Below, piece by piece: positions 1-64,000 of a DNA stretch of 64,000 bases (position 1 is the first letter of the stretch; each line of letters opens with the position of its first letter). Source of the DNA: Mustelus asterias. Taxonomy: Eukaryota. Location of the stretch: assembly GCF_964213995.1 (NCBI RefSeq), contig NC_135812.1, forward strand, positions 37,696,001 through 37,760,000, in the 5' to 3' direction. The position numbers and the translations under genes were made by a program. Under the pieces are notes generated by a model. It saw nothing but the letters and a program-made list of their open reading frames with translations. It had not been told where the DNA came from and made no database searches.

Positions 1-34
1 GTTATCTAACCAGGGCTTTGTATAGCTGCAAATT

Positions 35-531
35 GGGCCGCTATTCTCCCAAAAGTTCTGAATTGGTGGGAGAACTGTTCTAAATCCCGACTGTTCTGTC
101 AGTTCAGCTTCTCACCTGAATCTCCGCATTCTGTGCACTGAAGAGGTCCCAGTCGTGAATCTCATTAAAAATCCAGGGGGGCCGGGCCTATTCGTGCTGG
201 AGTTTGACAGTTCTGGAGCTCTGCGCATGCGCAGTGGCTCCAAACTGTCAACCTCCTGTTTGCTGGCCAGTTCGATTGCTGGCCAGCCTGGGATCCCACC
301 AGTGCTGCCCCTCCAGCCAGCCACTGCCCCCCCCCCCCCCGCCCCCCCCCACGGCCTGATCACGACCCCCACAACAATTCCCAGGCCAGCCCTGACACCC
401 CCGCCCCAATGTAATGGGAGATGTGCATGCCTTCTTGGCGCATGTGCAAATCCCTGTTCAAGGCTGGAGACACGCAGCTCCCACTGTGACCGGACAGAAA
501 AGTTGCGGGTCGCAATAGAAGAATCGCAGCC
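35..531. mobile_element. GC-rich non-autonomous DNA transposon-like insertion (possibly PIF/Harbinger type)
   Basis: Begins GGGCCGCTATTCTCCC, ends GAAGAATCGCAGCC; shares blocks with 17277-18146; interrupts a CR1 remnant. Confidence 0.55.
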
Positions 532-539
532 TTGATTTC

Positions 540-1230
540 TCACTCCTTGTGTTCTAGTCCTCTAGGTATAAAAGCCAGCTTTTCTTTAGCCTCTTTGATT
601 ATTTTCTGTACCTGTCCATGACACTTTAAAGATCTGTACGCCTGGACCATCAAATATCTTTAAGCCTCTTGTATCTAACTTTTCACATTTAGAAGTATCC
701 TATTCTACCCCTTTTTAGGTCCAAAGTAGATTACCCCACATTTGCCTACATTGAAATCTCTTTGCCACAGTTTTATCCATTCACTGAATCTATGAATATC
801 TCTTTGTAATTTTCCACTTCCATCCACAGTTTATAACACTGCCTTTGTTTCTGCCATTAGCAAATTTGAATATGTGACTTTTGATCCTGTCAACTAATTT
901 GTTAATGTATACAGTAAATAGTTTCGGCCTTGCAGGATACCACTAGTCCAACGTTCCCTTAATTCTTTTTTTGGAGTGTGCAGATTTAGTTAATTCAATT
1001 TTTTTGGCCTGGCAACTTAGAGGCCACCTTATGCATAGCCTGTGCAGAGACCTTTGGGTTGCTGCATACCTGTGCATCTTACAGGGGATATTACACTAGT
1101 CACACCCTGCTAATTATCTTGCCTGCTAGTTCATCCTATTCTCTGTCTTCTGTGACTTGGCCAATTTCCTAACCAGGTCAACAATTTGCCTTCAATTCCA
1201 TGAGTTTTAACTTTGAGTAAGTCTCTTGTG
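540..1230 (-). mobile_element. Decayed CR1 LINE fragment (continues at ~3365-3585)
   Basis: Reverse-strand RT-region similarity, split by the + strand CR1 at 1230-3345. Confidence 0.7.
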
Positions 1231-3345
1231 GATTCATGATATGATTGAATTTTACATTCAATTTGAGGGAGAGAAGAGTGGGTCTAAGACTAGTATACTT
1301 AAATAAGGACAATTATGAGAGCATGAAAACAGCTAGCAAAAATGAACTGGCAATTTAGGTAAAGGGATAGGTCAATCGGATCAGACATTTAAGAGGATAT
1401 TTCAGAATACACGAATAGATACATTCCAATGAAACAGAAAAATTCCAAGTGAGGACCCACCATCTGTGGTTAACAAAAAGATAATATTAAACTTAAAACA
1501 AAAGGATATGATTGTGTATCTATGGCTGGCAGTTTAGAAGATTGGACCGAATGTAAAAAACAGCAAAGAGGACGAAAAGGTTAATGAGGGAAAAATTAGA
1601 GTAGGTGAGAAAGTAGTGAGAAATGTAAAGACATATAGGAAGAGTTTCTATAGATATTTAAAAAAGAGAAGAGTGAACAAGTGAAAGTGAATGGGGAATT
1701 AATAATGAAAAATACTGAGATGGCAGATGAATTGAACAGGTATTTTGTATCAGGCTTCACTATAGATGATATAGGTAACATCCCAGAAACAGCTGTAACT
1801 CAGGAAATGGAAGTGAGGGTGGAACTCGGGAAAATTACAATCACCAGTGAAGTGTTACTTAGCAAATTGTTGGAACTCTGGGTTGACAAGTGCCCAGGTC
1901 CTAATGGGTTTCATACTAGCTTCTTAAAAGAAATGATTGGTGAGATAGTTGATGCATTGGTTTTTAATTTTCCAAATTTCAATAGATGTGGGGATGATTT
2001 CATTAGATTAGAAAATGGCTCATGTAAAACTCCTTTATTCAAAAAAGGAGGAAGGCAGAAAACATAACTTTCAGAGGTAAAATGTTAGAAGCTATGAATA
2101 AAATGTTATAACAGGACATTTGGAGAAATTCAAGGTAATCAGACAGAGTGAAAGGGAAATCATATTTAACCAATTTATTGCAGTTCTTTGAAGTAGTAAC
2201 AGGTGCTGTCAATAAAGGATATACTGTACTTAGATTTTCAGAAGGCATCTGATAAGGTGCCTCATCAAAGGTTATTGCAGGAAATGAAATCTCATGGTGT
2301 AGGAGGTAACATTTTGGCATGGATAGAAGATTGGCGAGCAAACAGGAAACCAAGAGTAGGCATAAATGGGTCTTTTTCTGGTTGGCAGGATGTGACAAGT
2401 GGTGTGGCATGAGATCAGTGCTGGGCCTCAACTCTTTACAATCTTCATCAACAATTTGGATAACAGGACCAATGGTATGGTTGCTAAATTTGCTGAAGAT
2501 ACAATGATAGATAGGAAAATAAGTTGTGAAGTGGACATAAGGAGGCTACAAAAGGATATCAAAAGGTTAGATGAATAGGCATAGATCTGGCAAATGGAGT
2601 AAAACGTAGGAAAATGTGAGTTGTCTACTTTGACAGGAAGAATGAAAAAATAAACATATCTGAATGGTGAGAAATTGCAGAGCTCTGAGATGCAGAGGGA
2701 TCTGGGAGTTCTAATGAAAGAATCGCAAAAGGTTAGTATGCAGGTCCAGCAAGTAATTAGCAAAGGTAATTAAATGTTATTGTTTATTGTGAGGGGAATT
2801 GAATACAAAAGTAGAGCAGTTATGCTTCAGTTGTACAAGTCACTGGTGAGACCACATTTGGAGTACTGTGTACCGTATTGGTCTCCTTATTTAAGGAAAG
2901 ATGTAAATGCATTGAAACAGTTCAGAGAAGGTTTATTAGATTAATAATGGGCGGGCTGATTCATGAAGAAAGCTTGGACAGGCTAGGCATGTATCCGGTG
3001 GAGTTTAGAGGAGTAAGAGGTGACTTGATTTAAACATAAGATCTTGAGGGGATTTGGCAGGGTGGATGAACTAGAGGTCACTGTTTAAATATAAGGGGTT
3101 GCTCATTAAAGACAAAGATGAGGAAAATGTTTTCTCTGAGGGTTGCAAAACTTTGCAACTCTCTTCCTCAAAAGGCGTTTGAGGCAGAGGTAGATAGTGT
3201 CTTGACAAGTAAGGGGGTGAAAGGTTATCTGGGGTGGGCAGGAATGCAAAGTTGAGGTTAAAATTAGATCGTTCATGATCTTATTTTATGGTGGAGAAGG
3301 CTCAAGGGACTGAGTGGCCTACTCCTGCTCCTAATTCATATCTTC
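1230..3345 (+). mobile_element. CR1-clade LINE, 5'-truncated, frameshifted ORF2
   Basis: ORF fragments MADELNRYF, PLFKKGGRQK, LYLDFQKASDKVPHQRLL, GSFSGWQDVTSGV; CR1 3' tail. Confidence 0.92.
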
Positions 3346-3587
3346 ATATGCTTGTATGTTTATATGAGGGACTTTATCAAATGGCTTCTAAAGTCCATAT
3401 TAATAGCGTCCACAGATATTCTCCTGTTCATTACTTTAGTCGTCTCTTCAAAAAAATCTGATTCAGAAAGCACGACCTAACGTTTACAAATGCTCTTTCT
3501 GACCAACTGAAAATATTCAAGGTATTCAATCACCACGTCCTTACCTCTATCAATTTCCTGATAACAGAAGTTTAGATAATTGGTCTA

Positions 3588-4085
3588 TAGGAGCAGGAGT
3601 AGGCCATGCAGCCTGTTGCACCTGTTCCATCATTCTGATCATCTACCTCCAACCTATTTTCCCCACTATTCCCATATCCCTTGATATCATTTGTATCCCA
3701 TTGATTTTTGAACATACTTAGTGATTGGGCCTCCACAAGCTCCCCTGTAAGAATTTTGTAAGTTTCAATGAGATCACGTCTCATTCTTTGAAACTCTGGA
3801 GAATACAATTCTAGTTTCCTCAGTCTCTTCTTATAGGCAATATTTCCATCCCAAGGATCAGTCTGATGAATCTCCATTACACTCCCTCGATGGCAAATAT
3901 GTCCTTCCTTGGATGAGACCAAAACTGTACACACTACTCCAGGTACTATCTCACCAAGGCTTTATACAATTGCAGCAAGATATCTTTACTCCCATACTCA
4001 AATGTCCTTGCAATGAAGGCCAACATACCATTGCTTGCTATATCTAAATGCTAGCATTTAGTGACTTATGAACAAAGGCATCCAG
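3588..4085 (-). mobile_element. CR1 LINE 3' end
   Basis: LYSPEFQRMRRDLIETYKIL; tail ggagcaggagtaggcc. Confidence 0.88.
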
Positions 4086-4806
4086 GTGTAAGGTTTAGGG
4101 TTTCAAGGTATAAAACCCTTCTAATTTAACAAATTCTAAGGTCCAAATTTTTAATTTCTAACACTGTGATCCTCAGTTATGCTTGACCTTCAAGGTATGA
4201 ATAAATAGTATTTGTGAATCAGGTAAAAATTTATTGAACAAGATTTTACATATACTTAACACAAACAGTGAAGATAACATAGAAGTTTCTTATCTTTCAA
4301 GATCCTGGGAATTCTTGGTGTTGCCAGCTCAGGGCAATGTCTTTTTCTTCTCTGGGAAGAATTTTCTCATTTTTAGGCAGAGTGGCACAGCGGGCGGGAA
4401 AACGGGTGGAAACCGCCGGCCCATGGGTGGCTTCCTCTGGTGTATGTTTCAGGATTTATAGAAAACGTTAAGCAGCAGGTCCCATGAGCTGGCCCCCAGA
4501 CTCCTTCAGTCCTGATGAAGGGTCATCCAGATTCAAAATGTTGGATCTATTCTCTCTCCACAGATGCTGTCAAACCTGCTGAGTTTCTCCAGCATTTTCT
4601 GTTTTTGTTGTGTGTGAAAATACCATGCCTTGTGAGACATTTTCCTGTTTCTACACTCTAACCTACACTAAACTGTGAACAAAAATACTGCCTCAATCTT
4701 CTACGACAAATATTAGAGTTAAAAATAAAAAGCAGCACCTCCTCTCCCCCTCTCCACTGAATTCTCTCTTGCATCAAATTCTGCACACCCCATCCTGATG
4801 GATTGA

Positions 4807-5148
4807 ATAGAAATCATAGAAAGCCCACAGTACAGAAAGAGGCTATTCGGCCCATCGAGTCTGTACCAACCACAATCCCACCCAGGCCCTACCCCCATAT
4901 CCCTACATATTTACCCACTAATCTCTCTAACCTATGGATCTCAGGACACTAAGGGCAATTTTTAGCATGGCCAATCAACCTAACCCGCACATCTTTGGAC
5001 TGCGGGAGGAACCCGGAGCACCCAGAGGAAACCCACGCAGACACGAGGAGAATGTGCAAACTCCACACAGACAGTGACCCAAGCCAGGAATCGAACCCAG
5101 GTCCCTGGAGCTGTGAAGCAGCAGTGCTAACCACTGTGCTGCCGTGCC
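4807..5148 (-). mobile_element. HE1-type tRNA-derived V-SINE
   Basis: Minus-strand A-box GGCACAGTGG, B-box GGTTCGATTCC, V-domain, CR1-like tail. Confidence 0.92.
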
Positions 5149-5454
5149 GTGAAATGGAAGCATTTCAATTTATTGTGCTGTTGAATATGTTTTTAATCGA
5201 ACACAATATTTTACACCTGATCACATTTGAATAGAATGCTAATGGATGGAAAAATTAGACAGTGACTAAAAATTTCATATCCCTGAAAGCTCAATTTGCA
5301 ATCCTGGTGACCACATAGCTTTCAACATTCTGACAAGTTAACATTAATGTACCAGTAATGAATTGTAGGCTGCAGCAGCACCTCTTCATCAAAAGGTTTA
5401 CAATTTAATTATCAAATCTTGTTAATTAAATTGGTTCCTTGGTTCTACATGCTT

Positions 5455-8400
5455 CATAGAAACTAACTTACAACACAGAAGGAGGCCATTTAGTCCATTG
5501 TACCCGTGCAAGCTCTTTGAAAGATCAGTCATGCTTAGTCCCACGTCCTTGTTGCTTGTCTGTCATTTTGTCAGTTTCCCAACTATTTATGAAATCGGCT
5601 TCCACCATTTTATCAGTAGTGTTCCACATTCCAGTTACTCAAGTGAGTGGGGGAAAATCCTAATTTTTCTTTTAGATATTTGAGTCCATGATATTCAGTT
5701 ATTGACCCATTTGCCAGAGGGAAATAACTTTTTTTTATCTACTCTGTCAAAACCTCGCTTCATCTTGAAAAACTCCATGGTCACCTCTTAACCTTCCCTG
5801 TTCCAAATTTTTGCAGCCTGTCCTCAGAACAGAAGTTGCTCATCCCCAGTAATTTCTGGTAAACTTAATTTGTACTCTTTCGAATATTTTTACATCTTCC
5901 CCAATTATTCAGCTGAGGCTGAAGTGGTGTTTTATAACATTTTAGTATGACCTTTGCTTTTATGTTCTATTTCTCTGTTTATAAACCCAAGTAAGCTATG
6001 TGCTTTTTAATCATCTTATCAAGTTGCCCGGTCTCCTTTTCAGGATTTATATCTTTGAAAATCAAGGTCTCTCCGCTCATCTACACCTTCACCATCTTGC
6101 CTTTTATTGTATACTGCCTTTTCATATTATTTCTCAGAGTGCATTACTTTACACTTAACTCCATTTCACCATCCTAAGTCATTCTGAATACTGTAAACTA
6201 CCCTCATTATGATCTACTTTACCAAATATCTGTAAGTTTTATAATATTGTTTCCTACACCAGAGTCTAGGTTGTTTATAAAAAAATGCAAAGAGTAATGA
6301 ACCCAAAACTAACCCCTTGGGGAACACCACTGCAAACCATCTTCCAATCTGAAAAACATCAGGCCACTTTGCTTTATGTCACCAAACCAATTTTATATCC
6401 AAACCACCACTTTACCCTTAATTCCAGGGTTTCGATCTACATAAAAAGCCTCTTTGTGCCACTTTGTGAATGCCTTCCAGAAGTCCATACAGGCAGTCCT
6501 TGGACTTATGACACAATTGGTTCCTGAAAATTGCTATTTGAGTCAAAATGTCATAACAGTAATGTTAGTAATGGGGGATTGTTCCTGAATCAAAACCTGA
6601 TATCCTATTTTCACCAAAATGACCCAGAATTTTGTATTCAATCAATTATAGATATAGCAACATTAATGTATTTATTGACATAAAAATCATAGAAATGCAT
6701 GTCCTGTATAGTACTGTACACAGTGCATTACCTACAAAAAAGCACAGACAAATTTTAAAGCCTTAAATTTTCTTCTTCATTCCTGGGCTCATGGGTGGGT
6801 CTGACTGAGTGAAGTTTTCAAGGCTTTTTGAGGTGATTTCAGTGAGGGGACCTAGACTTTTTGAAGGGCTCTTGGTTGGACATTTTGAAGGTATCCTAAC
6901 CGGAGCTGTCTTAGGATTCTTGGCTGCAGGTTTTTCTGGAGTTTTGTCTGCTTTCTTAAAGAAGGTGTCCAAGGAAATGTGGGCAGATGTGCTCCTCTTT
7001 TCTTTGTGAATTTCTCTGTAGCAGCTGAATGTGCCCCTATTCACTGTGCACCGTGTTCAATGTTGGGGTCATGGTCCTCAAACAGGGACATGGCAGCTTC
7101 CAAATGTTGAAATGCCTCAGCCAACACTTGTGCTGTCGAGTCTTTACGGGGAGATGACTCTTCAACAGTGGGTGCATCTTCTTCCTCTGCCATGTTTTGC
7201 TGTTCCAATTCAATTAAGTCCTCATTAGTTAATTCTTCAAAATGTGATGTCAGAAACTAATCAGCATCCTCTAGTGCTGTTTCAGTTGAGGTTTTTGCCT
7301 ATTTAAACAACATTTTCAGTCATCTCTTCAACAATATCTGCAAAGCCTTGCAAATCAGACAAAATCTCAGGACACAATTTCCTCCAAACACCATGCAATT
7401 TTGAATGTGTGACATAATTTTCAACTACAGCCAATGCCTCACCTATGTTGTTAACTGTGTGGTAAATTTTGAAGTCCTTCCATAATTCCTTCAGAGTTGG
7501 TCCACCTTGCTTCTGAATTGCCCTGAGCGCTCCTAAGATGGTAAGCATTAAAAGCCCAAGGGTTTCAACAATGAGGTGTTGTGGGACAGAAACACCACTT
7601 TGATGTCAGGATGCATGTCATCAGGATGGTTGGATGACTCTCAGGGTTAACAATGCTTTAGTTGCAAGATTGTTTTTGTTGCAATAATCCCTGACACTTG
7701 GCACAAAATGATGATTAAACCAATCCTTAAAGATGTCCCTTTTGACCCACGCCTTACAACTGGATTTCCCAGATCACTGGGAGAAATGCTTTGGACTATC
7801 CCTTGAAGACCTGGGTTTTCTAAATGCTACTCAAGCACAGGTTTAAGTTTAAAGTCATCCGCAAGGATTTTCTCCACTTTGGCAATGTAGGTTGTGGATG
7901 GCATTTTTCCCCAAAAGATTCCAGTTTTGTTAACATTAAAAACTTGCCACGTACAATCCCCACCCTCTTCAATAGCTTCAGCCAATGTCTCAGGAAAAGC
8001 ACAAACTGCTGCCTCATCAGCACTGGCAGCTTCACTGGAGACATTAATGTTCTGCAAATTGGCCCTACCTTTAAAACGCATGAACCACTCCTCTACTTGC
8101 ATTAAAAGGCTCATAATATTTCCACTTTTGTTTCCATAATAATTATTCAACGTTTCTTAGAAGAAGAAACATCACTTGCACCAGATTTATGCTTTTCTGC
8201 CATTATTATGGACAAAGAAACTTTGAATTTTAAGAAAGGGTTTGAAAAAAACAAAAGCACCAAGTACTGTAAAAATGCATCAGAACAGCAATTGAATGTC
8301 AATGTGCATGTATGAATGCCACCCCAAATTGAAACCAACACAAGAAAGTCGGAACAGATTATAAATGTTGTAAACATCTTCATTATAACTCAAACGTCGT

Positions 8401-9265
8401 AAAGTCGAGGACTGCCTGTATATACATCTAATGCACTAACTTGATCAAACTTTGCAGTTTCATCAAACAATTCAGTCAAGTTGTCAGACATGATTTGTCT
8501 CTAACAACTCAACACTGGCTGTCCTAGATTAATCTGTAGCTTCCCAAATGAATGTTTATTTTGTCCCTAAAAAAAAGGTTTCCAATACCTTCCCACCACC
8601 AATTTTGGATTGACAAGTCTGTAGTTTTCTTGGTTTATCCCTCTCCTCCTCCTTGAATAATGGCAGAAAATTAGCAATCTCCTAAATTGAAAGACTGTGA
8701 CCAATTCCTCTTCCATTTCTATTTTTGCTTCTTTTAGCACCCTAAGATGCATTCCAACTGGATCAGGTGACTAACCAACTTTGTCATTCTAATCATTTTA
8801 CTATATCTTCTCTATTATTATCCTATCCATTACTTTCCTCCTTTTTGATAGTAACTGTCAAATCATCAGCATCCTTTGTGAATATGATACAAAGTACTCA
8901 TTTATTACTCCTGCAATGTTCCCTGTTTTGACATGAAGATTTCCTTTGGTCTGTAATAGGACCAACCTTTTCCCTCACTAATTGCTTATACTTTATATGT
9001 TTATAAATGTTTTATGGTTCAATTTAATGTTGCCTGCTAATCTTTTTTCATAACTCCTCTGCCTCTCATATTAGCCATTTCAATTATTTTCTGTACATTT
9101 CATAATCTTCCAGGTTATTAACTCAATCTTGCTGCTGACATTTTTCATAAGTTTCCTTTTTCAATTTTATTTTAACTTTTGTTTCCTTTTGTCATCCAGA
9201 AGGGCTTAGTTCCCTTCAGGAATATGCATATCTTGTACCTGAACTGTTTTTCCTGAATGCCCTCC
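5455..9265 (-). mobile_element. Old CR1 LINE interrupted by a Tigger element
   Basis: Degenerate RT sequence continuous across the insertion (gccttccagaagtccaTA / TAtacatctaatgcac). Confidence 0.75.
6490..8418 (-). mobile_element. Tigger/pogo (Tc1-mariner) DNA transposon with decayed transposase
   Basis: TIRs CAGGCAGTCCTTGGACTTATGAC / GTCGTAAAGTCGAGGACTGCCTG, TA target duplication; ORF pieces WFMRFKGRANL, EAASADEAA, QVFNVNKTGIFWGKMP, LHGVWRKLCPE. Confidence 0.93.
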
Positions 9266-9819
9266 ATTGCTCCAGAATAATAGAGAAGGAAAAAAAGAGG
9301 AGGGGGACATAGTTGTATTGATTAAGAATAATATGATAGTTCTAAAAGGAAAGGATTTACTACATGGTTCTAGGACTGAGTCTATTTGGCTTGAGGTGTG
9401 ATTAATGTGAAAAATTGTCCACAAATGTCAAAGGTGTCGAACAAAAATAGAGTCGTAATATTAGAAGGCTTTATTCATCTTAATATAAAGAGAAAAATAT
9501 GGAGCGGAACCTTCCAGGAATCTGTCAGTGTTGATTTCAGCAAGAAAACCAGGGTGGAGCTCTCCAGCTGCACAGCTGAGTTTTCTCTCCAGACTGTGTA
9601 AACAGAGAATCTGGGGCGTAGTTTCTACCATCACTCTGGCAGGGCCTGATAGAACAAGCAACATCAGCTCCACAGAGATCATGGTGCCATCCCCTGACCT
9701 GCGTTAGGAATAAACTCCCTTCCCCGGACATGGGGACCCATTCAAGCATTGGGGCAACCCCCACCCCCCGCCCCAATAAATGGGGACAAAGCCCCACATA
9801 AGCTACGGGGTAACATTGG

Positions 9820-11995
9820 AGCATAGGAATTAGGAGCAGAAGTAAACAAGTTCAGCCCTTCGAGCCAGCTCCGCCATGCAATCAGATCATGGCTGATCTC
9901 TCCCTGGTCTCAAATCTACCTCCCCACCTGTTCCCTATATCCCTCTTTCCCTTTTTTATTAGAAATGTGTCTTATCTCCCCCTTGAAACCAATGATTCAG
10001 ACTCCACCATGCTATGGGGCAGTGAGTCCCATAAATTCACCACCCTCTGCGAGAAGTAGTTCCTCCTCATTTCAATTTTAAATCTATTGCCTCGCAATCT
10101 ATACCTGTGACCTCTTGTTCTAGATTGCCCCATAAGAGGAAACATTTGGTCTACATTTACTTTATAAATCCCTTTAAAAAATTTATATATCTTGATCAGA
10201 TCCCCTCTCATCCTTCTAAACTCCAGCGAGCACAAGCCCAAACTTTTAATCCCTCCTCATATGTCAACCTCTTCATTCCCGGAATCAATCTGATGAACCT
10301 CCTCTGAACTGCCTCCAACCGCAGCCTTCCTCAAATAAGGAGACCAAAACTGGACACAATACTCCAGATGTGGTCTCACCAACACTCTATACAATTGCAA
10401 CAACACCTCTCCTTTAATACTCCAGTCCTTTTGCAATAAATGCCATCACCCCATTTCTCTTTTTTATTACGTGCTGCACCTGCATACCGACTTTCTGCGA
10501 TTCTTGAACATAGACACCCAGAGCCCTCTGCCTGGATGCATTCTGGATCTGCTTTCCATTTAGGTAATAATTTGCTTTTCTTTTTTTTCTGCCAAAATGT
10601 ATAACCTCACACTTATCCACATTAAACTCCGCCTGCCGAATTTTCGGCCATTCTTCTAGCCACCTATATCCATCTATAAAATCTTTATAGCCTTTTCACT
10701 GCCTGCTTTCCCACCTATTTTAGTATCATCCACAAACTTTGCTATGTTACACTCTGTCCCTGCTTGCAGATCATTTATATAGATTGTAAACAGTTGAGGC
10801 CTAAGGACTGACCCCTGCGGCATCCCGCTAGTTACATTTCGCCAGCCAGAGAAGGACCCATTTATCCCAACTCTCTGCTTTCTGTCAGTCAGCCAATCCA
10901 GAACTCTATCCCCAATCCCCTGCAATCTCACCTTCTGGATCAGTCTTTTATGCAGCACCTTGTCAAATGCCTTCTGGATGTCTAGATGTACTACATGTAT
11001 ACGCTTCCCACTATCCACCTTGTTAGTTACGTCCTTAAAGAAATCAAGCAAGTTTGTCAAGCATGACTTTCCCTTCATAAAACCATGCTGACAATGGTGG
11101 ATTGAGCTTTATCTTTCCCAATGCTCAGTCATCTCTTCCTTAATGATTGATTCCAACAAATTCCCCACCACAGAGGTGAAGCTAACTGGTTTATAGTTTC
11201 CTACTTTTTGCCTCTCTGCCTTTTTGAATAAGGGCGTCACATTAGTGTGTTACCAATCCATCTGGACCTTACCAGAATCCAAGGAACTTTGAAATATCAC
11301 AACTAATGCATCCACTATCTCTGCTGCCACCTCCTTTAATACTCTGGAGTGCAGGCCATCAAGTCCCGGAGACTTATCTGCTTTTAATCCCATTAGTTTA
11401 TCCAATACCTTTCCCTAGTGATGGTTATTGCACCAAGTTGCCCTACATTAACTACAGTTTTTGCAAAATCTTCATTATTCTCTACAGAGGCAAAATATTG
11501 ATTTAGTGCCTCCGCCATTTCTGTGTTCCCTATTAATACCTCATCAGTATCGTCCTCCAAAGGGCCAATATTTACTTTAGCTATTCTCTTCCTCTTTATA
11601 TACTTGTAGAAGCTTTTGGTTACTGTGCTGATGTTTTCTGCTAGTTTCCTTTCATCGTTCATCTTAGCTCTTTTAATTCTATTTGTAGTAGCCTTTTGCT
11701 GAACCTTAAATTCTCCCAACCCTCCAGCTTGCCATTCGCTTTTGCAGTTTGGTATGCCCTAGATTTTGCCTTTATGTTTTCTTTGACTTCCTTGTCTAGC
11801 CATGGAACATTTTTCTTCCTTTTACAATTCCTCTTCCTCTCAGAAATATACTTTAATTGAGAGGTAGGTATTTAATATCTCCCTGAATATCCGCCATTAC
11901 TCCTCAACCGTCCTGCCCTCACTTATTTGTGCCCAGTTTACTTGGACCAACTCTTTCCTCTGGCCTGTATAATTACCTCAGCCCAACTCTGAAAC
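9820..11995 (-). mobile_element. CR1 LINE, 5'-truncated ORF2
   Basis: KGKSCLTNLLDFF, DIQKAFDKV, PQGSVLRPQLFTIYINDL, KFVDDTK; 3' tail at ~9820. Confidence 0.95.
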
Positions 11996-13332
11996 TCTAG
12001 TATGGCATGCTGTCTTCTCTTGTTACGCACGCATGCGCACACACTGAGAAACCAGTCCTTTCAATACATTTAATTTAAATGAGTTTCCCGCCTTTTCCAG
12101 GCAGGAACCTCATTGTATCACCAGCGAGGGGTGTGCCAAATCCAAGAATGAGATTTCACCGCTGAGGTTCTCGTTCCTATGGTCTCAGGGGATTTTCTTC
12201 TGGCATCGTCATTTTCACCCACTCCAAATGTCAGCTGAAAATGCCCCCATAGCATTAAGGATAGTGCAAGAAAGGAATTTTTGATATGTACAGAGATATG
12301 TACCAATCTATAAAGGTCCTTCTTTTGATAATGACCCAAGTCCAGCAAGGAAGGAAACCGTGTTAAACCTGGCTCTGGGAAATGCAGTGGTGTAAGTAAT
12401 CATCTAGCTAACAATGCACACAACATAATTCCTTTTAAAGTAATTATGGAAACTGACCAGAAGACATTGAATATAAAAATGCTCACAATTAATTTCAGAG
12501 ATTAAAGAGGGGACCTAGCACAGGGAGATTGGAAATGTTTCTGTTAATGCGACCACATTGTAATGGTATGTAGCAATTTCTGCCTGCAGCTCACCAGTGT
12601 TATTAATTACACTAATTTATTCAATTCCAATGTGGTATAATAGCAATCATCAATTTATGGATATATTACAAGTAATTTAAAAAGATGTTTAAAGGGTCCT
12701 CAGTGTTCATGGTATTCAAGCAACTTGGGTACAGCTATTTCTGTGTCTTTTGATAAACTAACAGAAGAATTTCCCAGAGTAGGCTGGATGCAAGGCAGGA
12801 GCAGAATAATATTATTTAACTGTTACAGTGAAACCATGTGTGCTTTTACCTGTCTCTTTAAGGTAGCAAGGTATAATCTCTGTAAATAAGCAGTGATGGA
12901 AGGTCAGTAAGAATTACATCGATCTTTATGCAGTAAGTTGGCAGATTGCCAGTAGTGTAAACTTCTGGTCCCTGACCAGTCTATAAACGTCCTTCAGCAA
13001 CTGTGATTGAGCATGACATGGCTAGGATTTTTTTTTGGTAGATAATTTTAATATAGCACAGTTGCAATTTGTTGATTTTTAAAAAATCAATATGACAGAT
13101 TCTGACAATATTTGTTCAGGGAAATAGATAGTTGTGTTCCTTAGAGGTTAGATTTTTGTGAGGCAGTTTTGTAGTGATGCAGCCTGCCTTGCTGCAACTG
13201 CTGTGTGCTGTTTACAACTTTTCTATTGGTTAGTGTTGAAGACTGAGCCTTTATTAGTCTGTGTGGATTAGCACTTCATTTATTTAAACTTGAAGCTCTC
13301 AGTTCCTCACAAATTCAGCTCATTGACAGTGA

Positions 13333-13503
<171 letters not shown>

Positions 13504-14029
13504 TAGACAATCCTAATCCAGTTCCCAGTGGGTTTGGGCCCACAGCACAAAACTGGCCCAACTTTAAAACTAAATCCCTTGTTGCACACCAAAAAGGCCA
13601 GAGTATTGATTGTTGATCTGATCTGATTGTAACCTCAACTCTACATTCCTACCTACCCCCGACAACCTTTCACCTGTTGCTTATCAAGAATCTATCTAGC
13701 TCTGCCTTAAAAATATTCAAAGACTGCTTCCACTGCCTTCATGGCCGAGTGGGAGAAGAAGGTATTTACCCAATGGACAAAATTGCCATTTTTCCTTTTG
13801 ACTGTTTTTTCCACATTTCTATTGAGTGTTCTGTGGATGCTGAAAGACTCGCACAGAAATCCCGATGATAGTCAACTCTATCTCTCTACCCCAACTTTCA
13901 ACTCTTGTAGTGCTCCTCCAATATCCAGTCTTGGATGAATTGCAATTGCTTCCATCACAGAGACTTTATTATTGCCATTTACTCTATCCCATTCCCTGGC
14001 CCTTGTCTCTATTTGAATCAGACCCTGTT

Positions 14030-14480
14030 GTTTTATTTATCTTTAAGCTGAGCTTCCAATTTCATATGCTCTCCATCACAAACTCTGCTTACTTGCACTT
14101 CTATAACATCACCAGCCTTCATTCCTACCTAAACCCTTCTGTCACTGAGACACTTATTCTTGCCGTTGTCACTTCCAAACACGATTATTTCAATGTTCTG
14201 CTGGCTCGTCATCCTCCACAAGTCTCAGTTTGTCTAAATCTCTGCTGCCTCTTAATCTAATCCACACCAAGTGCTGCTTGCTCTTCACCTCTGTTCTTTG
14301 TTAGCAGTTCAAATGAAAGATTTTCACTTTGTGCTTAACTCCTTTCATAGCCTCATCCTTCTACATCTTTGACTTTCTCCAGTTCTACAACCATCTTCAA
14401 ACCATTCTTGACTCCAGCATTGTGTATCCCTGCCCTATTCATCCCTCTTACATTGTCCTATTAGTAATGCTTGACTCTTC
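14030..14480 (+). mobile_element. Old L2-like LINE fragment
   Basis: TETLILAVVTSKHDYFNVLL resembles the L2 ORF2 motif LVHAFVTSRLDYCNSLL. Confidence 0.65.
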
Positions 14481-14699
14481 AGCCTTTTCCCTGACACATT
14501 TGTGAAGAACCATAGAACAACTTTTCAATGTTGAAAGTACTATACCGATAGAAGTTAACTCCAATTCCTCACACTATTGGTCTCAGTAATTGCTGAAAAG
14601 AGAGCTTTTAACAAGCTCTTAATGTGGCTCATTTACACTTGCTAAAAGTGACATATCTCCATACTCCAGGACCCACTCTCTGAAAACAAAAAGAATATA

Positions 14700-14910
14700 T
14701 TCAGCCTTGTGTCTTTTTTGAATTACTTGGAGGCTTGGGGAGCCTATATTTCCCTGCTATTTTGTCCATGGCAATGTCTTGGTCAGAGTTGACTTGTCGA
14801 TCAATTAGCATTCTTTTTCTTCTGCAGTATAAATTGTTATGTTGATTTGAAATTTGGCTTTCTTGCATTGTCCGATAGGGTGCAAGGGAAAAAGCTTTGG
14901 CAACATGTCT
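14700..14910 (+). mobile_element. Penelope-like terminal repeat fragment (inverted relative to 20315-20520)
   Basis: Reverse-complement similarity to 20315-20520; degenerate hammerhead-like motif 14868-14903. Confidence 0.55.
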
Positions 14911-15061
14911 CTTGTCAGCAATATTCAAGTTCTGTACGACCAAGTGACTGTCTTACTAATTCCTCGAATCAGTCCCCCTTAGTGATATCAGCAGTCACTA
15001 AATTAATTGTTAAAATTGACAATTCTTGATACTCTTATTTTTCTCTTTTTTTTCCCCAAAG

Positions 15062-15091
15062 GACATCCGAGCTCCTCGAATGGCTCAATTG
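15062..15091 (+). CDS. BCL7B: Candidate 30-nt in-frame cassette microexon of BCL7B
   Basis: Long polypyrimidine tract then AAG|, donor G|GTAAGT, phase 1-1, no stop, (G)HPSSSNGSI. No transcript evidence available. Confidence 0.4.
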
Positions 15092-15590
15092 GTAAGTGTA
15101 TTGACCAGTGTAAAACTAAGAAGATCCCAGGTTCAATTCTGTGCTGAGAGGCGGCACGGTGGCACAATGGTTAACACTGCTGCCTCACAGTACCAGGGAC
15201 CCGGGTTCGATTCCCGGCTTTGGTCATTGTCTGTGTGGAGTTTGCACATTCTCCCCGTGTCTGCGTGGGTTTCCTCCAGGTGCTCCGGTTTCCTCCCACA
15301 GTCCAAAGATGTGCAGGTTAGGTGAATTGGCCATGTCAAATTCTCCCTCAGTGTACCCAAACAGGTGCCGGAGTGTGGCGACTAGGGGATTTTCACAGTA
15401 ACTTCATTGCAGTGTTAATGTAAGACTACTTGTGACTAATAAATAAACTTTAAAATAAACTTTAGAATTAGCTGATCCCAACTCAGCCTCTTTCAGAAAT
15501 GCTACATTCAACCTCTGTGCCCCTGTGTTAGCAATAGGGTTAAAAATCCATCCCAGGTTCTCACTATGATCACTATCCAGTAACTGCTGT
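15070..15590 (+). mobile_element. Old tRNA-derived SINE interrupted by a younger SINE
   Basis: A-box TGGCTCAATTGG 15081-15092, B-box GGTTCAATTC 15130-15139; resumes ~15464; related copies ~19040-19230 and ~44710-44830. Confidence 0.6.
15148..15462 (+). mobile_element. HE1-related V-SINE with alternative 3' tail
   Basis: Same head as HE1 copies; tail CTCAGTGTACCC...GGCGACTAGGGGATTTTCACAGTAAC...AATAAATAAACTTTAAA. Confidence 0.9.
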
Positions 15591-16425
15591 TGAGGTATGT
15601 ATCAGGAAGGACAAGAATTTGGCAGATGGAGTATAATGTGGGGAAATGTGAAGTTGTCCACTTTGGCAGGAAGAATGGAAAAGCAGAATATTAACTAAAT
15701 GGTGAGAGACTGCAGAATGCTGGGATGCAGATGGATCTGAATGTGATTGTACATGAATCACAAAATGTTAGCATGCAGATCCTGCAAGAATTAGGAAGGC
15801 AAATAGAATACCTTTATTGCAAGGGTGGGAGAGGGCGGTGGGGTATAAAAGTAGAGAAGTTTTGTTATAACTACATTGGTGAGATCACATCTAGTGTGCA
15901 GTTTTGGTCACCTTAAGGAGGGATCTACTTCCATTCGAAGCAGTTAAAAGGTTCACTAGACTGATTCCTGGGAGAAAGGGGTTGTCTTTTGAGGAAAGGT
16001 TGAGCAGATTGGGCCTATACTCATTGGAGTTTAGAAGAATGAGAGCTGATCTTATTGAAGCATATAAGATTCTGAGGGGGCTTAACAGGGTAGATGCTGA
16101 GAGAATGTTTCTACTATTGGGGGGATCGAGAGCTGGGTGCACAGTTTCAAAGTAAGGGGTCTCCCATTTAGGCTGGAGATGAAGAGGAATTTCATCTCCC
16201 AGAGGTGAGTGTTGTGTTTGGAAATCTCTTCCCCTGTGAGCTGTGGAGGATGGGTCGTTGAATATATTCAAGGCTGGGCTAGAGAAAATTTGATTAAGGG
16301 TTATGGAGGACAGGCAAGAAAGTGGAGTTAAGGCCACAATCCGATCAGACTTAATCTTATTGACTGATGGAGCAGGCTCGAGGGACCGACTAGACTACTT
16401 CTCCTATTTCTTATGTTTTTATGTT
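15590..16425 (+). mobile_element. CR1 LINE 3' end
   Basis: RFTRLIPGRKGLSFEERLSRLGLYSLEFRRMRADLIE. Confidence 0.92.
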
Positions 16426-17276
16426 CTTAGGACAAATCAAAATCGAAGAACAGTCTTGAAACAAAAGGTACAAAGGGAGACAAAAGCTTCCCACTGATGC
16501 CTGTGTCTGATAACAGCTCCTCTCCCATTCTTCTGGAGCTGAATGGTGAGTGTGTTTAAACTCTATTGCATGGTGCTCTGACATGACCCAGCGCACTTAC
16601 TGCTAGTTTTATTTGATCTATACTGTTACATCTTTTGGGATATGAGTTACGTTGGGGAGGTTGTATTCCATCATTGCCCTGAAATGGTAATGATAAGCTG
16701 TCCTTTTGAGAGATTTATTTAGTTTTTCTCTGCAACTGAGTGGCTTGCAAAGTCACTTCTGAGGGTTTTGAGAATCACTTGTGCAGTGTAGGAGTGGAAT
16801 AACATGTTTGACAGACCTGATATAGATGGTAGGTTGCCTTCCCTGACAGCTATTATGAAATTGGTTGAGATTTTCATGTTGACTTTTTTTCCAGTGTTAT
16901 CCCACAAATTACCATATTTTTCCATATTTGGATTTGAGTTGCTAGTCCAATCTATTACCATACCCACTCTGCTACTGTGTCCCAAGTACCAACTGGTAAA
17001 GAACTGTGTAAAGCAATATCTAATCATTTAAAATTTTCATGTATAATACTAATTGCCAAAACATTGAATGTATTCAAGAGGCGGCTAGAAATAGCACTTG
17101 GGGTGAATGAGATCAAAGGTTATGGGCAGAAAGCAGGATTTGGCTATTGAGTTGGACGATCAGCCATGATTGTGATGAATGGCGGAGCAGGCTCGAAGGC
17201 CAAATGGCCTCCTCCTGCTCCTATCTTCTATGTTTCTACATTTTTATATGGCAATTTTCTTATGCTCACACACAAT

Positions 17277-18146
17277 GGCCGGGATTCTCCCAAAAAAATT
17301 CTGGGTGTTGAATTTGCATTTAAATTGGAGTAAATCACGCTTTTTCAGCGGAAATCTCAAAATGAATCTCCACACTGTATGCACTGCAGAGTGCCTCAGT
17401 GTGAATCATGCTGAAAATCAGTAAGCGGGGACTATTCCCACCTGGGAGGCTGGCCAGTCCCATGGACCCTGCGATGCCAGCTCTCTAACTCCCCCACGAC
17501 CTGATTGCTGGCCCCCCCGAACATTCCCAGTAGCCACGATCTCCTCCCCCCACCTCACCGTTGGCCAGCCCTGATCGCTGGCCTCCCTCCCCCCCACCGA
17601 TCCCAAATGCAGAGTGGCTGTGGGACCCCCACCTGTCGCCCCCAGAGGCCCCACCCCCATCAGGCCCCATTCCCTATTAGTTCCTGCCCCGTTGGCGATG
17701 CCCCGGGGCATTGGCACTTTTCCTCTTGAGCAGTGCCAGGAGGCCCAGGCTTGCACTGCCTAGGTGCCAATGACCAGGGGACCCCGATTGCTGCCCCACC
17801 CCACCCATTCACTCCAGCAGGATCGAGCTGCCAGCTCCCTGTAAGTGGAGAGCTACTATAAATCTCGCTGCTGTTAAATACTCCTGGCGGGGAGAGAGGC
17901 TAACGGGACCGGAGACTTCAGTCCCGGGCCCGCTAATTTAATTTCAAATATATGTAAATGACATCCTGCATACATAATGCAGCTTGGCGCCTATTTCCGG
18001 CGTGGAGCTGATGCCGCTGGAAATCCAGCGCTGGGAGACGCTATCGGGCCGCAACACCCAACACGAATCCCACGCATTAGGTGCCACTTAAATCTCCCTG
18101 CCCGCTGCGCTAATTTTTTAGCGCAGCGGGATGGGAGAATCGTCCC
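17277..18146. mobile_element. GC-rich non-autonomous DNA transposon-like element
   Basis: Inverted termini GATTCTCCCA (17283-17292) / TGGGAGAATC (18132-18141); CpG-rich body contrasting with AT-rich flanks; superfamily uncertain. Confidence 0.6.
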
Positions 18147-19894
18147 TAATAACTTTGTTGTCCCTAGGCTTGTTCAGCATAACAGTATCAAAGCACTATC
18201 AGAACAATGACATTTCTGTCTGAAATGCTTCTTGTCACAGCCTTAGTTCATCGCCTCAAATTGGCCTCATCATTGGTCCCTAGCAGTAATTAACTTGTAA
18301 CCACCAGAATGTTACCCTAGCTCACAATACATTGTTCAAGTTTGGAAGAACAGAGTAAATAAACAGTTTCTTCTCAAAATTCATGCAGAGTGAAAGTGGC
18401 ATGAAACTTCACTGAAACCTATTGTCAACACTAATGTGAATTCCCAAACTTCATCTCACCCTCTGGGGAAGGAGAGACAATTCAATTGTAAGGAAAGGTG
18501 GAGCACAAGCCACTTTGGGATTGCATAAAACACTTTAGGTGGCTGATTGTAGAGCAGTACAGTAGAGGATAGGAGGTTCTGTGGCATCATGGATAGTGTC
18601 CCTGCCTGAGCCAGAAGCTCCGGTTTGCATCCCATCCCCAGGCTTGATGGCCAAAGAAGGTGCATTCATAATATGACCAAACAGGTTGAGTTTTAACCTG
18701 CAAAGCCTTCCAACATGTGCCAGCAGTACGAGTTGGAGGGATCCCTGGTCAGCCATGTGATGTAAAGAATGTTGGAGCCTTTACCATCACTATCTATTGC
18801 TCCAGATTATAACATGCAAAAGTGCCTGTTGGCACAGCATCTGGGACTCCCTGAGTGAACTGTTAACACACCATCATCACAGGTAGAGAAGCGGAGGAAT
18901 AAATACATAAGGGAAGAAATAATTGAAAATTTGAAATGACTGACCTCCAATACAACTGGTGCTGTGACCTTTATTACATCAACTACAAATTAGATACTAA
19001 TTAATTAATTATATATATATTTTAAAAGAAGCAACACATTTTAGCTCAGTCACTAAATGCATCGACTATCACTGACCATGTATAGAACCTGAAGGTCCCA
19101 GATTTAATTTTTGTTCTTTATCTAATTAAATGGTATCAGTGGTGTCAGGACAGTATTTGGTCAAAGTCCATGGGCTAAGGAGGAAGAAAAATTGGGTAGG
19201 AATTTTCTTACTGATTGTTTACCAGGAACACCTCTACTCTTCAACCGCCTTTCTTCCTCCAACCTCGCAAGCACACCGCTCCACCACCCCACCGCCTTGA
19301 CTGAAAAAAGTGCAGGTGTGGACATCACCTCAGGTTGGTTGTCAAGGTTCCCACTGTTATCTGGGCTGCCAACACTGACTGGCTTTACTGATGGGACCAT
19401 CTCCAGACTTGAGCTCTTCCTTTAATGGAGAGATGAGTCAACTCCTCCAATGGCACCACTTAAACAGCAACATTCTGAGTAGCACAAACTAGTAAGTGTC
19501 ATGTTTGATTCTCAGCTTGATTCTTAATCCCAGTTACTTAGTCTGATTGAGCATCATGGTATGGCTCTGTGATTGGTCTTAACATCCCTGAATCAGGGAT
19601 GGAGAAACAGTTATATTGGATGAGTTGGGCTTGGCTCGGATGCCAGATGTAGGAGAACAATTTGACAGTATTTCCTGTCCAGACTTGTGCATGGAGAATG
19701 GTCACTAGGAACGATATAGCACCTTGTACCCATAAACAAGCAGGAGTCAATGTCTCCAGGGGAGCAGGGATGGAAATTAGGGAAAGAGTTTTAAATTGCG
19801 TATTGATGATGGGCCCAAATTATTGGACTGTTTTTCTCCTTCCTTATGAGAAATTCAGATGATTTAAGTATGTCTTTCCTTTCTAATCTTTCAG

Positions 19895-20065
19895 ATGAGA
19901 CGAGTAATCAAAGCTCCCTGTCAGATGCCTACCAGGTAAAAGTGGACAGCAGTACAAACTCGAGCCCCAGCCCGGAGCAAAGTGAACCTGTCAGCCCAAC
20001 GCTTCTGTCTGATTTTAAAGCAGACGACTCTCAGCCTCCCATGCTTGGGCAGGAAAGCATGGAAG
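19895..20065 (+). CDS. BCL7B: BCL7B internal coding exon (equivalent to human exon 4), BAF/SWI-SNF complex subunit
   Basis: Acceptor tttcag|AT, donor G|gtatgg, 171 nt, phase 1-1. Translates (D)ETSNQSSLSDAYQVKVDSSTNSSPSPEQSEPVSPTLLSDFKADDSQPPMLGQESME, matching recalled human BCL7B DENSNQSSVSDVYQLKVDSSTNSSPSPQQSESLSPAHTSDFRTDDSQPPTLGQEILE. Confidence 0.95.
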
Positions 20066-20314
20066 GTATGGAGAGCAATAGAAATTATCTTTACTGTTTC
20101 TGTGTAATCAATGTGAACATACAGAACTATTCTTGAACAGGTACTAGGATGACAATTCAGAACAGTATGCAGGGAGTGCTAAATTGTCAGAGATACCATT
20201 ATTCATTAAAATGCCCTGCCTGACTGTTCAGTTAATTGTGAACAAGAGCAGAGAGCTCTCCTGGTGTCCTGATTTGTTCCCCAACAAATATCATCAAAAT
20301 AGGGCAACAAGTTA

Positions 20315-20905
20315 TTGCTGAAAAGCGAGACATGTTGTCGAACTTTTCATCTTGCACTCATCAGGACAAATGCAAGAATGCCAAATTTCACCAGCAGTCA
20401 CAACAATTCATACTACAGGAAAAAAAGAATGCCAATTGGTTGGTAAATTAACTCTGATTGGCTGAGGTATTGCCATGGAGAAAGCAGTGAGGAACTGTAG
20501 GTTCCACAAGCCTCTGGGTAATACATAAAAGCCACAAGGCTTAAACATATTCCTTTTGTTTGCAGAGAATGGTCCTTGTGTATGAATGTATGTGTTGTTT
20601 CTAGCAAGCATGAATGAACCATGTTACAATCTCAACTGATTATCTTAAATTGTTTATTAATGTAGCTATTAGCACACTGTTGCCCAGTCACAGAATCACA
20701 TCGCACAATAGACATTTTGTTTTGGGTTTTGCAAGCGTGGGATGTTTAATATGGTCTGTACTCTGCCTATTGTGAACAACCGAAGGAACATGCTGTTTGG
20801 TTCGATCAGTCAATCATAGGTGTACGGCCTATGTACCTAGTATCACACCGACATTGAAATTCACACACCATATTGCTCAATTGTGTGGTAGGCAGAACTT
20901 CTTTG
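20315..20905 (-). mobile_element. Penelope-like retroelement 3' remnant
   Basis: NMVCEFQCRCDTRYIGRT resembles a GIY-YIG endonuclease motif; hammerhead motif near the end. Confidence 0.7.
20335..20369 (-). ncRNA. Minimal type I hammerhead ribozyme motif
   Basis: Minus strand UUGUC-CUGAUGA-GUGCAAGAU-GAAA-AGUUC-GACAA: stem I UUGUC/GACAA, intact core boxes, very short stems II and III. Confidence 0.6.
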
Positions 20906-21913
20906 GTCTTGTATTCCAATCCTCTTGCAATAAAAACCAGCATGCCATTTGCCTTCCTAATTGCTAGCTTTGTGTTCCTTGTGTGAATACGCCTCCGTTT
21001 CTCTAACCGTAACATTTAGGTGTTTCATTCATCTTAAAAATCTTCTGCTTTTCTATTCTTACTACCAAAGTAAATACAGTGCAGAAACTTTCCATTTAAA
21101 CCTCCAGTATGTGCTAAAATAACTGATCTCTACAATTGTCCTCAAGATAGGCACACACTCATGTTGTGCCATTCAAAATAAATAGCCTGCTATCACCAAC
21201 GAATGTCCAGAGCCATGAGTGAACAGTAGTGGTTTGAGCAAGATACTGGAAAATATTTGGTGTCCATAGAATTATATCACAACAGTTTTCTTAGAGAGGA
21301 GAACAAGTGTCCCATTGGTTATATGTGCACCTTAACAGTGGTGCTGTAGAACTCACAGTTAGTACTCAGCTTTCTTATCCTCTCTCCGGAAAACAGATTC
21401 TCACTATTGCACAGTCCTATTAGTACTGCAGTTTTTCCTTTGAGTAGTTTGCCATAATTGTTCTATACACCAATACCAATTGCTCCAATAGGGATCAGCT
21501 AACTGAGCCTAGACTATGAGTGTCAGAAGGCTTTACTATTGTCACTGGATAGTAATTAGGAGTGTGAGCCCTGGCTGCTTACTCAACTTTCAGGACACTG
21601 AAGCCAGTTTATAGTGTTCTATCCATTGCCCTCAGCAAGCTCTGAATAAACAAGGAAATAATAGTTCTCTTCCTGTCTAGACACAGTTTCCATTGAATTT
21701 ATTAGAATACTTTCCTGATGGTGTTTGAATGATCAGTGTAAAAAGCTGCTTTGAAAAAATTGCAAACTAACATTCCAATTTCCAGCTTATTTTTGGTTAA
21801 GAGTTTCACTGTTCTCTCTCCTCCTGCTAGAATCACTACCATTTCTCTGTCTGTTATTCAGCAAATGGACATTATGGTTATAGCAGTTGTAATTTGTCAA
21901 TTCTCTCTCACAG

Positions 21914-21993
21914 AACCTTCCCTTCCTTCCTCAGAAGTAGGAGATGACCCTCCAATGCTCACAAAGGAGGAACTGGTTCCCTTGCAGCCTCAG
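21914..21993 (+). CDS. BCL7B: BCL7B penultimate coding exon
   Basis: Acceptor ctctcacag|AA, donor CAG|gtaagc, 80 nt, phase 1-0. (E)PSLPSSEVGDDPPMLTKEELVPLQPQ vs recalled human EPSLPSSEVADEPPTLTKEEPVPLETQ. Confidence 0.95.
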
Positions 21994-23051
21994 GTAAGCC
22001 AGGAACATATTGCGTGCACACCTACATTCAGGAAATACTGAGCTTATATGTATATATTTAAGTAGTTAGAGCAGAACACATGTTTACATTGAGCTCCAAA
22101 ACCAACTTTGAACTCTTTGAACAGCACTTCTCTTACTCAGGTTATTTAGCTCTGTTTGGACATGGGCGAGTCAAATGTGCAAATCCCAGAATTTTATTTT
22201 AGAAAAGCACACAGACTGATGAATGAAGGACAAATCTTAGCCTGTGAATGCATACTGCCATTTTCATTTTGCTATTAATGTTCCTGTTTCAATGCCAGAT
22301 CAAATATCATGTAGTCATAGTGGAAGGGGAATGATTAATTCCTGACAAACACATGGGCGAAAATGGTTAGAGAAATTTTAGCCATGCTGCAGGACCATTG
22401 GTTTATAAATTAAGATGACCATTGCCAACACTTTTAGTGCTCAAGAGAGTAGTACAGTTGTTTAAACGTTTGTACAGGATGGTTTAAAATACACTTAAAA
22501 CATTTGCATTTTATGACTGTAAACCTCATACTTGGGCTTCCTGGTGACTTAGTGGGTTAAAATGATGACAGTTGGGAAGCTACACTTGCCCTTATTTAAA
22601 GAGGGAAAATCGGCTCAAGTTACTGATCACTTTTCCTGTGGTCTTTACTGTGAAAGTAACATTGTGTGGGGACCAGCAGGATGAAGCTTGCTCTGGTGCT
22701 TTCCATAGTTGGGTAGCCTGCAGATTCCCTGTCTTTAGGCTTGCACATGAATAGCCACTTCAGCAAGGTACTGGAAAGTGGTCAACCGGCTAGGATCAAT
22801 GACTAATAGAGCAGAAATTTGAGATGAGGGAACCTGCAGAGTTGATCCAGAAAGCTGAGCTATAGGTTACCCTTTTGGGGGCTTTTTTGGCCTTTTAATT
22901 TTCCTTTTACAAATTAATTCTCTTAGGAATGTTAAAATTATTGTTGTCAGAACCAAACTAAAAAGTGACACCAATAACTTTGAGGTTCAAGAGAGGTACA
23001 GTCTCTCCAGCTCTTTATCTCTAAATTTTTAAATCCCACTGACATTGAATT

Positions 23052-23386
23052 CATAGAATCATAGAATCCCTACAGTGCAGAAGGAGGCCATTCGGCCCAT
23101 CGAGTCTGCACCGACCACAATCCCACCCAGGCCCTACCCCCACATATTTTACCTGCTAATCCCTCTAACCTACGCATCTCAGGACTCGAAGGGGCAATTT
23201 TTAACCTGGCCAATCAACCTAACCTGCACATCTTTGGACTGTGGGAGGAAACCGGAGCACCCGGAGGAAACCCACGCAGACACGAGGAGAATGTGCAAAC
23301 TCCACACAGACAGTGACCCGAGCCGGGAATCGAACCCGGGACCCTGGAGCTGTGAAGCAGCAGTGCTAACCACTGTGCTACCGTGC
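23052..23386 (-). mobile_element. HE1-type V-SINE
   Basis: Full-length copy highly similar to 4807-5148. Confidence 0.93.
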
Positions 23387-23708
23387 AAATTGATTTATAA
23401 CAAAACTGATTCACTGAACCATTCAGAATTTTTACTAGTTCATTTAGTAATTCAGTGAAGAAAATATTTTGGTAGGACACTGAAAATCTCACAGGGCCAG
23501 GCAATTTTACTGGGAAAGAAAACTTTAGTTTTGTACTCAGCATCAGTAAGATTTACATTTTTTCAGTGTTTATTTCATAGGGGCCAATTTCATAATGTTA
23601 ATTTGGGTGCTTGTTGCAATGAATTTTAGTTTCAATCAAAAATTTCTAACTATGACAGGACAGATTTGCTGATACTTCAGATCAATTCTTTCTGTAATTT
23701 GTTAACAG

Positions 23709-23807
23709 GTCGTGGAAGAGGAGGATGATGAAGATTCAGGGGCACCACCACTGAAGAGGGTTTGCACTGGACAGAATGCTGTGACCCAGCCAGTAACTGA
23801 GAGCTAA
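23709..23807 (+). CDS. BCL7B: BCL7B last coding exon, to stop codon
   Basis: Acceptor ttaacag|GTC; VVEEEDDEDSGAPPLKRVCTGQNAVTQPVTES*, TAA at 23805-23807; matches recalled human C-terminus VVEEEEDSGAPPLKRFCVDQPTVPQTASES. Confidence 0.95.
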   Translation, partial: VVEEEDDEDSGAPPLKRVCTGQNAVTQPVTES

Positions 23808-26800
23808 CCCAGAATCTCGACTTGGCTCTATTCCATGGTACACTCTGAATTAACCATCACACAACTGACTGACTGATTTTGAAGAATGATATTTATTTTT
23901 TACTTTTAATGAATTGTGATGGTTGTGACTTTTGGGTCTGAATTTAAAATGTTTCTGTATTGCAGGATGATGTCCCTTTTGTGGGGTGTGGTCCATGGCT
24001 CCACTGGGTCTTCCTAGTTGAAGACACTTTTATATTGATAGTGTCAAAAGCAGTATTCTAATAGAAAGGAATTGCCCTGCTCGCCTCTTAATTAGCATCA
24101 TTTGGGTTTGATGGGTCCTAAGGATACCTATTGAAAGCAAGAAAACGTTGGCCTCCTTCCTATTGGCCCTCCACAGGGAATGGCTGCACACTGCTACAAT
24201 AAAAAAGGTGGAATGGAGATTTAAGGGCTGCTATTATGGAGCTCGAGCATCAATATGAAAGTGCCTTGACACTGAAGTGCCTCCAAGTCTTAATGAAGAT
24301 TAAACGAGCTGATTGAAGACAGATTGATGTTGATTCTTGACTTTATCCCTACACACCCAGTCTTCACCCTGAAATTTTCTCCATGATGCAAAGTTGGAAG
24401 TTGTCATCTGCAGCCAAGGAAGGCACAAAGGGCACAGTTTAAAAAATACTGTTGAAGTTGTATGTAAATACTCAGTACATAAGAACTAAGAGCATTTGGC
24501 CCCTTGAACTTGCTCTGCCATTCAGTAAGATCATGGCTGGTCTGATCTTGACCTCAACCCCACTTTCCTGTCTTTTACCCATACCCTTGACTCTCTATAC
24601 TTCAAAAATCTGTCTGTCTCAATCTTGAATACATTCATGACTCAGCTTCCACAATGCTCTGGGGTACAGAATTCCAAAGATTCATGACCCACTGAGAACA
24701 GGAATTTCTCCTCATCTCTGTTTTAAATGGGAGACCTTCTCGTCTGAAACTCTGCTTCCTAAGTTCTAGATTCCATCACAAGGGAAAATATCCTGTCAGC
24801 ATCCACTCTGTCAAGCCCTGTCAGAATTTTATGTAAGATCATCTCTTTTTCCTAACTCCAATGAGTATAGACCGAACCTGCTCAACATTTCCTGATAAAA
24901 CAGCTCTGTAAGACTAGCATACAAACCAAGTATATTTGATTTTATAGCCTCGTTCGAGCAAGACCGGAAATTCCCGCCCGAGGTCACCGGACATTTCCGT
25001 TGTCCGCCCCTCGCCTGCTCCGATTCCGTGGCAGGTGGGGCGGTAATGTTCTGGCGTACATTTCTGGAGCTAATCATTTTAATAAATTTGCTTAAGAAAA
25101 AAAGATTGGGAAATCTTGTGGAGAAACAATATCTTTAGATATTGTTGGCTTTTGCTGTACCTTTTGCAGATACAGAAAAGTATGCACTTTTTCACTGATA
25201 CTGAACCAATTTTCTGTACCTTGTTAAACAGGACTCGCATTTTCCCTTTGGGAGAACTCTACAGTGACTCACAGATGATTTAGAGATTTACTAAGAAAAT
25301 AAATAAATTTTGTTCTTGGATATGTTCACCTTCAGTGGAAAACCAGCCAGGATTCTTGCTCCTTATGACTATGACATTAAAATGTATGTATAGATGACTT
25401 GATGACTGGGTTGGATTTAATTGTAATTCCCTCCGCATTTGAATTGTCTTGTCAGCACTGACTGCATAGGGTCACACAAGATTGACTACTTCAGCAACAT
25501 AATTGAAGGCTGCTGGCACCCATGGAATAGAATCCCAGCAAGGAGCTGGCAAGTTGAGAGGAAGAGGAAAGAAAATTTCTTCTCAGCTACCAAAACAAAT
25601 CACATTCCATTGCTTTGGTCACTAAATCAAACGGCTGCTGTCTTCTGCAGCTGATTTTACTGAAAACAGACAACTTCCTAACTAGAGATGATACTAAATG
25701 CCAGCTGTGTAATATGACAAGTAATACTGATTAATCAACAAGTTTAACAAAATACAATCAGACAGTTGTAGTATGAAGATCCTTAAACATAGTCATGATC
25801 CCAGTGTTTCCCACTGGTTATCATACAACACTATTTCAGTTCTTATTGAAAACATCATTGTTTGACCATCTTAATTATTAGCTGGGATGTTGCCAACTGA
25901 TGAGTATTTTGTGAAAATGCATTGGGACTTACATGAAAAAGTATCACTTAGGAGTGGTACAAGAAATCTGGGACTTGTCTAACCTACCCCCAGCCCCTGC
26001 AAGAGCCAACCAACACTTTAAGGAAAGGAGAACATTTTCAAAAATAAAACCTTGGACATTCATCACACTGACTTTATTTTAAAGCTATTATATATTTTGT
26101 AACCCCAACTTTGCAAAATGTTTTTCTGTATAATTTTCTCATTGCCTCTTTAGTGCATAAAAATCATTTATTAATTGGACAATGAAAAGGCAGTTCAGGG
26201 GAAAGCATAATATTTTCTTCTTATCCCCATTATCCTTGGAGCCTGCCCGTCTTAATGGAAGTTTCTCCCAGGACACAGTGCTCCTGCCTAAGCATCCACT
26301 CTTTCAGCCCTTCACAAATGGCCCAAAACGTGTGTTCTTGTGGTGTCCCCCCGTCAAATCCTTACTCATGATCTATGCTTGCTGCCTGGCCTAGGTGTAT
26401 ATCAATGTTGTTTGAGTTTGGTACTTAATTTCCAATCCCCACTTGCTGTTGTCCTCATTTTGTTTTCAACTTTTCTGTTTGGTGTGCATGGCTCTCCCCT
26501 CTTTTATACATCTGTCCATCTACAAATCTTCTCACTGTCTCCAATTAGGTCATTATAACTTTATTCGCCATATGAAAAGCAGGTAATAGTGAATTGGCAG
26601 CCATTTTAAACCTGCCCAATGTTTCATTTCTACTGAAGTTGATTGAAAAGTAAATGAGGTAGAATGTAAAATGGGCAGCATATCTGCTATCACTTGTTTT
26701 TCAGAGCAGTGCAAGTTAAAAGTACCTCCAATCTCTCCTGTCCAAAAGTGGATCTGGCTGCATTTTGTATAGCTTTTGTATTTTATGCTTCAATATCTTG

Positions 26801-28590
26801 TCCTTGTGTAATATTTTAGATCTACATTACCCTTTGGGTTAAAAAGTTCCACCTGATTCTACTTCTTACTCCTAACTTCCTAATTTTTACTTGTGGCCCC
26901 TATGAATACTTTGTATGTTTTAGCTTTATCAATTTTTTGTGGATCTTGACAACATTAAAAAGTATTAAAAATATTCTGTATGAATAAGCAAAGTATGGAT
27001 CTTTTTAGTGCCAATTATGGTGTGCCCACCCCAATCTCCATCCCAGTGAAGATTCAAAGTAGATGGCTGCTGTACATAGCGGATCTTTCAACCACTGGGT
27101 TCTCTTTCAGAGTCTTTGAAGAGCAGTGATTTCTTAATTATAGTATGGACACACCCAGCTTGCTGATACAGATTTTGCTTTTCATGGAAATGAAGCCAGG
27201 ACAATGTGAAAACTATTAAAGATTGTAATTTCTGAAGTAAAATGCATAAGAGATATATTTTTTGAATACAAAGAGCTAAATAGACTAATCGATTTGTATG
27301 TTGAATATTTTTCTTTGTAATTCCATTTTGCTACTGTTTGTTTTTGGTCCAGGACATTACATTAAAAGTTTGCTTTGAGTGCAAGGAGTGTTGTGCAATG
27401 GAATGGAAACCAGCCAGAATGTTCTGGGACATGTGAACAGGCTCACACTTTCTCATAATAAGATTTGAATGGTAGTTAATTGAATTTTCCTAGGATATAA
27501 TAGGCAGTTCATTTTCAGTGTTGTAATGGACTTATGTCCTTGAGTTTTATACTGATAGTTCTGATTTGTAACTCAATTTTCTTCAATCAGTCTCAGAATA
27601 TACTGATGTAGGAGTGATTCTAAATGTGAGTTAGCTGTGTGAAAAGCCTTGATCATTATTGGACCAGTGAAGCAATAGGCATTGCATAAAGAAGGTCCAT
27701 GGACACAGTGTATTACATACCTGTGCATAGCAGCCAATATTGAAAATTAATTCAATACAGTCACTAGAAGTTTGTGCTTTAAATGGTTCATAAATGTAAA
27801 TAAGTTCCTTTCATAATTAAAAAAACTTTGTTAGCTTTATTGCAAATATTGTTCCTGGCTTTTACTGCTCAAATGAATTTGTTGAGGTAGTGAAGAGAAA
27901 TGTTAATAAGTTGTCACACTTTAGCAGTGTGACATTCCAAAGAAACATGATTTGAAGGTATATGTTGACCGTCAGATGGGGAATATTGCCTAGACTGCAT
28001 TCTAGTTACAGTGGCAGACATTACGTCAACATCAATTATCTAGCACTCAATTTTACAAAATGACTAGTTTGATTCTATTGCACAGCCCAAGTTTTAAACA
28101 ATAGATTTTCAGTTATGCATTTGGTTTTAATGTTTTTCATGTTGATATTTTCTTTTTAAAAATTTGAAAAGGTAAGCACCAGACTTGGCAATCGGAATAA
28201 GCACATGTGTGTATTTTTAAAGTATTTGTGTATTATGGTCATTTGCATACTCTGCTCCATTTAAGATAAAGCACTTAGTGAAAGTTATTTTCTGATATTT
28301 ACTGGGGCACCTTAGAATGGGTGCTAATACTTTTCTATTGCCTTCACTGCGTTATTGACTGTAAAATTTGCCTCTTATTCATGAACACTGAGACAAAAGC
28401 AAACAATGTATAAATCACTGGTGTGTGCCTCAGTGATAAATAACTGAAGATGCAAACCATAATGTCAAAAAATACTTTCTTACCTCAGAGGTTAAGTGTT
28501 GCCTTTCATATTGTAAAACCTGAATGACTATTTAGATTGTTATTAAAAATGCTTGTGAAAATAAAGTATTGCAATTGATTGAAAATAACA
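23808..28590 (+). other. BCL7B: Putative long BCL7B 3' UTR
   Basis: AT-rich and nearly repeat-free after the stop; ATTAAA near 28541 and AATAAA 28560-28565 followed by a T/GT-rich tract; proximal AATAAA at 25081 and near 25298. End point is inferred. Confidence 0.5.
24478..24910 (-). mobile_element. CR1 3' end inside putative BCL7B 3' UTR
   Basis: MLSRFGLYSLEL motif and CR1 tail. Confidence 0.85.
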
Positions 28591-29429
28591 TGTTTTTATT
28601 TTGACCTTTTATATTACAGGTGACTATAACATACCTGGCATATTTGTAGTTTAATAAAGCCCACCCATGCTCTCCCCTCTTCCCCACAAAACAAATAGGC
28701 AAGGTTAATGCGGAAGGTGCACTATACCTGGGATTTCAAACGGTGAGTGTGGACTCTTGACCAAAGTGGAATTAGAGGCTCATGTTTCAGAATGGCAGAA
28801 CGGGAATTTGTATTCCACTGGGACCAGCGCTTAAACCCATGTTTATTAATATACATAAATGCTTTTCACCAAGTTGAGGGTTTAGTTTATACTAATGGGG
28901 ACTGACAAAATACAAGAAAATATTAACTTCCAGAATGGGCCTGTAAATGGCAAATGATAGATGTGAAGTCTGAGGAATAAGCTCATCTACTTCTTGCTAA
29001 ATTAAAGTTAATGTGTTAGAAGTCTAAGATTATAAAGGAACTTGATAGGTACAGCAGATATTTTCATTTGTGGATATTATATTAATAGCCATTAATAATT
29101 CCATAATATGGAATGACAGCAACTTGACCAAGAACAACAAATTGCAAATTTATCAGTAAAATACAATCAAAAGTGTGAATCTAAAATCAAAACAGAAAGT
29201 GTTGGAAGAACTTCTCAGGTCCAGAAGCATCTGTGGAGACAGTAAGAATGAACATTTTGAATTCAATATGACTTCCTCAAAATTGAGAGGTAGAAATGTG
29301 ATGGCCTTTTTGCTGTCAAAAAAGGGGAGAGGGAGAGTTGGGGGCAAAAGGGACCTTTCGAGTCTGCTCTGCCATTCATTTTGATCATGGCTGATCATAT
29401 TCAATATCCCGATCCCCCCTCTCAGAGAA

Positions 29430-30338
29430 GTGTAAAAATAATAGGCTAATAATAGTAGGGGACTTCAACTTCCTCAATATTAATTGAGATAGTCAAAGTA
29501 TGAAAGGCCTAGAGGGAGCAGAACACTTAAAGCGCATCCAGGAGAGGTTCCTGATCCAGTACAAGAGAGGGGGCAGTTCTGGATCTAGTCTTAGGGAATT
29601 AAGTCAGGCAGATAGTAGAGGTGTCAGTGGGGGAGCATTTGGGTGATAGTGACCATAACTAGATAAAATTTAAGGTAGTTATGGAAAAGGACAAAGATGG
29701 ACTGGAAATAAGATTTCTGAATTGGGGAAGGTGGATTGTAATAGCATAAGCACAGTAAGAAGTCTCACAACACCAGGTTTATTTGTTAGCACAAGCTTTC
29801 GGAGTGTCACTCCTTCAGGTGAGTAGGAGTAGTGTTCACAAACGGCATATATAGACAAACTCAATTTACAAGATAATGGTTGGAATGCAAGTCTTTACAG
29901 ATAATCAAGTCTTAAAGGTACAGACAATGTGAGTGGAGGGAGGATTAAGCACAGGTTAAAGAGATGTGTATTGTACCTTTAAGACTTGATTACCTGTAAA
30001 GACTCGCATTCCAACCATTATCTTGTAAATTGAGTTTGTGTCTATATATGCCCTGTTTGTGAACACAACTCATTCATCTGAAGAAGAAGCAACGCTCCGA
30101 AAGCTTGTGCTACCAAATAAACCTGTTGGCCTTTAACCTGGTGTTGTGAGACTTCTTACAGTACTTACCCCAGTCCAATGCCAGCATCTCCACATCATGT
30201 AATAGGATAAGACAGGATCTGGCCAAAGTAGACTGGGAGCAGCTACCTGTAGGAAAATCCACATCAGAGCAGTGGGCATCATTCAAAAAGGAAATAGAGT
30301 ACATGTTCCCATAAAGGTAAAGGGTGAGACCAACAAGA
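29430..30338 (+). mobile_element. CR1 endonuclease-region fragment (resumes ~34385-34650)
   Basis: GDFNFLNIN, LDLVLGN, EHLGDSDHN motifs readable on the + strand. Confidence 0.8.
29751..30197. mobile_element. Penelope-like insertion made of inverted terminal-repeat copies
   Basis: ~170-190 nt inverted arms; flanked by TGTAATAG(C/G)ATAAG duplication; same family as 41185-41805. Confidence 0.85.
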
Positions 30339-30339
30339 T

Positions 30340-31197
30340 AAGGCTGAAGCATTCACAGCAATCTTCAGCCAGAAGTGGCGTGTGGATGATCCATCTCAGC
30401 CTCCTCCAGTGGGCCCCAATATCTCAGATGCCAGTCTCCAACCAATTCAATTCACTCCACACAATATCAAGAAATGGTTGGAGGCACTGGATGTTGCAAA
30501 GGCAGTGGGCCCTGATAGCATTCTGGCAATAGTACTGAAGACTTTGTGCCCCAGAATTTGCCGATCCCCTAGCCAAGCTCTTCCAGTACAGCTACAACAC
30601 TGGCATCTTCCCAATAATGTGGAAAATTGCCCAGGTATGTCCTGTGCACAGAGCAGGACAAATCCAACCCAGCCAATTACCACCCAATCAGTCTACTCTC
30701 GATCATCAGTAAAATGATGGAAGGAGTCAACAGTGCTATCAAGCAGCACCTGCTCAGCAATAACATGTTCAGTGATGCCCAGTTTGGGTTTTGCCAGGGT
30801 CACTCAGTTCCTGACCTTATTACAGCCTTGGTTCAAACATGGATGAAAGAGCTGAATTCCAGAGGTGAGGTGAAAGTGACAGCCCTTGACATCAAGGTCG
30901 CATTCGACCGAGTGTGGCATCAAGGAGCCTGAGCAAAACTGGAATCAATGGGTTCCAGGGGGCAAACTCCTCTGGTTGGAGTCATACCTGGTACATAGGA
31001 AGATGGTTGTGGTTGTGGAGCGTTAGTCATCTCAGCTCCAGGACATCTCTGCAGGAGTCCTTCAGGCTAATGTCCTAGGCCCAACTATCTTTGGCTGCTT
31101 CATCAAGGACCTTCCCTCCGTCATGAGGTCAGAAGTGGTGATATTCGTCGATTATTGCACAATGTTCTGCACCATTCGCGACTCCTCAGATACTGAG
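30340..31197 (+). mobile_element. LINE RT fragment of a second family (resumes 33650-34375)
   Basis: SNPANYHPISLLSIISKMME, AQFGFCQGHS, ALDIKVAFDRVWH. Confidence 0.88.
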
Positions 31198-31392
31198 GAG
31201 TCGTGAATGTTGCTTACATACAAGTGATCAAAATTCACGGTGCCAAAGAATTAAATTCAGACCTCCTCAGTGGAATTTGTTTTTGTTTAATGCAAGGACA
31301 TGAGATCTTTAGTAGAGTCACTCAGAAAAAGGCATCATCTAACTTTTAGCCTGAGCTTCATTGCCCATGTTCAAACAACATATCTGGACAAT

Positions 31393-33649
31393 AGAGTCAT
31401 AGAGGTTTACAGCATGGAAACAGGCCCTTTGGCCCAACTTGTCCATGCCGCCCTTTTTATTAAACCCCAAAGTTAGTCCCATTTGGCCCATATCCCTCTA
31501 TACCCATCTTTCTCATGTAACTGTCCAACTGCTTTTTAAAAGACAAAATTGTACTTGCCTCTATCTACTACTACCTCTAGCAGCTTGTTCCAGACACCAC
31601 CCCCCCCCCCCCCCCCCCCGGACACTTTTGTATCTCTCCCCTCTCACCTTAAATATATGCCCTCTAGGTTTAGACTCCCCTACCTTTGGGAAAAGATATT
31701 GACTATCTAGCTGATCTATGCCTCTCATTATTTTATAGACCGCTATAAAATCACCCCTCAGCCTTCTACGCTCCAGAGAAAAAAGTTCTAGTCTATCCAG
31801 CCTCTCATAACTCAAACCATCAAGTCCCAGTAGCATCCTAGTAAATCTTCTCTGCACTCTTTCTAGTTTAATACTATCCTTTCTATAATAGGGGGACCAG
31901 AACTGTACACAGTATTCCAAGTGTGGCCTTACCAATGTCTTGTACAACTTCAAGAAGACGTCCCAACTCCTGTATTCAATGTTCTGACCAATGAAACCAA
32001 GCATGCTGAATGCCTTCTTCATCACTCTGTCCACCTGTGACTCCATTTTCGAGGAGCTAGGAATCTGTACCCCTAGGTCTCTTTGTTCTGTAACTCTCCC
32101 CAACGCCCTACCATTAACTGAGTAAGTCCTGCCCTTACCTACCAAAATGCACACCTCGCATTTATCTAAATTAAACTCCATCTGCCATTCATCAGCCCAC
32201 TGGCCCAATTGATCAAGATAACTTTCTTCGCTGTCCACTATGCCACCAATCTTGGTATCAGCTGCAAACTTACGAACCATGTATCCTATATTCTCATCCA
32301 AATCATTAATATAAATGACAAATAACAGTGGCCCCAGCACTGATCCATGAGGCACACCACTGGTCACAGACCTTCAGTTTGAAAAACAACCCTCTACAAT
32401 CACCCTCTGGCTTCTGTCATCAAGCCAATTTTGTATTCATTTAGCTACCTCACCCTGGATCCTGTGAGATTTAACCTTATGCAACAACCTACTATGCGGT
32501 ACCTTGTCAAAGGCCTTGTCAAAATCCACGTAGACAACATCAACTGCACTGCCCTCATCTACCTTCTTGGTTACCCCCTCAAAAAACTATATCAAATTTG
32601 AGAGACATGATTTTCCACTCACAAAGCCATGGTAACTGTCCTTAATCAGTCCTTGCGTCTCTAAATGCCTGTAGATCCTGTCCCTCAAAATACCTTCCAA
32701 CAGCTTATCCACCACAGATGTGAGGCTCACTGGCCTACGGTTCCAAGGCTTTTCCCTGCAGCCCTTTTTAAACAAAGGCACAACATTTGCCACCCTCCAA
32801 TCTTCAGGCACCTCACCTGTGACTATCGATGATCCAAATATTTCTGCTAGGGGACCCGCAATTTCCTCCCAGAATGTCCTGGGATACACTTCATCAGGTC
32901 CCGGGGATTTATCTACCTTGATGCACTTTAGACTTCCAGCACCACCTCCTCTGTAATATGTACACTCCTCAAGATATCACTATTTATTTCCCCAATTCCC
33001 TAACATCCATGCTTTTCTCAACAGTAAATACTGATGAGAAATATTCATTTCGGATCTCACCCATCTCTTGTGGATCCGCACATAGATGACCTTGTTGATC
33101 CTTAAGAGGCCCTACTCTCTCCCTTGTTGCTCTTTTGCCCTTTATGTATTTGTAGAAGCTCTTTGGCTTCTCCTTTGTCTTATCTGCCAAAACAATCTCG
33201 TGTCCCCTTTTTGCCCTCCTGATTTCTCTCTTAACTCTACTCCTACACCCCCTATACTCTTCAAGGGATTCACTTGATCCCAGCTGCCTATGCATGTCAT
33301 GTGCCTCCTTTTCTTGACCAGGGCCTCAATATCCAGAGTCATCCAGGATTCCCTACTTCTGCCAGCCTTGCCTTTCACTCTAAGAGGAACGTGCTTACCC
33401 TATCGATGATTCAAATATCTCTGCTAGGGGACCCGCAATTTCCTCCCTAACACACTTTTGAAAGCCTCCTACTTACCAGACATCCCTCTGCCTTCCCACA
33501 GACTCCTCCAATTAACTTTTGAAAGTTCCTACCTGATACCATCAAAATTGGCCTTGCCCCAATTTAGAATTTTAACTTTTGGGCTAGACCTATCATTCTC
33601 CATAGCTATCTTAAAGCTAATAGAATTATGGTCACTGGTCCCAAAGTGA
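31393..33649 (-). mobile_element. Relatively young CR1 LINE, 5'-truncated
   Basis: 268-aa ORF SGVPHGSVLGPLLFVIYINDL...KFAADTK; WRVANVVPLFKKG; GTSDHNSISF. Confidence 0.95.
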
Positions 33650-34375
33650 TATCTAGGCTTGGGCTGACAAGTGGCATAACATTCGTGCCACACCAATGCC
33701 AGGCAATGACCATCACCAATAAGAGACACTCTAACTACTGTTCCTTGACGTTCAGTGGTGTTACCATCACGGAATCCCCCACTCTCAACATCTTTGGGGT
33801 TACCATTGACCAGAAACTCAACTGGACTCACCAAATAAACACAGTGGCTACAAGAGCAGGTCAGAGGCTAGAAATTCTGTGGCGAGTAACTCACCTCCTG
33901 AATCCCCAAATCCTATCTACAAGGCACAAGCCAGGAGTGTGATGGAATACTCCCCACTTGCCTGAATGTGCAGCTCCAACAAACATCCACTCCCTCCACC
34001 ACTGACACTCAATACACACTGCTGCTACTATTGACAAGATGCACTGCAGCAATTCACCAAAGATCCTTAGACAGCACCTTTCAAACCCACGACCACTTCT
34101 ACCTAAAAAAGGACAAGGGCAGCAAATACATGGGAACTCCACCACCTGGAAGTTTTCCTCCAAGCCACTCATGGTTCTGACTTGGAAATATATCGCCATT
34201 CCTTCACAGTCACTGGGTCAAAATCCTGGAATTCCCTCCCTTACGGCATTGTGGGTCAACCCACAGCACATGGACTGCAGCGATTCAAGAAGGCAGCTCA
34301 CCACCACCTTGTCAAGGACAACTAAGGATGGGCAATAAATGCTGGTCAGCCAGCGACACCGATGTCCCACGAATT
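33650..34375 (+). mobile_element. 3' part of the LINE begun at 30340
   Basis: LNIFGVTIDQKLNWTHQINTVATRAGQRL; tail ggatgggcaataaatgctgg. Confidence 0.85.
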
Positions 34376-35514
34376 AATTTTAAAAAGTTCAGAGAATCCT
34401 GAATGTCAAGGGTTATACAGCATTGGATAAGGAAAAAAAAGGATTATGGCAGATTTAGGGGGTTCAAATCAGTGGATGCCCTTGAGTATAGAAAGGGTAG
34501 GGGGTATTTAAAAAGAAATTAGGATAACGATGAAGGGGTATGAAAAAACACTGGCGGGCAAAATAAAGAAAAATCCCAATGTGTTTTATAAGTATATTAA
34601 GAAGGAGGGCCCATTGGAACAAAAGTGGCAACATGTGTGGGGCTGAAAGACATAAGGAGAAAAATGTCACTCTGTTTCAAAGAACAAAGAAAATTACAGC
34701 ACAGGGCCTTCGGCCCTCCAAGCCTGCACCAACCATCCTGCCCGACTTAACTAAAATCCGCTACCCTCCGAGGACCATATCCCTCTATTCCCATCCTATT
34801 CATGTACTTGTCAAGACGCCCTTAAAAGTCACTACCGTATCCGCTTCCACTACCTCCCCCGGCAACGAGTTCCAGACACCCACTACTCCGTGTAAAAAAT
34901 CCTGACAGCACTGTTTCATCCTGTTCTTGCCTCACTGAACTTATTTCTTCACTCTATTTCTTTTCCCCTTGTCCAGTCTCTTCCCATCTACGTTCATGAT
35001 TCTTCTGATGCCCGATGTCATTTCAACAATTTCCAGTTTCTTGGAAATTGTTGAATCCTAGGCCAGTGAGCGCTGTAGCATGCCTCAGAGACTGCTGCAC
35101 CAGACTGGGACTCCTGAGCCACATCAGGCGATGTTTAGCATGGAGTAACCATGCACCAAGGTCCAAACTATCATCTCACAAGATGGAGGCTGACAGAGTA
35201 AGAAATCAGTAAAGAATTCAGGAGCAACTCCTTTGGCCAGAGAGTATAATGAAAAATGTCGAGCTTGCTACCAATGAAGTCGTTAAGGTGACGAGCAAAA
35301 GTGCTTTTTAGAGGTAGCTTGATAATAGCAAAAGTATAGGATGTTATGCTGATAGAGTTAGATGCAATTGGGAGACTCTTGAGAAGTAATGAAAAGAGTT
35401 AGGCTGTAAATACTAAATGCTGTATTGAGATAGCCTGCCGAATGGCATGTAGAGTCCACTGGTATTCAAGGTCATCCAAGATTACTGGGCACCGCTTGGA
35501 CAATACAGAAAATA

Positions 35515-35685
35515 GAATAGAATCATAGAATCCCTACAGTGCAGAAGGAGGCCATTTGGCCCATCGATTCTGCACCGTCCACAATCCCATCCAGGCCCTA
35601 TTCCTGCAACCCCACATATTTACCCCGCTAATCCCCTGACAAGAGGATCAATTTAGCATAACCAACCGAACCCGCACATCTTTGG
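35515..35685 (-). mobile_element. HE1-type SINE 3' half
   Basis: atagaatccctacagtgcagaaggaggccatt tail. Confidence 0.85.
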
Positions 35686-36054
35686 GCTCACTTAATGGGA
35701 TAATTCTTTACTTTATCCTTGGGTTGTTTACTGCATGAGTCCCTCCAAGAAGGGGGTCTGGTTTAGATGATTTTGTATGGGTTGAGGATCGATACAAGAG
35801 GAGCCTAAGGAGAAGAAAGCTGAGCAATTGTGCAGCAAGAATTCAGCAGTGTCCCCAGTTACCAGACGGGGTTGTTTCTGATCAGAAAGCTTTAGGAGAT
35901 GGAGTGCCAGCCTCAGTGTTGCTGCACTGCTGCCTGGAGTCGGGCCCACCGAGGCTGGGGAGCAGGATGGCAATCGTTATGAACGGCTCCGTGGACTATC
36001 CCCAGCGGCCAGAAGAGTGTCTGTCCCACCGCCAGCAGGCCGGAGGCCTAGTCC

Positions 36055-36102
36055 GTCGCTATGGGAACCGCAGCCCCGCCCTTTCTCCGTTGCCGTGGTA
36101 AC
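36055..36102 (+). promoter_or_regulatory. MKS1 promoter: two RFX X-boxes flanking a GC box, in a CpG-rich segment
   Basis: GTCGCTATGGGAAC (36055-36068), CCCCGCCC (36074-36081), GTTGCCGTGGTAAC (36089-36102); fits X-box consensus GTNRCC/T-N-RGYAAC typical of ciliary genes. Confidence 0.85.
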
Positions 36103-36109
36103 CGGGGAA

Positions 36110-36161
36110 ATGGCGGATTGCAGCAGCGAGAGAGTGGAGGCGATTTACCGTTACCGAACCC
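36110..36161 (+). CDS. MKS1: MKS1 exon 1 (start codon; 3' part lost in assembly gap)
   Basis: gaaATGG Kozak context; MADCSSERVEAIYRYRTP vs recalled human [20 protein letters not shown]; runs into the N-gap. Confidence 0.85.
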
Positions 36162-36361
36162 NNNNNNNNNNNNNNNNNNNNNNNNNNNNNNNNNNNNNNN
36201 NNNNNNNNNNNNNNNNNNNNNNNNNNNNNNNNNNNNNNNNNNNNNNNNNNNNNNNNNNNNNNNNNNNNNNNNNNNNNNNNNNNNNNNNNNNNNNNNNNNN
36301 NNNNNNNNNNNNNNNNNNNNNNNNNNNNNNNNNNNNNNNNNNNNNNNNNNNNNNNNNNNNN
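36162..36361. other. Assembly gap (200 N)
   Basis: Run of N. Confidence 1.
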
Positions 36362-39300
36362 GTGGGGGGGGTGAGATTGATTGGGTTGGGGGGGTGGGGG
36401 GGGTGAGATTGATTGGGGGGGTGGGGTGGGGGTGAGATTGATTGGGTGGGTGGGGTGGGGTGAGATTGATTGGGGGGTGGGGGTGGGGGGGGTGAGATTG
36501 ATTGGGGGGGTGAGATTGATTGGGTTGGGGGGGTGTGGTGGATTTGTGGGGGTGGGGGGGTGAGATTGATTGGGGGGTGGGGGGGTGAGATTGATTGGGG
36601 GGTGGGGGGGTGAGATTGATTGGGGGGTGGGGTGGGGGGGTGAGATTGATTGGGGGGTGGGGTGGGGGGGTGAGATTGATTGGGGGGTGGGGGTGGGGGG
36701 GTGAGATTGATGTGGGGGTGGGGGGGTGAGATTGATGTGGGGGTGGGGGGGTGAGATTGATGTGGGGGTGGGGGGGTGAGATTGATTGGGGGGGTGAGAT
36801 TGATTGGGGGGGTGGGGTTGGTGAGATTGATGGGGGGGGTGAGATTGATTGGGGGGGTGGGGGGGGTGAGATTGATTGGGGGGTGGGGGGGTGAGATTGA
36901 TTGGGGGGTGGGGGGGGTGAGATTGATTGGGGGGGTGGGGGGGGTGAGATTGATTGGGGGGGGTGAGATTGATTGGGTTGGGGGGTGGGGGGGTGAGATT
37001 GATTGGGTTGGGGGGTGGGGGGGGTGAGATTGATTGGGGGGGGTGAGATTGATTGGGTGGGTGGGTGGGGTGGGGTGAGATTGATTGGGGGGTGGGGGTG
37101 GGGGTGGGGGGGTGAGATTGATTGGGGGGTGGGGGTGGGGGGGTGAGATTGATTGGGGGGTGGGGGTGGGGGGGTGAGATTGATTGGGGGGTGGGGGGTG
37201 GGGGGGTGAGATTGATTGGGGGGTGGGGTGGGGGGGTGAGATTGATTGGGGGGTGGGGGTGGGGGGTGAGATTGATTGGGGGGTGGGGGTGGGGGGGTGA
37301 GATTGATTGGGGGGTGGGGGGGTGAGAATGATTGGGGGGTGGGGGTGGGGGGTGAGATTGATTGGGGGGTGGGGTTGGGGGGGTGAGATTGATTGGGGGG
37401 TGGGGGTGGGGGGGTGAGATTGATTGGGGGGTGGGGGTGGGGGGTGAGATTGATTGGGGGGTGGGGGTGGGGGGTGAGATTGATTGGGGGGTGGGGGGGT
37501 GAGATTGATTGGGGGGTGGGGGGGTGAGATTGATTGGGGGGTGGGGGGGTGAGATTGATTGGGGGGTGGGGGTGGGGGGGTGAGATTGATGTGGGGGTGG
37601 GGGGGTGAGATGATGTGGGGGTGGGGGGGTGAGATTGATGTGGGGGTGGGGGGGTGAGATTGATGTGGGGGTGGGGGGGGTGAGATTGATGTGGGGGTGG
37701 GGGGGTGAGATTGATGTGGGGGTGGGGGGGTGAGATTGATGTGGGGGTGGGGGGGTGAGATTGATTGGGGGGTGGGGGGGTGAGATTGATTGGGGGGTGG
37801 GGGGGTGAGATTGATTGGGGGGTGGGGGGGTGAGATTGATTGGGGGGTGGGGGGGTGAGATTGATTGGGGGGTGGGGTGGGGGGGTGAGATTGATTGGGG
37901 GGTGGGGGTGGGGGGGTGAGATTGATTGGGGGGTGGGGGGGTGAGATTGATTGGGGGGTGGGGGTGGGGGGGTGAGATTGATTGGGGGGTGGGGGTGGGG
38001 GGGTGAGATTGATTGGGTGGGTGGGGGGGGGTGAGATTGATTGGGTGGGTGGGGGGGGGTGAGATTGATTGGTTGGGTGGGTGGGGGGGGGTGAGATTGA
38101 TTGGTTGGGTGGGTGGGGGGGGTGAGATTGATTGGTTGGGTGGGTGGGGGGGGGTGAGATTGATTGGTTGGGTGGGTGGGGGGGGGTGAGATTGATTGGG
38201 GGGTGGGGGTGGGGGTGGGGGGGTGAGATTGATTGGGGGGTGGGGGTGGGGGGGTGAGATTGATTGGGGGGTGGGGGTGGGGGGGTGAGATTGATTGGGG
38301 TGGGGGTGGGGGGGGTGAGATTGATTGGGGGGGCGGGGTGAGATTGATTGATTGGGAGGGGCGGGGTGAGATTGATTGATTGGGAGGGGCGGGGTGAGAT
38401 TGATTGGGGGGCGGGGTGAGATTGATTGGGGGGGCGGGGTGAGATTGATTGGGGGGGGCGGGGTGAGATTGATTGGGGGGGCGGGGTGAGATTGATTGGG
38501 GGGGGCGGGGTGAGATTGATTGGGGGGGGCGGGGTGAGATTGATTGGGGGGTGGGGGGGTGAGATTGATTGGGGGGTGGGGGGTGAGATTGATTGGGGGG
38601 TGGGGGTGGGGGGGGTGAGATTGATTGGGGTGGGGGGGTGAGATTGATTGGGGGGGCGGGGTGAGATTGATTGATTGGGAGGGGCGGGGTGAGATCGATT
38701 GGGGGGGCGGGGTGAGATTGATTGGGGGGGGGCGGGGTGAGATTGATTGGGGGGGGCGGGGTGAGATTGATTGGGGGGGGCGGGGTGAGATTGATTGGGG
38801 GGGGCGGGGTGAGATTGATTGGGGGGGGCGGGATGAGATTGATTGGGGGGGGCGGGGTGAGATTGATTGGGGGGGGGCGGGGTGAGATTGATTGATTGGG
38901 AGGGGCGGGGTGTGATTGATTGGGGGGGCGGGGTGAGATTGATTGGGGGGGGCGGGGTGAGATTGATTGGGGGGGCGGGGTGAGATTGATTGGGGGGGTG
39001 GGGTGAGATTGATTGGCGGGGCGGGGTGAGATTGATTGGGGGGGGCGGGGTGAGATTGATTGGGGGGGGCGGGGTGAGATTGATTGGGGGGGGCGGGGTG
39101 AGATTGATTGGGGGGGGCGGGGTGAGATTGATTGGGGGGGGCGGGGTGAGATTGATGGGGGGGGGAGTGAGATTGATGGGGGGGGGAGTGAGATTGATGG
39201 GGGGGGGAGGGGAGAGAGAGAGATTGATGCGGCGGGGGGAGTGTGATTGATGGGGGAGGGGAAGTGAGATTGATGGGGGTGGGGGAGTGAGATTGATGGG

Positions 39301-40510
39301 GGGGGGGGGAGTGAGATTGATGGGGGGGGAGTGAGATTGATGGGGGGGTGGGGGTGGGGGGGTGAGATTGATTGGGGGGTGGGGTGGGGGGGTGAGATTG
39401 ATTGGGGGGTGGGGGTGGGGGGGTGAGATTGATTGGGGGGGGGGGCGGGGTGAGATTGATTGATTGGGGGGGGCGGGGTGAGATTGATTGATTGGGGGGG
39501 GGTGAGATTGATTGATTGGGGGGGGCGGGGTGAGATTGATTGATTGGGGGGGGGCGGGGTGAGATTGATTGATTGGGGGGGGCGGGGTGAGATTGATTGA
39601 TGGGGGGGGCGGGGTGAGATTGATTGATCGGGGGGGCGGGGTGAGATTGATTGATTGGGGGGGCGGGGGTGAGATTGATTGATTGGGAGGGGCGGGGTGA
39701 GATTGATTGGGGGGGCGGGGTGAGATTGATTGGGGGGGCGGGGTGAGATTGATTGGGGGGGCGGGGTGAGATAGATTGGGGGGGCGGGGTGAGATAGATT
39801 GGGGGGGGCGGGGTGAGATTGATTGGGGGGGGCGGGGTGAGATTGATTGGGGGGGCGGGGTGAGATTGATTGATTGGGAGGGGCGGGGTGAGATTGATTG
39901 GGGGGGCGGGGTGAGATTGATTGGGGGGGTGGGGTGAGATTGATTGGGGGGGGCGGGGTGAGATTGATTGGGGGGGGGCGGGGTGAGATTGATTGGGGGG
40001 GGCGGGGTGAGATTGATTGATTGGGAGGGGCGGGGTGAGATTGATTGGGGGGGCGGGGTGAGATTGATTGGGGGGGCGGGGTGAGATTGATTGGGGGGGC
40101 GGGGTGAGATTGATTGGGGGGGGCGGGGTGAGATTGATTGGGGGGGGCGGGGTGAGATTGATTGGGGGGGGCGGGGTGAGATTGATTGGGGGGGGCGGGG
40201 TGAGATTGATTGGGGGGGCGGGGTGAGATTGATTGGGGGGGGCGGGGTGAGATTGATTGGGGGGGGCGGGGTGAGATTGATGGGGGGGGGGAGTGAGATT
40301 GATGGGGGGGGGAGGGGAGAGAGAGAGATTGATGGGGGAGGGGAAGTGAGATTGATGGGGGGGGGGAGTGAGATTGATGGGGGGGGGGGGAGTGAGATTG
40401 ATGGGGGCGGGGGGGAGTGAGATTGATGGGGGGGGGGAGTGAGATTGATGGGGGGGGGGGGGGAGAGTGAGATTGATGCCGGGGGGGGTGGGGGGAAGTG
40501 AGATGGATGC
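36362..40510 (+). repeat. G-rich minisatellite in MKS1 intron 1, unit GTGAGATTGATT + G-tracts (GGGGGGT/CGGG)
   Basis: Directly visible tandem array of ~20-35 nt units with a nearly invariant TGAGATTGAT core. Confidence 0.98.
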
Positions 40511-40615
40511 GGCGGGGGCCTCCAAGCAAGTGTAGTGCTATTGATGGGTTTACGGAATTAAAATAATTTTAATCGAAGGTTGCCTGAAGGAAGAAATTAA
40601 GTATTTTTTTTAAAG

Positions 40616-40743
40616 AGTATGGCTTCAGCGGGTAACCCCGACAGCTCTCTTCACCCGACATATTCTGCAACCAGCAGTTCAACAGGAACAAGATCTCATC
40701 GAAATGTCTGCATTTGACGTCCCGACTTCAGAGGGAATAACCT
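40616..40743 (+). CDS. MKS1: MKS1 exon 2
   Basis: ttttaaag|A ... T|gtaagc, phase 2-1; VWLQRVTPTALFTRHILQPAVQQEQDLIEMSAFDVPTSEGIT vs human [30 protein letters not shown]. Confidence 0.85.
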
Positions 40744-40899
40744 GTAAGCTCCACGTTTATGCCACATTTTGGGTTGCCTACTATTTGATCTGCAAGTTTT
40801 TTTCCAAAGTGTGTTTAATGTAAAATTGCTCACATATTAACCACCACAACTGACAACAGTTTGGTTGAGAATGCATAAATCTGTTTATACAGGGCAGAA

Positions 40900-42290
40900 T
40901 TTGTGGATCGTATGAAACTTGGAAGCATTGTGTACTGCGAGGAGGATAGTGTAGAAATTCAGAAGGATATAGAAAGGTTGGTGAAATGGGCAGGCAAGTG
41001 GCAGGTGAAATTCAATGCAGAGAAGTGGAAAGGGAGTGACAACATGAAGTGAAGACTACAATTCCAAAAGTGGGTGCAAGAGTAGAGGGACCTGAGTAAA
41101 TATGTGCATAAGTCATTGAAGGTGTCAGGGCATGTTGAGAGAGCAGTTAATGAAGCACATGGCATCCTGGGCTTTATTATTATGTAAGACAAACTTATTT
41201 ATTATTAAGAAGACAAACACGGGACACGGTGGACAGAGTACCCTTCGTCGTCCAGTACTTCCCCGGAGCGGAGAAGCTACCGCATCTCCTCCGGAGCACT
41301 TCAGTGGTCACAGGCATTCGGCCTCTGATATTCGGGTAAGCGTTCTCCAAGGCGGCCTTCACGACACACGACGGCGCAGAGTCGCTGAGCAGAAACTGAT
41401 AGCCAAGTTCCGCACACATGAGGACGGCCTCAACCCGGATATTGGGTTCATGTCACACTATCTGTAATCCCCACAGCTTGCCTGGACCTGAAGAGTCTTA
41501 CTGGCTGTTCTGTCTGGAGACAATACACATCTCTTTAACCTGTCTTAATGTTCTCTCCACTCACATTGTTTGTATCTCAAAGACTTGATGAGCTGTAAGT
41601 ATTCGCATTCCGACCATTATTCTGTAAATTGAGTTTGTGTCTTAATATGCCCTGTTTGTGAACAGAATTCCCACTCACCTGAAGAAGGAGCTTAAGGCTC
41701 CAAAAGCTTGTGGCTTTTGCTACCAAATAAACCTGTTGGACTTTAACCTGGTGTTGTTAAACTTCTTACTGTGCTTACCCCAGTCCAACGCCAGCATCTC
41801 CACATCTTTATTATTATGGACATAGAGTACCAAAGCAAGGAAGTTATGTTAAAATTGTATGGAAAGCTGTTTCAGCCTCAACTAGAGTATTGTGTCCAGT
41901 TCTGGGCACCACATTTTAGGACGGATTTGAAAGAATTAGAGTGAGTGATGGAATGATTCTAGGGATGAGGATCTTCAGTTAAATTGATAGATTGGAGAAG
42001 TTTGGACTGTTTTCCTTGGAGAAGAGAAGACTTGATAGTATTCAAAATCATGAGAGGTTTGGGCAGAGTAGATAGAGGAAAAACTGTTCCCAATGGTGGA
42101 AAGATTGAGAATCAAAGGGCACAGATTTAAAATAATTGGCAAAAGAAACAATGCAGATATGAGGAGAAACTTTTTCACACAGACAATAGTTAATATCTGT
42201 GACATGAGAGTGTGTTGCAGGCAGGTTCAATTGAAACATTCAAGAGGGGATTAGATTATTATCTGAAAAGGAAGAATATGCAGGATAAGA
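40900..42290 (+). mobile_element. CR1 LINE 3' part interrupted by a Penelope-like element
   Basis: KWAGKWQVKFNAEK and LEYCVQFW motifs. Confidence 0.85.
41185..41805 (+). mobile_element. Penelope-like retroelement (internally deleted) with 13-bp TSD
   Basis: TSD CTTTATTATTATG at 41172-41184 and 41806-41818; GIY-YIG C-terminus EHFSGHRHSASDIRVSVLQG...AEQKLIAKFRTHEDGLN. Confidence 0.9.
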
Positions 42291-43042
42291 AAGAAGGTAC
42301 AGGGATGGCACAAGGTGCCCCGCTGTGTTTTGCTGCACAGCATTTGAGAAAGATTTTATCCCATCAGTAAGGATTAGGCAACACTATTTCAGGATTTCTA
42401 TATTTCCCTTCCTTAGGGTATTCTCTTCCCAGTCACCCAGGGGTGTACATTGATAGCTCTGCTATGTCACTGGGTGCTGGAAGGTGCCAATAAACTTTAT
42501 CTTTCCCTGAGGTTATGTGCCTGGTTTTCCCTCGCTACTTCCCTATAAAGTTGATGATGCACTAATATGAGGAGTGGCCAGTTTCAGGAGGATCTGAAGC
42601 CTATAACTGCAGAGCATAATTCATGATTGTATCCATGCAAGAGTCAGTAGCTTCAAATGAGTTGAAAAGTAAGTGCTTCCAAACATCATGATAAAAAGAG
42701 TGGGAAAGAAATGAGTGCCACAGTAGGAAGACCCCATCCCAATCAACTCCACATCTCCATGACTACATCTCTCTATCTAGTGTCTACAGCATGTCTGGCA
42801 TATTCTTCACTCTGCCATTACCATCAAACCAGTCCTGGACAGGAAGACCAAACCTGGTTCAATAAAGAGTAAAAGAACTTGCCAGAGCAACATCAGGTGT
42901 ACCATAGAATGAGATGGAAACCTGGTGAAGCAACAGCACAGGACTGCACGTATGCCGTTGACAGCTAAACAATCCCATAACCAGTGAGTCAGATGCTTGT
43001 CGCATCCAATTGTGAATGGTGGTGGTGGTGGACAATTAAGTT

Positions 43043-44092
43043 TGTTAGGGTACTGGACCAGAACCCCAGGTTACCTTAGGACACTGGATTTGACCAACAA
43101 TTTTTCTATTTTGACGTAAAGTTGAGGATAGGGTATTTCGCTCCATGAGTAATTCCACTGACTAATTAGGGATCCTTTATAGTAAAACAAACTTTATTTT
43201 ATGACAGAGTTTAACTATAACTCTAACTGTAACTTTAACTATAATGAAGCAATTTAATTATTAACCCTTTAAGAATATTTAAAAATGAAAAATTTCCAAC
43301 TTTTCATTTATTCAGTTCCAAATAAGCAACACCTCTTATAGACTTAAATGCCACTTTAAATACAATTAGTAACCACGAATATACTTGCCATAATGAATGT
43401 AGACGGTCTTGAAGCTTTCAGAGAGATTTTATGGAGAGAGAGCAGCTTGTAGAAAACCTCTGTCTTCAAACAAATCAAGCCTTAACTGAAAAGCTGTTTC
43501 TCTGCTATAGACCTAGCTCCTCCCATTAATCACAGGGGTGGCACAGTGGTTAGCACTGCTGCCTCACAGCGCCAGGGACCCGGGTTCAATGCTCAGCTTG
43601 GGTCACTGTCTGTGCAGAGTCTGCATGCTCTCCCCATGTCTGCGTGTGTTTTCTCCGGGTGCTTTGGTGTCCTCCCACAGTCCGAAAGACTGGTACTGGT
43701 TAGATACATTGGCCATGCTAAATTCTCCCTCAGTGTACCCAAAAAGGTGCCGGAGTGTGGCGACTAGGGGATTTTCACAGTAACTTCATTGCAGTGTTAA
43801 TTTAAGCCTACTTGTGAAACTTTAACACATGACCCTGCCTACCTAAACCCACTTTCCATTCCTTTCATCAAAAACCCCAGGGGACCTTTTTTTTGTAAAC
43901 AAATCTTAGTAAACTATCTTAGTAAACACTACATGGCTAAAATGAGTAATTATCCTGCTCTCCCAGCATCTGAGCTATATTTCCAGACACCCCAACTACC
44001 TTTAGCATAAAGCTGAATTTTAAACATCCCCTTAAGCATAAAAAACAATATATTTCTATCTATAGCAGTAACATACTGTTACTTTCATCAAA
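43043..44092. mobile_element. Solo LTR (probably Gypsy) containing a SINE
   Basis: Starts TGTTAGGGTAC, ends CATCAAA, AGTT on both flanks; collinear with 49593-50343; splits a LINE fragment (42840-43040 / 44100-44640). Confidence 0.7.
43535..43825 (+). mobile_element. HE1-related SINE with alternative tail
   Basis: Matches 15148-15462. Confidence 0.88.
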
Positions 44093-45239
44093 AGTTATTA
44101 AAGGAAGCGGATGTTCCATCCCTCTCTTTGATGATGTCAGAGCCTAGCAAGAGTGCAAAAGACAACGCTAAAGTATTTGCAGCTGTATTTAGCCAGATGT
44201 ATCAAATGGATAATCCATCTCAGCCTCCTTCTGTGCATTCCACCAGCATAAATGGTCATCTTCAGCCAATTTGATTCACTCCACATGATACCAAGAAAAA
44301 GGTCTAAATGCATCGGATAGGGCAAATGCAATGGGCCCTGACAACATCCCTACTGTAGTACTGAAATTCAGCTGTGTCTCTCACCAAGCTGTTCTAGGAC
44401 ATCTACAATACAGGTGGGAATTCACCCATTTATGCTCTGTTTATAAAAAACAGGACCAATCCCATCTAGGCAAGTACACCACCCCATCAGCCTACTTTCA
44501 ATCATCAACTAAGTGAAGTAAGGTTTTATTGTCATTTACTCAGCAACAACCTGGTATTTGACTGAGTGCGACAACAAGGTGCCCTAGTTAAGTTGAAGGA
44601 TGGACAATAAATACAGGCTTCCCAGTGATGCCTACATCCCTAGAATGAATAAAGCAAACCACTGTTTCCCTTTTGGATTACAGCACAATTTGGCAGAAAG
44701 TGATAAATCAGAATGGTTCATAGTTCAATCTCTGGTCTCTTGAGATTCTTAAATCACTGAAATGAATTTATAACCAATCTCGGCACACTGAACAGGGAGG
44801 GGAAAATGTCCTGCTCCAAATCATTGTTAGTTCACCTTTAACAGTAAGTGTGAAATGAAAAACATCAGACTTTGTTACAATGCTCATCCCTCACTCCAGC
44901 AAGCCTGTCACATAGGCTCTAGATTTTGTCTAGTCTCTCATGTGAAGTGAAGCCATTGGGTGGGGTAATATGGAGTGCTCATTGTCACAATCCTGTATAT
45001 CCTGCTTGAAAATCTGAATGTTGTTGATGTTGGATAATAGCATTAGGTTCAGTATTGTGGCCCTCTGCAGTTGAATTCCCTGATACTGGCTGTCCAAGTT
45101 TGAGAATAGTGGATGAGGTATCAGTGGGCATTCGACCCTCGTTGAATCATAGGAGTCATGGCAGAAGGAAGATCTGGGAGGGAAATAGAGTAAATATTTG
45201 TTAGCGCAGCGAACTGTTTGAGCAGGATGTACCCACAGA

Positions 45240-46850
45240 AAAGGGAAATTGGCAGAGGGATATAGACAGGTTAAGTGAGTGGGAATATAATATTGGAAAA
45301 TGTGAAGTTATGTACTTTAAAGGAGCTGAATATTATTTAAATGGAGAAAGAATGCCGAAATCTGCAGCACAGAGGGATTTGGGGATCTTCGTGCATAAAA
45401 TCACAAAAAGATAGTATACAAGTTCAGCAGGTAATATGGAAGGCAAATGGAACGTTGGCCTTTACTTCAAAGGGAATGGAGTATAAAAGTAGGGAACTCT
45501 TGCTAAAACTATACAAGGCACTAGTTAGACCACACCTGGAATACTGTGACCAGTTTTGGTCCCCTTATCTAAGGAAAGATAAACTAGCATTGGAGGCAGT
45601 CCAGAGAAAGTTCACTAGGTTGGCCCAGGTATCGAAACATAGAAAATAGGTGCAGGAATAGGCCTTTCGGCCTTTCTAGCCTGCACCACCATTCAATATG
45701 GTCATGGTTAATCATGCACTTTCAGTATCCCACTCCCGCTTTCTCTCCATACTCCTTGATCCCTTTAACCATAAGGGCCACACCCAGCTTCCTCTTGAAT
45801 ATATCTAACAAACTGGCCCCAACAGCTTTCTGTGGTAGAGAATTCCACAGGTTCACAACTCTGACTGAAGAAGTTCTTCCTCATCTGAATCCTGAATGGT
45901 TTACCTTATTCTCAGACTGTGACCCTCAATTTTACACTTCCCCAACATCATGAACATTCTTCCCACTTCTAGCCTGTCCAGTCCCATCAGGATTTTGTAT
46001 GTTTCTATGAGATTCCCTCTCATTCTAAATTCCAGTGAGTACAAGCCTAGTCGATCCAGTCTCTCTTTATATGTCAGTCCTGCTATTCCAGGAATCAGCC
46101 TGGTGAACCTTTGCCGGACTCCCTCAATAGCAAGAATGTCCTTTCTCAGACTAGGAGACCAAAACTGCATATAATATCAAAGTGTGGCCTCACCAAGACC
46201 CTGTATAACTGCAGCAAGACATCCTTACTCCTATACTCAAATCCTCTTGCTATGAAGGCCAGCATGCCATTAGCTTTCTTCACCACCTGCTGTACCTGCT
46301 TGCCAACCTTCAGCGACTGTTCTGCCATGACACCCAGGTCACATTGCACTTCCCCTTTTCCTAAACTGCCACCATTCAGATAATCTTCCTTCCTGTTTTT
46401 GCGACCAAAATGGATAACCTCACATGGACGGATTTTCTTATGAGGAGAGGTTGAGTAGGTTGGGCCTATATTCATTGGAGTTTAGAAGAATGAGAGGTGG
46501 CCTTATTGAGACATATAGCATTCTCTCGGCTTGACAGGGTAGATGCTGAGAGGTTGTTTCCCCTTGTGGGAGAGTCTGGGACCAGAGGGCATAACCTCAG
46601 AGTAATGGATCACCCATTTAAGCCAGAGATGAGGGGGAATTTCTTCTCTGAGGGTAGTGAATCTGGAATTCTTTACTACAATAGACTGTAGATTCTGGGT
46701 GATTAAGTATGTTCAAGGCTGAGACGGACTGATTTTTAATCAGTAAAGGGTTAAGGCAGGAATGTGGAGTTGAGGATGATCATATCTGATCAGTCATGAT
46801 CTCATTGAATGGCAGAGCAGACTCAATGGGGCCAAATGGCCTACTTCTTA
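45240..46850. mobile_element. + strand CR1 3' end with a - strand CR1 (~45635-46423) nested inside
   Basis: [20 protein letters not shown] on +; CEVIHFGRKN and YSLEFRMRGNLIE on -; + copy resumes at ~46425. Confidence 0.9.
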
Positions 46851-47542
46851 TGGAAATTATATGCAACTTCTGTCACATAGTTAAAATAATGTAAATGTTT
46901 AGATTTTAAGTCGTCAGGGTGAGACTTGCATTCCAGGTTCTTGGGTTGATTTGTTTGAACAATGGAGTCGATGGAATGCAAGAAAAAGAAAGGCCTAGTC
47001 GGCTCTCTAAGAAGTCTCTTTGATTGTATTCCCCACTTACCATCTCTAATCCCACCATTATTCAAACACACCAGCCTAATTGCTTCTTGAATCCTTTACT
47101 AATTTATTTTTGCGCTAAGGTATTTCCTCATTATATTCTTATCTCCTGAAGTGCTACTACCCCAGTCTATTACCACCAGTGCTATGGTGTTTTTGCATTT
47201 ATCAATATCTCTGAAGTACTTTGTTTGGGATGTCTTGTGAAAGGTTATGTATGACTGTAAGTCTTTTCATTATTTCCTGTGTGATGGTGTTCCTAACATC
47301 TACTCTGTAATATTCCTTCATTTTATCCTGACCTGTACTGGTGCATTTCATCTTTTTCTCCTTAACCATGGTGAGGTTTTCCATATTTCTCCATGTCTTG
47401 CTGAGTTAATTTTCCATTGTTTCCTTATCTATGCTTAGGTACTCCTTTACTTTATCCTTGACTATACTAACATGTTTCCTAATTTCTTCTTCACCTTACG
47501 AGACTGGACAAATATTTGTAACCTCTTCCCCTAATTTTTCAG

Positions 47543-47607
47543 CTGGTTATCGGATGTACGACCAAGAGGAGGTTGTGTTGGGTTGGCAAGAGAAATTATT
47601 CAGCCAG
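47543..47607 (+). CDS. MKS1: MKS1 exon 3
   Basis: ttttcag|CT ... CAG|gtaact; (S)GYRMYDQEEVVLGWQEKLFSQ vs human EEEIVIGWQEKLFSQ. Confidence 0.95.
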
Positions 47608-47783
47608 GTAACTCGTCTGTCATTCTACAGTAATATCAGAATCTCAGTGACTGATTTAGAAGCATGTCTATAAAGGAGAAATGATAATGCAAATTCCTTC
47701 AGTTTACATCTTTGCTTTATAGAAGACTAATGGAAGAACGGTGATTGGAAAAGAATACTATAGAATGTCTTCTTTTATTTTAG

Positions 47784-47939
47784 TTTGAAATTGACCTGTT
47801 CAAGAATGAACATGCCTGCCAGAGTCCCCTAGACTTTCAATACCACAAGGAGATTCAGTCTCTGGAGGAAACTGAAGAGAGAAAGAACTTCAGAATCTTC
47901 ACCTATACTGACTTTGATCGATACACCAGCATGGAAGAG
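47784..47939 (+). CDS. MKS1: MKS1 exon 4
   Basis: ttttag|TTT ... GAG|gtacta, 156 nt; [52 protein letters not shown]. Confidence 0.95.
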
Positions 47940-48159
47940 GTACTAAAACTCAATAATCCCTTTTTTATATATTAAAACAATTCAGCAAAGAAAGGATCAA
48001 ATCGAATAATTAAAATCAGTTAAAGTGGGCAAATGTTGATCTTTCAGTTACTTGAAGCTCTGAACAACTTCGGGAGCCTCATGCGGCCAGATAGTATTGT
48101 GCTCATTGTACTGATCATTAACATCTGAAAGTGTCCATTCCTCTGTACTGTATACAGTG

Positions 48160-48470
48160 CATGGTAGCACAGTGGTTAGCAATGCTGCTTCACAGCTCCA
48201 GCGACCTGGATTCGATTCCCGGCTTGGGTCACTGCCTGTGTGGAGTTTGCACATTCTCCTCGTGTCTGCGTGGGTTTCCTCCCACAGTCCAAAGATGTGC
48301 GGGTTAAGTTGATTGGCCATGCTAAAAATTGTCCCCTAGTGTCCTGAGATCGTAGGTTAGAGGGATTAGCGGGTACATATGTAGGGATATGTAGGACCTG
48401 CGTGGGATTGTGGTCGGTGCAGACTCGATGGGCCAAATGGCCTCTTTCTGCACTGTAGGGTTTCTATGAT
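48160..48470 (+). mobile_element. HE1-type V-SINE
   Basis: A/B boxes and CR1-like tail. Confidence 0.9.
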
Positions 48471-49592
48471 ATTGAATAAAAAAAGAGTTATAGGGTTTGA
48501 GAAAGGGAGAATCAGAAGTACGAATTCAAGTCCTACTTGTGATCTGGTGGGCTATACTATTGTTTAACTGAAGAAGGCAACTGTGCTCTTGTAGGAGTGG
48601 GAGGCATCTCCAAACTAAGCTAAAGGTTCCATTGTAGTTGGTCAATTTGCTGGTAGATAATGCTCTTTGAGTTATGGCGAGTCATATAACTAGGGCAGCA
48701 GAGAGAGCTTTAAACTAAATAATAGGGGGAGGAATCATGTGGTAAATTAAAGGGAAAGGACAAGACAATAAAGCAAAACTTCATTGCAGTGTTAATGTAA
48801 GCCTACTTGTGACACTAATAAATACATTTTAAACTTAAAAGGCAGTAAGTTTAATGATGATCTGGATGTGGCAGGAAGGTACAGAATGTACAAATCTAAG
48901 AGTGCGCCAACAGTTAAAGCCAGAGTTTGCAAAAATAGTAGAACAAACTTAAGGCTCTGTATCTGAATGCATGTAGTATTTGTAAGAAAACAGATGAATT
49001 GTCAGCACAAATAGACATAAGCATGTTTGATCTGATAGCCATTACAGAGATGTGGTTGCAAGGTGACCAATACTGTGACCTGAATATCATGGGTACTTGA
49101 CATTTCGGAAGGATAGAAAGCTAGAAAAAGTTGGTAGGTTTCCTACTCGGCGTGAGTGGAGATGTATACAAAAAGAAATAATCAAATACTCACCATAATT
49201 TTAAGTTAGGAAAAGGCATTAAAATTCCCAGAGGGACTTGTTAATTTTTTAACTGCTATGAAGTTTGTGACCAACTGTTGAATAGGATCATGCAGGAGAC
49301 CCCGACCTGATATGAAACAGCAGCCAGCTTTGCAAGAGTTAAATAAATACAACTTCTATTGCAGTCAGTTATAGAAATCAAAGAATCCTACAGTGCAAAA
49401 GCAAGTTATTCGGCCCATCAACTTTGCACCAGCTCTCCGATAGAGCATCCCAGCCAGAGCCTATCCCCATAACTCCACATATTTCCCCACTAATCTTCCC
49501 TAACATACACATCATGGGACACTAAAGGACAATTTAGCATGGCCAATCCACCTATCCTGTACATATTTCAATATTTATTCAGGTTTTCCAAT

Positions 49593-50343
49593 TGTTGGGG
49601 TACCAGATCAGAAACCCCAAGATATATTCTGAAGCTAGACTAGACCCCAAACATTTTTTATTTTGGCATGAATGAGGATAAGATGTTTCACTTCAGGTGT
49701 GATTCTACTGACAAACTAGGAAGCTTTTATCAAAACAAACTTTATTTAATTACAGTTCAATTATAACAAATGAATTAGCTTAACTTTAAACAATTGAACA
49801 ACACTTAAACATGATGAGACACAATTCTTAACTGCTAACCTATCACTAAGTTCCAATCAAGCAATATTTCTCTTATAGACTTAAATCCCCTTTTTAAATT
49901 AGTTACCAAAACACAGGCATACTTGCGTTGATGTAGGTTACTGGGCTTGGAGCTTTCAGAAAGCCTTTGGAGAGAGAGAGAGTGAGAAAGTGACAATGCT
50001 TCCTTCTGGCAGCCCAGACAGCAACTGCTTGAATTCTAAAATGAAAGTGAAACTGTTTTGTTCCTGCAATCTTAACTCCTCCTATTAACCACATGACTCT
50101 TTCTCTGTCAATCAACTTAATCAAAACTCACATGACTGCATACCTAGTCTAAAATCCCAGGAGAACTTAAATAAACAAAAGGTCCATTAAGTAATCCATT
50201 CCTAGCTAAAATCAGTTAGTAGCCTGCATTCCTAGCGTCTGCAGCATGTTGACTAGACAAATTGACTCTTGTAACAGAACACTTCCTCTTAAAGCAGCCC
50301 CATCTTAAAAACAAAATATAGAAAAATAGCACAGATCATCACA
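49593..50343. mobile_element. Solo LTR (probably Gypsy)
   Basis: TG...CA termini (TGTTGGGGTACC ... CATCACA), flanks CAAT/GAAT. Confidence 0.7.
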
Positions 50344-51609
50344 GAATTCTTTCCAGTTCTTTCCAGTTGTGGTTAAATTGAAATCTAGTTGTAATAAAGA
50401 AGTAAAATGTGATACAATGCCACACAACACATAGCCAAGTTTAGTCTGATAGTTGTTTATCACCTCAACATTAGTATTATTAATTTCCAGCAACTGGATT
50501 GATTCCCACATGTGCGGATTAATCGTCCTTTTTGCCTTGTGTTACATGCTTCAGACTCTGTAATAATTCCTTCAACTCAGCTCTCAGCTGCAGTCAGTAC
50601 CTGAGTCAGGCTCAGCACTTTACTAAACAATGTCTGTGTTCGTGTAATCATAATAGGTTCAGAGGAGCTGTGCCAGCTTCTCATCCACCTTGGTCCTGAC
50701 CACCCAATGAGTCTATGAACATGTTGCAGTTGCATTGAGCACAACCCAGGTATCGGTTGTACAAGCTGGCACGTGAACCACATTGTAGCAGATTGAGAAA
50801 CCTTTGACTTCTGATGAGACTTGAGGCAAGGAGCTCTGAATCCTTAGTGTTTGCAATGAGTTGTTTTCCTGCAGGACGCAGTGGACATTGCGGGGAGTCC
50901 GTGATAAAATATGGTGCTGGACAGTGAATCTTTTCTTTGGTGGACCCCTCTGGGGCTTCTATATCATTTTTAAAAAATTGACGACTGGAACTGCTGTCAG
51001 TGCTCCAAGTGTGGTTTGCATTTCAATTCTGTCCCTCCAGAAATGATTTTCAATGCTTGGTTTACATTTGTGGCCTCATTAAACTAGGTTGTTATGCTTA
51101 TTGATATGTGTTTCTCTAATACTCAGATTCTGTTCCTTAATCCTATTTAGAACCTCCTCTTCCTTTTCAAAATGTATTACCACACACTTGCCTACGTTGA
51201 AATTCATTTGCCAATTGCATGACCGTTTAGCAAGTTTATTAATATTTTCCTCCATTTTGTCACAGTCCTCTTCAGTATTAACTGCCCAACTGTGCTTCTA
51301 AATCCTGAGTTCAAACCATTTCTGTAAATTGTGATCAACAGTAGTCCCAGTGCTGTCTCTTGTGGAGCACCACTTCTCACCATTTAACACTCTGAATACA
51401 ACACATTTAACCTCTGCTCTTTAATATATTTTTTGTCCTTGATGTTTTTCCATTGTATTTTGATTAATGAAAGATTTGATTATCTTTTCTACTACTGATG
51501 CTAAGCTAATTCATGTCTAGTTCAATAACTTGTTTTATCTCCTTTTTTATTTTAAGAATTACATTAATGGTATACCAAGGCTAAGACCTTACACTATATA
51601 TTTTTATGG

Positions 51610-52730
51610 AAGATAGATTTTATATCCAGCATGGCCAAATCCCAAAATTTTAAAAAGTGCCAATGATCTTTTAAAATGACAAAAACCATGTGTGGCTCAC
51701 TCCCTAATGTGAAGAGAGGAATGTACAAGAGAAAATAGTAGGTCAGTTAAAATGGCCATGAGCTATCTGAAGATTTTTAATTCAAGGGCAGCTGTCGGGG
51801 AGAGCTGAAGTGATCCACTCCATGCTGACTCCTGATGTGTCCATGAATTATGAGCAGACCAAGGCTGTCATCCTAAATACCTACAAGTTAGTCCTAGATG
51901 TATATCACAGCTGAAAAGCTCCTAAGAAGCTCACCCAGACCTACATCGAGTACGAATGGTTGGAGCAAATTGCATTCGACCGATGGGTAAACTCCCTAAG
52001 AATCCCAGGAAACTTTGTGGGGTTGCGTGAGCTGGTTTTGTTGGATTAATTCAAAAATTGTTTGCCCTTCAACCTGTGCATGCATTTGGAGGAGCAGAGA
52101 ATCCTCGTAGCCAGGGAGGCAGCAGTCCCAGCAAACAGCTATAATCTCACCTATAGATCTGAAAACCTGGGCAGGATCTTTCCACATCATTCCCATGCAC
52201 TTTGGGAAAATAAGCAGGATGATCTGGGTAGGAAAGGCCTCCCACCCAAAAAAGAAAAGATGAAGGAGGATTTGAGAAGCCTTGGAAGGAGAACCCCTGG
52301 TGTATTCCCATTGCAATAAAATTTGGCACTCCAGACCCGAGTACTGGAGATTGTGAGGGAAGCCCACTGGCATAACCGGGCTCCATACGAACAGTGCCCT
52401 GAAAGATGCCCCAATGGGTAGGAGCAGAGCAAGTGGAACCTCTTGCTACAGAAACTGATCCCTTTGAGGGCATGGCTCTGTGTGTCTCTGAGCTGGACAA
52501 ACTTCCAGAGAACTTCCAATAGTTTTGCCCTTTCAGGATCCCGTCCCAAAATGTGAGCATGTATTATCGGACTGCCTTCAAGACGCAGGGGCCACTCAAT
52601 TCTTAATGTTGGAGGAAAATTTAAACCTACCCAGCCTACCGACTCCTTTCTGAAGGCAATAGCACTGATCAGTGGTGTGTGAGGAGGGTCTGTGTTTGCA
52701 CCCCTCTGTAAGGTCTACCTTGTTTCTCTT
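51610..52730 (+). mobile_element. Gypsy gag-protease remnant
   Basis: Degenerate LRELVLLD*FKNCLP, zinc-knuckle-like HCNKIWH, protease-like LQDAGATQ. Confidence 0.6.
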
Positions 52731-53014
52731 GTAAATATCGAGCCAACATAATTTGGAAATCCAAAGATACTAATATATATAGCATAAACATACTCTTCAA
52801 TATTTCTGACATTTTGCAGTCATTACCAGTGAATTTATCCTGTGCATCTCTCCTTATCTCTCTCTTGATTTTTCTATGGTTTTACGTGTCTGCAGGATGT
52901 TACTTTTTAATATTCCTGGTTAATTTAATTTCTTTAGTTTTTTGACTCCCTATTTTTTTTCCTTCATTTTTCTTATTTAATTTTGTCATCCTTGGCTTTG
53001 TTTACAATGTACTT

Positions 53015-53291
53015 AGAGCCATGAAATACCGACAGTGCAGAAAGAGGTCATTCGGCCCATCAAGTCTGCACCGACTCTCTGAAAGAGCATCTCACCCAGG
53101 CCCTCCCCTTCACCCTATCCCCATAACCCCACGCATTTACCATGGCTAATCCACCTAACCTGTACATCTTTGGTCTGTGAGGGGGAAACTGGAGCACCTG
53201 GAGGAAACCCACGCAGACATGGAGAGAACATGCTGGAATCGAACCCAGGTCCCTGGTGCCTTGAGGAGCAGTGCTAACCATTGTGCCACCG
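53015..53291 (-). mobile_element. HE1-type V-SINE
   Basis: Diverged copy of the same family. Confidence 0.85.
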
Positions 53292-53967
53292 TTAGAATAT
53301 ACCCTTTTCTGTCATTTACAATTTTGCTTTTATTTCTTTATTCATTCGTGGTGTTTTATTGCTGACTAGTTTATTCTTGCTTTTTAGTGGGATATGTTTA
53401 TACTAAATTCTGTGTTGATCATTTTTGATCGATTGCTTTGTCAGCAGTTTTTCAGTTTATTTTCTTAGTTTCATTTCCATTTGTAGCTAAAACTTTGTGC
53501 GATTATTAATTATGTCCTTTACTCATTGTCACAGATTTTCTTTGTCCACCTTTTTCCTCCACCTCAGGCCCGAGGGCTGAATGGCCTACCCGTGCTCTTA
53601 TTTCCTATGTTTTCCACTATTAGGTGCTCTGTGATATGGTTCTTTTAGCATGCTTGGTCCTCATTTTTTATATTTCAACCCATATAGATTTCTAACCTTT
53701 TGTTGGTTATGTGCCTATTTTCTGTTGCCATTATGTTTTCTTTAACTAGTCTATCGAATCAGCAGGTCCTCTCACCTTCTTACTTCCCTATCCTTTCTAA
53801 TTATGTTAGAATTTGAAATATTTAGTTGCCTGACCTTTTCTTCATAATGCCTTGTATTGTGATTCCTATTGCATCTGATTCCACGCTACAGATCATTGCC
53901 TCCAGTTGGCCCATTTTATTTTGGATGCTGTGTACATCACTGTACTGGCAGTTTAACTGGTCTATAA

Positions 53968-54240
53968 TGAATCATAGAATCCCTACAATGCAGAAGGAGG
54001 CCATTCGGTTCATCAAGTTTGCACCAACAATACTTTCACCTTGGCTGTATCCCCGTAACCCTACATATTTACCCTGCCACTCCCTCTAATCTACGCATCC
54101 CGGAACATTAAGGGGCAATTTAGCATGGCCAATGTAGCTAACCCATCCATCTTTGGAGTGTGGGGGGAAACTGGAGCACCCGGAGGAAACCCATGCAGAC
54201 CCGAGGAGAATGTGCAACTTCCACACAGACAGTGACCCAA
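53968..54240 (-). mobile_element. HE1-type V-SINE, 5'-truncated
   Basis: V-domain and tail present. Confidence 0.85.
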
Positions 54241-55348
54241 TAGTTGTTCCTTTAACTTTGTTTTTGACAGTTCTTTGATGCTTCTGTTTCATAAGTGATT
54301 TGTTCCCTGACTGTTTATTTCACCCTTGTTCCTGACCTAGATCTGACAGTCACTCTCATCTCCTGTTCATTGAGTCATCAGACTTACGTTTTTTCACCGA
54401 TTCCTCTTCTCTTCTCCCCCCCCCCCCGCCCACCCCACTGAAAAAAGTTTCCTAACGTCACAATCTGTCATATTGATAGAAACATCCTCTTTAAAAATAT
54501 GATGAAGTTAACCACTAAATATACTGCTCAAATAATTGATTTAAGTCTTTTTGTTGGAAAGATGATACGACATTCTGACTTTAATGCATAGGAAGATGAG
54601 CATAGTGCTTCATCCCTTTGTACATACGTAAGGTGTGTTACTGTTTTCTGCTTTAAAATAGTTTTTCAATTTCTTTATTCAAGTGTCTATTTTTGATGTG
54701 TGAACCTACTCTGTGCAGGTCAATAGGCTATTTATGCAGGGCCGTAATAGTCAAGATCAATACTTTTCTAGCCCTACATTCATGCTTATCTTCCAGCAGA
54801 AGGTGCTAGTTGATTTATCTCTAATCTTTCCCACCTATTCCCAAGTCACCTAAGGGAAATGGCCAAAATCAGTCACTCCAGGAAAGACGGTGAATCAAAT
54901 CTAGTATCTCCATGACTGGAATGTTAAATAGATACCATGGAATGATAGATTCATACATCATGGAAGGAGCCCACTTGGCCCAATGTGCCTGTGCCATCTC
55001 TTTTAAAGGAACTATCTAAATAGGCCCTTAGTATATAATCATTGCCTTAAAATATTACTATTAGAGTCATAGAGGTTTACAGCATGGAAACAGGCCCTTC
55101 GGCCCAACTTGTTTGAATCTGCTTCCATCAACTTTTCAGTATTGGCGCAAGCAGTTCATTGACCCAGAGAGATTGGTATGGGCCTTTCCAATAATCTCCC
55201 TGTACCATATATTGTGTTTGTCGAAGAATAGTAAAGCTGGTGACCCATTAAAAACTTCTATGAATGACACCTGCTACAGGGTTGTGTGAATGCCAAACCA
55301 TTGAAGCTGTGCCGGTTGTTGGTAGTCAATATACTTCCTGTTTTCCAG

Positions 55349-55446
55349 TACTCTCGGACAATGACCACATCGTCGAAGGAGGCTCCGTCATACCTGGTAC
55401 AGAGGATGTCACACATTCGGCGCAGGAGACAGGAGCGCAGAATTAC
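55349..55446 (+). CDS. MKS1: MKS1 exon 5
   Basis: ttccag|TAC ... AC|gtaagg, 98 nt; YSRTMTTSSKEAPSYLVQRMSHIRRRRQERRI vs human [31 protein letters not shown]. Confidence 0.95.
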
Positions 55447-56029
55447 GTAAGGGATAGGTGTGGTGGGAGGTGGCGAGTATATAGTTGATAAGCTGGTATG
55501 TTGAGTTTTTTTGTTATAAACGAAGATACAATTAAAATATCGCCTAAAATATTGAGCAGCTTGTGCCAGCTCTGTAAACTGCACAGCATTTGGTTTAAAT
55601 TGCTTTTGAACTTTTATTCATGTCTTTACGTTAGTGCTGGGAGTGGAGTAGTTTCCAATTAAGAGCATCCTGTGCTTGATCCTGGGTACAGCTCCTACCC
55701 AGCTATAACAATGACCCTCAGTAACTTCAAACTGAGGAGAATATTTCTTGCTGCACTTTTGTTTCCGTTTACTTTTGAAACAACTAATCTGTTTTGGTTT
55801 TCCCATTCTCTTTCTCTTTATCCTATCTCTTGTTTGTTATATGGTTAGTGGTGGACATCCTTAATGTATAAGTTTACATATAGAGCATTGGCAAACTATT
55901 TAACTGTGGGCAGTTTTACAACTGAGCCCGTGCACTGTCCTGTGCAGATCACTTGAAGATGATCAACAAAGGAGAGTTGTGGAATACCAGCTCGAAGTGG
56001 ACAATTAGAGTAGAGGTTTGAAGAAATCA

Positions 56030-57440
56030 GAGAACATAAGAACATAAAAACTAGGAGCAGGAGTAGGCCATCTGGCCCCTCGAGCCTGCTCCGCCATTCA
56101 ATAATGGCTGATCTTTTCGTGGACTCAGCTCCACTTACCCGTCCGCTCACCATAACCCTTAATTCCTTTACTGTTCAAAAATGTATCTATCCTTGCCTCA
56201 AAAACATTCAATGAGGTTGCCTCAACTGCTTCACTGGGCAAGGAATTCCACAGATTCACAACCCTTTGTGTGAAGAAGCTCCTCCTCAACTCAGTCCTAA
56301 GTCTGCTTCCCCTTATTTTGAGGCCATGCCCCTTAGTTTTAGTTTCACCTGTCAGTGGAAACAACTTCCCTGCTTCTATCTTATTTATTCGCTTCATAAT
56401 CTTATATGTTTCTATAAGATCTCCTCTCATTCTTCTGAATTCCAATGAGTATAGCCCCAGTCTACTCAGTCTCTCCTCATAAGCCAACCCTCTCAACTCC
56501 GGAATCAACCTAGTGAACCTCCTCTGCACCCCCTCCAGTGCAAGTAAGGAGGGATCTCAAGTAAGGAGGAAAACTGTACACAATACTCCAGGTGTGGCCT
56601 CACCAGCACCTTATACAGCTGCAACATAACCTCGCTGTTTTTAAACTCCATCCCTCTAGCAATAAAGGACAAAATTCCATTTGCCTTCTTAATTACCTGC
56701 TGCATCTGCAAACCAACTCCTTGAGATTCCTGCACAAGAACACCCATGTCCCTCTGCACAACAGCATGCTGTAATTTTTTACCATTTAAATAATAGTCCA
56801 TTTTGCTGTTATTCCTACCAAAATGGATGACCTCACATTTATCAACATTGTACTCCATCTGCCAGACCCTCGCCCACTCACTTAGACTATCTATATTCCT
56901 TTGCAGACTTTCAGCATCCTCTGCACACTTTGCTCTGCCACTCATCTTAGTGTCATCTGTGAATTTTGACACACTACACTTGGCCCTAACTCCAAATCAT
57001 CTATGTAAATCGTAAACAATTGCGGTCCCAACACTGATCCCTGAGGCACACCACTCGTCACTGATTGCCAAACAGAAAAACACCCATTTACCCCCACTCT
57101 TTGCTTTCTGTTAGTTAACCAATCCGCTATCCATGTTAATACATTACTCATAACACCGTTCACCTTTATCTTATGTAGCAGTCTTTGGTGCGGCACCTTG
57201 TTAAATGCCTCCCGGAAATACAGATACACCACATCCACAGGTTCCCCACTGTCCACCGCACATGTAATGTTCTCAAAGAATTCCACCAAATTAGTCAAAC
57301 ATGACCTTCCCTTCATGAATCCATGCTGCATCTTACCAGTGGGACAATTTACATCCAGATGTCTCGCTATTTCTTCTTGATAATAGGTTCAAGCATTTTC
57401 CCTACAACAGAAATTTATCTAACCGGCCTATAGTTACCAG
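56030..57440 (-). mobile_element. CR1 LINE RT and 3' end
   Basis: QHGFMKGRSCLTNLVEFF, SGVPQGSVLGPQLFTIYIDDL, KFTDDTK; tail (agaacata)n. Confidence 0.95.
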
Positions 57441-59154
57441 AGGTAAAAGGGACTGATCTACCAAAAAAAGGATGGACCTACTGCATTTTTTTTCTTTTTG
57501 ATATTGATTACAAACCAACTTGTATCTGTATAGGGGAAAAACATGATCAGTCTTGTGTTGCTTTATTTTGCTTTCATAAATTACTTTAGTGGCACACCAA
57601 TGCTTTCAGAAATTTGAAGATATAGTTGTGTAAACATATATCTCATTCTTCCTTCAGTAACCATGCTGAGTTTGGGGAGGTGGGAGCTACTTGTAGTCCT
57701 CCATTCCATGTCCATATGTAGGCCTAGACAGTGACTGTTGGCAGAATATTTGAGAGGAAGCACAGCATAATATCACAAATGAGCCTGAAAATGATGTGTC
57801 TATGTCTTTTCCCGCAGGAGTCATTGGTTTGCAATCAGGTGGATTTTTCCAGTTTGGTCTCCAATTGAAAGAAGCCTACTGCTGCTTAGTTTCAAATCCA
57901 CTGAATTGGGACAGGACAGGGGTCAAACCATTGGACTTGATCTTTCTCATTTTGTGCTGTGCCACATTGCATTTTAAATGACTTGGGTCATCGAGGAACT
58001 GGATATTTTTTCAACTCGGCTAGTAATTAGTTTAACTTTGTTCCCTTTTAATTGAATTGCGTGAATTCTGTCCCATAGAACCATAGAAAATTACAGCTCA
58101 GAAACAGGCCTTTTGGCCCTTCTTGTCTGTGCCGAACCATTTTATGCCTAGTCCCACTGACCTGCACTTGGACCATATCCCTCCACACCCCTCTCATCCA
58201 TGAACCCGTCCAAGTTTTTCTTAAATGTTAAAAGTGACCCCGCATTTACCACTTTATCCGGCAGCTCATTCCCTTTGAATGAATTTCTTTTACTCCATTC
58301 CCTGTATTTTTTCAGGAATTTAGTATTTATTTGTAATATGGGATGACTTTTTCCATTTTCTTTGGCTTCTCTGGGAAGGAGTAGACTGAATCTTGAGTCT
58401 GTTTGGGCCAAACTTAAGGCTTCTTTCATTTGCAAAATAAGAGCAGACTTTTTACTGTGTACTTAGCAAGGGAGGGGATGTTGGTGTGGGGGTTCAGGTT
58501 CCCTGAGTCAGCTTGAAGCGTTACAGGTTAAATTCAGATGTTGATTTGTGAATTTGGATTGCACCAGTCTGCTATCTGGGTGGGGGCTCAATCTATAAGT
58601 GTCAGTAGTGGTCTGATTGGTGCTATCCAGATTCACAAATCAACATGTTATTTTGTTTCTGTCCAATAGTCTGGCAACTCAGAATTTTCTTATCATGGTT
58701 GTGCATTTATGCAGAGACATTAGGCATGGTGAGACAAAGAAACAGGAACAAGAGTGGAGGAGCAAGTAACTGCCTGATCTCTCGGCTGCAGGCAACATGT
58801 TGGCAAAATAACATATGTGGAGTAAGAAGGGGATAAATAGCATCCAAAGTCAGGCTTCCTCATTCATTAAATATGAACTGAGATATAAATGCCAGCAAGC
58901 AATTCAACTGCTAAGGTATTATCCCAAACCTGGTCTAATCCTCACCCGATGCCCCTCCATTTGCAGGGACACACTGCTGGGGAAGGTTGACTGATCCTTC
59001 ACTTCTCATCAAAAGCTGACAGCTCTGAACCCTATTGTAACCCCATGCTAAGGTCAGATTACTCAATGTAAAACAGAAATTGAACCTGGGATGTACTGGT
59101 TGGTGTGGGAACCAAACTGTAATGTCTGTTTATTATCTTTACATTGACCTTTAG

Positions 59155-59283
59155 GGAAGGGAAGACTCCACAGTCCCGGATCATTACCTGGGCACCGAAT
59201 GAGGAGTTTGTGAGGAACAATCATGTCCTGAACAATCCTGTGCAAACCATGTACATTATGGGAGACCTGGGGCCCTATGGAAA
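59155..59283 (+). CDS. MKS1: MKS1 exon 6
   Basis: ctttag|G ... AA|gtaggt, 129 nt; [43 protein letters not shown]. Confidence 0.95.
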
Positions 59284-59380
59284 GTAGGTTTTCCAACTCT
59301 GAATGAAAACTATTCCAGACTGAAGTGTGTGAGATTGTTTGCTGTTTTAATGGTTAATTCTGTACTGTGTGTTCGTTCAG

Positions 59381-59485
59381 GCTGGGGAAACGTGAGGACG
59401 AGTACGTATTGTGCACCATTAAAGTGGACAACAATGGAGTTCTCTCCATAAAACCAGACTTCAGTGGCTCCAAATCACCCTACAG
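59381..59485 (+). CDS. MKS1: MKS1 exon 7 (GC donor)
   Basis: gttcag|G ... AG|gcaagt, 105 nt; [35 protein letters not shown]. Confidence 0.93.
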
Positions 59486-60834
59486 GCAAGTACTGTCTTC
59501 TGATATCTCTGCATGTTAATGACACTAGTTAACCACATCTGCATTTCTCATTATATTAAAAATATTTATGCCACTGCATTAGAGTTTGAGATACTTCAAA
59601 ATCATCTCGATATTGATTTTTCTGTGTATGAATTCTCAGTCCAGGCCATTCCCCCCTCTCTGGATTCCCTCATCAGGAGTTATTTCTCTGCATCTATCCT
59701 TTGAATCTCTTAGATCATCCTCAGTCTTCTAAACTCAAGGGACTACAAACCACGTTTCTGAAATGCTTTCTCATAATTGAACCCTGGTATATTCTGGTGA
59801 ATCTCTGCTGAACACCTTCCAAAGCCAGTAACTCCATCCTGAGGTGTCGTGTCCAGAACTGAATGTGATACTCCAAATGAGGTCAGACCATTGCTCTATA
59901 CAGCTGAAGCATCACTTCCTCACTGTTTTCCAGCTTTCCTCGAGATAAACATTAACATTCCATTAGCCTTTTTTGCCACACACTTTATGTCTGTTTACTG
60001 GATTAAGTCTCTAATCTGTTACAGCTTTCAGTCTCCCTCTTTCAAGAAAACTATTCTATTTGCCTTTGTCATATCCAAAGTGAATGATCTTCCATTTAAA
60101 TCTAAACTTAAAACGAAACATTTGAAATACACAGGTCATTCAGCATCTAAAAGAGATAGTTTGACTTTTGGGTGGAGGCTGTTCACTGTACAGGACTTAC
60201 TCGGAGGGGAAGGCAGGATAGATAGAGGTGAAGAGTCCAGATACGAATTATCAATAACAGTTTGAAATATTGGAATGGGGTTAAAGTACTATACTCTGTA
60301 CAAGGACCAATTCATTCACTTATTCCCCATACAGTTTTGGAGACACATCTGACTAGCCCTCTGGCTCTCTAGTGCTTTTCCCTGCATATTATGCTCTGTC
60401 TGAGGCAGTGCACAACTCTTTCTATTAAAGTTAAATTAATTGTTAGGCTATTCAACAAAAAGCATTGCCTGCATTTAGATGGTACCTTTTAAAGCAGAAA
60501 GCTCCCACGATATATTTAGGACAGGGATTGAGGAAGAAAAATAGAATATAGAATTAGATACAGTGCCAGGCATGTTACAGTTAGCCCTGTATCTTAGCTG
60601 TGGCCACTAGCCTCGTTAATCCAGTTGTATTTGGCCCTTCCACTTCTTTGGTTTCTCCAGTTGAGCAATGCCTATTCTTCTCACTCCCTTAGGATACTTG
60701 CCTCACTATTGGATAAATCCTGAAACAGCTCACCATGAACTGTTAGCATCAACATTGTGACGTACCTGCAATGAAAACAACATCTCTACTCTAAGCCATC
60801 CTGTGCTGGCTACATTTTGCTTCTCAATCAGTAC

Positions 60835-61185
60835 TTGAGAATAATAGTCTAGTCTGACATTCCAATGCAGTATGAAGGGTTTGCTGCATTTCAAAGGTGC
60901 CACTTTTTGATGAGATGTTAAACTGAGGTCCTGTCTGCCCCCTCAGGTGGCCCTAAATAATCCCATGGCACTATTTTGAAGTAGAAAAGGGGAGTTATCT
61001 CAGTGACCTGATCAATGTTTATCTGTCAATCAATATCACAAAACAGAGGATCTGGTCATCATCACATTGCTATTTGTGGGAGCTTGCTGTGTGCAAGTTG
61101 ATTTCTGCATTTCCAAAAGCTTCATTGGATGTAAAACTGATGGTCATGAAAGATGCTGTATAAATGCAAGCCTTCATTCTTTTTT
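60835..61185 (+). mobile_element. Deu-domain SINE (SacSINE1/AmnSINE1-like)
   Basis: AGGTGCCACTTTTTGATGAGATGTTAAACTGAGGTCCTG...ATCCCATGGCACT resembles the recalled Deu domain; L2-like tail GCTGTATAAATGCAAG. Confidence 0.75.
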
Positions 61186-61449
61186 TTCTTTATGGAAGGC
61201 CTGATCTTGGCATTTCTGATTAATTCCAGCTGAAGCTACAACCTTTGTCATTCAGATGCTAATCGTCCAGCTATGCATAGCCATCATTTTTTAAAAATAT
61301 TTTTGAAATCTTAAGATTTTTGTCTAATTTTTCTCCTCTGCCTCCAGTCCCAGTGGTTCTCCATGTTTATCTGACAGACCTGTTTCAGAGTTTCCTTTTT
61401 GAAATTTAATTTCCTGTTTCTGACATTCTCTTGTTCTTTCTGGGAATAG

Positions 61450-61558
61450 GATTGAGACTGAGGGAGAGAAGAAGGACCTGTGGCTGTACAAAATTAACAA
61501 TGCGTCCTCCACAGTCCAGAAGGAAGATCAAGATAGGGAGCAAAGTCTCTACAAAAAT
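61450..61558 (+). CDS. MKS1: MKS1 exon 8
   Basis: aatag|G ... AAT|gtaagg, 109 nt; IETEGEKKDLWLYKINNASSTVQKEDQDREQSLYKN vs human IETEGEKQELWKYTIDNVS. Later exons were not found in the window. Confidence 0.95.
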
Positions 61559-61946
61559 GTAAGGAAAAATTGCTTTTCTTAGCGAGTTGATGCTCATTTT
61601 CTTAAGTCTAATCTCCACCAGGGTCATGTGTAGCTGTTGAATTGTTAGGTAGAGTCCCTCTCAGCAAAACGATTTAAGATGTGCTGAGTCAGCAGCAAGA
61701 AAACAGCTCTGACAGGTCATCCTGACGCGAAACATTGGCGCTATTCTCTCTCCACAGATGCTGTCAGATCTGCTGAGATTTTCCAGCATTTTCTGTTTGT
61801 GTTGCAAGAAAACATTGCTACACACTCATCTTTTCTTTGAACCCGCCATGGCACAATGGAGCACAAGTCTATGACGATGGGGCATGATACTATGACATGG
61901 CCATACTTGTATAGTTTATATGAGTGACCCTCCTTCTTTGAGCTAG

Positions 61947-62190
61947 ACGGTGGCACAGTGATTAGCACTACTGCCTCACAGCGCCAGGGACCCGGTTCCC
62001 TCCTTGGGTCACTGTGAAGTCTGCATGTTCTCCCCGTGTCTTTGTGGGTTTCCTCCGGGTGCTCTGGTTTCCTCCCAGAATCTGAAAGATGTGCTGGTTT
62101 GGTACATTGGCTATCCTAAATTCTTCCTCCGTGTACCTGAGCAGGTGCTGGGGTGTAGCGACTAGGGGATTTTCACAGTGACTTCATTTA
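61947..62190 (+). mobile_element. HE1-related SINE with alternative tail
   Basis: Matches 15148-15462. Confidence 0.85.
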
Positions 62191-62859
62191 AAACTAGACA
62201 GCAAGTAATCTGTATCTCTAACAATTTGACTCGGACTCCCAGATCATGGAATCACATTAACTTTTCTACTAAGAAATCTCATTATAAGTTTAATCCAAAG
62301 ATCACATCACCACACAGTGTGTTAGATTAATGCAGGTTTCACAGTTGCAAGTTCACAGTGGGTTTAACTAAAACAACATTGTACAAAACTGACAGTCAAG
62401 ATTCCTGAACAGTCAAAAAACAATCAAGTATGAATCTAGTCTGCTGCTGTGTAATGTGTGCTCACAAGGAGGTGCTGTGTATTCTGTTCCTGTGTGGTAA
62501 CCCCTAGCCAACAATGTTTTATTTTGCACCTGCAGACTCCTCACAGAATAGCACCACCTCCTGTCTTCCTCTGATTGCACTGACTATGCAATAATCTCAC
62601 GATACAAGTTACCTCAGTTCCGATTGATTTCCTTCACATTGAAAGCCATTCTGTTTCTGTCACTTCCACCAAATCATTTTGTATTTCTCCACAAGTCTAG
62701 ATGCTACCTTTCACCTCTTATGATAAAAGCGAACACTGTAGACACTGGAAATCTGAATTAAAGCAGAAAATGCTGGAAAGGCTCAGCAGGTCTGGCAGCA
62801 TCTGTGGATAGAGAAACAGTTAAAGTTTCAAGTTCCGTTTTACTTCAAGATGCTGCCAG

Positions 62860-63830
62860 ATTTTGATTTGATTTTGATTTGATTTATTGTCACATGTATT
62901 AGCACACAGTGAAAAATATTGTTTCTTGCGCGCTATATAGACAAAGCATGACGTTCATAGAGAAGGAAACGAGAGAGTGCAGAATGTAGTGTTAAATATT
63001 GCTAGGGTGTAGAGAAAGATCAACTTAATGCAAGGTAGGTCCATTCAAAAGTCTGATGGCAGCCGGGAAGAAACTGTTCTTGAGTCGGTTGGTATGTGAC
63101 CTCATAGAAACCCTACAGTGCAGAAAGAGGCCATTTGGCCCATCGAGTCTGCACCGACCACAATCCCACCCAAGCCCTACCTCCATATCCCTACATATTT
63201 ATCCACTAATCCCTCTAACCTACGCATCTCAATGATACTAAGGGCAATTTTATCATGACCTCAGACTTTTACATCTTTTTCCCGACGGAAGAAGGTGGAA
63301 GAGAGAACGTCCGGGGTGCGTGGGGACTTTAATTATGCTGGCTGCTTTGCTGAGGCAGCGGGAAGTGTAGACAGAGTCAATGGATGGGAGGCTGGTTTGC
63401 GTGATGGATTGGGCTACATTCACGCCCTTTCGTAGTTTCTTGCAGTCTTGGGCAGAGCAGGAGCCATACCAAACTGTGGTACAACCAGAAAGAATGCTTT
63501 CTATGTAAAAATTGGTGAGAGCGTAGCTGATACGCCAAACTTCCTTTGTCTTCTGAGAAAGTAGAGGCGTTGGTGGGCTTTCTTAATTATAGAGTCAGCA
63601 TGGGGGAACCAGGACAGGTTGTTGGTGATCTGGACACCTAGAAACTTGAAGCTCTCGACTCTTTCTACTCCGTCTCCGTTGATGTAGACAGGGGCATGTT
63701 CTCCTTTACGCTTCCTGAAGTCACAACACCAGTTCACCAGATTCTCTTTCTTATTCCTGTACTCTGTTTCATCATTGTTTGAGATCCAACCCACTACGGG
63801 TGGTGTTGTCAGCAAACTTGAAAATCGAAT
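62860..63830 (-). mobile_element. Rex1/Babar-like LINE 3' part with nested SINE tail (63103-63257)
   Basis: HAPVYINGDGVERVESFKFLGVQITNNLSW...KKAHQRLYFLRR; (GATTT)n tail. Confidence 0.8.
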
Positions 63831-64000
63831 TAATCTGCTGTGTTTTTCCAACATTTTCTGTATTTATTTCTCTCATTTCTGTGAATGTTTTTGTCCTGGT
63901 TCTTGCCATGATTTCCACTGGAACGCTTGCATCTTTTCTAATGTGACCTCTGAATTTTATTGCTTTTGGTTCCTGTCAAACATGTTTCCCTCAACTGCTC

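Follow-up and report, generated by a model that had tools for sequence, protein, structure and literature searches.

A thirty-nucleotide BCL7B exon of sharks and rays with a probable origin in the A-box region of an old tRNA-derived SINE

Intron 2 of BCL7B in the shark Mustelus asterias contains a 30-nt cassette exon whose 5' splice site lies in the Pol III A-box of an old tRNA-derived SINE, and protein models of both sharks and batoids include this exon. Taking its origin and its splicing together, we put the probability that it is an old, retained SINE exonisation at roughly 87%. Public protein models already contain the exon; a SINE origin for it did not turn up in the literature searched. 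In this reading a retroposon's promoter box would have been turned into a splice donor and would have become fixed protein sequence in a core subunit of chromatin remodelling, in sharks and rays alike, a clean and datable case.

Gene structure and splice signals of the cassette exon

The window, i.e., the stretch of 64,000 nt analysed here, was aligned with BCL7B protein models, giving the following features:

L002:5651-5742, upstream of the window: BCL7B exon 1, coding
13350..13425, + strand: BCL7B exon 2, 76 nt, ending in phase 0 and encoding the last part of the beta-hairpin that binds actin/ACTL6A (P0001 and P0112 match exactly)
15038..15061, + strand: polypyrimidine tract and acceptor AG of the cassette exon, outside the SINE
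15062..15091, + strand: cassette exon, 30 nt, phase 0-0, DIRAPRMAQL, residues 57-66 of P0001 (proteins and SINE alignment)
16431..16545, + strand: BCL7B exon 3, 115 nt, phase 0-1 (overlooked in the earlier note)
19895..20065, + strand: BCL7B exon 4, phase 1 (match to protein models)
21914..21993, + strand: BCL7B exon 5, with a second acceptor at 21935 (match to protein models)
23709..23807, + strand: BCL7B exon 6, coding portion up to the stop codon (match to protein models)

The cassette exon lies in intron 2, between exon 2 and exon 3, and since exon 2 ends in phase 0 it is a phase 0-0 exon reading DIRAPRMAQL. Together with the cassette the window exons translate letter for letter to P0001, and without it to P0112. 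Both are Mustelus asterias BCL7B-like models by source label and are therefore not independent of the window sequence.

The splice signals of the exon are strong on both sides. All 20 positions at 15038-15057 are pyrimidines, the acceptor AG is at 15060-15061, the exon runs for exactly 30 nt (15062-15091), and its 3' end, G|GTAAGT, is a full U1 match; an A-box-like motif is found at 15081-15092 and a B-box at 15130-15139. The earlier note on this DNA had placed every one of these elements correctly. An acceptor of such strength is rare, with only 65 of the 116,586 AG dinucleotides in an 864-kb sample of the same genome preceded by a tract of at least 19 pyrimidines in 20. Neural microexons of the SRRM4 type are at most 27 nt long, carry a UGC motif in the upstream pyrimidine tract and are included specifically in neural tissue; the cassette exon falls outside this type, with its 30 nt and no TGC in 15030-15061.

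The earlier note had taken the exon at 19895 for the next one and had read the segment as a phase 1-1 exon directly before it, adding the peptide GHPSSSNGSI. The frame is indeed open in that phase, but exon 3 intervenes and, splicing being collinear, the segment cannot follow exon 3. Joining it directly to exon 4 shifts the frame and leads to a stop at codon 81, and GHPSSSNGSI was present in 0 of the 147 proteins fetched. Position, phase and peptide were all wrong because exon 3 had been missed, and we give this version practically no credence. Its central proposal, a SINE-derived BCL7B cassette exon with an A-box donor, finds support both in protein models and in independent profile matches, while the term "lineage-specific" holds only broadly, for an exon common to sharks and batoids, and fails for a recent event in one species. 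The observation is thus partly confirmed, and the interpretation was right in kind and wrong in detail.

Several other features were observed in the gene and its surroundings. The two exon 5 acceptors, 21914 and 21935, are 21 nt apart and both appear in shark and ray models (7 residues in or out). The first residue of exon 3 is missing in some skate and Heterodontus models (P0102, P0103, P0107 and P0108), as expected of a tandem (NAGNAG) acceptor; the window's own exon 3 start offers none. A BCL7 paralogue is present on another contig (G000:C13:108400922-108444349). Downstream in the window, a G-rich tandem array of ~4 kb (36365-40518; period ~24, 159 copies, GC skew 0.9) directly follows a gap of 200 N (36162-36361) and a CpG-rich stretch at ~36000-36160, which may be a first exon.

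Distribution of the exon and evidence for its inclusion

The peptide D[IV]RAPRM[AT][QH]L was found in 32 of the 35 elasmobranch BCL7B proteins fetched, in none of the 4 Callorhinchus proteins and in none of 108 others, absence in these outgroups being read from proteins only. The set comprised 39 chondrichthyan BCL7B proteins (one cluster being represented by 15 of its 17 members) and the 108 others, mostly from bony vertebrates, with paralogues and fragments among them. The including proteins come from 20 named species (12 sharks and 8 batoids), which span both shark superorders as well as skates, electric ray, sawfish and stingrays, and from two proteins on short contigs. Among the 32 hits of a search for shorter proteins, none was a chondrichthyan fragment by its label. 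From the same proteins we infer that the SINE is present at this site in rays and absent from it in Callorhinchus.

The three elasmobranch models without the peptide are from Mustelus, Mobula and Pristiophorus. In all three, including and skipping models stand side by side, making the exon an alternative cassette at the model level, where isoform numbers are no measure of abundance. Two Logan-only proteins with the peptide (P0002 and P0096) are encoded on contigs of 910 and 1194 nt; as these exons are spread over more than 10 kb in the present genome, the contigs would derive from spliced templates. In addition, the GenBank accession GCC29821.1 has the same including sequence as P0088. The protein models establish the 30-nt segment as a real BCL7B exon and, with the two short-contig proteins, argue indirectly that it is spliced into mRNA.

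Within the peptide, 7 of the 10 residues are invariant over 17 sequences. Its mean shark-batoid identity is 0.84, the same as that of exon 3 (0.84, with 26 of 38 residues invariant) and below that of exons 1-2, 4 and 5-6 (0.97-1.00). Length, frame and these seven residues are kept across sharks and batoids, and such variation as occurs is species-consistent, which points to purifying selection on the exon at the peptide level. In a neutral simulation of a single pair, a weak test, the probability that at least 8 of the 10 residues are kept was 0.36 at 15% divergence and 0.011 at 35%.

One could argue that the splice signals are real but rarely used, and that a nearly neutral, low-level cryptic exon, or an annotation carry-over, has been copied across species by the pipeline. 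Most of the support does come from models of one annotation pipeline, whose independence across species is not assured; skipping models exist in three genera, and the neutral simulation alone does not decide the matter. This is nevertheless improbable, given that 32 of the 35 elasmobranch models include the exon, that the peptide varies consistently with species while its length, frame and seven residues persist in sharks and batoids, and that it also appears on the Logan-only spliced contigs and in a GenBank annotation.

A different insertion, of ~30 residues, occurs at the same exon 2/exon 3 junction in caecilian BCL7B models of two genera (P0021, P0024 and P0025). This suggests an independent exon gain or retention at that junction, and also that the junction is a permissive site.

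Probable SINE origin of the exon

The following elements were mapped around the 3' half of the exon and downstream of it:

15068..15147, + strand: 5' part (tRNA-derived head) of an old SINE, in gene orientation (masked profiles; the head aligns to shark tRNAs)
15081..15097, + strand: Pol III A-box containing the 5' splice site; tRNA-equivalent G18 ends the exon and D-loop G19-T20 forms the intron GT
15130..15139, + strand: Pol III B-box of the old SINE, intronic (motif and profile)
15148..15464, + strand: younger, abundant SINE inserted into the old SINE just after the B-box (many close copies in 264 kb)
15464..15615, + strand: body of the old SINE, resuming past the younger insertion (E 4.3e-9 with a profile built without the locus)

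Profiles were built from other copies in 0.86-0.97 Mb of the same genome, with 14900-15800 masked. The locus-masked profile matched at 15071-15147 (E 3.8e-4) and at 15464-15615 (E 4.3e-9). Because positions in the old-SINE model run on from 127 to 126 across the gap between the head and body matches, the two belong to one old element split by a younger SINE, which we take to be HE1-like. A head-focused profile, also with the locus masked, matched 15068-15147 (E 3.5e-5). Around 7 nt of the exon thus come from the flank and ~23 nt from the SINE head. No family match was obtained in the region of the pyrimidine tract, and no profile hit upstream of 15068; the idea that the tract is the antisense tail of a second SINE copy was dropped, as no profile hit it.

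The 34-nt block 15070-15103, comprising the SINE part of the exon and the donor, scored 24.9 bits on a matrix derived from 47 other copies, a score that 4 of 1,923,014 positions attain, with the training copies counted in. The B-box and the body are collinear with the A-box block at the expected spacing. These observations bear on the possibility that the exon is ancient host sequence, either resembling a SINE A-box by chance or merely adjoined by the SINE. The matching part of the exon is only ~23 nt long and 68% identical to the family majority, which would suit such an account, but the collinearity, the rarity of the score and the outgroup proteins without the exon leave it very little room. 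The exon part turned out not to be closer to the consensus than the intronic part (0.68, against 0.76 in the head and 0.65 in the body), in a comparison whose copies had in part been selected through a motif in the intronic head.

Shark tRNA-Lys(UUU) and tRNA-Cys align with the family head in both the D-arm and the T-arm. This was seen with 8 of the 8 genes fetched (2 Lys and 6 Cys types), and 0-3 of 300 shuffles aligned as well. This alignment places the exon end at the counterpart of G18 and makes the D-loop G19-T20 the first two bases of the intron. Neither ARAGORN nor Rfam detected a tRNA or RNA family, be it in the window or in the SINE head, and the Rfam tRNA model left the decayed SINE copies unmatched.

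The old SINE family gave 52 hits in 864 kb; ten other contigs, sampled over 400 kb, contributed 8 of these, and motif hits occurred on many contigs. A genome-wide DNA search with the SINE head returned only the locus itself and single-copy queries gave no significant hits, failures that we attribute to the age of the family, for which profiles are needed. From its resemblance we presume that the family is probably SacSINE1, of the Deu family. From head to tail it has ~410 well-occupied consensus columns, vs 463 bp for SacSINE1 in the available text of PMC2746220. SacSINE1 is further marked by a Deu central domain and by a 3' tail that it shares with an L2 LINE; the match of the copy at the locus ends at ~15615, before the tail.

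More decayed copies of the old family lie in or just after BCL7B (19030-19400, 19500-19740, 21165-21660, 22540-22830 and 25335-25530), one copy ending ~160 nt upstream of exon 4. None of these further copies is represented in the protein models.

What set this copy apart

The majority donor of the family is G|GTAAAT, position +5 being A in 22 of 31 copies and G in 7, and the copy at the locus reads GTAAGT. Genome-wide, an intact A-box is followed by GTAAGT in 10 places (locus included) and by GTAAAT in 20, family membership being confirmed for part of the 29 other loci. Among these intact-A-box copies (L117-L146), T at -2 accompanies G at +5 in 7 of 9 cases, against 7 of 20 when +5 is A (p=0.05), a weak link hinting at subfamilies that differ in latent donor strength. 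The donor may have been brought ready-made by a subfamily with G at +5; a single A-to-G change at +5 after insertion is another conceivable source.

In the 9 other GTAAGT copies the pyrimidine tract reached at best 15/20, and none of the nine found support as an exon when judged on sequence signals. Likewise, 0 of the 30 copies found by profile had a strong acceptor together with a good donor. It is the acceptor that is rare, whether already present at insertion or sharpened afterwards. One copy (L134) has an 18/20 pyrimidine tract and an AG 60 nt upstream of a weaker donor.

Proposed history and dating

We propose that the old tRNA-derived SINE landed in sense orientation in intron 2 of BCL7B, its 5' end ~7 nt downstream of an AG, and that its A-box carried a latent 5' splice site. 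The flank acceptor and the SINE donor would then have defined a 30-nt exon that keeps the frame, contains no stop and adds the ten residues DIRAPRMAQL. Skipped in some transcripts, this exon would have been retained by purifying selection, and the younger SINE would have landed later in the intronic part of the old one.

The split between sharks and batoids is dated to roughly 270-300 Ma, and the presence of the exon on both sides implies that it predates this split. Its absence from the protein models of one holocephalan species suggests that it is younger than the holocephalan split, placed at 421 Ma in the accessible part of PMC5499810, whereas SacSINE1 itself predates that split. The SINE could also have been inserted earlier, before holocephalans and elasmobranchs separated, the exon having since been lost, never activated or left unannotated in Callorhinchus. 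Such a date would fit the presence of SacSINE1 as an old element in C. milii, with an origin at ~434-488 Ma (PMC5499810, as far as its available text goes), and the holocephalan sample consists of one species known from protein models only. However, none of the 4 Callorhinchus models, which come from several sources, has the peptide, and in the same partial source 34 of 34 SacSINE1-CM hits in C. milii mRNAs fall in 3' UTRs (PMC5499810), although a 23-nt match would escape such a search. We therefore hold the earlier insertion to be possible but unlikely, and favor an exon that arose after the holocephalan split and before that of sharks and batoids.

Likely effect on the protein

In human BCL7B, according to the portions available of two structural papers, residues 2-18 bind the nucleosome acidic patch and residues 26-51 clamp ACTL6A and beta-actin (PMC12884074, PMC13279755); from residue 52 onward the protein is unresolved in cryo-EM (PMC12884074). 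The cassette residues, 57-66, follow residue 56 and are therefore located just past the actin/ACTL6A-binding hairpin. An AlphaFold2 model based on 28 sequences has structure only at residues 11-50 and coil beyond, residues 57-66 included, with pLDDT dropping from 61 (residues 51-60) to 46 (residues 61-70).

The function of the cassette is probably modest. We lean slightly toward the ten residues being a basic extension that is tolerated and under mild constraint where the disordered tail begins, and which would tune spacing or weak contacts and leave the core fold unchanged. It is doubtful that the SINE-derived RAPRM motif acts as a functional, splicing-controlled switch beside the nucleosome/ARP-binding module and is the first known instance of a larger set of exons in sharks and rays that take a tRNA D-loop GT donor from a SINE A-box.

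Comparison with known systems

SINE exonisation as such is well established; in cartilaginous fishes exonisation has been little studied. Our literature search, with most subscription journals and some supplements outside its reach, gave no paper on this exon or on coding exons derived from SINEs in elasmobranchs, and searches of supplements, in part, of PMC4824008 (one of two files) and PMC5804259 gave no hits. The exon can serve as a presence/absence marker for elasmobranchs, and the case allows a direct test of whether further coding exons of cartilaginous fishes trace back to the old SINE family.

As far as the available text of three papers goes, SacSINE1/DeuSINE is an old tRNA-headed SINE of sharks and rays, ~463 bp long, with strongly diverged copies, and its amniote relative AmnSINE1 has been exapted as enhancers (PMC5499810, PMC4824008, PMC2746220). 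In that text the accounts of this group deal with enhancers, copies in 3' UTRs and miRNA matches, whereas the shark case is a coding exon (PMC5499810, PMC4824008, PMC2746220).

Alu and MIR exonisation, as described in parts of two papers, draws on latent SINE splice sites; the elements are mostly antisense, and their poly(A) tail provides the pyrimidine tract (PMC7786948, PMC2911107). The shark exon is similar in that a latent SINE splice site gave rise to a cassette exon, and disordered sequence is also what the MIR exon of IGF-1 adds; unlike these cases, the shark element is in sense orientation and its tract comes from the host flank. The LF-SINE exons of tetrapods, e.g., that of PCBP2 (Bejerano et al. 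2006), number 19 in the summary given by PMC9148063, of which 16 are alternative and 11 add an early stop. They too show an ancient tRNA-type SINE giving rise to a retained, mostly alternative coding exon, but they stem from another SINE family in another lineage, and the shark exon differs in keeping the frame and in owing only its donor half to the SINE.

The zebrafish HE1 SINE is exonised in sense orientation with splice sites in its tRNA-related 5' region (PMC2911107, in part). Sense orientation and a splice site from the tRNA-related head of a fish SINE are thus common to both. In contrast to the zebrafish exons, which are documented at the EST level in one species, the shark exon is kept in both sharks and batoids, and it owes its donor to an older family, not to the adjoining HE1-like element.
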